The position numbers and the translations under genes were made by a program. A stretch of 63,978 nt of DNA, the filler included, from Ionaspis alba (taxonomy: Eukaryota): NCBI GenBank assembly GCA_964255285.1. It is 19 parts of 19 records of this genome, joined end to end, with 100 filler letters (N's around TTAATTAATTAA, not from the genome) between each part and the next. Parts side by side here need not be neighbours in the genome. Positions count along the whole stretch, not along the records: positions 27,726 to 31,014 come from CAXUUL010001215.1; 18 more parts are not named here. One strand, written 5' to 3'. This document shows, piece after piece, positions 1-63,978 of the stretch (positions are counted from its first letter, which is position 1; each line of letters starts with the position of its first letter). A model generated the notes under the pieces. That model saw only the letters and a program-made list of their open reading frames with translations, made no database searches and was not told where the DNA came from.

Positions 1-212
1 GGACTTTATCACAGGAGAACTTTTCATTGTACTTCTATCTACCATCTCTAAATAGTGTACAGTTGCAGCACACAATTCAATGCTATCTCACACAATCCGG
101 AAACGATGAAGCTTCAGCTACCTTGTTGCTGACAGTAAGTGTAATCCAAGAAAGCCGATGATATGACAGAAGAGTCGATGACGCTGAGCGAGAGCGAGCA
201 TGTTCAAAAAGC

Positions 213-2343
213 TCAGAGCTTCGCCTTCGGCGTCTCTAGCGACGGCAACAATAAGTCCCTGACTTCGCCCGCCGCCTCATTGAGCCAGAAGCTCATTCTC
301 TCGCAGCCGAGGCCTTTGCTGACAATGTTGAACTGGATGCTATAGCAAAGAATCAGCCATCATCTCAACCACAAAGAGCAACCAAATCCCATGGCAAAAC
401 GGAGGAGAAATGCCTAACATACCTGTTTTCATTAATCATATACGCGATCCCAAATCCATCATCCACAACCTGACTCCACCCATACCCATTAAAGAACTCA
501 CTGCTCAGCTGACTACTACTCAAATACCACGTCCCACTGTACTCAAACGCGCGATCCTTAAAAATCTCCGGCATCTCTTCCCCCTCTTTCAAACACTTCT
601 TCAGCCCAAACAAATGCCTATCAACCCCCTTCCCATCACTCGCATCACTAATATACTTCACATGCGCATCCAGCGCCGCCCGGAACCGTTTCACACACTC
701 CTCAGCCGGGATCTCCGGATCCGCCATGGCGGTGCAGAAAGCAACACTTTCGTCGGAGACAGAGCGGCATGTTTCCGTCCGGCCTTGCTGGAAGCGGCGC
801 GTGGCGGCGGATTCGTACGTTGGCCGATTGATGCCGTACATTTTGTGGTAGGCGAGCTGGATCACCATCTGGACATAGGCATCTGGGGAGCACTTGAATT
901 TCTTGATCAGGCCCTTGCCATAGCCCTGGTAGGCCTGGACGCGGAGCTCGTGCTGGCCGATGACGTCCTCAAAATCGCGCGTTGCGCGCTGAATCTCGGC
1001 TTTGACTTCGTTGTTGATGATGAATTTTAAGGGTAATGGCTCGGGAAGGTCGGAGCGGATGGAGGGGTTGGAGAAGTCGAGCTTGTTCGTGAAGATCATC
1101 ATGTTTGCATAGTCGTTCAGTCGGTGCGTTGGGGTGCCGTCCATCATACTGTGTTCGCCCATGAAGCCTGATGTGCCGTTGTCGTTGATGATGAATTGGA
1201 GGGGTTTGTCGAACCAGCGGTTTTGCCCGTCCCCGTGCCAGTATTGGTGTGCGCGCTCTTCGAGGGTGACGGGCGCGGCATCGTCCAGACAGACTATGAA
1301 GCCGGAGGACTCGATGGCTTGAAGGGCAGTGGCATTGGAGGCATGAGCGGAGAGGAGGGTCGAGCGGGCTTTGGTCCAGATATCTCGGTTTTCTGTTGTC
1401 AGGGCGCCGATGGCGGGGGATTTCTCGGCTTTTTGATAGATGCGCCGGAATTGTTGCTCCAGTTCTGTGGTGTTAAGTTGCTGGCCGCCAACTTCATATA
1501 TGAGTTTGAAGAACTGGTTTTTGCGGATGACGATGATGTGCTTATTCTCGTTCGGGTCGTATTTCACAGGGTAGTCCTTTCCTTCGGCGGGAATACGGCA
1601 TGCGTTGAACATCCATTGGTACATCTCCATGCTGATGGGGAGCCTCTTCATGTATTCTGGTTCTAGTGTGCCACTGTCTACCTGCTTTTTGAACTCTAAG
1701 ACTGCTGTAGAAATGGCGGCCGCCCGTTTTGCCGGGTTCCGCCGTCGTCTATCATCGCGGTGGGAATAAAAATAGCTGACGTATGGCACAACGGGGTCGC
1801 GGTAAGTGAGGTAAGCAGCGTCGTTCCACCATTCGTATATCCAGTTTTTATGCTTGGGATCATCTCTTCTCGCTTGTAGTCTCTTTTGAAGTGTTTCACC
1901 AATGCTACCAGGCTTCACAAACTCTTGCACCGCCTTCTTGGTGTGTTCATACTCGGAAGGATTAAGCAAAGCATGGACAGACTTAAGGTATCTTTTCGAG
2001 GTCTCTTCGAGTGTTGGGACAGGCAGGCGCGGTAGGGAGTCTTCAAACCGTAGCATGGGACCTTTAGAGGTGTCTTCTCTATAACCTTGAGATTGGAGGA
2101 TCCAATCATCAGCTCGAAGCCCGGTAGATAATATGTAGAACGAAGAATTATGTACCTTCAGGAAGAGACGAGGCCTTCCGTCTAGCCGTAGCAGGAGCCA
2201 TTGCAAATGTCTATCATTGAATTTAGCATACCGTCTCCTCCTTGCGACTCTCAAAATTTAAATACCTGCGCTGGTTTCCACAAGGAAGTATTTGCTCGCA
2301 ATGCAGCAGCTAAAGGTGGGCGTGCTCTGATGATATTGAACAT
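213..2343 (-). CDS. CAT2: Carnitine O-acetyltransferase, mitochondrial/peroxisomal type (Cat2/AcuJ); 4 exons: 2343-2266, 2210-2156, 2085-423, 339-213; 640 aa
   Basis: Motifs LPRLPVP, NRWFDK, EHSMMDG (catalytic His) and TYESAATRRFQQGRTET. GT-AG introns give a continuous frame starting MFNIIRARPPLAAALR and ending ...TPKAKL*. Confidence 0.95.
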
Positions 2344-2721
2344 CCCAAACGCTTCCTCGGCTTCGTTGATTGAAGCAGTCTAATAAATGCAAATCCAAGG
2401 TAAAGGAATGGAACCGAGCGTCGGGCTCTTTTTAGTGCTGTATCACAGGGAATGGGGAAGGTCTTTGCAGTTCGCGTGAACGGTAGCGGGTGGTTGGAGA
2501 CTCGTGAATGTGGTCCGCTTGCCCGCGAAACTCGGCGGATTGAGCCGAGGTATCTCGGATGGAACCCGTTACTCCGCTGCCCTTTCACCTATCTCCATTG
2601 GCATGGTAATCGAGGATAAGTTATGCACTTCTACTCCAGAGTATTCTACGTACAGCATAGCTGGTCTCGATAACTCATCCGTTCCGATGCTCCATCACCA
2701 TGCGCCTTTATAGAAACCCAG

Positions 2722-3420
2722 TCACCTCCTCTTGGCTCTCCTACCACTTCCTCTACCTCGTGCCCATCTGCCTCTGCCTCTTGCTCTACTAGATCCTCGG
2801 GCTACTTTGACAGTGGATGCAGGAGTCCCACTCTTTTCACTCTCCTTGCCTTCGTCTTCATCGTCATCTTCCTCGTCTTCATCAGCATCTTCATCTTCTC
2901 CACCCTCTCCATTGGTATCAGTCGACCGTTTTCTTCCCTGTCTTCCTCTTGGTGTGGCCTCCTCATTCAACCTCGACCTCCGGCCACCACGAGTGCCTCG
3001 CGTTGGCTTCAGTCCACGCGCAGAGGCAGGGGAGGAACGAGGTTCTGTATTGGATATGAGTGCTCATGTCAAGAAATAGCCCCCTCGCCAACCCACCTTC
3101 AGAATCCGCAATCGTACTTTGCCGCCTCCGATCCTCATGGCTGTCTGCCGAGAATTGTTGTGACAGTGCCGGTGGAGATGACGAGTCAACCGGTGCCAGC
3201 CGCCTTTCAAACATCATGTCCCCGTATTCTTCCTCTGGCAACTTGAAAGGGACGTATGGCTCTTTGTGAGGATCGCTGTCATCGGAATCGCCAAACGAGT
3301 CTTCCTAAGCACGAAATGGTCAGAACGGAAGCCGGTAGAGGTGATAAAATCCCATACCCTCTCATCTAGCACCTTTAGATTGTAGAGCGACCCTAGCTTC
3401 TTCCAGATTCCAGGAATACT
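2722..3420 (-). CDS. EAF7: NuA4 subunit Eaf7 (CT20 family), 5'-truncated by contig end, spliced
   Basis: IPGIWKKLGSLYNLKVLDER at the contig end, then PFKLPEEEYGDMMFERRL, then an acidic and RG-rich tail, as in fungal Eaf7. Confidence 0.8.
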
Positions 3421-3520
3421 NNNNNNNNNNNNNNNNNNNNNNNNNNNNNNNNNNNNNNNNNNNNTTAATTAATTAANNNNNNNNNNNNNNNNNNNNNNNN
3501 NNNNNNNNNNNNNNNNNNNN
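3421..3520. other. Artificial contig spacer N44-TTAATTAATTAA-N44; first of 18. Others start at 6937, 10449, 13920, 17370, 20813, 24223, 27626, 31015, 34397, 37768, 41131, 44478, 47788, 51095, 54392, 57687, 60971
   Basis: Identical 100-nt block with stop codons in all six frames. Intervening segments fall monotonically in length (3416, 3412, 3371 ... 3184 bp). Confidence 0.99.
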
Positions 3521-3735
3521 GGCTTCGACGTTGCCAAGAATTTACGGGTAAACTATTGAATTTCCGTCTCCTTAGAAGCTGGGATTATTTCCTCACATAA
3601 TTGCCCGTGCCTCAACAGGTGTCCTCGTTGGTGTGTTCAGTTCATGACGAAGTCAGAAATGGGTTCGAGGTTATGAACATCCTTAGGCCTTCTGTCGACT
3701 TTGCTCGCTCCTAACTCCTCTCCCTTAGTTTCATC

Positions 3736-5718
3736 ATGGCATTTGGCGGCGCGAGACGACGCATTCTTCTACTTGTGATTGGGATAGGCTTCTTTATTAT
3801 CATTGTAAATCTACTATCGCTTCCAGGGTCGTCCGATATTCGATCAGCAATCGACAAGGTACCACTGCCCAAAAAATTGAAAGGAGACCCAGAAGATGCA
3901 CTCCTTTCGAGTCCTCACAAGCCTCAAGATGCCCATCCTATCTCGGCGTTAATGGCGCGAGCTGATATGCGATGGAGGGAATACGAGGGTAAACGGTCAC
4001 AGACCTTCAAAGAGACTGTGAGCAAATATAGGAGGAAATACAACAGGCATCCTCCACCTGGGTTCAAAGAATGGTACAAATTCGCTCGAGCGCAGACGAT
4101 CTTCAATGTCGACGACTTCGACCAAGTCATGGACGATCTACGGCCATTTTGGGCTGTCGAGCCTCAGGTTATAAGGACATTGGCAGCACACATGTCAGAT
4201 AAACCGGACGAGGGTGTGGCAGGTATACACATCCGAGGGCACAAGGTCGTAAAGTTGACGAATCAGTCGTGGAGGTCTGAGACAATGGCCAAAGTGATTG
4301 AGAGATTCATCAAATATCTCCCAGACATGGACATTGCCGTCAACCGGCTAGATCAGCCGCGTGTCGTGGTACCCTGGGATGATATGCAAGAGCTGCTGGA
4401 AAAGGAGGTCAAGTCGAGGCAGATGCAGCCAGAAGCCCATGATGAGTTCACTGCGAATATGACTAATTTCCTTGACACGACAAAGGAGAAATATGAAGGT
4501 CCAAGGGAAGACCCAGGATGGTATGGCGCTCCTGGAAAGCAGTACATGGACATCGCCAAAACAGCGTGTCCACCCGACTCTCACGCTCGAGAAGGAGGCA
4601 TGAGTCAAGCAGCAGCGGAAGCTCGGTACAAGGATCGGATGGGAGGAATCATTACAAACTTCAATCTTTCGTCCGATCTATGTACAATAGGTCCGGAAAT
4701 CCAAGACAAGCATGGGTTCCTCTTCTCCGCCTCTTCCATCTCTGCTACCAAGCGTCTCGTTCCCGTCTTTGGAGAGTGCAAAGTCAACATTAACAGCGAC
4801 ATCCTCTTCCCTGCCAATATGTATTCGCGGCCTGACGAGCGCTACGCCTACAACGACAAACACGACTCCGAATGGAAGGATAAGAAAGATAATATGATTT
4901 GGCGAGGCGTGACTTCTGGTGGTGCTAATGTCGAAGAAAGTTGGCGACGTATGCATCGCAACCGCCTAGTCCTTGCAACCAATGGCACCGAAATGGCAAA
5001 TCAGGAGGTGAGGATCCTGATCGAGCAGCCAGAAGCCAAAGGAGAGTACGAGAACTTCCGGAAATTCAAGCCATCGGAATTCGCAGAACGATATACCGAT
5101 GTCGGGTTCACAGAGTTCAAGGACTGCTTTCCGAATTGCAGCTACATATACGACAACGTCATGGTCACCAAAGAGGAAGTTCGTCTGCCGGAGCAGTTCA
5201 AGTCGAAGTTTCTGGTTGATGTTGATGGTCATTCCTTCTCTGGTCGATGGCGAGCGTTCTTGGAGAGCAAGTCTCTGGGTATCAAAGCCACGATCTTCCG
5301 AGAATGGCATGATTCGAGACTATTCGCATGGCGACACTTTGTGCCCATGGACAACCGTTACGATGACCTGTACTCCTTGCTCACTTACTTTATTGGACTT
5401 GGCAATCCCGAGACAGCAGGCAAGCCAGGCGAGGTATTCGTGGCCAAGCACGATACTGAGGCAAAACGAATAGCACTTCAGGGGAGGGAGTGGGCAAATA
5501 AGGTGCTACGGAAAGAGGATATTGAGGTATGGAAGGACTGTTTTCCGCACGCGGCGGAATATGCTGATCGAAGACAGATCTATATGTACCGTCTTCTCCT
5601 GGAGTACGCACGAATCATCGATGATAACCGAGATCGGATTGGTTATTCTGGGGATGGGAGCGAGCTTGACAAGAACAATGCACGCAATGGTACCTATGGT
5701 ATTGGCAGGTTTTGGTGA
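3736..5718 (+). CDS. Glycosyltransferase family 90 (CAP10/Cxt1-like beta-1,2-xylosyltransferase); intron 5527-5577; possible extra 5' exon 3644-3669
   Basis: N-terminal TM anchor; motifs YRRKYNRHPPPGFKEWYKFA, WRGVTSGG, KFLVDVDGHSFSGRW, KATIFREWHDSRL, and LRKEDIE/IYMYRLLLEYAR. Confidence 0.92.
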   Translation: MAFGGARRRILLLVIGIGFFIIIVNLLSLPGSSDIRSAIDKVPLPKKLKGDPEDALLSSPHKPQDAHPISALMARADMRWREYEGKRSQTFKETVSKYRRKYNRHPPPGFKEWYKFARAQTIFNVDDFDQVMDDLRPFWAVEPQVIRTLAAHMSDKPDEGVAGIHIRGHKVVKLTNQSWRSETMAKVIERFIKYLPDMDIAVNRLDQPRVVVPWDDMQELLEKEVKSRQMQPEAHDEFTANMTNFLDTTKEKYEGPREDPGWYGAPGKQYMDIAKTACPPDSHAREGGMSQAAAEARYKDRMGGIITNFNLSSDLCTIGPEIQDKHGFLFSASSISATKRLVPVFGECKVNINSDILFPANMYSRPDERYAYNDKHDSEWKDKKDNMIWRGVTSGGANVEESWRRMHRNRLVLATNGTEMANQEVRILIEQPEAKGEYENFRKFKPSEFAERYTDVGFTEFKDCFPNCSYIYDNVMVTKEEVRLPEQFKSKFLVDVDGHSFSGRWRAFLESKSLGIKATIFREWHDSRLFAWRHFVPMDNRYDDLYSLLTYFIGLGNPETAGKPGEVFVAKHDTEAKRIALQGREWANKVLRKEDIEVWKDCFPHAAEYADRRQIYMYRLLLEYARIIDDNRDRIGYSGDGSELDKNNARNGTYGIGRFW

Positions 5719-6617
5719 CGGACGATTGTAGGTGTATCATAGGAAGGAGCATTCGGTGGAGTGATTGGCATTTACAACGGAGCAAGGAGGACTATTCTTT
5801 CGTATTCTGCGTGTATGAGTTCTTGTATAGATACAAGTTCAGTTTCTGTCAGACATTGTTTTGGATCAAAAATAGATCAATTGCACTCATATCTCTGGCT
5901 GTCGATCATCCAACTACAGGGTTCGTCTATCTTGTGGTAAGAGAATCTACATAGAGAGAGGCAAGCGTTTGGCACAAACCTCTCACCACATCAGTCCGGA
6001 TGTCACCGATAGCCGCCATTGCCACCTGATATGGATGGATAATGTCCCCGAACTTGTGGCAACATGTGATCCTCAGCTAATTAAGGCGTCGCGGCCTTGC
6101 TGTATCAGCCGAATTGTCCCCACCTCGACGACGAGATATCGTTCAGCAACAGTCCACCCAAGGCGGAGAGCAGCAGCCTGCGGCGCTAAAGAGGATGATA
6201 CACAGATAGGGGAAAAGGGTTGTGATTAAGGGCACTGCGATCTCTGTCAATGCGTCAATTTGTTATTCACGCATTATAAGTCGACGGGTCCATACGTTCT
6301 CACTTCCGCTCGTGCGTTTGCAAATCCAGCAAAGAGCAGCACGATGCATTGCCATGATACGACCGAATCCACGGAGCCTTTCCATGAGATGATCCGCCAC
6401 CTCTCAAATCATGTTCCCAATGCCATACTCATCGACTTCCACCGATTTGTGAACGAGCTCGCTTGTTCTGGCCATCTTCTTTATCAAAAAACGCCGAAAA
6501 TTGACTGACTTGAGCTGACGTCGCTCTCTCATGACGTTGCCATGAACGGTAGGGACCCCGACCGAATACCATACAGCTTCATGGCCGATTGGGCACGATG
6601 AACGGCCAGAAGCGTTT

Positions 6618-6909
6618 TTACAATGATGACTTGTGCCGAACCTGTTCCGAGGACCGCATCGTTCTACGTCTGCGCAATGCTGAAGGCGGAGAAGCGGCAG
6701 TGGGGAGCGGGTCGGCTTCGGGCATAGCTGCGATATCGTTACCGTAATTGGACTCGATCTGGTCGGTGGTCTCATTGTTGGAAGGCTGTCGTATGATCGG
6801 ATTGGTGGGCGACAAAATTGTGCTGTTCGTTTTCGTGTGCTTTTCGTTTTCGGAGACCGAGCGGGGACGAGCCTGTGCCACCAGGCTCTCAGCAGGTAGA
6901 CTTGCGCCT
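6618..6909 (-). CDS. Probable last exon of an unidentified gene truncated by the contig end
   Basis: About 97 open codons following a TAG acceptor-like site; low-complexity S/P/R-rich sequence with no recognisable motif. Confidence 0.3.
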
Positions 6910-7036
6910 CTACGGCGAAAATCTAGCCATCATAAGNNNNNNNNNNNNNNNNNNNNNNNNNNNNNNNNNNNNNNNNNNNNTTAATTAATTAANNNNNNNN
7001 NNNNNNNNNNNNNNNNNNNNNNNNNNNNNNNNNNNN

Positions 7037-8530
7037 CCAGGCTCCAAGGCATGGAATCCATCCAGCGTAACCTTCACAGCACCAGCTTGAACAAGCTACA
7101 GCCGATTAGCAAATTCCTCACTGGAGACAAAAGAACTCAACTTACAGCTCGGCTCAAATCGTCAATCAAATCATCCACATCTTCTATCCCTACACACAAC
7201 CTAATAATATCCTCCGGCAACTCCCTCTCCCTCCTCGTTTTCGCATCAATACTCGCATGACTCATCCGACACGGCATACTAATCAAGCTGTTCACACACC
7301 CAAAACTGACACTTATCGCCCACAACCTCGCGGCCTCCACAATCCGCTCGCTCATTGCCACATCTCCAGTTTCAAACGAGAGCACGGCGCCAGCGCCTCG
7401 AGCCATTGTGTTGTGCAAGGCATATTGTGGGTGCGACTTCAGGCCCGGATACCGTACGCGGAAGCCATGATCTTCCAGGAACTCAGCAATACGTTGAGCA
7501 TTGCTTTGCTGTTGCTCCAAACGTACTTTCAAGGTCTTCACACCCCGCATAAGAAGCCAGGAGTCGAAGGGGGCGAGACCACAGCCAGAGGCATTTATCG
7601 TGAAGTAGAGTTTATCTCCGAGTCCTTTATCGTTGATGGCGAGGACACCGGCCATAAGATCGTGGTGACCAGAAAGATATTTGGTTCCGCTCTCGTAGAC
7701 GATGTCGGCGCCGAGCTCTAAAGGATTCTGGAGCAAAGGGGAGAGCATGGTGTTGTCGACTGCGACTAGTGCTTTGGGATTGGCGGTATGGGCGAGACTG
7801 GCAATCGTAGGGATATCGACGATCTTGATCAGAGGATTTGTGGGAGTTTCGAGAAGGACCATGGCGGTCTTTTGGGACAGAGCGGTGCGGACTTTATCAG
7901 GGTTTGTGGTATCCACGTGATGGACTATGATTTCGCCATTGGTGGCCAGATATTTGAGAAGGCGGTGAGTGCCCCCGTAGAGATCATCGCCGGTCACGAC
8001 TTCGTCGCCTGGCCGTAGCAGTCTTGTTATGACGTCCAAAGCACCCATACCGGACGAGACGACCAGCGCTCGTTCGGCGGACATGATCTTTGCGAGGTGT
8101 CTTTCAAGGTGTGTTCGGGTGGGATTGCCTGATCTTGTGTAGTCATATTCGCCCCCTCCTCCTCCTGAGGTTTGTTTGAATGTTGCGGACTAAGTCATGA
8201 AGGGACACTTGTCAGCCATGATCTTCGGTCAGATGGCAATACATACTCCAGCCGGACATGGGACTGAAATGGCAGTCTTGTCCAAGCTTTAAATCCGATC
8301 CAACTCACCTGGTAAATGGGTGTACTACTCGCATTGTACTGATCTGTTCCCTCTGTATATACCAATTCCGTCGCCAATGCATATTTCCTTCCACTTCGTG
8401 GACTCGAAGGTGCGGGCGATGGTGGCAGGTTGTGTCCTTCCAAATCGAGCTTTGAGAAGGCTTTCCCTATACCGCTAGGTTTCTTCTGAAATCCTTCTCC
8501 GCCGTCTGGTGGCGAGCTGGAATCTGACAT
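7037..8530 (-). CDS. STR3: Cystathionine beta-lyase (MetG/Str3), spliced, 3'-truncated
   Basis: Motifs YDYTRSGNPTR, ETPTNP, VDNTM, ESGTKYLSGHHD (PLP Lys), SFGCVNSL and IRLCVGIED; last exon LVQAGAV runs into the spacer. Confidence 0.93.
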
Positions 8531-8987
8531 GGCGTCCGCGAAGGACGCTGGTAGTTATAAAGAGCGGTCAATTGGTTGCAAGGTGGTTAAACTATATCTA
8601 TTTGCTGAAGCTCTGGCTCTTGGAGTCGTACGACAAGATTTTGCGTAGAGCAATTGCCTAGGGATTTAGATCTTCGGACAACAACATGGTGTAATTCGGG
8701 ATTTGCGTCGCGAGGTACTTTGTACTACATATTCAAAAGCTAGGGTTTGGAGCCACCGATTATCGGATGACGCCATTTCTGACCGCTCTGTTTGGGGAAA
8801 CCCTAGCGCCAAAACCGCTGTCATGTCGACTTTGAAAGTTGTTCGATTTTAGGTTATTGCAGATAGTGGTCTATATTGGCATAAACATGCAGAAAAGCCC
8901 AGCCCGAAAATGCCACATGAATTGCGAGACATCCAACGCCGTCCATGAGCTCCATCCGAATGCCTGGGGTATCATGGTCTAAACGTT

Positions 8988-10352
8988 TCAGTCGTTCACT
9001 TCCTCGCTTCCCTCTGTGTCCTCATACTCTGAATCAGTGGTCACTTCTTTGGCTTTTGTGGACTTGCGAGCAGCCTCTTGTAGGATCTGACTACCACCGG
9101 TCGTCCCAAAAAAATCAGATGTTCGCAGGCCCCTGACATCCTTGCCATGGACCGCATCCATTCGTGCACCAGATGCTTTCTGCTGTCTAATAAATTCCCG
9201 CACAGGAACCATCGCAGCATCTCGACACGCTTCCTTGATATCGCTTCCGGACATGCCCGCAGTAACCTTGATCAGGTATTCGAGGTCAAAATTGACTTTG
9301 TCGACCTTTGTGTCCTTGAGTATGAGACCTAGGATACGCAATCGTTGTGGAGCTGTGGGTAGTGAGACAGGAAATTTCTTCGGTAGACGTCGTAGAATGG
9401 CTTCGTCGATGTCTTGTATTCGATTAGTGGCTCCAAGAATCAGTATCCGTTGAGGCTCTCCATAAGTATTTGACGATGTCAAGCCGTCCCAATGCGTCAT
9501 GAACTCTGCCTTGACCATGCCGCTTGCTTCGTGCTCTCCGCTTCGTCTTTGGCCTAGCACGGCATCGATCTCATCAATGAATACAATGGTAGGCTGAAGC
9601 TTCCGTGCTAACGAGAATACGGCGTGAACCAATTTGTTCGAGTCACCAAACCACTTCTCCGTCAGCGTAGATATATGGAGGTTGATAAAAGTTGCGCCAC
9701 TTTCGCTGGCAAGGGCTTTGGCAAGCATGGTCTTGCCACAACCAGGAGGACCGTAGAGTAGGACGCCTGAAGGCGCGGATAGTAGAGGTGATGAATGGGA
9801 GTAGAGGTGCGGCATGGTCAAGGGATAGATGACAGATTCTTTGAATTCCTCGATAACGTTGCCCAGGCCGCCAATATCTGATATCCGCGATTAGACTCCC
9901 TGTCGGGCCATGCTGGGATTTTGCGAAGTGCTTACCTTCAAAGCTCACCGGTATGTCTTCTGGCGCAATGACCTCGGCCGCGATAACTTGCTCGTATTGG
10001 TTTAGGACCAAGTCTTCTTTCCGAGCCCTATGTGGTATTCCGTCCTCCATGATAAGACCATTTTTGTCTCTTTCTCGTTTGTCCAATCGTTGCATCACGG
10101 CCGCAGCCGTAGCCTTTCGGTTCTTTTCATCCTCCGGTTCGAGTCTGGACAAAGCATATCGTACTAGATAGTAGATTGAAACATTCTGTTGCAATGCATT
10201 AGTCTAGGACCTCTTACATTGCACTCCACAGGTAAGAGACTGGATTCAAAAGTGGTTCCACGACTTACTGCAGCTGCAAGGAGTATTAGATCTTGGATGA
10301 AACCAAATCTTGAACCACCTTTCGACGACAGTGATGAGGCTCCAGGGGCCAT
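8988..10352 (-). CDS. MSP1: Membrane-anchored AAA ATPase Msp1/ATAD1, 3 exons
   Basis: N-terminal TM; LNQYEQVIAAEVIAPEDIPVSF; Walker A GPPGCGKT; KWFGDSNK; FIDEID; EHEASGMVKAEFMTHWDGL. Confidence 0.93.
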
Positions 10353-10627
10353 CTTGACGTGGTGTGTTTCTGAATGTAGAGAAGCTCTACAAGACTTTGG
10401 TTGGGCTTCGCGTTACGCATTTGGTCGTCATGGGCAGAAGCCACAACTNNNNNNNNNNNNNNNNNNNNNNNNNNNNNNNNNNNNNNNNNNNNTTAATTAA
10501 TTAANNNNNNNNNNNNNNNNNNNNNNNNNNNNNNNNNNNNNNNNNNNNATTTCATATCTTCTCCAAGCTGCCGGTCGGCTCTCAAGCTCTTCCTGTCATG
10601 ATACTAGGAGGAGAGCGCGGCAGCGCG

Positions 10628-12397
10628 ATGTCTTCGAAGCACTGGTGTTCTGTCGCAACGACTTGTCTATTGCTTTTAACATGCGCTCTCATATTCAGTG
10701 ATAGGACAATTGTCTGCTGGGCACAAAACCCTACGAATGTCTTCAATGCCGAAGTATTCAAAGAACACCCTGCCTACTTGCGCGAGTTGGTGCTCTCGAC
10801 CAATGATGAGCTGTCGCAGTCAGCATCACGCGTTGCCGGACACCCTTCATCTTTCCCTGGAAGTTTCCCTGCCTTCCTCAATGCCCTCGAAGTTATGCAA
10901 TCTCACTTCTTCGAGATATGGGTTGGCACGTGGCCAGAGGCAATCGACTGGACGGCAGCGGTGCTTGGAACACAGATCTCAACCTCCCTCGAAGTAATAA
11001 CGAGACAAGCAGATTACAACACAGCAGCTCCAGCACTCAATGCTACAAGCGAAGAGGATCGTATCAACAAATACTTCACACAATTGGTTTCCTTCTATTT
11101 CGGCGAGAATGCTTTCAGTCTGCGCGGTCAGGCGTATGACGACATGCTATGGGTGGTCCTTGACTGGCTGGAAGCAATCAAATTCATCAATCTGCATTCT
11201 GCTCTGCATTACACTACAGGGGACAACGACACCACGAAATGGTACGCTGCGCAATTTGTTCCAGCATTTGCACATCGAGCGAGGGTCTTTTACGAATTGG
11301 CGTCAAACGGCTGGGATACTTCTCTATGTGGTGGCGGCATGATCTGGAATCCATACCTTGCACCATACAAGAACGCTATTACGAATCAATTGTACATCGC
11401 AGCGAGTGTGAATATGTATCTGATATTTCCCGGCGATAATAATTCTTCACCTTTCGTGGCCAAAAGCATCGATTCACCAGCAAAAGCGCACGATCCCAAG
11501 TACTTAGAAGCAGCAGTGGAAGCTTATAAATGGTTATCAACCAGCAACATGACAAACAGCAAGGGACTGTACGTCGACGGCTTCCATATCCATGGCTGGA
11601 GAGGTGGTGGATCTAATAAGAGCATTGGAAGTGGGCAGTGCGATGTTAGAGATGAGAAGGTCTACACATATAATCAAGGTGTTCTACTCACCGGATTGAG
11701 AGGACTCTGGCAAGCGACAGGCAATACCAGCTATCTGGAAGATGGTCATGCATTGGTTCGAAACGTCATAAAAGCAACAGGCTGGCATATCAAGGATGCA
11801 GAAGAACGGCGGAAATGGGCCGGCATTGGCCGCAATGGAGTCTTGGAAGAGACGTGCGATGCCAACTCCACATGCAACCAGAACGGCCAGACGTTCAAAG
11901 GCGTTTTCTTTCTCCACCTCACGACCTTCTGCGAACCACTACCCCGGAACAACAGCGACGCCTCCCTCTTCAATGCAAGTTCTGATCTTGATAGATTACA
12001 CCGAGGAAGCTGTCGCTCATACGCGCCTTGGGTAAAGCACAACGCTCTGGCTGCTTACGGGACAAAAGACGAGAACGGAGAATACGGGATGTGGTGGAGT
12101 TGGGGTCTTCGAAGAGATGGCGATACTTTGCAGAAAGCGGACTATGAGGTCCCTTACGAAGGTACCGACTACAGAAACAATGGAGTTCCGGTAGATGAGA
12201 TATGGCGCATAGACCCTGCCGAGGTCTCGACGCCGAGCTTCAACAAGCCAAGAGCAGAATCTCAGCGTCTGCTTCGACATTCGTGGTCTTCCTGGGATCC
12301 TAATAACCGGGGCAGAGGGAGGACGGTGGAGACGCAGAGCGGAGGGTTAGCGGTGATGCGGGCGATGTACAGGCTGGTGGAAGCGGCAGAGGAATGA
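10628..12397 (+). CDS. Glycoside hydrolase family 76 (alpha-1,6-mannanase-like), signal peptide/anchor, intronless
   Basis: Catalytic YDDMLW, CGGGMIW, YKNAITNQL, YTYNQGV and TFKGVF. The ORF track starts at 10598; the ATG at 10628 directly precedes the hydrophobic leader. Confidence 0.9.
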   Translation: MSSKHWCSVATTCLLLLTCALIFSDRTIVCWAQNPTNVFNAEVFKEHPAYLRELVLSTNDELSQSASRVAGHPSSFPGSFPAFLNALEVMQSHFFEIWVGTWPEAIDWTAAVLGTQISTSLEVITRQADYNTAAPALNATSEEDRINKYFTQLVSFYFGENAFSLRGQAYDDMLWVVLDWLEAIKFINLHSALHYTTGDNDTTKWYAAQFVPAFAHRARVFYELASNGWDTSLCGGGMIWNPYLAPYKNAITNQLYIAASVNMYLIFPGDNNSSPFVAKSIDSPAKAHDPKYLEAAVEAYKWLSTSNMTNSKGLYVDGFHIHGWRGGGSNKSIGSGQCDVRDEKVYTYNQGVLLTGLRGLWQATGNTSYLEDGHALVRNVIKATGWHIKDAEERRKWAGIGRNGVLEETCDANSTCNQNGQTFKGVFFLHLTTFCEPLPRNNSDASLFNASSDLDRLHRGSCRSYAPWVKHNALAAYGTKDENGEYGMWWSWGLRRDGDTLQKADYEVPYEGTDYRNNGVPVDEIWRIDPAEVSTPSFNKPRAESQRLLRHSWSSWDPNNRGRGRTVETQSGGLAVMRAMYRLVEAAEE

Positions 12398-12561
12398 GGA
12401 CCGAAAGCAAACTCTCATCGCGAGGCGATCATCTATACTACATTTCAAGGCTATCAAACTTAGCCGCTTATTACAAGGACGATGTGAATAATGTTAAGGT
12501 CAATGGAAGCTATATTGATTCTCCACTGTACATCACTATGTCATCTTCAACTCCCTCTTCT

Positions 12562-13417
12562 CTAGAAGCCCTGCACTGACAACGGACCCAATGTCTTGCC
12601 TTTGTATAGACCTTGCGCCTTCAAGATCTTAATAGCATTATAGAGCGCGATTTCGTGGAATTGGACAAAGTCTGCAGCACGGGTTAAAATCATAGCCACA
12701 ACGCGTAGCCCCTCGAATCCATTTCTGAATGTATACTTACCTATTGGATGTCCAGTCTCGCATGCGTAAAGAGACCACCTGAGGGCCGCCTGGGCGGGCA
12801 AGATGTACTCTGCCTGGAATGTGACCCAGTATCCGCCGAAAGAGCCATAGCCGGAAATGTATTGTACAGGAGAAAGCTGTTCGTATTTGATTTGATAGGA
12901 GCCATCTCCACGGACTAAGTATTGGGTTAACTGTTCGCCGGGTAGGCGTTAGCGATAGGGTTTCAGGAATTCGAGGATGGCACAAGGAAACTGTCGGGAA
13001 GCTCTGAATGCCAGAGGAAAGGACGAAACTTACCACTTCCGTGATGTTGTATGTGCCTACTTTTGTAGGGACACGGAAGGTCCTTTGTGAGCCGGGCGTG
13101 TTATCTGGACCCACGGTTGCAATAGGCAGAAGGCCCGTCCAGGAAGTGTTGTAAACTGTGGTAGAGCATGTCAGCTTGTGTTTTGAAGTGTCCTCGTAGC
13201 GAAGCAAGAGGACTTGTGCAGCTGGCTCACAGTCGGCGATGAGATTCTTGACATCGGGAGCTCCAGCTCCTAGGATTACGAATGTCGCCGATTCTGCATA
13301 TTCGGTACCAGCTGGGCAGCTGCAGGGTAGTGTCGAGTTGGTAGAGCACTGTTCCAGAGCTTGTCCTACTACTCCTGAAGCAAGGAGAGCGAGGGCGGTG
13401 AGAGGTTGGAGCTTCAT
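12562..13417 (-). CDS. Small secreted Cys-containing protein, 4 exons; possible Bet v1/SRPBCC-like fold
   Basis: Signal peptide MKLQPLTALALLASGVVG; three GT-AG introns join the frames to ...GPLSVQGF*. The fold is inferred only from the GPDNTPGSQRTF...ITEVL pattern. Confidence 0.75.
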
Positions 13418-14019
13418 TTAACAAGTAAATTGTGGATCCTGAGGTTTGCCATCAAGAAGAAACCCGTGTTAACGGCCTATTTAGATGTTTTTGAAATCGC
13501 TTCAGCCTCTGTATGGTTTCGTCACCTGCTCACATTGCCTTGGGCGGTCATATGGGAGCTGCCAAATGTGATATCAGACTGGATGATTGGCCAACGAAAC
13601 ACGGGAGTCATAGACCGAGCTCGATTGCCTGCTCTTCTGCGAGATTGACCGCCGCAACCCAAGAATACAAGGGACAAAGTTCAGGCAGCTCGATCCTTCC
13701 CATCTTGGATCTAAGCCCCTACCGTAGACAACAAGTTTAGCTCAGGGCACTGCCCGAGGAAGGATTGCAAGTCAACAAGATTAATGTCCAATATATTTTT
13801 GATTATGTGATATTACATGTTGGATGACAGGAGAAAAGCTCAGGGCGTGTTTTGGAAAACCAGATAGAACATAGAGAATATCAAAGAGGTAAACACTCAA
13901 ACAAGAATGCGATCTCTATNNNNNNNNNNNNNNNNNNNNNNNNNNNNNNNNNNNNNNNNNNNNTTAATTAATTAANNNNNNNNNNNNNNNNNNNNNNNNN
14001 NNNNNNNNNNNNNNNNNNN

Positions 14020-14402
14020 GTACTTTCCAACTTCTTTTTCTCCGCAGCTTTGGCAGCTTCCTGCCCTTGGCTTGCCAGCCCTTCCAGATAAGCATCCTTC
14101 TGCTCCTGCGAGATGGATTGCATTCCCTCCTGATGCCACCTGTGGTCATCAACAATGTAAGCAATTCCTTTGTCGGAGAGCAACTTTGCCTCCTCGGGCA
14201 TGAGTTCGAGGGGTAGTCCAAGGAAGACATTTTGCTGTGGGATTTGAGGTAGTGTCCCAATGAGGACACCGAGGATGTGGTGAGTTTTACGCAGCCAGGT
14301 GATCACGTTGATATCGTATAACAGATAACGCTCAACACGTGAAGAAATGCGAGAGATAGGAAAAGGGAGAAGTGGTTCAGAAGGCTCAACCCCAGCGGCC
14401 AT
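14020..14402 (-). CDS. SEN34: tRNA-splicing endonuclease subunit Sen34, N-terminal part (3'-truncated)
   Basis: LRKTHHILGVLIGTLPQIPQQNVFLGLPLELMPEEA is the characteristic Sen34 N-terminal motif. Confidence 0.9.
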
Positions 14403-14789
14403 GATGCAGATCCAGGCCCCCGATCCCAGGACATCAATCTATGTAACCCCACACGTTCTGTAGTCATTGTCAGCTATGCCGCACTCAAGGACCGCATTCG
14501 TAATCAATCTGGGATAATCGGATGTATCATAAAACTCTTGAATATAAAATTTCATCAAGGGCCTGTAGGCTCAGTGGATTGACAGATTATTATATTGTTC
14601 TTAATCATATGAGGTATAAAATAATAAAATCAGCCGTACATACCTATGTAACAACATGCGTGGTCAAAATCTGGACTCCTGCTCGCCACAATCCGTCGAG
14701 CTAGTTTTCTGGTCGAGTCCTGCTGATGATTAAGGTTGCTAGGAAATTTTTGCGGGTCAAACCCCCACGTTCAGAACAGCACTAACGCC

Positions 14790-15091
14790 ATGGGTATTTG
14801 GTGGCTACTTACACTTCTTGTGTTCGTCCCATTTGCTCTCTTTCTTGGTAAATGTGTACAGCGAAGTACTTCACCTGCATGGCTTATATGTTTCCAGCAT
14901 ATCTTCTGGTATCTTCATGCCTAGGCGACAATTTTAGAGCACGCGTCTCCGACTTCTCTATCATTCCTTCGAACGGCGTCTACGATAGCAACTACCTTCG
15001 AACGATGGCAAATAGTGGCTCAGCGTTATCTGAGCAGATAGAGCTGCATGAGATGCTGGACAAGCCGCGTGATGAGGACTACGAGCCATAG
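14790..15091 (+). CDS. Putative 83-aa single-pass membrane microprotein; exons 14790-14847 and 14898-15091
   Basis: Removing a 50-nt GTAAAT...TTTCCAG intron gives MGIWWLLTLLVFVPFALFLAYLLVSSCLGDNF...EQIELHEMLDKPRDEDYEP*. Confidence 0.55.
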
Positions 15092-15164
15092 ATATTGTCA
15101 ATTACAGTTTTCCGTCCACATACGCCGAACCGATGCATCAAAATGGCGTGGAGCATGATTGAAT

Positions 15165-16519
15165 TCAAAAGTCGATGTCAACTTTTGTCGCTTTCCCACC
15201 CTCTACCTCGCCCTTCTGCGCCTCTGCATCTCCCTCGACAGGGGGCAAGCTAAAAGGCTTTATCACAAACCTTCGACGACTAACCGTAAACGCCAAATCG
15301 TCTCCGACCCCAGCACCTCCAACTCCACCACCGCCCCTTTCGTGGAATACTGGCAGGCAGTGGATTTTTATCATCCCTTGTGGCTTTTCCTCCTGTGCCG
15401 TTGCTGCACCCGACCTTGTGAGCGACGGTCCTGTGTCAATCGTGTGAGGAAAGGAAGCGAGCTCTATGACACCATCGGATAGAAGCTCCATCCAGCGGAC
15501 TAAACCTGTGCTGCGTGGGTAGAGTGTCAACGGGAGTGATATCATGGCTGTGAGCTGGCTGGGATGTTCGCGGAGGAGCGAACGTAAGGAGTGTAGGAAT
15601 TGGAGGATGTGCTCAGGAGAACTAGCACCGGGAGGATAGAAAGCTGGTGAGAGCAGAGACGGGATGACAAGTCGATGGATTGTGGTTGGACTTGAAGAGG
15701 AAAGCTGTTGGAAGAGAGCTTGAATGACTGATGTGAATGGTGAAGCCTGTGGGCTGGCGGGGCGAAGCGGTACGAAGTTGATCGCTGTAGGAGAAGGAAG
15801 GGTGAGACGTTTTGTCAGATCGAAGGTATGACAGAACGGTCTGGGCGTGCTCTGTTGTTGCCCCGCTGGAAGTGGCACAGGCGGTCCACGATCTGCTGTT
15901 TGGGAGGCTGCAGCTGTTAGTATGGGAAAGCAACGGTATGGTCTCGTGGAGAGAAATGATATATTGTTCTATGTACAAGCTGTGCGAAAAACCAAGATGG
16001 AGAGATCCCACCTCTTGAACCTTCTCTCCCTGCACCAAATTCCCCCAATCGCTCATATCGCCAAGCAATCTTCATTTTCTCCTTATCACCACTGCTCTTC
16101 GTCTCCCCCTCTTCGGTGCCATTTGCTGACCCAACTATACCGGGCAGTTCTCTTCCCCAATGCTCTCCTACACCCACAACATGGACCCTATGGCCTTGAG
16201 CCACCCCTTCAGCGGCGTAATATCTCAATAGCGTGCCCGCATAGTCCGTAGTCCCAGTCTCTTCGAGTAATATTGAGTTGCCAAGTGCCAGGCCAGCATG
16301 ACCGGCGAGAAGGCTGTCTAACGATGGAGTGCCGGTGGATGTGGTAGCTCGGCCATCAAGAGGTGAGGGACGCACTCCAGGAATTTGAGCAGGAGTTATA
16401 CTAGAGGGAATGGCTGATCTGCGAGGGAGATCTACCGAAACTGAAGGATCCCTAGGAGCGGAAAGCGGGGGTCGACCAGAAGGTCCAGATAAGCCTATAT
16501 TACGCTTCCGAAATGACAT
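15165..16519 (-). CDS. ELP4: Elongator complex subunit Elp4 (PAXNEB), 2 exons
   Basis: MSFRKRN, GVRPSPLDGR, STGTPSLDSLLAGHAGL, MKIAWRYERL, FCHTFDLTKRL, and C-terminal DLAFTVSRRRFVIKPFSLPP...IDF. Confidence 0.95.
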
Positions 16520-16860
16520 TGTTGTCGAAACAAGAATGTATTGAAAGGTAGAGACACATAACTACAGCACGAGACGCATGGCAACAGATCGCTGCCGAAA
16601 AAAACGAATAGCACAATAGTTGGCAGATCAAATCCCCAGGGCCGCTGGGCTTGCTGCAACGGGGGATAAATCAAGGGATCGGCCCCTAACAAACCACTAG
16701 ATACCTCGCTTCAATGCCAAGCTCTTTGTCCGCGTCGAAACATTTTTGTAGCCCTTCAATTAACTCGAAGTTCATAGTAGACAGTACTTCCAATCCCGCA
16801 ATACCGTTACCGTCTACTCAGCAGTAATATCTCACGCAGACCCGATAGCCCTGTGCCAAC

Positions 16861-17355
16861 ATGGCGGACTCCCAACTATTCGAAGACACCTTCTCGCTCA
16901 CCTCCCTCAACGCCCAAAAATATGAGCGAGTCTCCCGTATCTTCGGCACGTCCACGAATAGTGAAATATCTCTAACGCTTGACGTGAACACCGAGCTCTA
17001 TCCCTGCGCTGTTGGCGATCGCATACACCTTGTCTTGGCTTCCACACTATCATTGGATGGGACCAAAGATGACGGCAAGGGATGGAGAGATATGGGGAGA
17101 GGGGAGGCTAGTTTGGCGGACATGTTTGATTATGTGTGCCATGGGAAAATATACAGATTTGAGGAGGGAGGAGATGGGGAGACGATGTGAGTCCTTGACT
17201 TCCAGGTTTGGCAACATGGAACGAAGTGTACTGACTAGAGGCGCAGCAAGGTGTTTGTTTCATTCGGGGGGTTGTTGCTGTATCTTGAAGGCCCATACAA
17301 GAAGCTCACGCCTCTAAGGATAGACTATGTCTATCTTCTGATGAAGAAGTCATGA
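16861..17355 (+). CDS. RPB8: RNA polymerase I/II/III shared subunit Rpb8; intron 17187-17246
   Basis: LFEDTF, KYERVSRI, LDVNTELYP, LADMFDYVCHGKIYRF, and second exon VSFGGLLLYLEG...YVYLLMKKS*. Confidence 0.97.
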
Positions 17356-17469
17356 TACCCAGGTTTTTGNNNNNNNNNNNNNNNNNNNNNNNNNNNNNNN
17401 NNNNNNNNNNNNNTTAATTAATTAANNNNNNNNNNNNNNNNNNNNNNNNNNNNNNNNNNNNNNNNNNNN

Positions 17470-18522
17470 GAGGGGAGGGAGGATTTTGGAGGCAGGCGTG
17501 GGGTTTTGGAGGTCGGAGAGGAGATGTCGTCTTTTGGGGGAGGTCGGGGCGGCCTGAGTGGTTGGGTGGGAGTAGGTTCCTTGAAGGGCTGCGAAGGATG
17601 AGGTGGTGTTTCCGGGCGTGGGAGGTTGTGGGTGCTTTTGCTGGGGACGGTCGGGTAATTGTAGGAGGAGTGCGAGCTTTCGAATGAGGGGCGCGAACTT
17701 CCATTCTGTAGCCCCGGTCTCGAAGAAGCGTCGACCTGTAGGCGAACATCCTGCATTTGTCGGCTTAGAGTGTCCTGATCGATGTCTCTGTCGTCCTTGA
17801 CAAACGCTTCCTCCCAATTGCCCCAGACTCCGGCGGTCCTTCTTTCTTGCTCGACCTCTTCTGATATGCCGGCCTGACGGGTGGCTTTCCGGGCTATGGC
17901 TCTCCTTTTGATTTCTTTTCGAGCCAGTCTCACGGCTAGATCTTTGTTCTCTTCGGCAGCCAAAGTCTCTGTGCTTCCTGCAACCGCGGGGTCGGACAAA
18001 TTGCGTCTGTGTTGATAATCGGGCTCTTGCTTGCTGGGACTAGCCGCCGTCGATGCTGTTCTCGAAGATGCCAGCTTTCTACGAGCATCTCGGTCTTTCG
18101 TCAGCTGCTCGTATCGCTCATATCTCTTGTTAATCCTCGGTCTAAGAACCTCCAATTTCGCCAGTCCATGCTGCACCTCTTTCTCCGCCTGCTGCAAAGC
18201 CAGCCGGTTCTCTGAAAGTCGCACATTTGGATGGACGGAAAGATGTCTCAGCACGAGTTGTGCATGTCGGAACAAGAGGAGATAGGTCTGTTGGTCATTG
18301 CCTTCATGCTCGTAGATTTCTGCCTGTATATTCAATGTTAGAGCCGTATGTGGATGATCTCATAATATTCACCTCTTTCAACAGCGTTCCAGCTGTTCTG
18401 AACCAGTATTTCAGTGGCACGAGAGGATTGTAATCAAAGTTTTGAGCCTTGTCCACGATCTGCTCCACATTCATGGGCCGAGATGGTAGACCGTCGTTCT
18501 TGTCAGAAGACTGTCGAGGCAT
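17470..18522 (-). CDS. AMSH/STAMBP-like deubiquitinase (Sst2 type), N-terminal USP8-dimer/MIT-like domain; 3'-truncated before the JAMM domain
   Basis: FDYNPLVPLKYWFRTAGTLLKE/AEIYEHEGNDQQTYLLLFRHAQLV...LEVLRPRINKRY followed by a Pro-rich linker. Confidence 0.8.
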
Positions 18523-18777
18523 ATTCAAGTAGAGAGTTTTGCTACAATCTTAGACGACGACGACTCTCCAGTTCAACAGTCGTGCACAAGTGCCGCTGGG
18601 CGGCCGAATGTATTTCATCACGAGCTTTACGAGTATTGCTGCCTTGGGAATTCCTCGTTGAATGTTTTGATTCACATGGGCATGGAGTTATTATGCAATT
18701 ATTATGCAATTCTGTGCTTTGCATTAAAATAACTACCCAGTTGTGAAATCCTAAAGGGTCAGCCTACATCTGATAGC

Positions 18778-20585
18778 ATGCGTGTACCTGCTGCTACCTC
18801 TGGAAAGTTCAAGATCCAGGCGTTGAGGAGAATCAATAGGCTGACCCCTGACCATCATACTGCTCGCTCTCATGTTGCCAGTCCGGCACTCTGCGGTTGG
18901 ATTCGCTTCCACCCATATCAGCATGTGACGGCTAACTGCCAGCAGATGATGTTCTACATCGACTTGCGCCCACCTTGAAAGTCTACAAAGGCTGTGATGT
19001 AATCGACATCAATCCTGGGATTGGCCTGTGGTCTAGCAAGATCCATAAATATTTGAGACCACGCAGGCATATCTTGGTTGAGCCCGCTACAGAAACATAT
19101 AAGGAGTTTATCCAACCTCTGCTTAAATCTCAGGAATCGCGTTACGTCCTGGCCGACTGGAAAAATCGGCATGATCCTTGGGATTTGAACCGATTTCTTA
19201 CAGAAGGTCTGTTACCTGAGCGAAAGGGGCTTGGTACCTCGAAAGAGCAGAAGCTCAATCCCAACACATCTTTGCTTATCCTTGCAAATCTGGGCTATAA
19301 CCTCAGATCCTTCAAGTCAGGGCATCGCGATGAGAGTAGCCCTCTGCGTCGATCATTCTTTAGAATTTTAGACTACCTCGAGAGTATTGAAGGCAGCCAT
19401 GGCCTCCACCGCAACGGAAGGGTCAGGATGCTTATGTGGTTGCTTGACCCGGACAAAGGCCAAGTGGTTCCCCGGTGTGTTGCTCATAGAAGAAAGCTGT
19501 CAGTGCGAGGTGAGGATACTTGTCACATCGAGGAGATTGTTGGGAGACCTTTTGATTTAAATGCACAGCGGAGGGAGACAACCATAGACGTCAAAAGTTC
19601 TGAGCTCGTATCAAAGCGCATGCGGGATAATGGTATTGCAGTTCCGTTGTCCAGACTGGACAGCATTGCCAAGCGGACTCAGAGTGGCGAATTAGAGCCA
19701 TGTGAGGACAATGCGAGTGCGAGGGAGGGCAATCTAGAAGCTCCCCGTGACTGGCATGTTGAACTCAAAACATTGGAGGATGCATTTGCAAATCACGAAT
19801 ATTCTCAATTCGTCGGAGGCCCTCCTGGGATCAAGAAAGGAGCTCGGAAGACTCGTTCCTTGGTGTCACACACTCCTCAGTACGAACGTCTCCAGCTCCT
19901 ACAAAGAATAAAACGGAGTCAGAATAATAGAACGGCCGATACAGAAGCTCTCCTCAAGTTACAAGATGAGATCGAGGCAGAACACCTTGCAATATGCCTG
20001 GATAATCGACTTGATAGAGAAGCACGGATGAGAAAGCTTGAAGTGCTCGATCGCCGCATCGAAGACTATCATAGTCTTCTGCGAAACCTCACGCCAGATC
20101 GACTGCGGCAGCTCTATTTACGACACGATGATCGAAAAGCATGGTGCGGCGATTCGTCGTTGCTGATGTGGGACCGTCGATTAGCAGAGCCCATCATTCC
20201 CCGTGATGATGAGATTCTTAATGCACCCATGGCGCTACTCGACTTCCAGCCCAAGCTCTCCGTTTCCAACCTGACGAAGTCTCAACAGAGCTATCGTGAT
20301 GCAATCGTGACGGGGCTCTTCGCAGTGCCACGACTTTCAATTGTCAAAGCTCTCGAGTCCTTAGCTCCAGGAGCTGCCAATGCCGTTGTTCCACTCGCGC
20401 CGTCATTACGAGATCCGACACGAGGCGGTCAAAGAGATCTTACGCAGCTACGGGTACGGGTACTCACACCGGAGATGATAACAGAGGTGGCTGTTGCCTT
20501 CGACAAATGGCTCTTCAAACCAACTGTGCCTGAGCTGTCGAAGAGAGTCCTCTCTGCTAATAGAGCATCTGAGGGAGCGCGTTAA
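18778..20585 (+). CDS. MTF1: Mitochondrial transcription factor Mtf1-like (rRNA adenine dimethylase fold), 2 exons
   Basis: Basic presequence; VASPALC/DDVL; CDVIDINPGIGLWSSKIH; PRRHILVEP; GRVRMLMW; ALESLAPGA...FDKWLFKP. Confidence 0.75.
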
Positions 20586-20912
20586 AGAGTCGATTGAGTC
20601 CATTAAGAAATTGACATAAATAGTGGCGTGCAGTCAACCTATGCCAGAAGACCCTCACTTCGGTGGAATATACACTGGAGGCGGATCTTGTGACCCAGCT
20701 CAGTGGTATCACATATATCATTTCTCAATTCTATTATCAAAAAAGCTGGCGACGAGACCTAAACCCTCCACTAATCCTTCTCCTACGTACTTCCTAGCTG
20801 TCTCCCCACATANNNNNNNNNNNNNNNNNNNNNNNNNNNNNNNNNNNNNNNNNNNNTTAATTAATTAANNNNNNNNNNNNNNNNNNNNNNNNNNNNNNNN
20901 NNNNNNNNNNNN

Positions 20913-21047
20913 CATGAGTTGAGGATTTATGAGGGCATGGTGCATGGGTTTTCGTTGAGGGGGGATTGGAGTAGTGAGGAGGATAAGAAGGCGATGGATG
21001 AGGTGGAGAAACAGGGACGGGATTGGCTTAATAAGTATTTGTCGTGA
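20913..21047 (+). CDS. C-terminal fragment of a dienelactone hydrolase-family protein
   Basis: HELRIYEGMVHGFSLRGD...QGRDWLNKYLS* contains the catalytic His in the HGF motif; not in the ORF track. Confidence 0.75.
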   Translation, partial: HELRIYEGMVHGFSLRGDWSSEEDKKAMDEVEKQGRDWLNKYLS

Positions 21048-21321
21048 GATTGAAGAGGTCAGGAGTGATGACGAGCGGGCGGCTCCTTTGTCGTCACTCG
21101 GTGTATACAAAGGGATGAGAGTGGGAACCGTAGATAAGACGCATCGAACTAGTAGAGATGAATCACAAGGGATGATGTCCTGAACTTTCACTTTCACCTC
21201 AAGAAATGATTGTAACCAAATGAATGTAATCCATGAATTATATCAATAAAGATCTACAAAGTGACCCACCAACAATCGCTAAATGCTTGACAGACTCCCA
21301 ACGCCCTACCCAACACAAAGA

Positions 21322-22434
21322 TCATCTGAGTCCACCGACTCCACCACTCACTCCTCTTGTTCTTGGATCCACAACACCTGGACTCCCAGAGTATCCAAGG
21401 TATGGCTCATCCTTCCTCAGTCCCGCGCTCGCCATCATGTCTGCAAACGTTGTATTCCTCGTCAACCTGCCATCCGGCGGCGAGTATATTTTGATGCTCT
21501 CCATACTCGGCTCCCTCGGTAAGTGCCCCGTTCTGCTCTCAGGTGTCTTCATCAGGTCTCTCATCCCATTGCCTGGCGATTCATGCTTCAGCGTGGGCGA
21601 ACGCGAGAACAGCGAACGGACCCGTGAAGGCGTTGATGTGATGTTGGCTACACCATTTCTGGTGTCCGATCCTCTTCGCAGGAAATCGGTACGTGTGGCA
21701 TCGGTGTCCTGATAGATGGGATCGGAAACCTTGGCGGCGATGTGCCCGAAGTCGGCGCTGTCGCGTTTAGATTCTCGGCGACGACCCCAGCAAGTGAGGA
21801 CAAGAACTGCGATGAGTGCGCCGAAAACCAGGCCAGGGAAAAAGCCTGCTAGTACGGCTACAGCAGGGAATTTGTCGCATTGGCAGTCTGATGGAGAAGA
21901 CTGAGCAGCTGCCGCTCCGGCGCTTGATGTAGTGCTTGCAGAGGCGGTGGAAGAAGAAGTTGAGGTCGCAGAGGGGGTTGAGGTTGTGGAGGAAGTCGAA
22001 GATGGCGAGTTGACGAAACAGTTGCCATTCTGGCAGTTGTAGCCAACAGGGCAGCAAGTATTTGTCCCGCAAGTAGGCAGTCCGGTTGTCAGGTCTGTAC
22101 TGTGTAATGGATTCATAGGGAACTGAGTGGCGTTGAACCTGCTTATGTCGCAGGGAATAGGTTGTATACTGTTGCACGGGCGGCCGAGCGGACAACATAT
22201 CGCAGACGCGCCGTTATTGAACGGAACACATATTGTTTGTGGTCCGCAACAGAAACTCGAAGGTAGACCTTGGTTGCAGGGTGAGTAGCCGGCTGCTCCA
22301 TTGCAGGTGTCAGCTCGAGCTATCAGTCCCATCGCGTGGGCCGCGTCAACTGCTGCAGAGAGAGCCATGGAGGCTGGGACGGAGGACGAGATTAGGCATA
22401 CTGCCGTCAGCTTGAGGAAGGTAGATCGACCCAT
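21322..22434 (-). CDS. Single-pass cell-surface protein with Cys-rich ectodomain, Ser/Thr stalk and cytoplasmic tail (Mid2/Wsc-like architecture)
   Basis: Signal peptide, Cys-rich region with CC motifs, ST-rich run, TM AVAVLAGFFPGLVFGALIAVLVL, and VSDPIY tail motif. Confidence 0.8.
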   Translation of the reverse strand: MGRSTFLKLTAVCLISSSVPASMALSAAVDAAHAMGLIARADTCNGAAGYSPCNQGLPSSFCCGPQTICVPFNNGASAICCPLGRPCNSIQPIPCDISRFNATQFPMNPLHSTDLTTGLPTCGTNTCCPVGYNCQNGNCFVNSPSSTSSTTSTPSATSTSSSTASASTTSSAGAAAAQSSPSDCQCDKFPAVAVLAGFFPGLVFGALIAVLVLTCWGRRRESKRDSADFGHIAAKVSDPIYQDTDATRTDFLRRGSDTRNGVANITSTPSRVRSLFSRSPTLKHESPGNGMRDLMKTPESRTGHLPREPSMESIKIYSPPDGRLTRNTTFADMMASAGLRKDEPYLGYSGSPGVVDPRTRGVSGGVGGLR

Positions 22435-23063
22435 GATAGTAGAGAGGGTGTGAAATGTGGTCAGAGGTGCCAAAGGTTGTGGAAGGTTATCGCTGCTTGC
22501 GGCGACAGATGTTCTGGTGGCGACGATCTACCGAGTGGAAGAACAAAGAAAGTACTCGGAGTCAAAAAGAATCGAGCGTGCGCGATCAACAAAGAGCATC
22601 GACTAAAAAGCATGAATGAAGAGGACAAAGGGATTCAGAGATACTGGAAATAGAACATGGAGATGAGTAGAGCAGAGTCGGTCGGGTTATGTTGACCTTC
22701 TCTGCTTCGACTCGATCCATTCACTACCCACTGTTTGTGTCGCTTCATCGTGGACTGGAATAGCCACAGCGTGCCACGCGCCGAGAGTCATATTATTGGA
22801 TTGTAGAGCGCGACCAGGCATACCTCACAAAGGTATGACTCTTCGCATCGAGAGGCTGTCTTGTGCCGGACGTTGATGAAGTTGGTATGAAACTGACTTG
22901 GATGGGCGGTTGCGTTGTCGGAAGTTGAAGATGGGGTTTCGAGACGGGGAGTTTTAACTCGCTGAAACAAAAGACGCGCTAGTGCATTCGAAAAATAGTC
23001 CCCGATTCTTCAATGGCTTCCCATGCCACTTTTGTAGATGTCCATACATTCGCTTTACCGTTC

Positions 23064-24217
23064 ATGATATTATCAAGGGGTTTACGGCAGCAGCGCGTCC
23101 TGCGTGCCGTGTTCTCCTCGCCTATAATTGTGCGTCACTACCACAATAGACAAAGAACAAATGATCCCAAACAGCCACTGACATTGGATGCATCATAGAC
23201 ATCTACTACCTCGTCACAATGTCCGCAGAGAAGAGAGATTCACTCGGTGCCCAAATTGACACATGGTGACGAATGGGCAAAGACGGGCATCCCTGATCTT
23301 CTTTCGCCAGATGGATACAACGTAGCATGGACTCAATACCAGGGCTATATCGTCCACAAATTGAATGAATACACCGCCGGTTCGTCCTTTACAGCTTCGG
23401 GCCTCACAACTATCAAGTCCACAGTCACTAACTGATCCATTCCCAAGGCACGCCCGATGCCAACGGCACCACCTACAATCTCCTCCTCAAAAATGCCCGT
23501 CAAGCCGACAAAGCCGCCCTTTTCAACCATGCCTCCATGGCCCACAACAACCATCATTTCTTCCATACCTTGGTACACCGCCTTCCCTTTCCCTCTCGCC
23601 AACTCCCAGCTAATGCGCGCCTCCAGGCACCAAAGCAAACCGAAGTCACCCCCCTCCTCCAATCCCACATAACACACTCATTCTCCTCCCTCGAGTCTCT
23701 ACGCACCACCTTCATCGCCACGGCGTCCGCCATGTTCGGCCCGGGCTTTGTCTGGCTTGTGCACCTTCACAACACCTCTCCGCCTTCCGCACCCACTTTT
23801 GCAATCCTTACAACCTATAACGCCGGCTCGCCGTTCCCAGGGGCGCATCACCGATTGCAACCAATCGATATGGCAACCGAAAGTACCGACGTCTATACCG
23901 GTAACACGCCACAGCGATATGTCATGAACGCGTACAACAAGTACAGTAGCAAGGGAGTGGCGGTGACTGGCCTTAGAGGAGGTGCGGGCAGTTTTGGCAT
24001 GCACAGCGCCAATGCGGGCAAGGGTGCACCTGGAGGGCAGGATCTGAATGTTTTGTTGGGGGTGAGTACGTGGGAGCATACTTGGTTGCGGGACTATGGA
24101 CCGGGAGGGAAAAGGAGCTTTTTGGAGGCTTGGTGGGACAGGATTGATTGGGGGGTGGTGGAAGGAATCTTGGGGAATGTGGCGCGGCCGGAAGGGAAAT
24201 ATGGATTAGGAGGTTGA
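23064..24217 (+). CDS. RSM26: Mitochondrial small-subunit ribosomal protein mS42/Rsm26 (Fe/Mn-SOD fold, non-catalytic), 3 exons
   Basis: Mitochondrial presequence; AWTQYQ, LFNHASMAHNNHHFF, AMFGPGFVWLV, LTTYNAGSP, STWEHTWLRDYG, WWDRIDW; canonical SOD metal ligands are partly substituted. Confidence 0.85.
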
Positions 24218-24322
24218 TGGTGNNNNNNNNNNNNNNNNNNNNNNNNNNNNNNNNNNNNNNNNNNNNTTAATTAATTAANNNNNNNNNNNNNNNNNNNNNN
24301 NNNNNNNNNNNNNNNNNNNNNN

Positions 24323-25286
24323 GGGTTGAGAGTGGGGGCTTGGGAGGGTTTGCGTGGCAAGGGTGGAGGTTTGAGAATGGTCGTTGGGGATTGGTCTTCG
24401 AGAGGTATGGGACCGTCGTGGGGGGGCACGAGAGTGGCTGAGGGGAATGAGTTGTTGCTGTCGGCTTGGAAGCCACGGAAGCGGAGCTTGACGTAGATGT
24501 AGATGGCGAGGTAGAGGCCGGTGATTGTGAGAATGATGAGGTAGCGAGGGATCCAAGCTAAAGCGAGGCGATACCAGTAGGGTCGGACGGGGAGGTAGCA
24601 GAAGGTGCCGGAGTTGATGTAGGGGCTTGCAGGGTTGATGAAAGCGAGGGAGGCCATGAGTGTAGGGAAGGCAATCCAGAGGGCGTAGACTAGGTAGCGA
24701 TATTGATAAAGGCCGGCTTCGCCTACTGAGGTGTTGGGACGAAAGATGTAAAGGGCGGCGTGGACGGCAATGGTCAGGATGGCGAAGTCTTATATGTTCG
24801 GTCAGTTACTGATGCGACAGGAGATTGGATATGGGTGTAGCAATGTACCCGAAGACTCGAGACCAAAAGCAAGGAAGAAGCCGGAAGCTTGACAGAACGG
24901 AGATGCCGTAGGGATCCCGCCCGTTGCAAGAGAGACGATTGGAAAGATCAAGAAGCAAAGAGCCTTGAACATTTCACTCTGAATCAGAAGCATGATCAAA
25001 CTGTCCCATGTGTTAGTACCTCTACCTCTATCAACAATAACGTTCTTTGCAGAGTGTCTCACTGATGTCGAAACGTCTTCCTCATCCGTAAAAACCAGTA
25101 GCAAGCGGTAAGCCCTGCGATAACGCTGATCGAAGCACTGGCGATGGATAGTGCTTGGATGATTAAGATCTGCCGGTCTGACAAATTGCCATTCTTTCCC
25201 ATCACATCTCCCAGTCCTCTCTTCTCTATCATCGCTGCTGGCATATGGAGTGGCTCATAAGCCATACTGCTGCTGATTGGCGCCAT
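24323..25286 (-). CDS. Git3/Gpr1-family (class III, carbon-sensing) GPCR, spliced, 3'-truncated
   Basis: YWFLRMRKTFRH/LIMLLIQS, FCQASGF, IAVHAALYIF, MASLAFIN, and FCYLPVRPYWYRLALAWIPRY, as in GprC/GprD/GPR-4. Confidence 0.9.
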
Positions 25287-25778
25287 GATGGCTCAGTTGG
25301 TATCTATGATCTTTCGCGACTTTCGCAACAGTCGATCACGAACAGAGGTGACACCCGGAGGGACAAAGACATGGTTGAGCAGTGAGTGGAGATGTAGGAG
25401 ATGCTCGATTGCAACTGCCGCAATGCTGGAAAAGGGAAGAAGAAGTGGAAAAGGAAAGAGCTTAACCGTAACCAGGACGATGAAGCTACATTCCAGTGCG
25501 TGCTCCGTCCAGAGGCATTTTCAGGAAAGATGATAAGATGTACACAGAGACTGCAACCAACCCAACAATTCGACGTGGGTCTCCAACAAAGTCGTGAGGT
25601 CATTCACGGCCTGCCGATGACTAGAAAAGAATGAAAAGAGGAAGACTAAGAAGAAGTGGATGTTGTAGCTGTTAATACTACAGACAAGGAAGGAGAGAGA
25701 CCCCATCAATAACTCCCGTGTAACGTCATTTCAGTCTCCTTGATATCCCCTTGCATTATCGAGCCGCCTCCTGCCGAA

Positions 25779-25878
25779 NNNNNNNNNNNNNNNNNNNNNN
25801 NNNNNNNNNNNNNNNNNNNNNNNNNNNNNNNNNNNNNNNNNNNNNNNNNNNNNNNNNNNNNNNNNNNNNNNNNNNNNN
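25779..25878. other. Intra-scaffold assembly gap (100 N, no stop linker)
   Basis: The only N-run lacking TTAATTAATTAA. Confidence 0.9.
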
Positions 25879-26039
25879 TTCAGTGGATAGGACGGATATG
25901 TCAAGCAGAAAATGAAAAATGAAGACTGCTCGAGAAATGGTTTTGGATGCGCTGCTTGCAGATACAGCAAACGAATTACCTCCTCAAACACGACAAATAG
26001 CCAACACATACCTCACCCCTCCCCTCACATCCCACTTCT

Positions 26040-27473
26040 TCACGTTCCCGCATAAACCGCCGACTCAACATTAACCCACAACCCAATAACGTCCGGATCT
26101 ACAATCACCCCATTAGCCCGCGCCCCACCCGCACTCATATTCAAAGGTACAATCGCACTCACCACCAAACGGCAAAATCTGACTCGCCACCATACCCGCA
26201 ACTCCCTTCTCCCTATCACACCACCAAAACAAATTCGATAGCCCCGCCCAATGTCCCGTATTAGCGCCTCTGCCCGTCGCCCCCGGATGCACCGTCAACA
26301 TGAACGTCAACCCCCATCCCTGTTCCTGCTCCGGCGGCTGGGGATATAAGTCCGGAAGGGGATTCGAGTATTCGGGTTTCGCGCCCGGGATGCCTTGACG
26401 GCCGAAGTTGGGGAACTGGGGAATTTGGTTCGTGAACATGGTATCGACAGTGGAGGGTTGCAGGATCTGGACGGAGGTGGTGGGGGATGTGCCGTTGTTG
26501 AGGAGGGTGGCGAGGATTTCTGGGTTGGCTGGGGTCAGTGGAGGATTTCTTAGGGAATTGGTGGCTAGAAAGGTGGGTTGCTTACCGCAGTATTCGGTAG
26601 GCTTGCCGAAACAGCCTGCACCGGCGCTGTTGAAAACGTCTTTGATCTCGTCCCCTTCGGCCATGAGGCTGCGGTGGAGGACTTGATCGCGGCCTTGGAT
26701 TTTGCCGTCGATTTTGGAATGCATGTATGCCAGTCTACTCTTCATGGTGTCGCGTGGGAACATCGTCATCTCCTTGAGACCGAGGGGCTCGAAGATGTGT
26801 TTCTGGAAGTAATCGTTCAGACTCATCCCGGAGACGCGTTCGACTGCGGTGCCGGCCCAGTCGATGCCTGTTCCGTATTGCCAACGTTCGCCGGGTTCGA
26901 AGGTGAGGGGGAGCCTTTGGATGTCTTTGGAGGAACCGCTGAGTTCGTCTAGGCCGATAGGGAGAGTGGATTTCTTGAGGTCTTCATTGAAGAAGGTGTA
27001 TCCAAACCCAGCTATAGAACATTTCAGTTCAACAGATTTCCCGTGGAATACAGGATTCTAGGCAGACAGGTATGCGTCAACAACATCCTCAGCGTAATCC
27101 TCTTCTTCTTCTCCACCAACTCCGGCCTCCCCTTCTCATCTACACCCTTCAGAATCTTAACGTCCTTCAACTCGGGCAGAATCTTCTCCAGCGAATCTGC
27201 ATCATCGAGCGACAATTTTCCCTGCTCAACCAACTGCATCACCGCAATCCCTCCAATCATCTTCGTGCACGAGAATATCGAAAACACCGTATCCAGCGTC
27301 ATGGGATCTTTGGTCTCCACCCCTCTCATCCCACTAGCATGTTCGAAGATGGGCTTGCCATCTTTGCCGACAATGACAACGACGCAGCCCGGTATCTTGT
27401 TCGAATCCGCCGTAACTTTGTCAATGCTCTGGCGGAGGTCGGCTGCAGCAGAGTCGGAAAGTGTTTTGGGCAT
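26040..27473 (-). CDS. Beta-lactamase/transpeptidase-like serine hydrolase (LovD-like acyltransferase/esterase), 4 exons
   Basis: SxxK motif FSCTK, LRMLLTHT/AGFGY, WQYGTGIDWAG, YFQKHIFEPLG, and HWAGLSNLFWWCD. Confidence 0.92.
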
Positions 27474-28599
27474 TATGGGCCAAAGAAAGAATGGATGACA
27501 AGACAGATATTAGACAGCAGGAGAGAGAAACCAAAGGTATCAGGAACGGAGATTGCTTCAAGTAAGACCTTGAAGCCAGCAGAGGACTTTACATCTCGGG
27601 CAGAGCGGAAGTGTCCCCGCAAACGNNNNNNNNNNNNNNNNNNNNNNNNNNNNNNNNNNNNNNNNNNNNTTAATTAATTAANNNNNNNNNNNNNNNNNNN
27701 NNNNNNNNNNNNNNNNNNNNNNNNNGAGAAGAAGGAGAAGAAGGCCCGTCTTGCTTGTCCTTAACACTTTGGATATCGTGTCCACTGCTACATATGCTCA
27801 AGTGTGAGGAACTCAAAGAATGGGGACGTGACCTGCGCTTACCAGATTCTTCGAGAGTTTCTCGTGAAGCTTGTTTCGGGCCGTTATCGTCTCTGTGACA
27901 CCACCAGGATCGGGGTGCAGTTACGAAGACTTGAAAGATCCATCGCCCCATCACGAACCAGCAGTGACCTGTATTGGCCGGCATCATAGAATTTCGACGG
28001 GAGCAACCCTCCAGAAACATTGATGCCGGCGAGTGCCTTGTCCACGACGGCGGAGATGAGAAGCAGCGCATAGTGAGCATAAGCATACCATGCTCTCTGT
28101 TGGCTGCTCCATACTTTGGGGTCCCTGATCTCCTTTGACCAACCGTTGTTTGACGGGACAGGAGACTATCATCGTCAGAGCGTCAGAGGAAAGCCGATGT
28201 CCTTAATTCGTGAGCTGCAAAGCGAAGGTGATCAGAAGCAGGTACCTTGTGTCACAGTCTACCCTTGAAGAAGGCTCGCAGCCGGATTCCTATAGGAGTA
28301 GAGTGGTTTGCTCTATCATGAACGGAGACTGTATCGAACTTCCGATCTCCTTGGCCACGCTTGTAACCGCAAGAGATCACTTCAGCCCATGGGCCCTTCT
28401 TTTGCGTCCTCTTTCAAGTTATTGCCATAGAAGAGAATCGTGACAGGCGCCCAGGTGTGACTGGTGCGCGTTTGTCTGGACGTTTGCACGAAGAAGGATG
28501 GAGGTAGCCTGGGACTCTTCTGCAGACCCGATATCTCGCGGTAAGACATGTTGAGGAGGAAATTATGGCGATAAGCGACACTGCATCCATATCGCGCGA

Positions 28600-29600
28600 T
28601 GCTCGTCCTACGCAGAAGGGTTGCAAAAAATAATACTGCAGAGGAACGCGCAGAAGCTGCAGAAGCACTCTAGCTGAACGTTCTGGCGTCACAAACATTT
28701 GCACGTACTTTAAGCTGTGCCACAACCACTTATCGAAAGATCTCCAGGTGCAGACAGATGGATCATTAACCACTAAAAGATTCAATCACAAGTCCAAAGG
28801 GGAAGAAGCATCCCTCCCACCTTTGGCCTTAGGACGACTTCCAGCATTTGCTCTACCCTGCGGCTCAAGATCTTTCCGCGGTATGTGCCTCGCCTCAGCC
28901 ATCGAAGACCTCGCACGTACACTGTACCGGTGACCACTTACGAGCGAGAAAGACCTCGATCATACGAATGCTTTGCGGTGGAAAAAAGGGTCAAAGATAT
29001 CATGGAGCAATTGATGGGCATACCCGAAGCACAGCCCTAGTTGAATGAATGTAAGGAGTTGGAGTTCGAGAACCATCTTAATTCGTCGAGTAAAAGCACG
29101 GAAGAGCACAAAAGATACTGGAGCGACAAGAGAGATCGGGTGTCGGTCAGGCTTGCTTGGTTTACAACGTTGACGGAAGTTGTTCAACTATTGTCTATTC
29201 AAGAATCGGGAAAGAATGTGAACTTCAACGCTGATCGCTTAGTGGCGAGGAATTTGTGAAGGCATTCATTGTCGACCTTCGACGTGAAGGCTATATGTAT
29301 GATTGATTACAGTTGTCAGGGGGATCCGCCATTCCAGTCTATCTGGGAAACATGGGCCTCGAAAGGACGTATTTCCTGCATGTTGGAATCGAGATTATAC
29401 ACATGATGTTTATGGAGGCGGAAATCTATAAGATCCTACATCGTCTGTGCCACCAGAGCAACTGGACCACGAGAAGCAGCGATCGGTGAATGAAATCCGG
29501 CAGCTTGGGGTTCTGCGTAGGGACGACCGACTAGCCAATATGCTGTGGGACGAATCATGATAACAAGTGTTGCTGATTAACTTTGAGAGGTCGATAGATC
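28600..29600 (+). pseudogene. Degenerate, internally deleted Spok-family-like (coiled-coil / nuclease / kinase) gene relic
   Basis: Manual translation across frameshifts gives, in order: AEERAEAAEA; TNICTYFKLCHNHLSKDLQVQTDGSLTTK; SITSPKGKKHPSHLWP*DDF; PLTSEKDL/SYECFAVEKRVKDI...LEFENH; LRREGYMYD*LQLSGGSAIPVYLGNMGLERTYFLHVGIEIIHMMFM; EIRQLGVLRRDDRLANMLWDES**QVLLINFERS. The order matches Spok domain order as I recall it. Confidence 0.75.
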
Positions 29601-29857
29601 AGGCTGTGAAACGACCGAGGGACTCAAGACAAGTGTTACGAGAAGTCTGGCCCATTAAGAAGAGACGCATATATGCGGCAAAAAAGAGACTGAATGTAGA
29701 GCAGTGTGGGGGCTTAGCAATGGTATAATAATTAAAAGATTGCACTCTTTCATCGTCTCGGCAACATCCATTTCAGACCGCATGTCCCAGGTTCGCAAAC
29801 TTGGCATATATGGATACCCATTGCGTGGGTACCGAATTTTCTATTCGTCCGAGGATT

Positions 29858-30914
29858 TCATCTAGATAACGATTCATGTCGACATCGGCACTTATCGCAT
29901 CGAAGCATGGTCTTGCCAGAGCCAACATTCTCGAGATATCCGCCGAATTCTTGCCCGCAGTTTCGACAATGGCTATGATTACGAACGAGCTTGTACGCTT
30001 GATCAAGCTCGTCCTTCACGATTGAGACCTCTTCTTGAAGCAGGTCGATTTTCTTCTTGAGTCGAGAGACGTTTAGACTTTGCTCGTTGTTGACCCTTTC
30101 GAGATCAGCCACTTTCTCCTTCGACACCGTCCATGCAATCGGCTGATAGTCCATAAGAAGGTCGTCTAATGCAGGACATTCCTCGACTTCCTGCCAATTC
30201 TCAATACAAGATCTAAAAATTTGCGCGTTGAGTTCAAGGTCTTGTTCATTGACATGGGTGAGAGCCTCTTTCATCCCGTCGACAAAATTTGCCGCATCAA
30301 AACGTTTCTCCATGAGCTCGGTACATCGCTTGAGGGACTCTTCTTTGAGCTGTTGAACTTGGAGGAACTCTCCAAGGTTGTAGAGCTGGACGTTAAGAAG
30401 CAGCGCAGACCCGTCAAAGGTCCTCGCCGTATAGACATGATCCTCCAGATCCTGACCTACACCTGGGGAATCACAAACAGCATCTTCATTTTCCCGCACT
30501 GTTTCTTGGGTGGAGCTTCCAGCTTCCTGTGCAAAAATGTTGTGGATCCTTTGAGTAGTATTCTCCGGTATCACTAAGGGACCGTCATCGTAGGTACCTG
30601 TATAAAGAAATTCAAGGGCCTTTTCAAATATTTCTGCGTCGGTCTCCTTCAACGAGGCCTGTTTCGCAATGCCTTCCTGTAACCAAGGGTTAGTTGCAGG
30701 AATCCAAGGTCGGACTAGGGTTCACCTCGAAATTAGAGTCGCAAAGAACCTCCAAAAATTTTGACTGAGGGCAGATGATTGATCGATGCAACTTGAATTG
30801 ACGACCTCCGCATTCAATAATGAAGTCGGAATATTTGCCGGTTTCTAGCAACTGCTTGTTCCGTTCACCAAATAGACATATACCACGAATCACACCATTT
30901 TCTGAGATAGACAT
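29858..30914 (-). CDS. BTB/POZ-domain protein with C-terminal coiled coil and CxxC...CxxC motif, spliced
   Basis: GKYSDFIIECGGRQFKLHRSIICPQSKFL...NFE/E; FEKALEFLYTGTY; VQLYNLGEFLQVQQLK; tail HCRNCGQEF...LRCDKCRCRH. Confidence 0.88.
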
Positions 30915-31852
30915 GTTGACAAAGTGTACTGCAAAGCACTTTAAACTTCAGGAGTATCCAAATAGACCCTGGTAATTTGCGAGACGTAACATTCGGAGAA
31001 ATAGACAAGATTGANNNNNNNNNNNNNNNNNNNNNNNNNNNNNNNNNNNNNNNNNNNNTTAATTAATTAANNNNNNNNNNNNNNNNNNNNNNNNNNNNNN
31101 NNNNNNNNNNNNNNTGCCCAATAAGGAGGTAATAGTGCTGATGACGCCGATGATTTGCCTCTAGAGCGGACATGAAGCTAGCGCGATGCAAAACCATATG
31201 GCATATCAACCACCCAAATCCCTACGTCTGGACAATGAGCCAATTACCGGCGGCATCATCGCTGTTGTGGATGCGCCATTGCCTTATTGTCGCCTCACAT
31301 CCCTGCGTCCACGCGACGCTCCACTCTCAAGGCAAGATTTAGGCACTTATCGAACCACTCAGCACTCAGGAGCAATTAGGGACCGAAATCGGAGATTTCC
31401 TCACTTCGAGGCCGAGGGTCGGATTCGCCCATGTATTGGCTGTTAGTAGGACCGTCGCCGCAACCATCCGAAGAACCTTAAGATTTCGAGGCCGTGTGGG
31501 CACGGGCACCACCACTTTGCTGCGAACGGCCGACCATTGGTAGATCAGCCCGTTATTGGCAAGAAAACGTGACTATTGTACTACCGAACTGGCTACCGGC
31601 TTGGTACGTATGTGGAGTTTCCTGGGTTAGACGGACACTTGCACAGAACATCAGTGAGATCGTTCCAGCCCAATCCCAGCCGCCCTGCAGCTGTACGCAT
31701 CCCATATTTATTTGCACACACGCTGACAGGCACACCAGAGCGTGCGAATACTTTTTCGACTACTGTCCGGTAACAGCCAATCTGAATCGCCAGCCTACTC
31801 CCGCGAGCGCTGATTTGGTGGGCGGAGTGCTGCAGGTCAGGAGGGCAGGGGG

Positions 31853-31904
31853 GTCGACCATCGTCGACCACCGTCGACCCCCGTCGACCCCGTCGAACCC
31901 CGTC
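31853..31904. repeat. Short tandem array of about 10-bp units centred on the palindrome GTCGAC
   Basis: GTCGAC at 31853, 31863, 31873 and 31883, followed by two degenerate copies (gtcgaa, gtcaat). Confidence 0.85.
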
Positions 31905-32207
31905 AATCTCCATCACCCCCCTGCCAGTGTGGACTTGCCTTGTCTTGAATAAACTGAAGCGAATACTCAGCACGGATTCCGGACGAAGTGGCAGACTGGC
32001 GATTCCCATGAGTCGTGGGGCAACGAGTATTTCATCCGTGAGAATTCCCTCTTACTTTACACACAACCAAAGCATTGCAGATTTGGGATAAACGCATTTA
32101 TCTGGACTTGGCTACCTCCAAATATCATTTTACTCTACCACACACTCAAAACATTCCTCGCTATTTCGCTGTGCTCCGACCTCGCCACTTTTCTCCTCGT
32201 CGCAAAC

Positions 32208-32584
32208 ATGTCGTAAGACTCCTGTGTCGTTATTTTCACAACAAACTCCCATCCTTTTGGCTGCTGGTGTACTTGAATCTGATATTTTCGCCCATCAATG
32301 TAGGCCTCCCACAGGAAACAACAACAATAACAACAGTGGCAACGGCTACGCCGCCCATCAGCATCACGGAACTCCAAATGCGAGCATGCAGCAGTACCAT
32401 GCAGAGTACGATCCATATCGTGCATTTCTTCTTCAACAGCAAGCAGCGCGGGAGGAGGCTGCCCGTGCTATGAAGCAGTATGACAATGCGTTCAAAGCAG
32501 CGGGTGGAACGAAGTGTATGTTGTCCCCAACCTCCGTTGCCATACTGTATCGCTCACGATGTCCAAGACCAAGGGAAGCTTTGA
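32208..32584 (+). CDS. Putative 77-aa N/Q/A-rich microprotein; exons 32208-32212, 32304-32515, 32568-32584
   Basis: Canonical GTAAGA...TAG and GTATGT...GCTCAC...AAG introns give MSPPTGNNNNNNSGNGYAAHQHH...AAREEAARAMKQYDNAFKAAGGTKYQGKL*. Confidence 0.55.
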
Positions 32585-32772
32585 GGCTAGGTGATGTTGC
32601 CCAGAATCACGCAGTACCTGGTGCTTCTGTTGGGCATGTAGATGAGTGACGCCGATATGGGATAGACAAAAGAGCGGAGGCGCCTTGGACAGGATGGACT
32701 TGGAGGATACCCAGGGGTTGTACTGATAGAGTTCAGGATATGTTTCGTCATTTCGTGCGATCCAAATCGATC

Positions 32773-34182
32773 TTATCGACTATTCATTTCCAGATCCTTT
32801 GGTGCTTTTGTATGCAATCTTCCACTGAATTTGCGTTTCATTCTTTCTTCTGTCATGCGAAACGCTCTTGGAAACCACTGGTCTTGCTCTTCTTCATTGC
32901 AATCATTCATGATCTCAACCAACGCTTTCGCGGCAAGAAAACACAAAACCATGCCATGTCCTTGGAAAGACGCAGAGATGTATAAACCCTTCTCGTCAGG
33001 GACCTCTCCGACAAACGGAAAGCCATCAGCGCTGTATCCCATGATGCCGGACCATGCGTGACGAAGTCTTCCGGCAGGATCATCGTCGCCCCAGTTGGAT
33101 CCGAAGAAGTCCAGTGTACTGTCACAGAGATAACTGATGATGGCAGGGTCGGTCGCAGTATCGTCTGTTGTGCCATACTCGTACAAGCCATCCTCATCGG
33201 CTTTTGTCAGCCCGCCACCGATGACGATGTCACCCGCGAAAGTCGAACCCACAGGCCTCGATATCATATAGTCATACCCAGCGGCATAGATGAAAGAATA
33301 AGTCGCTGCCAGTCCTTCCTTTGGTATGCGGGTCCCAGTTCTATGCGCAGTAACCTGGCCTCGGAGAGGGACAACCACACCTTGCAGATGAGGGACAAGG
33401 TGCGCGATATAACCATTCGTCGCAAGAACCACTCTTTTCGATTCGATGGTCCCTCGTGGTGTTTTAACAACCCATGTCTTGCTCACTTTCTTCACTGACA
33501 ATGCAGCAGTTTCCGTCTGAAGATTCAGACCTTTCTCGATCGCCATTCCAAGCAGGCCGACGACGAACCTGTAAGCACTCAGACTCCCCGCCTCGTACGA
33601 TACAGCTCCGATCGCACCTTCCGTCAAGAACATCTTCTCGGCTTCAGCACTGGACCAGAATTGATATTGCGCAGCAGGATCATCCTCCCCAAGTACCCTC
33701 TGGATCTCCGCGACCGCCTCTTTCGCCAACTGCCACTGTCCCTCATCGTAGATGACATCGACTGTGTCACCCTCCCAACTATCACATTCGATATCCTTCT
33801 CCCTGGCGAAAGCATGCACAGCCTTCATGCAGGAGTACTCAAACCTTGCCATCTTCGCCGCCTCTTCCTCCCCGAGCGCTCGCACGTTCTCGAGAAACGA
33901 TCGATACGAAGCACATTTCGTATGCCCACCGTTCCTTCCCGTCGCACCACTGCACGCCGTCCTAGCCTCAAGCATCACCACCGATGGCGGCTGAGGACGC
34001 GACAGAAGCTCATAGGCTACAGTCGCGCCGGTAATCCCCGAGCCAACAATAATGACATCCGCCGACGATGGGAACTCGACCGTCGTGCGATGAGTTGCAA
34101 GCGAGGCTGGAGGCGTCTGCCAGTAGGAAGACGTGGGATTCGGTCGTGGCAGACCCGGTGGGATGGCAGCACGCTGCTCCAT
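32773..34182 (-). CDS. FAD-dependent oxidoreductase, DAO family (gamma-glutamylputrescine oxidase-like), intronless
   Basis: IIVGSGITG, CSGATGRNGGH, VVLATNGY, WSGIMGYSADGFPFVG and FQGHGM; first ATG at 34182. Confidence 0.92.
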   Translation of the reverse strand: MEQRAAIPPGLPRPNPTSSYWQTPPASLATHRTTVEFPSSADVIIVGSGITGATVAYELLSRPQPPSVVMLEARTACSGATGRNGGHTKCASYRSFLENVRALGEEEAAKMARFEYSCMKAVHAFAREKDIECDSWEGDTVDVIYDEGQWQLAKEAVAEIQRVLGEDDPAAQYQFWSSAEAEKMFLTEGAIGAVSYEAGSLSAYRFVVGLLGMAIEKGLNLQTETAALSVKKVSKTWVVKTPRGTIESKRVVLATNGYIAHLVPHLQGVVVPLRGQVTAHRTGTRIPKEGLAATYSFIYAAGYDYMISRPVGSTFAGDIVIGGGLTKADEDGLYEYGTTDDTATDPAIISYLCDSTLDFFGSNWGDDDPAGRLRHAWSGIMGYSADGFPFVGEVPDEKGLYISASFQGHGMVLCFLAAKALVEIMNDCNEEEQDQWFPRAFRMTEERMKRKFSGRLHTKAPKDLEMNSR

Positions 34183-35280
34183 GGCGACCTGACCGCGTCG
34201 CGGTCCCTCTCGGAGCAAGTCTGGGTCGGATTAACGCCCCGAAGGACGATTCCAGCGTGATGCTACATGATGATGAGGAGGAAAGGAGGGTCTGACGTTG
34301 GGAATTGGGCTTCGATGCGAAGTGCGAGGACAGCCTTGTGCGGCTGAAGTGTCCTGATGGAATGGGTTTAGCTGCTGCGGTGTCGGCAGCGAGCCTNNNN
34401 NNNNNNNNNNNNNNNNNNNNNNNNNNNNNNNNNNNNNNNNTTAATTAATTAANNNNNNNNNNNNNNNNNNNNNNNNNNNNNNNNNNNNNNNNNNNNGGGT
34501 TGTGGTGGGGGGGAGGGCGTAGAGGTGGCGGATTGTGCATTGGGTTATCACTGGAAGAGCCTGGTAAGTCAAAGCTGGTGGTAGGGGCTGCAAGGAGGAA
34601 AACTGGGGGAAAAGTGGAAGAGTCACGCACTGGGTTTCACCTGGCCGTGGAGGGTCCGCTCAAGGCTGGCGACAATTTCCATTTTGAAACGTGAAGTATC
34701 TTGTAGCATTTGCGCGTCGACTAGAAGCGTGTATTAGTCTGATGAGTCCGGTAAGGGAGCTTTTGCAGGATGGGCTGTACTCAGGATTTGATACGGTTCT
34801 CGGAAGCCGAATGTCAGACCGTATTGCTGCATCAGCTTTCGGTACTGCTTGGACCGTTTCCCCCTCATTTTGTATGGATAGAGTAATATTGAAGACTTTA
34901 AGCTGGTAGCTCAATTGGGGCTCTTTACAGGTAGGCGAAGATCTTTTTCGCTTCTGCCGCGCTAGGTTTCTTCTTGAGGAGGGGCGTGAACGTTATCCCA
35001 TTGAATTAAAAGATGTCCCGTTCTATCTCATGTAGCCGCACGATCAGGGTCAGCACATGGCCTTCACCGCTCTGACACCAAGCCTCATCTCTGTTATCGC
35101 ATCATGAGATGCCCCACGATAGAACTGCCTGCGCTTAGATGCGGCAGAGGTGACGTACGGTTTGGAGAATTTTAAGATTTTCTGTCTAGTGGTCCGAGCT
35201 GCCGGATAAGGGTTAGGAGTTGGTTGGATAAGACGAGTGCGGAATGTCTTGCGCTTTGAAGACCAATATAAATGTTTCCT

Positions 35281-35287
35281 TGACTCA
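35281..35287 (+). promoter_or_regulatory. Candidate Gcn4/CpcA binding site TGACTCA about 200 bp upstream of ARO8
   Basis: Exact consensus heptamer upstream of an amino-acid metabolism gene; a single heptamer can occur by chance. Confidence 0.35.
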
Positions 35288-35481
35288 TCTTTCCTCTCCC
35301 TGCACCATTTTGTCTAAAGATTGATTTTCATTACCAACATAGAGGCCACCTGATCTATATATGTATATTCTTCTTTGTCAATTGGTCTAGCAAGTATCTC
35401 CTACCTTTATATATAGACTCAATTGCTGTTGTCTTTCCCATTATCCTTTCAGTGTTAAACTACTTCTCTCTTCTGTGAATC

Positions 35482-37146
35482 ATGGCTCCTCCCTCCGCCA
35501 TAGATGCTCAAAGTGTCACAGACACACAGACAGCCACTCTTTCCGGGCCCTTGAGTATCAATGGCGTTTCTGCACGGCGAGCCAAAGCACCACAGATCAG
35601 CGGAGGAATTGCCGCCCACGCAAGCAGCGACATGTTCAAGAGTCCCGGCTACGAAAAGCCACCTGCAAAACGCTGGAACCACCGCTTGAATGAAGAGAGC
35701 ACCTCCCGCAAACCGTCGAGTATAAAGGGCGCTGCGAAATACCTCAAAAAGCCCGGCATGATCTCACTTGGCGGTGGTCTCCCTTCCAGCGAATATTTCC
35801 CCTTCGAACGTATCGACATCAAAGTCCCTCAGCCGCCTCACTTCTCGGAAGCTGAAACCAAATCTTCCGGCGTGGTCGCTAGCGCTGGCAAACACGACAT
35901 TGCAGAAGGTAAATCTATCTACGACATCCACGTCTCCTTCAACTATGGACAAGCAACCGGTTCCGCTCAGCTCCTCCGCTTCGTCACCGAGCATACCGAA
36001 ATCGTGCACGACCCACCCTCCCGCGACTGGCAAATCACGCTTACAGCAGGGAGTACCTCCGCGCTCGACATGGCCTACCGCATGTTTACCGCGCGAGGTG
36101 ATTACATCCTGTCAGAAGAGTACACTTTCGCAACTGCCGTCGAAACCGCCGCCCCAATGGGCGTGAAAGTTCTCGGTGTAAAAATGGACGAAGAAGGGCT
36201 TCTCCCGTCTCATCTCGATCACCTCCTCAGCACCTGGGATACTCAAGCCCGCGGCGCCAAGAAACCTTTCCTCCTGTACACGGTTCCCAGTGGCCAAAAC
36301 CCCACAGGTGCAACACAAGGCGAGCAACGTCGACGGGATCTCTACCGCGTGGCGCAAAAGCACGACCTCTACATTTTAGAAGATGAGCCGTACTACTTCC
36401 TTCAAATGCAACCCTACACAGGCCCTTCCACCCCATCCCCACCGCCGCCAGCATCACACGCCGAATTCCTCGCCTCCCTCGTTCCCTCCCTCCTCAGCAT
36501 GGACACAGACGGACGCGTCATGCGTCTCGACTCCTTCTCCAAAGTGATCGCGCCTGGCTCGCGTGTGGGATGGATCACAGCCTCGGAGCAGATCGTCGAG
36601 CGCTTCGTGCGGCACCACGAAGTGTCGATACAGAACCCGAGCGGGATATCGCAGCTGGTGCTTTTCAAGCTGTTGGACGAGACGTGGGGACATGATGGTT
36701 ACTTGGACTGGCTGATCAACTTACGCTTGGAGTACACGAAGCGCCGAGATGTGATCTGTCATGCTTGTGAGGAGTTCCTGCCTCGAGAGGTCGCGAGCTG
36801 GAATCCACCGGCTGCGGGCATGTTTCATTGGATCGAGATTCAGTGGAGGAGGTATCCTGGGTTGGGGGGACGGAAGGGAGTGGTGAATGGTGATGGAGGG
36901 GAGGGATTAGTGAATGGAGAGGTGAGGGAGAAGGAGAAGGGATTGTTGGAGATTGAGGAAGAGATCTTTCAGGCGGGGATTGAGAGGGGGGTTTTGAGTA
37001 GTAAGGGGAGTTGGTTTAGGGCTGAGGCGGATGGAGGGGAGAGGATGTTTTTTAGGACGACGTTTGCGGCGGCAGGGTCGGAGCAGATTAGGGAGGCTAT
37101 TAGGAGGTTTGGGGAGGGGTTGAGGGCGGTGTTTAGGTTGGGGTAG
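35482..37146 (+). CDS. ARO8: Aromatic amino acid / 2-aminoadipate aminotransferase (Aro8), intronless
   Basis: ISLGGGLPSSEYFPF, LYTVPSGQNPTG, ILEDEPYYFLQM, RLDSFSKVIAPGSRVGW (PLP Lys), and FFRTTFAAA. Confidence 0.95.
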   Translation: MAPPSAIDAQSVTDTQTATLSGPLSINGVSARRAKAPQISGGIAAHASSDMFKSPGYEKPPAKRWNHRLNEESTSRKPSSIKGAAKYLKKPGMISLGGGLPSSEYFPFERIDIKVPQPPHFSEAETKSSGVVASAGKHDIAEGKSIYDIHVSFNYGQATGSAQLLRFVTEHTEIVHDPPSRDWQITLTAGSTSALDMAYRMFTARGDYILSEEYTFATAVETAAPMGVKVLGVKMDEEGLLPSHLDHLLSTWDTQARGAKKPFLLYTVPSGQNPTGATQGEQRRRDLYRVAQKHDLYILEDEPYYFLQMQPYTGPSTPSPPPPASHAEFLASLVPSLLSMDTDGRVMRLDSFSKVIAPGSRVGWITASEQIVERFVRHHEVSIQNPSGISQLVLFKLLDETWGHDGYLDWLINLRLEYTKRRDVICHACEEFLPREVASWNPPAAGMFHWIEIQWRRYPGLGGRKGVVNGDGGEGLVNGEVREKEKGLLEIEEEIFQAGIERGVLSSKGSWFRAEADGGERMFFRTTFAAAGSEQIREAIRRFGEGLRAVFRLG

Positions 37147-37441
37147 GCTTTGGATGAAGTGAAGACGATTGGATGAGGTAGGTTGTTTGGGGTAGGCTGT
37201 ACATACTGTACATACTGTACATAGGCGCTTCCTGGATAGCCCAATTCAAGAATCCGAATGATAGAGAACGATGTTGAATGTCTTTGAAGAACTTCTTCGA
37301 GAGTGCTAGGGTGATTGGCATTCAACCATGCTCCAGTAGTGTACATAAATTCCCAGTAATCCAAGCCCTTGTCACAGATGCAGCCGCATTATTCCATACA
37401 GCCGTCGTCTAAACTGTGACGTCTATAGCCACCAGATCCCT

Positions 37442-37691
37442 TCAGTTAATGAAGTTCACGCAGAAGAAATGCAATATCAAACTCCCAAACACAAAATCCG
37501 CGAACGCCCTGAACCATATATCATCAGTATTGTTTAATTTCCCGGCCGTCCAGAAAAATTCAGACTCACCGCTCTTGCGACATTGTTTTGAACTCATCTC
37601 TGTTCTCCGGATTCGATTGAATTCGCAAAGAAGCGGTAAGCACGAACTGACCGACCGTAGCGCCGAAGCCCGAGAGGAAGGCATTGAAAGG
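37442..37691 (-). CDS. OST2: Oligosaccharyltransferase subunit Ost2/DAD1, exons 2-3 (37691-37570, 37508-37442)
   Basis: PFNAFLSGFGATVGQFVLTASLRIQ...SQER/AFADFVFGSLILHFFCVNFIN*; exon 1 lies at 61267-61503. Confidence 0.95.
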
Positions 37692-39306
37692 CTATGACAG
37701 AGCAATATGGTTAGCACGTATAAACAAGCCCCCAGACCCCGCAATTGATAGGACCAATAGCCCCTTGNNNNNNNNNNNNNNNNNNNNNNNNNNNNNNNNN
37801 NNNNNNNNNNNTTAATTAATTAANNNNNNNNNNNNNNNNNNNNNNNNNNNNNNNNNNNNNNNNNNNNGTTTGAGGGTGTTTATGATTCAGGTATGTTGTT
37901 CTTGTTGGCGAGGGGATTCAAGGATGAGTTGCTGACGGTGGAGTAGATGAAGAGTGAAGCTGAGACGGCTTACACGTTTTCGATTGTGGGGAGGTTGAGG
38001 TATTGATGTGTGTCGGTTCAGGGGGTGGGATGAGTGCTATATAGGGGTCAAGGAATTGTAGATATGGTTGCCTTGGTGTGTGTGGGTGGGCGAGGTCCTG
38101 TGTATCACGAGTTTTGGTTGTCATGATATGGGTTTCTTTGGATATTTTGGAGCATACTGAGCATGGTTGGGCGGTGCTGGAAGCCTAACAATTTGGCGTC
38201 ATACATAATTGTTGTTGGAGGAAACCTAGAGGCATTTTCTTGTTCTTGATGACTGCTTGCATCTTGGTAACTGTCGTCCATGCATTGTGGCAATGGATAA
38301 AGTCCTGAATGTATCCTCTGGTTTCATTACCTTTATCGTCCACTACAAAAACTGGTAGAGCAAATGTTTGTACCTCTCTGAAGGTTTCAGTTTCACAGAC
38401 TTTCCAATCACTAGGTCAAGGAGATCCGTGCCAACGATCGAGCATTATTCCATCCCGATTTTTAAGCCCAGAAAAAGCACTGACATACACAGCGTCTCTT
38501 ACTGGATATCCTACAGCCTCAGAACCTTGACCGTTAAGCCGTCAACAATGGCACCATACCTCCCTCAGCGAGCAACGTCCTGCAGCCATTGGCGGCCGTG
38601 GGTACCGCGGCAAGCCAGTGGGCGCCACAGGGGTCTCCCTAAAGTTGTGTAACTGCCAATCGCGCGCCCTATTCCGATCACGACACCCCACACACACTCA
38701 AAGCCCTCACGCACTTTCTTCCGAACGTCCACTCCATCCCTCCGATCGTCGGCATTCAATGCCAGGTACATGGCCGAAATGCTGACGCTGAGACGGCCGA
38801 CTAGTCTTCTTTGCTTACGACTGCGGGGCTACCGCGGGGCGGACTCATACTGAGTTTTTTGGGTCTTCGAGACTTCGTTCCAGAGCTTGGGAGTTGACTT
38901 TCATTGGCAGCGGAAGATCCAGCCTTCGTTGGGAGGATTGTCCGCCATGCCGCCATTACGCACGAGGTGCGCCCTGGAGTGCCTGGGCGACGAGGATCTG
39001 TTACGCCTGATCTGCAAGGGTTCTGGATGGTGATGGGATCTACTGGAGGAATTGGGATCGTGCCACGGAGGATCCCAGTGGAGGTTCGATCATGAAGGAC
39101 GTTTATATAATCCTTGGGTCCCGTGGGTGGGTTGGAAAAAGGTGGAACTCTTACTTTGGCCCATTGAGCAGCTTCTTTGCTCTGGTTCCTGGCTGAGTTT
39201 GCTTTACTACGGCTTATTGGGCTCTATAGAAGCTCTACTTTGCCTTACTAGCTGTTGGCTATTCTGTGCAAGTCTTGGAATATAGCTTGCCACAGTACAC
39301 CACACG

Positions 39307-41049
39307 ATGTCTTCGAAGCCGATCTTTGTAGCAACCCATCCTCGGGCATGCTCGACGGCCTTTGAACGGGTTAGTCTGATCCCTGAATTTTCTTCCGGTG
39401 TCCTTTCCATAGAGCCAATGCTAATATTTTTTGTTCGTCAAGGTTTTCATGACCCGTCGTGACGTCCTTACATGCGTACATGAGCCTTTCGGCGACGCAT
39501 TCTACTACGGTCCTGAGAGACTGAGTGAGAGATATGAAGAGAACGAACAGGATAGAATAGACAGCGGTTTCAGTGCCTCGACATATCAGACCATACTCGA
39601 TAGATTGGAGAGGGAGAGTGCTGAGGTCCGATCTCCTCCCTCCCCGCACGATCGTATCGCCTGATTCTCCAACTCTTTGCTGCACTACATTCGAGTTTTG
39701 CGCGTTTGCTCTGGACACCGTCTTCTGTCAATTTCACTGCAGAAATACCATTTTGAAAGGCATAGATTGCACCCAGCAGCATTCACCAGCTCGATTCATT
39801 GGTCACGATTCAGTCCTCTCGATCTCCGATGATAGTTTATCGATATCTTTACATGTTATACCCGGATTGAATTTGCGTCGAGTAGGGATAATGGATACAT
39901 AAGAAAAAGACAGTCCAACTTGAAGCTTAACGACTTTCTTTCAGTGTGATATTCTTGTGTCCATTTAATATTTCTTCTTTCTCTGCTATCATCATTGAAA
40001 TCCGCTTTTCTTTAATGCATTGTTCAACGATCGGACTACTTACCCTTCCATCAGGGGAAACGTCTTTTCATCAAGGACATCACCCACTACCTCGTTCCTC
40101 CTAATGGAAAGCCTGCGTCCATTGCACCATCTCTGGCAAGACTTGAGCGTGGTGTCGGGACCAACGACCATGCCACAAACGGTGCCACGAATGGCACCAA
40201 CGGGACCACGACCGAGACAGAGCCGAACAATCCGACTGTGGTTCCGGAGGCTATTCTGAAGCAATTTCACTTTACTTTCTTGATCCGCCACCCTCGTTCC
40301 AGCATTCCCTCCTACTACCGTTGTACCATCCCCCCCTTGGACAAGGTCACCGGATTCTACAACTTCATGCCCTCGGAGGCTGGCTACGATGAGCTTCGCC
40401 GAGTGTTCGACTACCTTCGCTCGGTAGGACAAGTTGGACCGGATCTAGCCGGCCAGGACAAAACTGTCCACGGGGATACCCACGCGGAGACCAATGGCTA
40501 TACTAATGGTGAAATCAATGGACACATCAAGCCAGAAACCAATGGATCCATGGACAAGATCGACATCTGCGTCGTTGACGCTGACGACCTCCTGGACAAT
40601 CCGAGTGGAATCATTGAAGCATACTGCAAAGCCGTTGGCTTGGATTACGACCCTGGAATGCTAAGCTGGGATACCGAAGAGGACCACAAGGCCGCAAAGG
40701 AGGCTTTTGAGAAATGGAGTGGCTTTCATGAAGATGCTATTCACAGTAACGAACTGAAGCCCAGACTACATGTGAGCTTCCTTCTCCTCTCCCCGGTTTT
40801 CAGTCGTGGTTACTGTCGTGAGCAAATGAGAAGGACTGGATGAGAGTACTTGGGGGGCTGAAGTTCGTTGTTGGGGTGTTGTAAGCTAACGTTGCTGACC
40901 GCAAGAAAAAGAAGGTTCGCAGTCACGAGGACGAAGACGCCGAGTGGAAGGAGAAGTACGGTGAGGAGGGCGCGAGAGTCATCCGTGAGACGGTCAATCA
41001 AAATTTGAAGGATTATGAGTATCTCAAGAGCTTTGCGTTGAAGGTTTAG
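39307..41049 (+). CDS. P-loop sulfotransferase-like protein, 4 exons; intron 2 is 39626-40054
   Basis: MSSKPIFVATHPRACSTAFER/VFM...HEPFGDAFYYGPE; GKRLFIKD; FTFLIRHPRSSIPSY; VVDADDLLDNP; MLSW; frame continuity checked across introns 1 and 2. Confidence 0.85.
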
Positions 41050-41655
41050 GTCAAGGAGAAACGATGTGCACGGATAGCTGGGTTGGATCAAAATTGTCTT
41101 TCGGAGGATATCTCTCTCAGGTTGGAAAAANNNNNNNNNNNNNNNNNNNNNNNNNNNNNNNNNNNNNNNNNNNNTTAATTAATTAANNNNNNNNNNNNNN
41201 NNNNNNNNNNNNNNNNNNNNNNNNNNNNNNATCTCCTGGCAATGCTTTGAAAAGTACGAGGACCAGCCCGCCAATAGAAGTGGCATGCAAAACAGACGCC
41301 GCGAAAATGCTAAGAACAAAGAAAAGGGCCCCTCCACAACACGGATGTTGTTAATAGTATCGAAGAGTGGTATGGCAGTGCCGATGTCCAGAGCGATGCC
41401 TGGTACAAGCCAACATTGAAACGACCGATGCCCGATGCATCTATAATCTTTGGTATCCGCTTGCATCTTTTTCTTCTTCTTCCTCTTCTTCTTCTTCTCC
41501 ACCACAAAACGAAAACATGCTCAATTTTCTCCCAATGCCAAGGCGGAGCAAGAATGTACAGGTCGCTGAACGTAAAATGACCAGGATGCTTATTACAATG
41601 ATTACGAAGCCCGGTCTATTTCCAACTCCGCTCGCTAATATGCTTCGAACCAGGA

Positions 41656-43757
41656 CTATAATGCAACGTCGAGTACCAAGCTGACATCGCGGACCCGCGG
41701 CCCAGCCAAATCCTCGAGAACCGGTATCAGGTCTAAGAGCTCGTTGTCGTGGGCGTCGGAGAACCAGCTGCTGATGGGGACGGCGTGTTGCGGGTGGAAA
41801 ATATATGAGGTAGGTGAATTATCGATGATGATGGTCTCTTTCAAGTCTCGGCCAACTTGAGACAGATCCTGGGGTCGAGTTAGTACAGATAGGGAGAAGC
41901 TTGTAAGCCGAATGGTACCTTGACGTAGTTCCCTTGGTGATTGTAACAGCTCTCACGGAAAAGCCGGTGATGCACAACGTGGTGGATGTCCAGTTGATCA
42001 AGGAGTGGATCGCCGTACTGTACAAAAGTTTGATAATTAGCCAGCTTGCTAAGCAAATAGAGCATCGGATTACGGCAGAAGACTGACTTTTGAGACGGAG
42101 GCTGTGAAGACCACAACCTCGTAGAGCTCACCCACGCGCTTCATGAATTGATCGACGCCCGGTCTCTTGATAACATATACATTATGGTACTGACCTTCGA
42201 TCTCCACCGGGATCGTGAAATCCGCTTGATGAAGCATCTGGTGATGGGTCAGCGTGATTCTAAACATTGATCTGGGAGTGCTACCTTGAAGCTGCTGTGG
42301 ACAAGAGTTTCATCTAAGTCCAATACCAAGCATTTCTTGCCTTTAAATTCAGATCTGATCGGGGGGAGTAGCCATTTCTGCTCAGTTGGAACATTCGAGC
42401 TGTTCGACACGTTCCTCTCGTGACCCGGAAATTGCGCATCTCCTCGTGGAGGGGGAGGAGGTAGTGACTGGGTGGTCTCGGCTTCCTTCCGGCTCGTGTC
42501 TCTAGAAGGCTCTTCTGCGACGGGTACAACTGGGGGAGCATCTTTCATTTCAATATCACTATCTCTCTTTTCTTGTATCGGCGTCCGGTCGTTGACGTCG
42601 TCGGCATGATCTGGCAGCGTGGGTGTTGGTGGTTCAACGAGGACTGCGGCAGGCGGCGGTTGTAGTCCTCCATGCATGATAGTGTTTTGAGGTGGTTCCT
42701 CCGAAGGCCCTCCAGATACTATCGTGCCAGGGTCCTGAGCAAGAGGTTTCTCTGACGAGGGAGCTTTCACCTTTTGGTCTCCGGGAGTTTCTGCAGAGTT
42801 GAGAAGGTTCGGAACGAGTGCTGGCGCAGCGACTTCTGGGCGCTTTTGGATGATAGGTTCTCCGGCTGATTTGAGATCTGCGTACGGAGTGCCTGCGATC
42901 TTCTCATCGGACATCTCTTTGGACTCGGCCGTACTTGATTCTGCTGCGCTCACGTCGGCCTTTACCACAGGCGTCTGCTGCCTGATTTGAGTTTGCTGAA
43001 GCTTGTTCGGCTTTCGTGCAGGTATGTTTGATTCTTCGAGATCGATGTCGTTTGCATCCTCTGGGGCGCCACAGCAGTTCAGAAATGACAAGAATTTCGA
43101 TAATCCTCCTCTTCTCTGCTTTGTTGGACCTGTCGCCGTTGTCACGACGGTCGCAGCTACTGGCTGTGACACTGTGCCTGGAGGATTTATCTGTCTGCGT
43201 TCCGAGCGTTTGCTGCTTGCAACACTACCATCGCGTTGCTTCACACCAAGACTCGATTTGGACCCGCGTCGAGATATTTTCTCCTGAGGATTTGATGGAC
43301 CTGCAGAATCTGGATTGCCAGTTCGCAATTTGGGATCCGACGAGGAACGAAGTGGCACTGCAGGCTGGTTGCGCGGGTCACTCTGTTGCTCGAGCTCCGC
43401 CGGGACTGTCGCCTCCCCACGCAGATTTACAGGTTGTTTTATTCCCTCAACTCCAGCGCTTTCAGTTCCAGGCGACGGATTATTGTTCGGAATGGATGGG
43501 GTCTGGTTTGTTGAAGTGGACGAGTTTTCGAGACCAGATGGTGCGGGAGTGGCTGTAATCGAGATCAATTCCAGTCCAAGTCACATTGCAAAGCGGCTAT
43601 CCACTAACAGGAAGGATGACTTACTATAGGGTGCCGAAGGAGGGGAACTGGTTGTTGTTGAAGGCGATGTGGAAAGCGGTTTCCCGGTAGAGGTCACAAC
43701 AGAATTGATGATATCCCCTCTAGGTGTTTGCACGATCTCATCCGCTCGGTCGCTCAT
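41656..43757 (-). CDS. PSR1: Psr1/SCP-type small CTD phosphatase (NIF/FCP1 domain), multi-exon
   Basis: [43 protein letters not shown] and [19 protein letters not shown] is a putative palmitoylation motif. Confidence 0.93.
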
Positions 43758-45092
43758 TGAGGGCCACTCTGCAGCCTTCTAGAGGCCGTGGAAATGGTTG
43801 CTTTCACTCCGAAGACTCTATCACGCGAAGGCCACTGGTGTACTCGCCCTGACTGCCGATCTCGCTTCCTCTCAAACCGTTGCTGGCGCTGTATCAGATG
43901 CGCAACCAGAAGAACGAGCAGTACGTGATCGTTTGACGATTCCTTCCCTCCTATCATGTATGCATACTTGTGTCTGAGATGCGCTATTTTAACGGCGTAC
44001 TGGAGAATCAAGTCGGCATCGATTGGAAGCACGGCTTTTCCACGGGGCCTGCTTTTGGGTCGCTCGAAGTGGCTGGGGTGATCGTGTGGCCGGTGATCGC
44101 AACAGCAACGACGGGACGGGTGGGGGCACGCAGCGAGAAATTGCGGACAAGAGAATAACAAAGGACGGAATTATAAGGGGTTTGTTGGAAGAAGAACAAT
44201 AGAGGACGATGGGGGTTGACGAGCGGGAGCAGTTAGAGTAATGGCCAAGTGCTTGATTGAGTCTGACTTGCTTTAGGTGCTGCTAGGCCTTGGCTGGGGT
44301 CGGGTGAGAATAATAATAGTGGGCGAGCGCGGACTTGGGGAGGGAAGAGGCTGCTTCTTCCTGCTCCTGCGTGCCAAGGAAATCAGCCACAAATCGCCTT
44401 TCCGGATCTTGTCTGTGTAATTTACTTGATTGTTTGCCCATCGGCCGTTGTGGTCCTTCTTGCAGCCAATCATAGCGNNNNNNNNNNNNNNNNNNNNNNN
44501 NNNNNNNNNNNNNNNNNNNNNTTAATTAATTAANNNNNNNNNNNNNNNNNNNNNNNNNNNNNNNNNNNNNNNNNNNNGTGGGATTTTGGGGGCGGGAGGG
44601 TGGAAGAGGAGAACAGGGTTTGAGTGATGGAATTCTCGAGCTCTGCTTGGGACAAGCAGGTAGAGAAGATACAGACATAAAGCGAAAAAGCAACAGAGAG
44701 GTAGAGGAAGTTGGTATCAGAAGGACTTTTCGGGATTGTTCTAGCTCTATAGCGACAGATATCCACCATCTTCTCCCCGCTTTTTCCGTACCCAATCCCT
44801 CCAAAAGCCTCCTTTTCCATAACAGACAAAGAATCGAAAGCACCCCTCACAAACAAAACGCTCCCTGAATCCTCTAACTATCGTACCCGCCATGCATCGT
44901 ACAAATATTATACATAGTTCATGATCCATCCCCTCCTTTCCAAACCCCTATCTTCTAAGCCTTCGCTCCAAGAAAGAATACCCAATTCCAAAGAAGAATC
45001 CTGGACCCAATCCGCGCCCCACACACGCCCTCAAACGCCAATGAATTTTCATAACGTCATTTCACATCCCTCCCCGTCCCACCCAACCCCCA

Positions 45093-46097
45093 TCAACAAA
45101 ACGACGAAGCGGCCACCGGCGACCCCTGCAAAATCGGATTAAACGTCGTATAAAAATCCGGCAACCGCTGCGCCCCCTGCTGCGGACCCGACGGCGGGCC
45201 CGAAACAACTTGGTAAATACTCGAGGTCGACGAGCAGCTCCCACTGCGATTATACGCATGCTGGCTGCCTGAGGAGTTGTAAGGGTTGCGGTGCTCGTTA
45301 CCGTTGCCGTTGCCGTAGCCGTGTTGCTGTTGCTGGTGATACGATGCCTGGTGTTGGTGCTGGGTGCCGTGGGAGTAGTGCTGGTGCTGGGGCGAGGGAT
45401 CTTGCGAGCCCGGGTGCGATCGCTGTGGCGGGGAGGGACCGAGTCCGCTGTCGTCGGGGTTTTGGTCGTTTTCGTCGGCGGGAGGCGTGCCGGGTGGGGA
45501 GGAACCGGAGCCTTTGCGGGAGGCGGAGCGGGCGGTTGTTTGGAGGACTTTGAGGCCTTTTTCCATGCACTAAGTTTTGGTGTTAGTAAGGTTTGGTTCG
45601 CTTTGGGGGAAGATGATCACGTGATTTTTCTGGGACGGATCTTTGAAGCGATTATGGAATTTATTGAATGTGTGTGAAAAGCTTACCTTTGACTCGACGT
45701 TCTGCCACTTTTCGTTGACCATGTCAGCAATCATTTTCCACATCTCCTCCCGGCGTGCGAGGTAAGCTTGAGCGATGGCTTCGAATTTGACGCCGTCGCA
45801 GTCGTCTTTCTTGTGCTGCTCCATGAGCCGCTCATGTCTTTTACGACAGGCATTAGCAGTCTTGGATGGGAAATGTGTCGATGCAATGGGCTGCCAATTC
45901 ATATTCGAGGCACGAGCTCGGATCAGAATCTGGTCATCCTCGGGCGACCATGCTGCAGTGCCTCGGACGTTGACTGAGGTCGAAGGGTTGAGGGTTGAAG
46001 CTGTGTTGGGGCGAGTGGCGGCCATGGTGTTGGATGGATAAGGTTCGGTACGGTGGGTCTTGCTTGGGGCCGGCTTGGGTGCCTTGGGCATAATCAT
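45093..46097 (-). CDS. Myb/SANT-like DNA-binding protein with Q/H-rich tail, 2 exons
   Basis: WSPEDDQILIRARASNMNWQPIASTHFPSKTANACRKRHERLM; REEMWKMIA...WQNVESK/CMEKGLK. Confidence 0.85.
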
Positions 46098-48507
46098 GAA
46101 CGAGGGATGGGTGAAAGAATATTCCGAGGACCAGGATGGTCCTGAAACAAGAGAACTTTAAGAAAGAGATATGAGATGAAGGGTTGGAACGTGGTGTGAT
46201 CAATTGGGCCCTGGTATCATGGGGGGCTTAAGGTGAACGATTGAAGGTGAAGGAAGTTGATATTAGGATTAGGATACTGGTTGTTGTTTGCCAAGCGAGG
46301 GGAAGTGGTGCCGAAGACGAGTAACGGAAGAAGACTTGAACGAAAGGAAAAGAGAAAAGGAAGAGAAGTAGGAAATGCTAATGTACTTTTTCCGCAATGG
46401 TAATTATAATTCTGAAGAGGAACCTTCGACATGACCTTGGGCGAAGCTCATACTTAAGCATGCAAGAGGAACGGCAACCGCATAGGGGGGAGGGGGTGGT
46501 GGAATTTCCGGGTGGAAACGACCCCATTGTTGACGCTGCAAAGGTGCTACACACGTTGGATTCCAGGGCACTCTTTTCTTAGCAGCAGAAGAAGGCTGAA
46601 ACACAGAGCATGCATGTTAGGGTGTTTGAAGAGACAGCCAGATCGCTTGCTCGGCCTGTGGGGAGCGACGAGGAGCCGTGGGGGTAGGGCCGACAGGTAG
46701 GTGTAGACGCTGTGCCTGCACAACGGGAGGGGGAAGAATGGATGGGCCCGTTTGCTGAGACCAACTGGCATATGGGAGGCATCTGATAGTCTGACCGATT
46801 GAGGCTGGGTAAGTTGTGGTTGGTCTTTGGTGGTCGGCGGTTAATTTTCTGAAGCGGAGGGGGTTTTTCGATATGTCCTATGTCCTGTGAAGCGGCTCTT
46901 GAATAGTCTTTGCGCTAGCTGGGGAGCTACTGCAGGCCTTGGCGGGCACTGGTGAGAGTCAAAAATAGAAACACGCCGGTCGGTCGCCTGGTGGGTTCGT
47001 TTCCGCTCTCTCTCCTTGCTGGCTTGCTGGCTTGCTTTGCCTTTGCTCTGCTGCGTCTTCTTCCTCATCCTGATGATGACGAGCATCACGCCTATTGCTG
47101 TAAGTAAGTATCTGAGTATCTGTGGGTCGAATATGTGAGTGCTTGCGCAATCGGTGTCTTCTAGAAACATTGTTGTCTCGAATCATGATTCGATAGCACG
47201 GCATCATCACGTTGTTCGCCGATCTCCCCACAAAGTACCTGTTGATCTTCAACCCGGAAGCCCTTCTTCCACCCTCCCGGAATTACTGTAGAACCTTCTG
47301 CAACCTCCAAGTGCAGTCATCCAGCTGTTGCTTTGCTGCGCAGCCTCTCCAGAAGATTCCTTCCCGCAATCACCTGCAGGCCCATGCTGTGTGGTGCACG
47401 GTAGAACTCGCTGCTGGCTGCTGGCCGTTGCCATACACTGCATAAGGGCTTGTGCGGCGCCGGTTCCTGGAGAATACTGAGATCCGAGTCCGGTGATCCA
47501 AAACCCTTCCACCACCATAGCCACCACAACCAGCAGCGGCCGACAACCAGGCCACTCGCATCCACCTCGACCTTTGCCTCTTCCATTCCAGCATATTTGG
47601 CGCGCTGTTGTTCAAACACTTGCACCACATATCAACATACGCCCCAACCCCTCGTCCTCCTCGATTGTTTTACCATGCGTAGTCAGCAAAGAAATTCCCT
47701 GCAGGTCGATGTCTGCGACGAACCATCAGCTGGGGCGGAGCTTCATCCTTTTCCTTTTCTCCCTCTGCCCACGTGCGGTCGAAACAANNNNNNNNNNNNN
47801 NNNNNNNNNNNNNNNNNNNNNNNNNNNNNNNTTAATTAATTAANNNNNNNNNNNNNNNNNNNNNNNNNNNNNNNNNNNNNNNNNNNNGTCCAGGTACCCT
47901 TCAACAGCAAGCCGAATAAGAGGCTGCATCTGAAGCTATTGCACGTTTACTCTCCTTCTTGATCCGGATGTTTTGGACGTCTGTAGCTACTATGACTGTT
48001 TTGAAAGACATGTTATAATACATAGGTACTTCGTTCGGAGGATCTGCCCTATCACACTCTACGTTACCTTTTCTTCCAAAAGAGCAGCGTTTCGTCCAGT
48101 TTGTCTCTGCCTTAGCAAATATGCATTGAGGAACCCGACAAGGTGCATTCATGGTGTTGGTAGGCGCTATTGGAAATGTGTACTCCAGACTACTTGGGAT
48201 GAAATTATCCTTCTGCACTTGAATCTCTCGAGACTCGAGGCTATCAATACGGTAAAAGGCAACACAGTCAGCAGGATCGAGATACACCGTCCTACAGCTT
48301 GACTTCGTATGGTTAATCTGTTGGCCAATCGTGCTTTCCCTGAAGCAAGTGCCTACGAATCCCACCTTCCTGCCTCAAGCGTGGATGATGTTTTTATCTG
48401 CATTTCTGTGCTCTTCTGCTCTCTTTGTGTGCCATCAAAGCTTAAGTTTCTCTGTCCATGAAACCCCTAGTCTATCTGCCTCAGCCCGTACCTCAAGGCT
48501 CGAGATC

Positions 48508-49462
48508 ATGGAATCTACTCCTCTTCTCCCACAAAACAACAAACCCTCTCATGATCACCCCATTTTCTTCCGAGTTTGTCATTCCCCTTGGATCTTCCTT
48601 GGCCAGAAGTCTCTCCTTCTCTGTCGTGCTCTTCTTGCTGCGTATATGGTGGCAATCGTGATTGTCACGATTCATTACGCAGCATTTCGCACCCACCATG
48701 GACAGCTATTCATTTTCTTTGCTGGCCAGATCAGCTACATCACCCAGACCGTGTATCATCTTGTCACCACGGTAAGCTTCTGTTCTGGTGCCGAAGTGTG
48801 CGAGCTGACCTGTTTTGGACTCCTTAGATCTGGACTCTTCAGCATCTGCGTTCTCCTCGTAGCCGCGGTCCTCCAGCAGAGGGCACTTTGGCAAAGATCA
48901 ATGAGTTCTTCTCTATTCCGCGGACGACGGACCGAAATACGAGGAAACGACTAGCCTTCTCGGTTTTCTATACCTCGGCCACAACCTTTCCATTCGTTGT
49001 AACCTTTGTATACTGGTTCGTTCTCCATGGGAGTGATGGTCATCCCTTTAAATTTCACACGATGACTGGTTTTATTGCCTACAATGTGTACTGTGTGAAC
49101 TCGGTTATCGCAATCGTGGAAACCGTTCTCTTGTCAAGCGTGCTACAGCAAAAGGTAACAGGGGAAGTCCTTCCAACGTGCAAATGCTTCACTAACAAAT
49201 TCTGTAGCCTTTCACAGGTCATACTGTCGGGCTGGTAGTCATTTGTGCGGTTTACTTCTTGTGGGCTGGCATTGGCCGCTTGGTCACAGGTCACTATATC
49301 TACAAGCAGTTGGATCCTGCATATGCTGGCTGGAGAGGACCAGTCGTATCTGTCGTCGTTACAATGTCACTTACGACAGCTATGTTTCTCCTCTCCTTGG
49401 GATTACACAAACTCAGGGAATACACAGCACAGAAATCGGACTGCCAGAGACGTGGTCATTGA
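48508..49462 (+). CDS. Multi-pass membrane protein (FAR-17a/AIG1 or rolling-stone-like), 3 exons
   Basis: About six hydrophobic segments across three ORF fragments joined by GT-AG introns; TFPFVVTFVYW and GHYIYKQLDP motifs. Confidence 0.7.
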
Positions 49463-50657
49463 TAATTGTCGACTTGGTGGGATACACCCGCCCTCTGGAC
49501 TACGAAAATCCAAGTTCAGCTGTTGAAGGTAGTGGTGTGGGGCAGTGAAATAAGTCTTCCATGGGTAACACGAAAGAACCTAACCAGCATTTTCTTTCTA
49601 TGTTCAGTCAAAGCCTTTGCATATTTAGAAGCCCTGGAGTACTCTTATTCAAAGTTCCCTCCTCTACCCTTATTGTTCTACCTTCGTGTCTGAACACAAC
49701 AAAGAACATTGATAGTCAATAGTCTATTCTTTTGACTGTTTTCAACCAAGACCATAGGTGCATTGCTCTGTGGAGTACCGTGCGTTAATCAAATGGAAGG
49801 TCCTGTTTACTATCCATCACATCAAGGCTGCCTCCGCACCACCAACCAATCCCGTTCTCCAGTGAGATGACTTACATCCTGCATCTCGCGACCATTCGGT
49901 CAGGAACATCTACAGTAGCACCAGAACGCCTGACTAGCAACACCAATGGTAATCCGATTTTCTCCTGTCTTTCTTAATGCAGATACAACGCGCTCTTGAG
50001 AACAATATATTCTGTTTGACAGCTTCGGCCCATGTTAACACATGTGACGATAGACACTCTTCACAATGGTAATGCTACTCATTCACTCATGGTAATTCTC
50101 TCTTCGCTTTAATTTTTCGCTCCCTACTTCACGCTTCTTGCTCAGAACTCATCAGTCTCGGCACTCTTCGTCACTCGATTACGAGTTACACTTGCTTCTG
50201 TAGCCTTAACTACCACTTATCTGCACTTGCAGCAATCTTCCACATCTTTTCTTGGATATATTATCTAACGAGCAAGCAGTGGACTCCACTACTCATCCAC
50301 TCTTAACGGGCTGCCTCGCTCGGTATTGATGGCCAGACTGATATACTCACTTCTCGAATTTCTGAACTTCTAGCTACACCTATGGTTCAACATACCTACA
50401 CTTCTCATAACCTATTAGTCTTTCACTCATCTTGAATGGGGATCAGGACGTCCATTCTCCGACATTGTCCCTCCAATTTGCACACGCATAAATGCTAGAT
50501 CCAAGTTGACCAAGACGATCATCCCGGCCTCGCGTTCTAGGCTCCTGGAAAGGAGCTTACGAAACAGTCGTGATACGCTACCATTTCCAACTCCGCGTTC
50601 CTCCTTCCGTCCCTCAACTCTCACTGGTGGTGAATAGACAACAGTCTCTCTGACCGA

Positions 50658-51094
50658 ATGTCCACCCTTTCACCATTTGAAGATCCGAGCTTGAAGCTGC
50701 ATCAGAGCAATGCTGAACCTGGAGAGTACTGGTTGATATGCAAGGAAGGGGAAGAGCCTTGGCCTGGGGTGCTTTGTGATGAAGAAATGGTGAGAGAGTT
50801 TATGAATAAAGAGCGACCGATCAACGCTCAACGTGAAGATGGTAGTTGGCACCCATACGTGCTTCCTCATGGTAAGCTAGCTGGTCTAAAGAATTTTCCC
50901 ATGCTCCGCCTTGGAGTGTTGACCTTGTAAGTAATCGCTGTTTCGTTAACTTTCGTCAAAGAAGATGAGTTATAAAATCATTACTCACTGGTACAGTTGC
51001 TGGAGCCCTTGCCATCGTCTGCAACCCATCGACTGGACTAAGGTCATCCGCAAACGAGACAATCCTGGTCTTTCACCTCAACTCTCACTGGCTT
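50658..51094 (+). CDS. Fungal PWWP-like domain protein, spliced, 3'-truncated
   Basis: WLICKEGEEPWPGVLCDEEM...RPINAQREDG...FPML.../CWSPCHRLQPID resembles a fungal PWWP domain. Confidence 0.55.
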
Positions 51095-51194
51095 NNNNNN
51101 NNNNNNNNNNNNNNNNNNNNNNNNNNNNNNNNNNNNNNTTAATTAATTAANNNNNNNNNNNNNNNNNNNNNNNNNNNNNNNNNNNNNNNNNNNN

Positions 51195-51970
51195 CCGTGG
51201 ATGGATATGAGCGGGCGTTTGCGACGAATCATCTAGGGCATTTTGCTTTTGTGACGGGCCTTCTGAGTAAGGATATAATATAAGTCGCGAGGCACGAAAG
51301 GCGACTGACCAAGAAGCAGGTCTGATTGAGGAGACGGCGGAATTACATGGCGACGCACGGATAGTGGTGGTTGGGGCAAAAGCTTACAAAAATGCCGGTA
51401 AGCTCGACTATGAAATGTTGACTACGGCATTGCCAACGGATGGGAGCAGGTGGTGGCATTATTTTGCGACGTGGGGTCATTATGGAAGAGCGAAGTTGGC
51501 GAATATATACTTCACGAGGGAATTGGATAGGAGGCTGAGGGAGAGGGGCGTGAGGAATGTTTATTGCAATGCTTGTCATCCTGGTAGGTGCTTCGACAGT
51601 CCTTATGTTGTTGCGAGCTGAGCTAAGACAAGGAGCAGGTGTTGCAGGTGAAACCGGTTTCGGAGAAGGAACGGTGGGGCCCAGATTTCGTTGGTTACAG
51701 CGTGCTATCAAGGAGACTTGTATCATGTTAGCAAACACAGTTGAGGACTCGGCGAAGACCCAGGTATGGCTTGCGGCGAGTAAGGACGTGAGGGAGAGAG
51801 ATATCCATGGGCAGTATTGGGTCCCGGTGTGGTCTTGGGCGAATTGGTATCTTAGATGTGAGGAAGAAGAGCCAACGGCTGTGGCGAAGGATGAGGTGGA
51901 GCAGAGAAAGTTGTGGGAGTTTAGTGAGATGGCGATGGTGAAGGCTGGAGCGGGAGAGAAAATCGAGTAG
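51195..51970 (+). CDS. Short-chain dehydrogenase (retinol dehydrogenase-like), 5'-truncated, spliced
   Basis: DGYERAFATNHLGHF, ARIVVV, YGRAKLANIYFTREL (YxxxK), NACHPG, and KLWEFSE. Confidence 0.9.
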
Positions 51971-52572
51971 AAAGCCTACTGAGTCCCACGCTATCATGGA
52001 CGTGCTTTAGATTTCGTGCAGAATCAGGTCCTTCAATCCTTGAGGGTCAATACGCGCCTATCAGGGGTGTGCTAGGATCAATGCAGAAGCAAATTGGACG
52101 TTGAACGTTAGAAACGCCCTTCGCGCCGCAGAAGGCTCAGGTGAGAGGCTGCAGCATCACCGCCAACCCCAAAAGCATGATTTTATGGATGGCTTGGCCT
52201 TCTCGAGTCAATAACGAAGCGGTTGAAGATCTTGAAATGTATTCTTAGACGCGAGTGGCGGGTTCTCAACCATTATCTACGATCTCGCTTGATCCGAAAT
52301 CTTCCCTTGAACCAATCAGGGGCATGAGCCGGACATCCTTCGATTTTCAATCCCTCAACCTCTTCACGCTCGTTACGAAAGCCCGTCGCAGAGCGCCCTT
52401 CGACAGACCAGAAGCAGACGCCGAGACGTCACTTTGACTTTGCATCTGACGATTGTTCTCTAATTCCTCTTTCTTGCGAAGCGATTGGCAGCACGACGGA
52501 TTAACGGTCGTGAGGCCGCGCGGGCTTCTTCTCTTTCTTCTTCACTTCTCCCATTCCTTTCGCTGCGCAACC

Positions 52573-54100
52573 ATGTTACTCCCCAAAGGTGGATTGACCT
52601 GGAAGTCGACGCAGGCACGGTTGCCGCCATCGCGAGCCATTTACAATTTTGTCTTTCGAACACGATTTCTGCTTCTTGTCGGCGTTGCTGGCATAATATT
52701 GCTTTTATGGCGCGGCGTAAGCACCTCCGCTGGAGATATGCAGAGGTACGCCTATCCAAAGCTTCGATGACATTTTCTGGAGAGCAGATCGTGGAACCTT
52801 GGCTGATTCGAGCTCTACGTACTCTAGATTCTACTGTTTCGGTCCTGCAAAATCACCAATGCATATGACGCCCAATGAACAAGCAGATTGGCATGGCCTA
52901 CAAACACCGGTCCTCTTCAACCACCACGCTCCACTTGAAATCAACTCGAGCACGATAGAACACATCAACCTGAACCCCATTGAGTCTACCAAGAAAGCCG
53001 TCGCAAATCGAGAACGAGTCCTAATCCTCACGCCCCTCCGAGACGCCTCTCCCTACATAAATAAATACTTTGATCTCCTCTCCGAACTTACATACCCCCA
53101 CAATCTCATCGATCTCGCCTTCCTCGTTGGCGACAGCACTGACGACACCATGGCGGTGCTTGCTGCTGAGCTCGACCGGGTCCAGAAGCGCACAGATACC
53201 ATTCCATTCCGCAGCGCCAAGATCGTCGAAAAGACTTTCGGTGTCACTCATATGCAAAACGTCGAAGACAGACACGGCTTTGCAGCACAAGCACCAAGAC
53301 GGATAGCGATCGCAAAGGCGAGGAACTACCTCCTCTATAGTGCACTACAGCCAGAGCACTCGTGGGTATACTGGCGGGATGTAGATATTCAGGATAGTCC
53401 CCGACCGATTCTGGAGGACTTCATGGCGCATGATCGGGACATACTTGTACCTAGTAAGGGCAGAATGATCCAATGGACGTGGCGTGACTGCTGATAAGTG
53501 TCACAGATATTTGGTTTCATCGTTATAGGAACGGCGCTGACATAGAAGGGAGATGTAAGCACAGCCCTCACTATTCTCCCCTCTCACCCCTCTGCTAACC
53601 AAAGTCCTCTCCTAGTTGACTATAACTCGTGGCAAGAGACCGATCAAGGACGGGAACTAGCTGCCACATTGGGCAAGGATGACATTTTGGTGGAAGGTAC
53701 GTCTATACAAATACAAGAAGATCGTCCTGCAAAGATCAGCATGCTCACACGTTCAACAGGCTACAAGGAGTACAAAACTGGCCGGAAATATATGGCAAAA
53801 ATGGGTGATTGGCGAGAGAACAAGGACGTCGAAATACCGCTTGATGGTATTGGAGGTGTTAATATCTTAGTGAAAGCAGATGTCCACCGATCAGGTATGT
53901 CTCTCTCGAAGGCGGAATACGTAAACCAACAAGATCCAACCTCTAATCTAGGTATCAACTTCCCACCCTACTCATTCGAGAACCAAGCCGAGACGGAGGG
54001 TTTTGCCAAAATGGCTAAAAGAGCCGGTTATGGGGTCTTTGGACTACCGAACTACGTCGTATGGCATATTGATACCGAAGAGAAACCAGGAAATGCATAA
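52573..54100 (+). CDS. ANP1: Mannan polymerase subunit, GT62 Anp1/Van1/Mnn9 family (Anp1-like), 6 exons
   Basis: TM anchor; ERVLILTPLR, TYPHNLIDLAFLVGD, ARNYLL, WVYWRDVD, LDGIGG, and ENQAETEGFAKMAKRAG...PNYVVWH. Confidence 0.88.
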
Positions 54101-54583
54101 GAGACGCTCCAAGCAACCTACAATTTACCACCTAGTGGCATTCCTTCGCTCCGGCTCTGGTCTTGGTATCTCTTGTACACGACCTGGAATAGCGCGATGA
54201 GACCAAGAGCGGAGCCGCTCAACGAAGCCACGAACTTGAACAGCATCCAAAAACCTATACTACATTAATGAAGGCCACCATCCGATCACCACACTTGGAT
54301 CGCCAAAAAATTCTTTCCATCACATTCTGGCGTCCGGGAACTGTATCTCGATGGGGGTCTGTCTTTTCGTTTTCTTCGTCATTGGCATGGGNNNNNNNNN
54401 NNNNNNNNNNNNNNNNNNNNNNNNNNNNNNNNNNNTTAATTAATTAANNNNNNNNNNNNNNNNNNNNNNNNNNNNNNNNNNNNNNNNNNNNGCGTTGCAC
54501 GAATCAACAGTGCTTCAATTTCTGTCGTGTATCCTACAGTTTCTTCTGTCAGCTTGACCAGAGAAGCTTGGTCTGTAGTAAGC

Positions 54584-56272
54584 ATGACATCTTTCCTTGG
54601 GCTAAGAACGCCAGCAGCACAGGCCGGGCAGACCATAACAAATGTAGCCGTCTGGCAGCCTGACCTAATTCTGGCACGGTTGGACCCACCACCTGGGTAT
54701 TTTGACAAGATCCATATTCCGAACCTTTTGGACCAGAATGGGAATCCTCAATTGGATCTTAATGGAGATCCAATTCGAGACTTTCCTTTCCTGCCGCGAT
54801 TCTTGCCAGCCGAAATCTCTGGTGCTGATATGGCCGCATATTTCCGGAAGTCTTTCTGGCTAACGCACAAGGACTTGTGGGCGCGACAGCCTACTGGAAC
54901 TCCATTTCCCAATGCTCTGCGCAAAAATGCGTTGAATATGAATCGTAAACGCCAGGGCGAACTTCCTTACAATGCTCGATCTTGGAGCAAGAAATACGTC
55001 AATCGACCTACCAGAACTCTCGTCACTCAGGCCGAGAAGTTGACTGATCAGCAGATCTCCTTCAACATTTCATGGACTATCACCCCTCAGGGCGTTCATC
55101 CGCCAGGAGACCCTACTTTCCTTACACCCTTGGCAGCGTTCAGTGGCTTTCTTCATAACCACCAGCCCCATGTTCCGTCCAAGGATATTCGCGATGCGAG
55201 GAGAGAAGCTCAACGTCTGACGCTCCTAGCGACACAACGAGGAAAGACCCATTGGTCTGAACTGGAGCAAGCCGATCTTCCTAAAGAATGGTTTGCGCGT
55301 CTCAAACCATCCTCAGAATCCAAACAACTTTCAGGATCAGAAATGTCACCCATGAACAGTCTAGACCGACCATTGGATGATGTCAAGAAGTGTGCTTTCA
55401 ACATAGGGAAAGCACAAAGCCTGTTGGCTGAGATAGAAAAGTTGGACGTAGAATTTGACATCAGATCCGAAGAAGAATGGCAGGAGAAAAAGCGATCAAA
55501 AGAGACCGGTGTGCAAAACAATAAGAGGCGTCGAGAGGACGAAGATGAAGACTATTCTCCTCCCGAGTTGGATAGTAAACCGCAGATAGAGGGCGGAAAA
55601 GAGCTCATGGATCGCATGACTGGCACTAGAAAACGACGTCGAGCTATTGATGCCAATGGTTCCAAAGACACCAAAAGCCACAAAACCACCAAGCCAGTCA
55701 AGGATAAAGCAGTGGCATCTGTATCTCGTAGGAGAAACACACATCGAATTCAAGATGGCGGTCCTTCAAACAGAAGTTCGCATCAACCAAGTACAATTGT
55801 TAGTCCCGACAGTATGGCGAAGGTTATTCAGACCCAGAGCAATAAACGACGTCGGGAAACCGATAACGACGTCATTTCCACTCCGTACAATCCGCAGAAG
55901 AGAGCAAAGGTCGAGCCTGATGTTACATTTGACTTGTACGAAAACAATGAATTTGGGGACTTACTCCAAGACATCTCTGGAGGCCAGCCGGGTAATCATG
56001 GGGATGAAGAGAATGAAGCGACTCTACCATGGCTTGATCCTGTTCAGGAGTTGGGAAGGCCTGACGAACAGGTGAGCGATAGTGAATGCTGGTCAGGTAA
56101 TACATCCACTGACATGTGCTATCTCAAGTACCCTTTCTTGCCTGATCCATCTCAGCCTTTGCCTGAGATCCCGCAAGGTCCTTTCCGACCCTATGCGGAT
56201 CCTCCAGATTCATTTATTGGACCAGGGTTTGAGATCGAAGATGTTAGTCACCTTCAACGTCATCTCGCATAA
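54584..56272 (+). CDS. Uncharacterised intronless protein (about 562 aa) with ordered N-terminal domain and basic, NLS-rich disordered C-terminal half
   Basis: Long ORF; IRDFPFLPRF...DLWARQP domain; several KRRR clusters. Confidence 0.75.
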   Translation: MTSFLGLRTPAAQAGQTITNVAVWQPDLILARLDPPPGYFDKIHIPNLLDQNGNPQLDLNGDPIRDFPFLPRFLPAEISGADMAAYFRKSFWLTHKDLWARQPTGTPFPNALRKNALNMNRKRQGELPYNARSWSKKYVNRPTRTLVTQAEKLTDQQISFNISWTITPQGVHPPGDPTFLTPLAAFSGFLHNHQPHVPSKDIRDARREAQRLTLLATQRGKTHWSELEQADLPKEWFARLKPSSESKQLSGSEMSPMNSLDRPLDDVKKCAFNIGKAQSLLAEIEKLDVEFDIRSEEEWQEKKRSKETGVQNNKRRREDEDEDYSPPELDSKPQIEGGKELMDRMTGTRKRRRAIDANGSKDTKSHKTTKPVKDKAVASVSRRRNTHRIQDGGPSNRSSHQPSTIVSPDSMAKVIQTQSNKRRRETDNDVISTPYNPQKRAKVEPDVTFDLYENNEFGDLLQDISGGQPGNHGDEENEATLPWLDPVQELGRPDEQVSDSECWSGNTSTDMCYLKYPFLPDPSQPLPEIPQGPFRPYADPPDSFIGPGFEIEDVSHLQRHLA

Positions 56273-57287
56273 TACACCAGCTGACTTGTACCAGATCGAC
56301 GGTGCTCTAGAAATGTTGAGAGAGTACGTGCCTGAAGTCTATTGGTGAACCATGGGAGTTATCGTCGAAGTATGCTTGATGGTTTGTTTTGAGAGCGTGC
56401 ATGCAAGTGTTTCTTCCCAGCATGCTTATCGACTTCATGGAGAGGAGAAGACTTGCTTATTTTGAAATCTCCGGACCTCCATAAGAGCATACGGTTCATT
56501 GTCGGATGGCAGTGATGAGAGTTGCTGTCTAAAGAGCTGATGATTGTTGGTAGACGATCAGCACTAGATAGATTTCTGCCCTTTGATGCATGCAGGGAGT
56601 TTGGTTGTATTTTATTTGAGAGTTAGAATTGATGCTTGCACTAAAAGTCGCTGAAGACTGTAGAATTTCCAAAGAATCTGCCTTGTAACCAATCTCATGC
56701 AACTAGAAGCATTGTCGAAATCTTGCAGCCTCGACTCCGCTCCCGAAATCTCACCGCTCAATCCCTATAGCATATCCCAGTTCATGTTTCCGTCATTATT
56801 CGGAATCGTGGTACTGCAACTGTGCACTCTTGCCTGTTCAAAATGAATGTTTTCCATGTTTCTGTCTGCTAGAAGTCCGGGGAGGTCGGTGTATTGGGTC
56901 TTTAGGAGAACGATATCTTGGCGAGAAATACAAGGGGACGTCGGGTGAGTCAGGAAATCAAGTCTCTTTAGAGCAAAGGAAAGAATCATCGTGACGGAGA
57001 GGGCTGCACGGAAACTTTTCGGCGTACTCGCGAAGACTGATGATCATCGGGAGGTATGATCACAAAGCTACGGTAGCTAGTGTTCGGGGGAAGAGGACTT
57101 GGTGTATAATCGAGCGGGAGCAGCTAGATCGGGATGCAAACTCGAAGACCTAGCTGTAGCATCGTACAAGAAGGCAAACACACTAGCTATGGATTGTGAC
57201 TTACAGCCACTTAAGGAATAATATATAAGAAAATGGCACATCTTCCCAACCGTAGCCTTGCTTAGAAGCTCTCGGGGTTTGCGCCAG

Positions 57288-57686
57288 CTACCACCACCTG
57301 CAATTTGTTATCAACCTCAGTATAGAAACCCACGCCAACAGTGCAAGAGCCCTTGAACCCCTTGGAACATCGGACGATCCACCACTACGATACGCAATTG
57401 CAGTTGCGACAGAGCCAGCGTCGATGAGACTGCCACTGCTCGTAGTTGCACTCATCGTCCGAAAGCCGATGGTGTGATTTGTGTATGGTGGGAGTATCGG
57501 TGTCGTTGGGTTTGGGGGTGGTACGAGCATGGAAGAATACCGGCTCCAAGTGCTCGAAGGGTTGGTGATAAGAGTGGTTGCCGTGGTACTTTTTGCTTGT
57601 ACTGTGTGAGAGACTGTGGATGTGAGTGTTGCTTTAGTTGTGGCTGTTGACGGACACAATACTATGGAACTCGCTGTAGTGTTTCT
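57288..57686 (-). CDS. C-terminal fragment of a Ser/Thr-rich, probably GPI-anchored cell-wall protein
   Basis: T/S-rich frame open to the contig end, ending in GGSS, a spacer and a hydrophobic tail. Confidence 0.55.
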   Translation of the reverse strand, partial: RNTTASSIVLCPSTATTKATLTSTVSHTVQAKSTTATTLITNPSSTWSRYSSMLVPPPNPTTPILPPYTNHTIGFRTMSATTSSGSLIDAGSVATAIAYRSGGSSDVPRGSRALALLAWVSILRLITNCRWW

Positions 57687-57786
57687 NNNNNNNNNNNNNN
57701 NNNNNNNNNNNNNNNNNNNNNNNNNNNNNNTTAATTAATTAANNNNNNNNNNNNNNNNNNNNNNNNNNNNNNNNNNNNNNNNNNNN

Positions 57787-58259
57787 ACAGAATGTGCCAG
57801 CTCCTGAGAAGACGGAGCCAGGACATGATGACACGTCAAGCCATACAGCCTATCTTTAGGACATGCTGGGTCCATGGCATCCTTGTAGGTAAGGATTCCA
57901 ATGACGATCCCCAAGGCACCGGTGATATTCCCGTTCTTCAAGCCGATGCTGGAACCGTTCTCCACTTCGTCCGAGTAACTCCAATATTGTAGTCTGGTTG
58001 TCTTGTCATATTCTGTATCGATTGCGCTTTGAACAAAAGCAACAGCGGGTCGAAACAAAATCTCAAGGTTGTATGGCTTCAGAATAGCCTCACAACGTTG
58101 ACGTACACTGCCCCAGTCGTAAACATATCCTTCTTGGAAGTAAAGGACTGCCTTTGGCCGCGGATCCTGATCTCGATGATGAGCGAAACCACACATCCGA
58201 AGCATAACAGCAAGACCAAATCCTTGCATATCAAACAATATTGAGGAAATTTGTTTCAC
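57787..58259 (-). CDS. Fragment of a fungal trypsin-like / Ssy5 (peptidase S64)-like protein, truncated; may be a pseudogene
   Basis: GSSIG...TGALG...LYGLTCHHVL matches the GTLG...TCHHV pattern; no clear ATG start. Confidence 0.5.
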
Positions 58260-58733
58260 GATAGATTCCTATCGAAAACTGTGGTGTCCTGCTGTAATGA
58301 GTGATGAGTATCATCCTTGATTGGTTAAACGGTCTGCCGAGATCGAGGAAGCTTACTCATTTATAGTTTCTCAACTTTCCATCTCCACAAAGTTTTCTGT
58401 TAACAGCTGCTATGTCGAGCTAAGAGCTCGTCCATCTAGAGGGGGTCATCAGAGTGCCATATCAAGAAAGTTGAGTATGCCAGGCCACTAGGTGCGATAT
58501 TTCTTCGGCAGACACCCCGATACAGGGTCAACAGATGTTGAAGCAGTGAGAGAGGAAAAAAGCGAGCTTTTATACCACTAGCTAACCTAGGCTTTGGTAT
58601 TGAGGTGGAGCTCAACATTTGGCTAGAAGCCGGGGGAGGTCTCCCTCAACACACGCTTAGGCGAAGATCAAAGCAAGAATTATTCACATCGGCTTGGCCA
58701 GTCAAAAGTCCGAAAAGGTTAAAGTTTTGGAAG

Positions 58734-59102
58734 TTAGAACCTTGATACCGCCCTCGCCCCAACCCAGATCCACCTCACCAATCTAATCACCAATCCCATG
58801 GCTACAAGCACGCCAAATACAGCACTGCCTTGGAAAAGCAGCGGCAGCAGCATCTTTCTGCTGATTATGACGACATACACGCTCCAAAGGGCAAGGAAAT
58901 ATCTGACGTAGTTTGGGTCGCCGGCGGCGAGGAGCTTAACGTCAGGTAGTCGTTCGGTGGGTATGAGGTAAGGAGTAGAAGGGCGGGGATAGTGACTGCT
59001 GTGGATTTCGTGGGTGGCTGTTGGCGGGCGGAGGTTTACTGGAGGCTTGAGGTTGAAGATGGGAGGGGTGGTGGAGGACTTGGAGCGGGGTTTGGAGGGC
59101 AT
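58734..59102 (-). CDS. Hypothetical small membrane protein
   Basis: ATG-initiated 122-codon ORF with Pro-rich N-terminus and hydrophobic C-terminus; may contain an intron. Confidence 0.35.
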   Translation of the reverse strand: MPSKPRSKSSTTPPIFNLKPPVNLRPPTATHEIHSSHYPRPSTPYLIPTERLPDVKLLAAGDPNYVRYFLALWSVYVVIISRKMLLPLLFQGSAVFGVLVAMGLVIRLVRWIWVGARAVSRF

Positions 59103-59706
59103 CGTTGGTTGTGTGGTGGTGTGCTGTTTCGGTGGGGATGGGCGTAGTGGTGCTGATGGTGAGTGAGATTGGTAAGTGAGGTCGTTGGGGGATGTGGTGG
59201 AGAGGACGATGAGGAGGGGGTTGCGCGTTGAGATGGTCTAGGTGAGTAGATGGTGTTTCCTCATCGTTGGGCGGTCTGCGGTCTTGAAAGGCGAAGTGCG
59301 AAAGGCGGATGTGGTGAATGTAAAGGTGCGAATAGAAGGTGGAAATCTCTGTGAAGAAAAGCAGGACGAGAACGCATTTCTGGTGTTCTGCACTGGAATG
59401 TGCCCCTCCCGGTGCGTCAACAATTCGCAAACAATAGTGATAGGACATTCAGCAGGGGTATAGAAATGGGACAGTGAGACAAGAACTTCCCACATATAAA
59501 AGCATCTTGTGAGAACGATGACGAGGGTCCCAGAGCTCTGCTGATTTCAGCTCGAACGGAGTTGAGCGCCATCACGAGCGTGTGTGAAAGCCCGAAAACG
59601 GAGAAAATCATATGTACTGTATCGTGCACTAATTCCAAGATGGAATTTTTCTATGCTAATATAGCTATTCTTCCTTTTAAAATGTGGACTTCGTGATGAA
59701 ACCACC

Positions 59707-60949
59707 TCATATCGGCACCGTAAGGGGACACATCGTCCTACGCACAGGTCAGCTCTAACACAGTCCAAGTTTTGCAACATGTTTCTTCTAGCAATACGAG
59801 AAGTACATACGAAGCACCACCATCAACCACAAGATTCGCACCAGTGATATAGCTGCTGAATCCACTTGCCAAGAATCCAGCCACGCGAGCAACTTCAGTC
59901 GGCATACCAGCACGTTCCAGGCCTATATATTCCTTTTGCGATTCCTTGGATTGTAGATTTGCTGGTGGTAGCTGCGATGTCATACCTCTCATATCGAACC
60001 CCTTGAGATCAACGCCGACATCGATTTGTCCAGGCGATACACAGTTGATTCGAACACCCGACCCCTTGAGGACTGCGACACCGGCTCTGACGACGCCTAG
60101 TGCGGCATGGGAACTCATGGTGTAGCAAGGTCCCCAGCATCCTTTTCAAAACAACGAGGAATCAGCAAATAAACTGTAACTAGGTGCTGTTTTGGACGTA
60201 GAGGAGTCTGTAAAGGAGAGGTGTTGGCTTCTGGCCCATGACATACCCCCATATGTACTAGCCACACTACTAACCACCACAATACTCCCATAAGCCACAT
60301 CCTTAGGTGCCGCATTCGGATAACTCCCCTTAGTAGCCTTCTTCGCCATAGCTGGTGGTGCATACTTCAGCGCAAAGAATGGCGCCATAGTATTCGCCTC
60401 GAAGCACTTCTGCATATCGCTCGGTGTAGTCATCCCGATCGAGGGCGGGCCCAGCAAGCCGGAGCTGCACACCCAGACATCCAGGCGGCCCCAGGAATTG
60501 AGCACTTCGTCGATGAGGGAAAGTGTGTCTTGCTCGTTGGCGAAATTTAAAGGGTAGTCGACGACTTTGGTGTTGGGGTTTTCTTTGTTGATTTCCGTAC
60601 TCAGGCTAGCGAAGTCTTCGATTTTGGAACGGGAACATGCTGGGGAGTTGTTAGAGTATATGAGGTATGTGGAGGAGGGAGGCTGACGGACCATAGATAC
60701 ATGCGGCTCCGTGAGCTTGGGAAACTGTTTTAGCGGATTGCACCTCTGTGTATAGGATATGCTCCAAGCTCACCGGCCAATTCCCTCACAACAGCCTGGC
60801 CAATGGGTTGAGTGGCACCAGTGACTACGCAAACAAAACCATACTACCAACATGACGCGTGAGAAGGGTCTGGAGAGAATTTGAAGGCAATCTCTTACCA
60901 GCTTCCCATCTGGCCTGTACGGAGAAAAGTACTCGGAGTCATTCATCAT
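59707..60949 (-). CDS. Short-chain dehydrogenase/reductase (FabG-like), multi-exon
   Basis: VTGATQPIG, WGRLDVWVCSSG, GSIVVVSSVAS, RINCVSPGQI, SSYITGANLVVDGG; last exon TMCPLTVPI*. Confidence 0.9.
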
Positions 60950-61266
60950 GGACAAGGCGTAAAGTTTGTANNNNNNNNNNNNNNNNNNNNNNNNNNNNNN
61001 NNNNNNNNNNNNNNTTAATTAATTAANNNNNNNNNNNNNNNNNNNNNNNNNNNNNNNNNNNNNNNNNNNNAGCACGTATAAACAAGCCCCCAGACCCCGC
61101 AATTGATAGGACCAATAGCCCCTTGGTCAATCGCACGCAATCCAATTGCCCATCTCTCCATTCAATTCTTCTCTCCCTTGTCCCCCAAAGTAACCCCTCT
61201 CCCTCCGGTCCAGATCCTAGCTCAAAGCTTTTCGCTACCACGGAATGAAAGCTGCAGTAGACTCAC

Positions 61267-61503
61267 ATAATTCCCGGCCAACACACAATACAGAAACTGC
61301 ACTCCGCCCACCACTACCAAAAACGCCATAAACACGTCAATCAGCTTAATCCTCTGCGGCGTTTTCTGCACATATCCATCCCAGACTCTGTTTAAAATCT
61401 CTTGCGCCGATTGCCCCGATTGTGCTGTAGAGGACGAGGAAGAAGATTTGGCGCTGGATGTCGTGGTTGTGGTCGTGGAGGGGGTGTTGCGTTTGGTTGG
61501 CAT
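61267..61503 (-). CDS. OST2: Ost2/DAD1 exon 1
   Basis: MPTKR...VWDGYVQKTPQRIKLIDVFMAFLVVVGGVQFLYCVLAGNY followed by a GTGAGT donor. Confidence 0.95.
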
Positions 61504-62836
61504 ATTGAAGTAGGATAGGGAGGTGGGCGTGGTTGAAGAAGGTGGAAAGGGAGATTGGGAGGTGTTTTTGATGGTCAATTGTTCTGAAAGGCCAGAGAGC
61601 TTCGAGGTCGGATAAACGATATAGGCGCGCGGTTGCTCGGGCTTGGCGTGACTGGCTAAGATATGTGGCTTGACAAAAGTGGCTGTTGATGATTGTGACG
61701 AGGCGTTAGGAATTGTCTGACATGGGGGCAAGGGCAATACTGCTTGAAGAAATGGAGATTTGAAGATCGATGAGGGCTCTGAAGAATGGTATTTCGTCGT
61801 TTCAATCTAGGGTCCTAAGAGGCCGCTGCATACACACTTCCCCCATCTAAATGGAGCCTCCACTGATGAACATCTAACTTAATTTACATTTTATAGTCTA
61901 ACACCAAAACTTGTACAACTCAGCACCGTGAATCAAATACTCCGAACCCATCTCCCAGTAAGTAGGTCGAGGACCAATCACGATGCGCATCTAGGTATGA
62001 GCAAGAATCTTGATCGACAATACCTGTCCAGCGCTCCCTTGCCGGACTCGAAATTCTCCTGCCTTTCCTATATTCTTCGATCGTGCCGTATCATTCATGA
62101 ATACTGCCGATCTTTGTGTCTAGTCTTGGACTCTTATACTTCGACAGCCAAACATTAGAAACCATGGCAACACACCGCATCCTGCATCAACTCCGGACAT
62201 AAACTCTTTCGTTTCCCGATCGTAGCAACATACAGCTTCGGATTCTCCGAACCGGTACCAAAACACGAACGTTGAGATCTGTAGACTTAGTCCAGCTCTA
62301 TAGAGGCTGCGGAGTCAAGGCGCATATGCAGTAAGTAACCGAAAATCGATGTCATCAATATCGTAGATCCAGAATCTTAGCCCGATGACAGCTGGCCATG
62401 TCGGCGGAAAGCGTAGGTCCACCATATTTACTGACCCTTGCTGGGACATCGCAGAACCTCAACCGATGATGGTTATTCCGCCCTGATTGGATACTTTAAT
62501 GAATGTGGTTGTCGAAGCGAGCACTGACTGAGAAACATGCCATCTCACTCACGCGGGTCTTGACGTTAGTCCTTGGACGTCATGATCGGCGGACAAGGAA
62601 TTATGATCGGGAGATCTGGTGCATGCCGAGGACATACAGAGCTTAAGATACGATGTCCATCTCTCAGAACCCTCCAAGGATTCTTGGAGCGGCTCGAATC
62701 TCGAGGTGGAGTATCTCATTCCGTGAATATCCTCATAGTCTCTTGGCGACCCTGGAGTGACGGCCATATCTGAAGACCCGACGATCCGTAAGCGCCCGTG
62801 CTGTAGCAATTTCCTGCTTAGAGGCCATCACTCTTT

Positions 62837-63978
62837 TCACCCATCCCTGCGTCTGCAAAGAGCAGCCACAACACTGATATCATCAAGTTTCCCTGCAAAT
62901 CGTCAGCTCCACACCAGCTAGCCACTCCAGAGAAAATCCATACCACCCTCCATAGCCAACCCCTCCTCAACCGCCCTCTCCATAAACGGACTCTCCGCAA
63001 ACGGGTCCTCCGCAATAACCCTGGCAGCCTTAACCAGCTCCTCCGCCACAAACTTCATCCCCCCCTCTCTCCCCCCACCTTCCTTCCCTTGTCCTCCATC
63101 GCCACTTCCCTTCTCCGAACCCCGCAAACTCCCCAACACATTCCCCACAACCTCATGCTCCCAAAGATTGTCCACAACCCCATCCGACATCGCCAGCACC
63201 ACATCGCCCTCCCTCACCTCGACCTTATCCATGACCGCGTTCTCGGTAGGAGTATCCGGGGAATTAGTCCCCAGTTGGCGGGGGCAATCGAACCAGTGCC
63301 ATTGCTCGGTCGTTTTGTAGATCACTGCTTTTTCCTGAGGCTCCTGGGGGCGGATGACCATGATCTGGGAGTCGCCCAGGTTGGTTACGTAGAGGAGGGG
63401 CTGTAATTGGTCGTTGGAGTTGGAGTTGGGGGTGTGGTGGAGGAGGGCGCCGCAAGCGGTGGTTGTGCCGAGGTATTCGTTGTTTGGAGGGGTGGTGGCT
63501 TTGAGGGTTTGTTCGTAGGCTTTTTGGAGGGAGGAGATGGGGTTGGGCTCTGTGGAGGTGGAAGAGGTGGAGGGGTGAGACTCGATTTCTAGGGCCCAGA
63601 AGTGCAGGATTAGGCGGGACCAGAGGCTGGATATTGTTGCGTCAGTATATCTCATAACTAAGACAGGAAGAAGAGGGAAAGGGGTATATACGCAGCATGA
63701 CCCTTTGGTCTCGTCGCCCAAGCCCCCACGCCATCATCTACCGCCACGAAATTCTCTCCTGCGAGCACGGCGTCGTCGCCATTCGTGATACCGCCTATCA
63801 TCCTTCCGTCGACTTGGGGACGGCGGTCTCGACTCCGGTTGTGTGTGCTTAGCGGGTCGGAGAAGGAGCCGGAGGGCGGAGAGAGAAAGGGTGGTGGGAA
63901 GGGACGAGAGGGGCGCTTGGCGAAGAGGGCGTAGCCTGTCTCGAAGTAGAAGGGGGTGCGGGGTTTCGAGTCGGGAGG
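62837..63978 (-). CDS. PTC7: PP2C-family phosphatase Ptc7/Azr1, 5'-truncated by window end, spliced
   Basis: NGDDA, VAVDDGVGAW, GTTTAC, VTNLGDS, QWHWFDCPRQLGTNS, SDGVVDNLW and GGKLDDISVV. Confidence 0.92.

Follow-up and report, generated by a model that had tools for sequence, protein, structure and literature searches.

Does a stretch of an Ionaspis alba assembly in which no gene is called conceal the remains of a Spok-type spore-killer gene, and what has become of the functional parts of such a gene? The stretch lies in a window of 63,978 nucleotides (the whole DNA analyzed, from GenBank assembly GCA_964255285.1), for which an earlier sequence-only reading had proposed a hidden, dead member of the Spok family. 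We conclude from sequence comparison, with a probability of about 0.93, that the region is a pseudogene, that is, a decayed and internally deleted SPOK-family gene (SPOK2_N plus kinase), with unrelated genes on either side of it in an ascomycete contig.

The contig and the broken reading frame

The window contains about 19 contigs, ranging from 3516 down to 3284 nt and separated by N44-TTAATTAATTAA-N44 spacers (3421-3520, 6937-7036, and so on to 60971-61070), and it looks like a length-sorted series of contigs joined by six-frame stop linkers. A single N100 gap is found at 25779-25878. Since the contigs are joined, the real context of the relic is limited to 27726-31014, and housekeeping genes on the other pieces are uninformative on linkage. 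The features of this contig, in window coordinates, are listed below.

27726..31014, no strand: the relic's own contig, 3289 nt, bounded by N44-TTAATTAATTAA-N44 linkers
27727-28182, minus strand: partial ORF, no Pfam match
28533..28643, plus strand: possible start and first coiled-coil turns, by eye against P0008; a weak lead, below significance
28644..28669, plus strand: coiled-coil repeat remnant ERAEAAEA, aligned with P0008 residues 21-28 and P0007 residues 64-69
28670..29102, plus strand: N-terminal domain (SPOK domain 1), from frameshift-aware alignments
29103..29178, plus strand: linker and first nuclease motif, from frameshift-aware alignments
29176..29179, plus strand: junction of deletion 1, about 32 aa lost (P0007 249-280), a gap against 8 of 10 references
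29179..29241, plus strand: short remnant of the nuclease domain, VVQLLSIQESGKNVNFNADRLVA, from frameshift-aware alignments
29238..29247, plus strand: junction of deletion 2, about 285 aa lost (P0007 303-587), a gap against 8 of 10 references
29242..29725, plus strand: kinase remnant, from frameshift-aware alignments
29858..30947, minus strand: BTB/POZ-domain gene, an intact long ORF outside the relic (PF00651, E 4.4e-06)

Three-frame translation makes a broken protein readable on the plus strand at 28644-29725, in all three frames. The sequence-only reading had described six collinear plus-strand blocks within 28600-29600 and had seen no gene there in the ORF track. All six blocks were found in their place, in three frames and with stops between them; the location holds, and it is the extent that needs correction, the well-supported relic being slightly longer than the proposed span. 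The absence of a called gene is likewise real: the longest plus-strand stop-to-stop ORF within 28533-29728 has 99 aa, and with no longer plus-strand ORF anywhere in the region, a gene call is not expected there.

The region was compared with intact proteins using a protein-to-DNA aligner written for this analysis, which permits frameshifts and long gaps. In the alignment with P0007, a protein of 760 aa that is the closest intact relative, window positions 28650-29725 correspond to residues 64-750, and 229 of 357 codons (64%) are identical. The score is 883, as against 46.4 +/- 5.6 (maximum 56) for 25 shuffled versions of P0007 and 39 for the reverse strand. In tblastn searches with P0001, residues 21-126 and 127-277 match 28676-28960 and 28960-29331, respectively, and residues 501-594 and 596-679 match 29148-29414 and 29411-29665, the linked E-values of these segments being 2.6e-27 and 2.6e-23. 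Single proteins align in order, which bears out the proposal that the blocks belong to one collinear protein. Upstream of 29240, in the N-terminal domain and the nuclease remnant, the identity to P0007 is 65% (126/195), and in the kinase remnant it is 64% (103/162). With P0117 and P0084, which are family members from Sordariomycetes, the relic shares only 29-39% identity.

The BTB gene lies 130 nt downstream of the relic and is convergent with it. Its intact ORF has 287 aa, and for this C-terminal part of the gene no Pfam family was found. A search for repeats and inverted repeats around the relic turned up only the artificial linkers and short matches such as chance produces; terminal repeats were absent. 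Starships greatly exceed the available DNA in size, the relic's contig being of 3289 nt. On such a chain of contigs, the lack of a DUF3435 captain (none on the relic's contig, nor among 58 ORFs of 139 aa or more in the window) and of a transposase (none among the same 58 ORFs) is therefore uninformative.

Anatomy of the relic and its lesions

In the text of Vogan 2019 (PMC6660238), SPOK3 and 282 homologs are described as having a coiled coil formed by a variable repeat, followed by domain 1 of unknown function. One repeat-like unit (ERAEAAEA) aligns in the relic; intact relatives have from one to six, this part being variable in length. Further upstream, ISR*DMLRRKL (28533-28575) resembles the MSRRD...LRQEL of P0008, a by-eye match that lies outside the alignments and is too short for significance; if this remnant is real, the start codon has been lost, as the position reads ATC. 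The N-terminal domain is interrupted by stops at 28830 (TAG), 28931 (TGA), and 29038 (TAG), by frameshifts near 28670, 28776, 28892-28895, and 28960-28963, and by an 11-aa deletion after 28847.

The PD-(D/E)XK nuclease that follows in SPOK proteins has its catalytic residues within SPOK3 219-240, plus a QxxxY motif, and a Cys cluster, C-x3-C-x13-C-x5-H-x7-H, stands upstream of the kinase (Vogan 2019, PMC6660238, text). In the relic, GQACLVYNVDG replaces the DQACVFRN of the relatives, and the column of the first catalytic Asp, D237 in P0007 and invariant in alignment A2, holds Gly. Deletion 1, of 31-35 aa with eight of the ten reference proteins, takes E256-Y-K258 of the PD-(D/E)XK motif. Deletion 2, of 284-292 aa with eight of the ten, takes QxxxY (309-313), the linker, the Cys cluster (507-541), and the first kinase strands (all in P0007 numbering). 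With the two most distant references, both from Sordariomycetes, the two deletions fuse into a single gap of 338-371 aa. The nuclease core and the Cys cluster had been reported as lost, and lost they are, in two separate deletions instead of one; on the finer map, the stretch of the first Asp survives as GQAC, and the first strands of the kinase are gone as well.

At the junction of deletion 2 (29238-29247), intact relatives have V-A on either side (NADRLVA..., ...FVAKGT). To judge from these residues, the deletion may have arisen by microhomology from the V-A shared at both sides.

The catalytic loop of the kinase remnant, GVLRRDDRLANMLW, retains its Asp (29522-29524) and reads RRD, as against HKD in P0007, and the DFE motif is changed to NFE (29579-29587). 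The remnant has four stops, at 29304 (TGA), 29429 (TAA), 29558 (TGA), and 29561 (TAA), and frameshifts near 29256 and 29410-29414. The whole relic has seven in-frame stops and eight or nine frameshifts; in the alignment with P0007 the frameshifts number nine, and there are three deletions (11, 32, and 285 aa). Across the ten reference proteins, the stops number seven with each of the six closest and six with the other four, and the frameshifts six to nine. With these stops and frameshifts and two large deletions, the copy is a dead one, as had been proposed.

A functional shorter gene or RNA could in principle occupy the region, for example as a spliced transcript or through exaptation for a regulatory role, and short ORFs do exist on both strands; nothing positive speaks for it otherwise. 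The frame changes, however, are of 1-2 nt and fall within conserved blocks instead of spanning intron-sized gaps, and the antisense ORF of 123 aa has no Pfam match. Moreover, the Spok-like genes found in metagenome loci (see below) are single, uninterrupted, intronless ORFs of about 740-860 aa. We regard a functional piece of this kind as very improbable.

The stops, frameshifts, and deletions might instead be sequencing or assembly errors in an intact gene, a concern raised by the strong fragmentation of the assembly (contigs of about 3.3 kb) and by the mixed appearance of the source runs, which yield variant contigs. Yet about 16 disabling lesions fall within 1.1 kb, while clean long ORFs are seen nearby (287 aa) and elsewhere (up to 667 aa), and portions of the relic recur, gap-free, in the contigs of two runs. 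Those of X2, a second sample of the same study, match 28124-28592 without difference; over 28912-29119, a span that includes two stops and two frameshifts, they show two substitutions and no gaps. A contig of X1, probably the source sample, matches 29362-29968 and is gap-free. Since X1 is probably the source and X2 belongs to the same study, this support is not fully independent. The contigs of X1 do not cover 27726-29265, though a fraction of 0.93 of the sequence words occurs in that run, and run X3 yielded no contig; neither result has a bearing on absence or expression. The relic's lesions are not the artefact of one assembly, as seen from the X2 and X1 contigs and the clean adjacent BTB ORF, and a terminal branch five times as long as that of its sister (see below) extends the difference to the level of substitutions. 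An intact gene disguised by errors is thus extremely improbable.

In X1, another contig, of 115 nt, covers 29326-29440 with six substitutions and a 1-nt deletion at 29348 (about 94% identity), and variant X1 contigs likewise cover the BTB gene. These variants suggest that the sample is mixed and includes a second strain, haplotype, or copy.

Intact relatives and family assignment

A 160-aa frame-1 fragment of the relic (28777-29259), compared with 262 candidates, matched four proteins with E-values from 3.7e-15 to 1.9e-7, the best match being P0001 (E 3.7e-15). Three of the four are 704-750 aa long and one has 371 aa. A profile built from the three long proteins (A1) identified 248 proteins at E <= 0.001 among 8000 candidates scored. 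A precomputed hit to the Pfam family PF27653.1 is present on all 121 relatives considered, that is, on the 120 listed of these 248 and on P0004. This family is named SPOK2_N, and in a protein-atlas search it is carried by 95-99% of the proteins in the three clusters nearest to P0007; a literature search for PF27653 found no paper. The hosts of the listed relatives include Fonsecaea, Exophiala, Aspergillus, Microsporum canis, Histoplasma, Fusarium, Beauveria, and Colletotrichum. A HMMER search with P0117 of Fusarium solani returned 2626 cluster representatives at E <= 0.001, 806 of them at E <= 1e-30, so the SPOK family is large.

The relatives are ascomycete proteins, typically of 700-760 aa, the length also of the intact P0007, P0011, P0008, and P0010 (from ENA) and P0001-P0006 (from JGI); the relic keeps about 47% of it. 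Three of them, P0001, P0007, and P0008, have a D...EYK motif in which D and K are 21 residues apart, as in SPOK3 (219-240), a QxxxY motif in the form QTFEY, and C-x3-C-x13-C followed by His, whose spacing varies by about one residue. The kinase loop HxD...N is found in P0001 and P0007, with RWD at this place in P0008, and DFE occurs in all three. Of the 216 family proteins that reach 600 aa, 202 retain both the nuclease Lys and the kinase Asp, most commonly at distances of about 425-449 residues, a range that includes SPOK3 (427) and SPOK1 (433, from the residue numbers in Urquhart and Gardiner 2022). Judged against the published description, the SPOK2_N family, the domain order, and the motifs of Podospora Spok1-4 are thus common to the intact relatives of the relic. 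The tie to the proven Podospora drivers consists of the Pfam name on precomputed hits and of the agreement in motifs and spacing with published text.

No protein among the 216 full-length relatives fits all the published residue numbers of a Podospora protein. In P0005, positions 219, 240, and 667 agree and that of QxxxY differs, and we judged the agreement a coincidence.

According to Vogan 2019 (PMC6660238, text), the Spok kinase resembles eukaryotic-like kinases of the Kdo/APH type. A local Pfam set gave the relatives only weak matches to APH (E 3.1e-05) and Kdo (E 0.006-0.009), and a comparison of P0007 with PDB sequences nothing better than E 0.52. The likeness to the Kdo/APH families is one of fold and concerns only the C-terminal domain of the relatives; these families have no SPOK2_N region, nuclease, or Cys cluster.

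Could the region then be what is left of an unrelated small kinase-like gene, its N-terminal likeness to Spok being due to chance? The kinase fragment alone (29432-29728) retrieved no relative in a word-indexed search (none of 71 candidates at E <= 0.01), nor did it match Pfam: a scan of five single-frame fragments of the relic with a model set that does not include PF27653 had no significant result, the best being DUF7043 (E 0.017). But the same single proteins match both the N-terminal part, significant by itself (E 3.7e-15), and the kinase part, in order. Matches to the relic region at E <= 1e-3 were obtained with 120 of 121 family proteins, and in the enlarged family set 213 of 262 proteins match the region; none of the 262 matches anywhere else in the whole window. 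This refutes a chance likeness, to which we assign practically no probability. The N-terminal similarity, being significant and collinear, supports the view that the relic descends from a SPOK2_N-bearing gene, and the assignment to the Spok family made in the sequence-only reading is upheld by PF27653 on every listed relative and by the SPOK architecture of the intact ones.

Relatives are also encoded in 80 metagenome loci, with identities of 31-42% and 60% in one segment. The relic's contig has no DNA in common with any of the 80, and the relic's neighbors are encoded in none of them. The products of 38 large flanking ORFs in these loci (450 aa or longer) include NACHT-WD40 NLRs, a HeLo protein, a fungal kinase, T5orf172, one DDE transposase, and housekeeping proteins, and DUF3435 was found in none of them. 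Several intact Spok-like genes in the metagenome contigs lie less than 10 kb from NACHT-WD40 NLR, HeLo and T5orf172, Pkinase_fungal, or DDE_1 genes, the loci concerned being L073:1288-3219, L078:730-4367, and L079:1662-5200; L024:836-5796; L021:14179-16614; and L080:2185-3723.

Phylogeny, decay, and the question of drive

A FastTree phylogeny was built from 112 of the 121 listed relatives, those of at least 640 aa. In it, P0001-P0011 form one clade, sister to a clade that holds Fonsecaea proteins, and the Sordariomycete members form a separate clade. Among the matches listed, the nearest named relatives of the relic's clade are proteins of F. multimorphosa and F. erecta (P0018, P0019), members of the Chaetothyriales. 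The relic entered the trees as a read-through with X at each break, made with three different guide proteins, and under all three it clusters with P0007 and P0011 with an SH-like support of 95-96. Its terminal branch is 0.48-0.55, as against 0.09-0.11 for P0007, a length that fits unconstrained evolution after a loss of constraint. The RIP indices of the relic (TpA/ApT 0.66; (CpA+TpG)/(ApC+GpT) 1.26) equal the window average, so there is no RIP signature in it.

In the same phylogeny, P0117, P0119, and P0120, from Fusarium solani, Diaporthe, and Thelonectria, are joined by very short branches (0.04-0.09), their hosts belonging to different orders. This grouping is a tree-versus-species incongruence of a kind already described for the SPOK family.

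In Podospora, one Spok protein both kills, through its nuclease domain, and protects, through its kinase; in SPOK3, K240 is required for killing and D667 of the kinase for resistance (Vogan 2019, PMC6660238, text). SPOK1 with a dead kinase is reported to damage DNA in E. coli and yeast (Urquhart and Gardiner 2022). The parent gene of the relic probably encoded a SPOK-family protein of about 720-760 aa. On the Podospora model, such a protein would act as a single-gene toxin-antidote element, with a nuclease that kills, for which there is evidence of DNA damage, and a kinase that protects the carrier. The relic itself would neither kill nor protect, its frame being broken about 16 times and the nuclease E-x-K, QxxxY, the Cys cluster, and the first kinase strands being deleted; the changes of the first nuclease Asp to Gly and of the kinase DFE to NFE would disable it further.

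By analogy with Podospora, the ancestor was probably active and may have been a driver, though homology by itself is no proof of drive, a limit that the sequence-only reading also set. The Podospora Spok genes are proven drivers, whereas the relic belongs to a different clade, the nearest named neighbors of which are the Fonsecaea proteins. In the text of Vogan 2019 (PMC6660238), only the multi-copy "clade II" homologs are regarded as likely drivers, and many distant or single-copy homologs as unlikely ones. Its supplementary File 6 covers Sordariomycete genomes and Polytolypa only, and of the names searched for in the supplements, Fonsecaea, Z520, PAAG, Paracoccidioides, and Exophiala were not found, Polytolypa alone being present. 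To judge from its position in the tree, the relic's clade differs from "clade II," and it is not known to include a driver.

Another course of events, which we consider unlikely, would make the deletions something other than random decay and would begin with a disarmed, resistance-only allele. Such an allele would have arisen by loss of E-x-K, shielded its carrier from an active driver, and decayed after the driver vanished, and an active relative may still segregate in this species. The 115-nt variant contig of X1, about 94% identical, hints at a second copy or strain.

As a decayed and internally deleted SPOK-family gene, the relic resembles cases already on record. Spok-like genes are reported to be prevalent in Pezizomycotina and pseudogenes to be often among them (Grognet 2014, PMC4022471), and Podospora has a Spok pseudogene of its own, with multiple stop codons as in the relic (Vogan 2019, PMC6660238, text). 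The relic is of the same kind as the Pezizomycotina pseudogenes, a mutated and truncated copy. In Microsporum canis, up to 11 Spok-like copies are reported (Grognet 2014, PMC4022471, text to Fig. 6), and the M. canis protein P0067 is in the retrieved family and collinear with the relic. As such pseudogenes are reported to be frequent, the relic is real but ordinary.

The relic was recognized by reading the sequence alone; the Pfam scan and the word-indexed kinase search both missed it. By itself it raises no new question; an intact paralog, or a presence/absence polymorphism within the species, would raise its importance. It extends a known pattern of gain and loss of Spok-like genes among filamentous ascomycetes, in which pseudogenes stay behind, and it shows that the P0007-like clade was once represented in this lineage.
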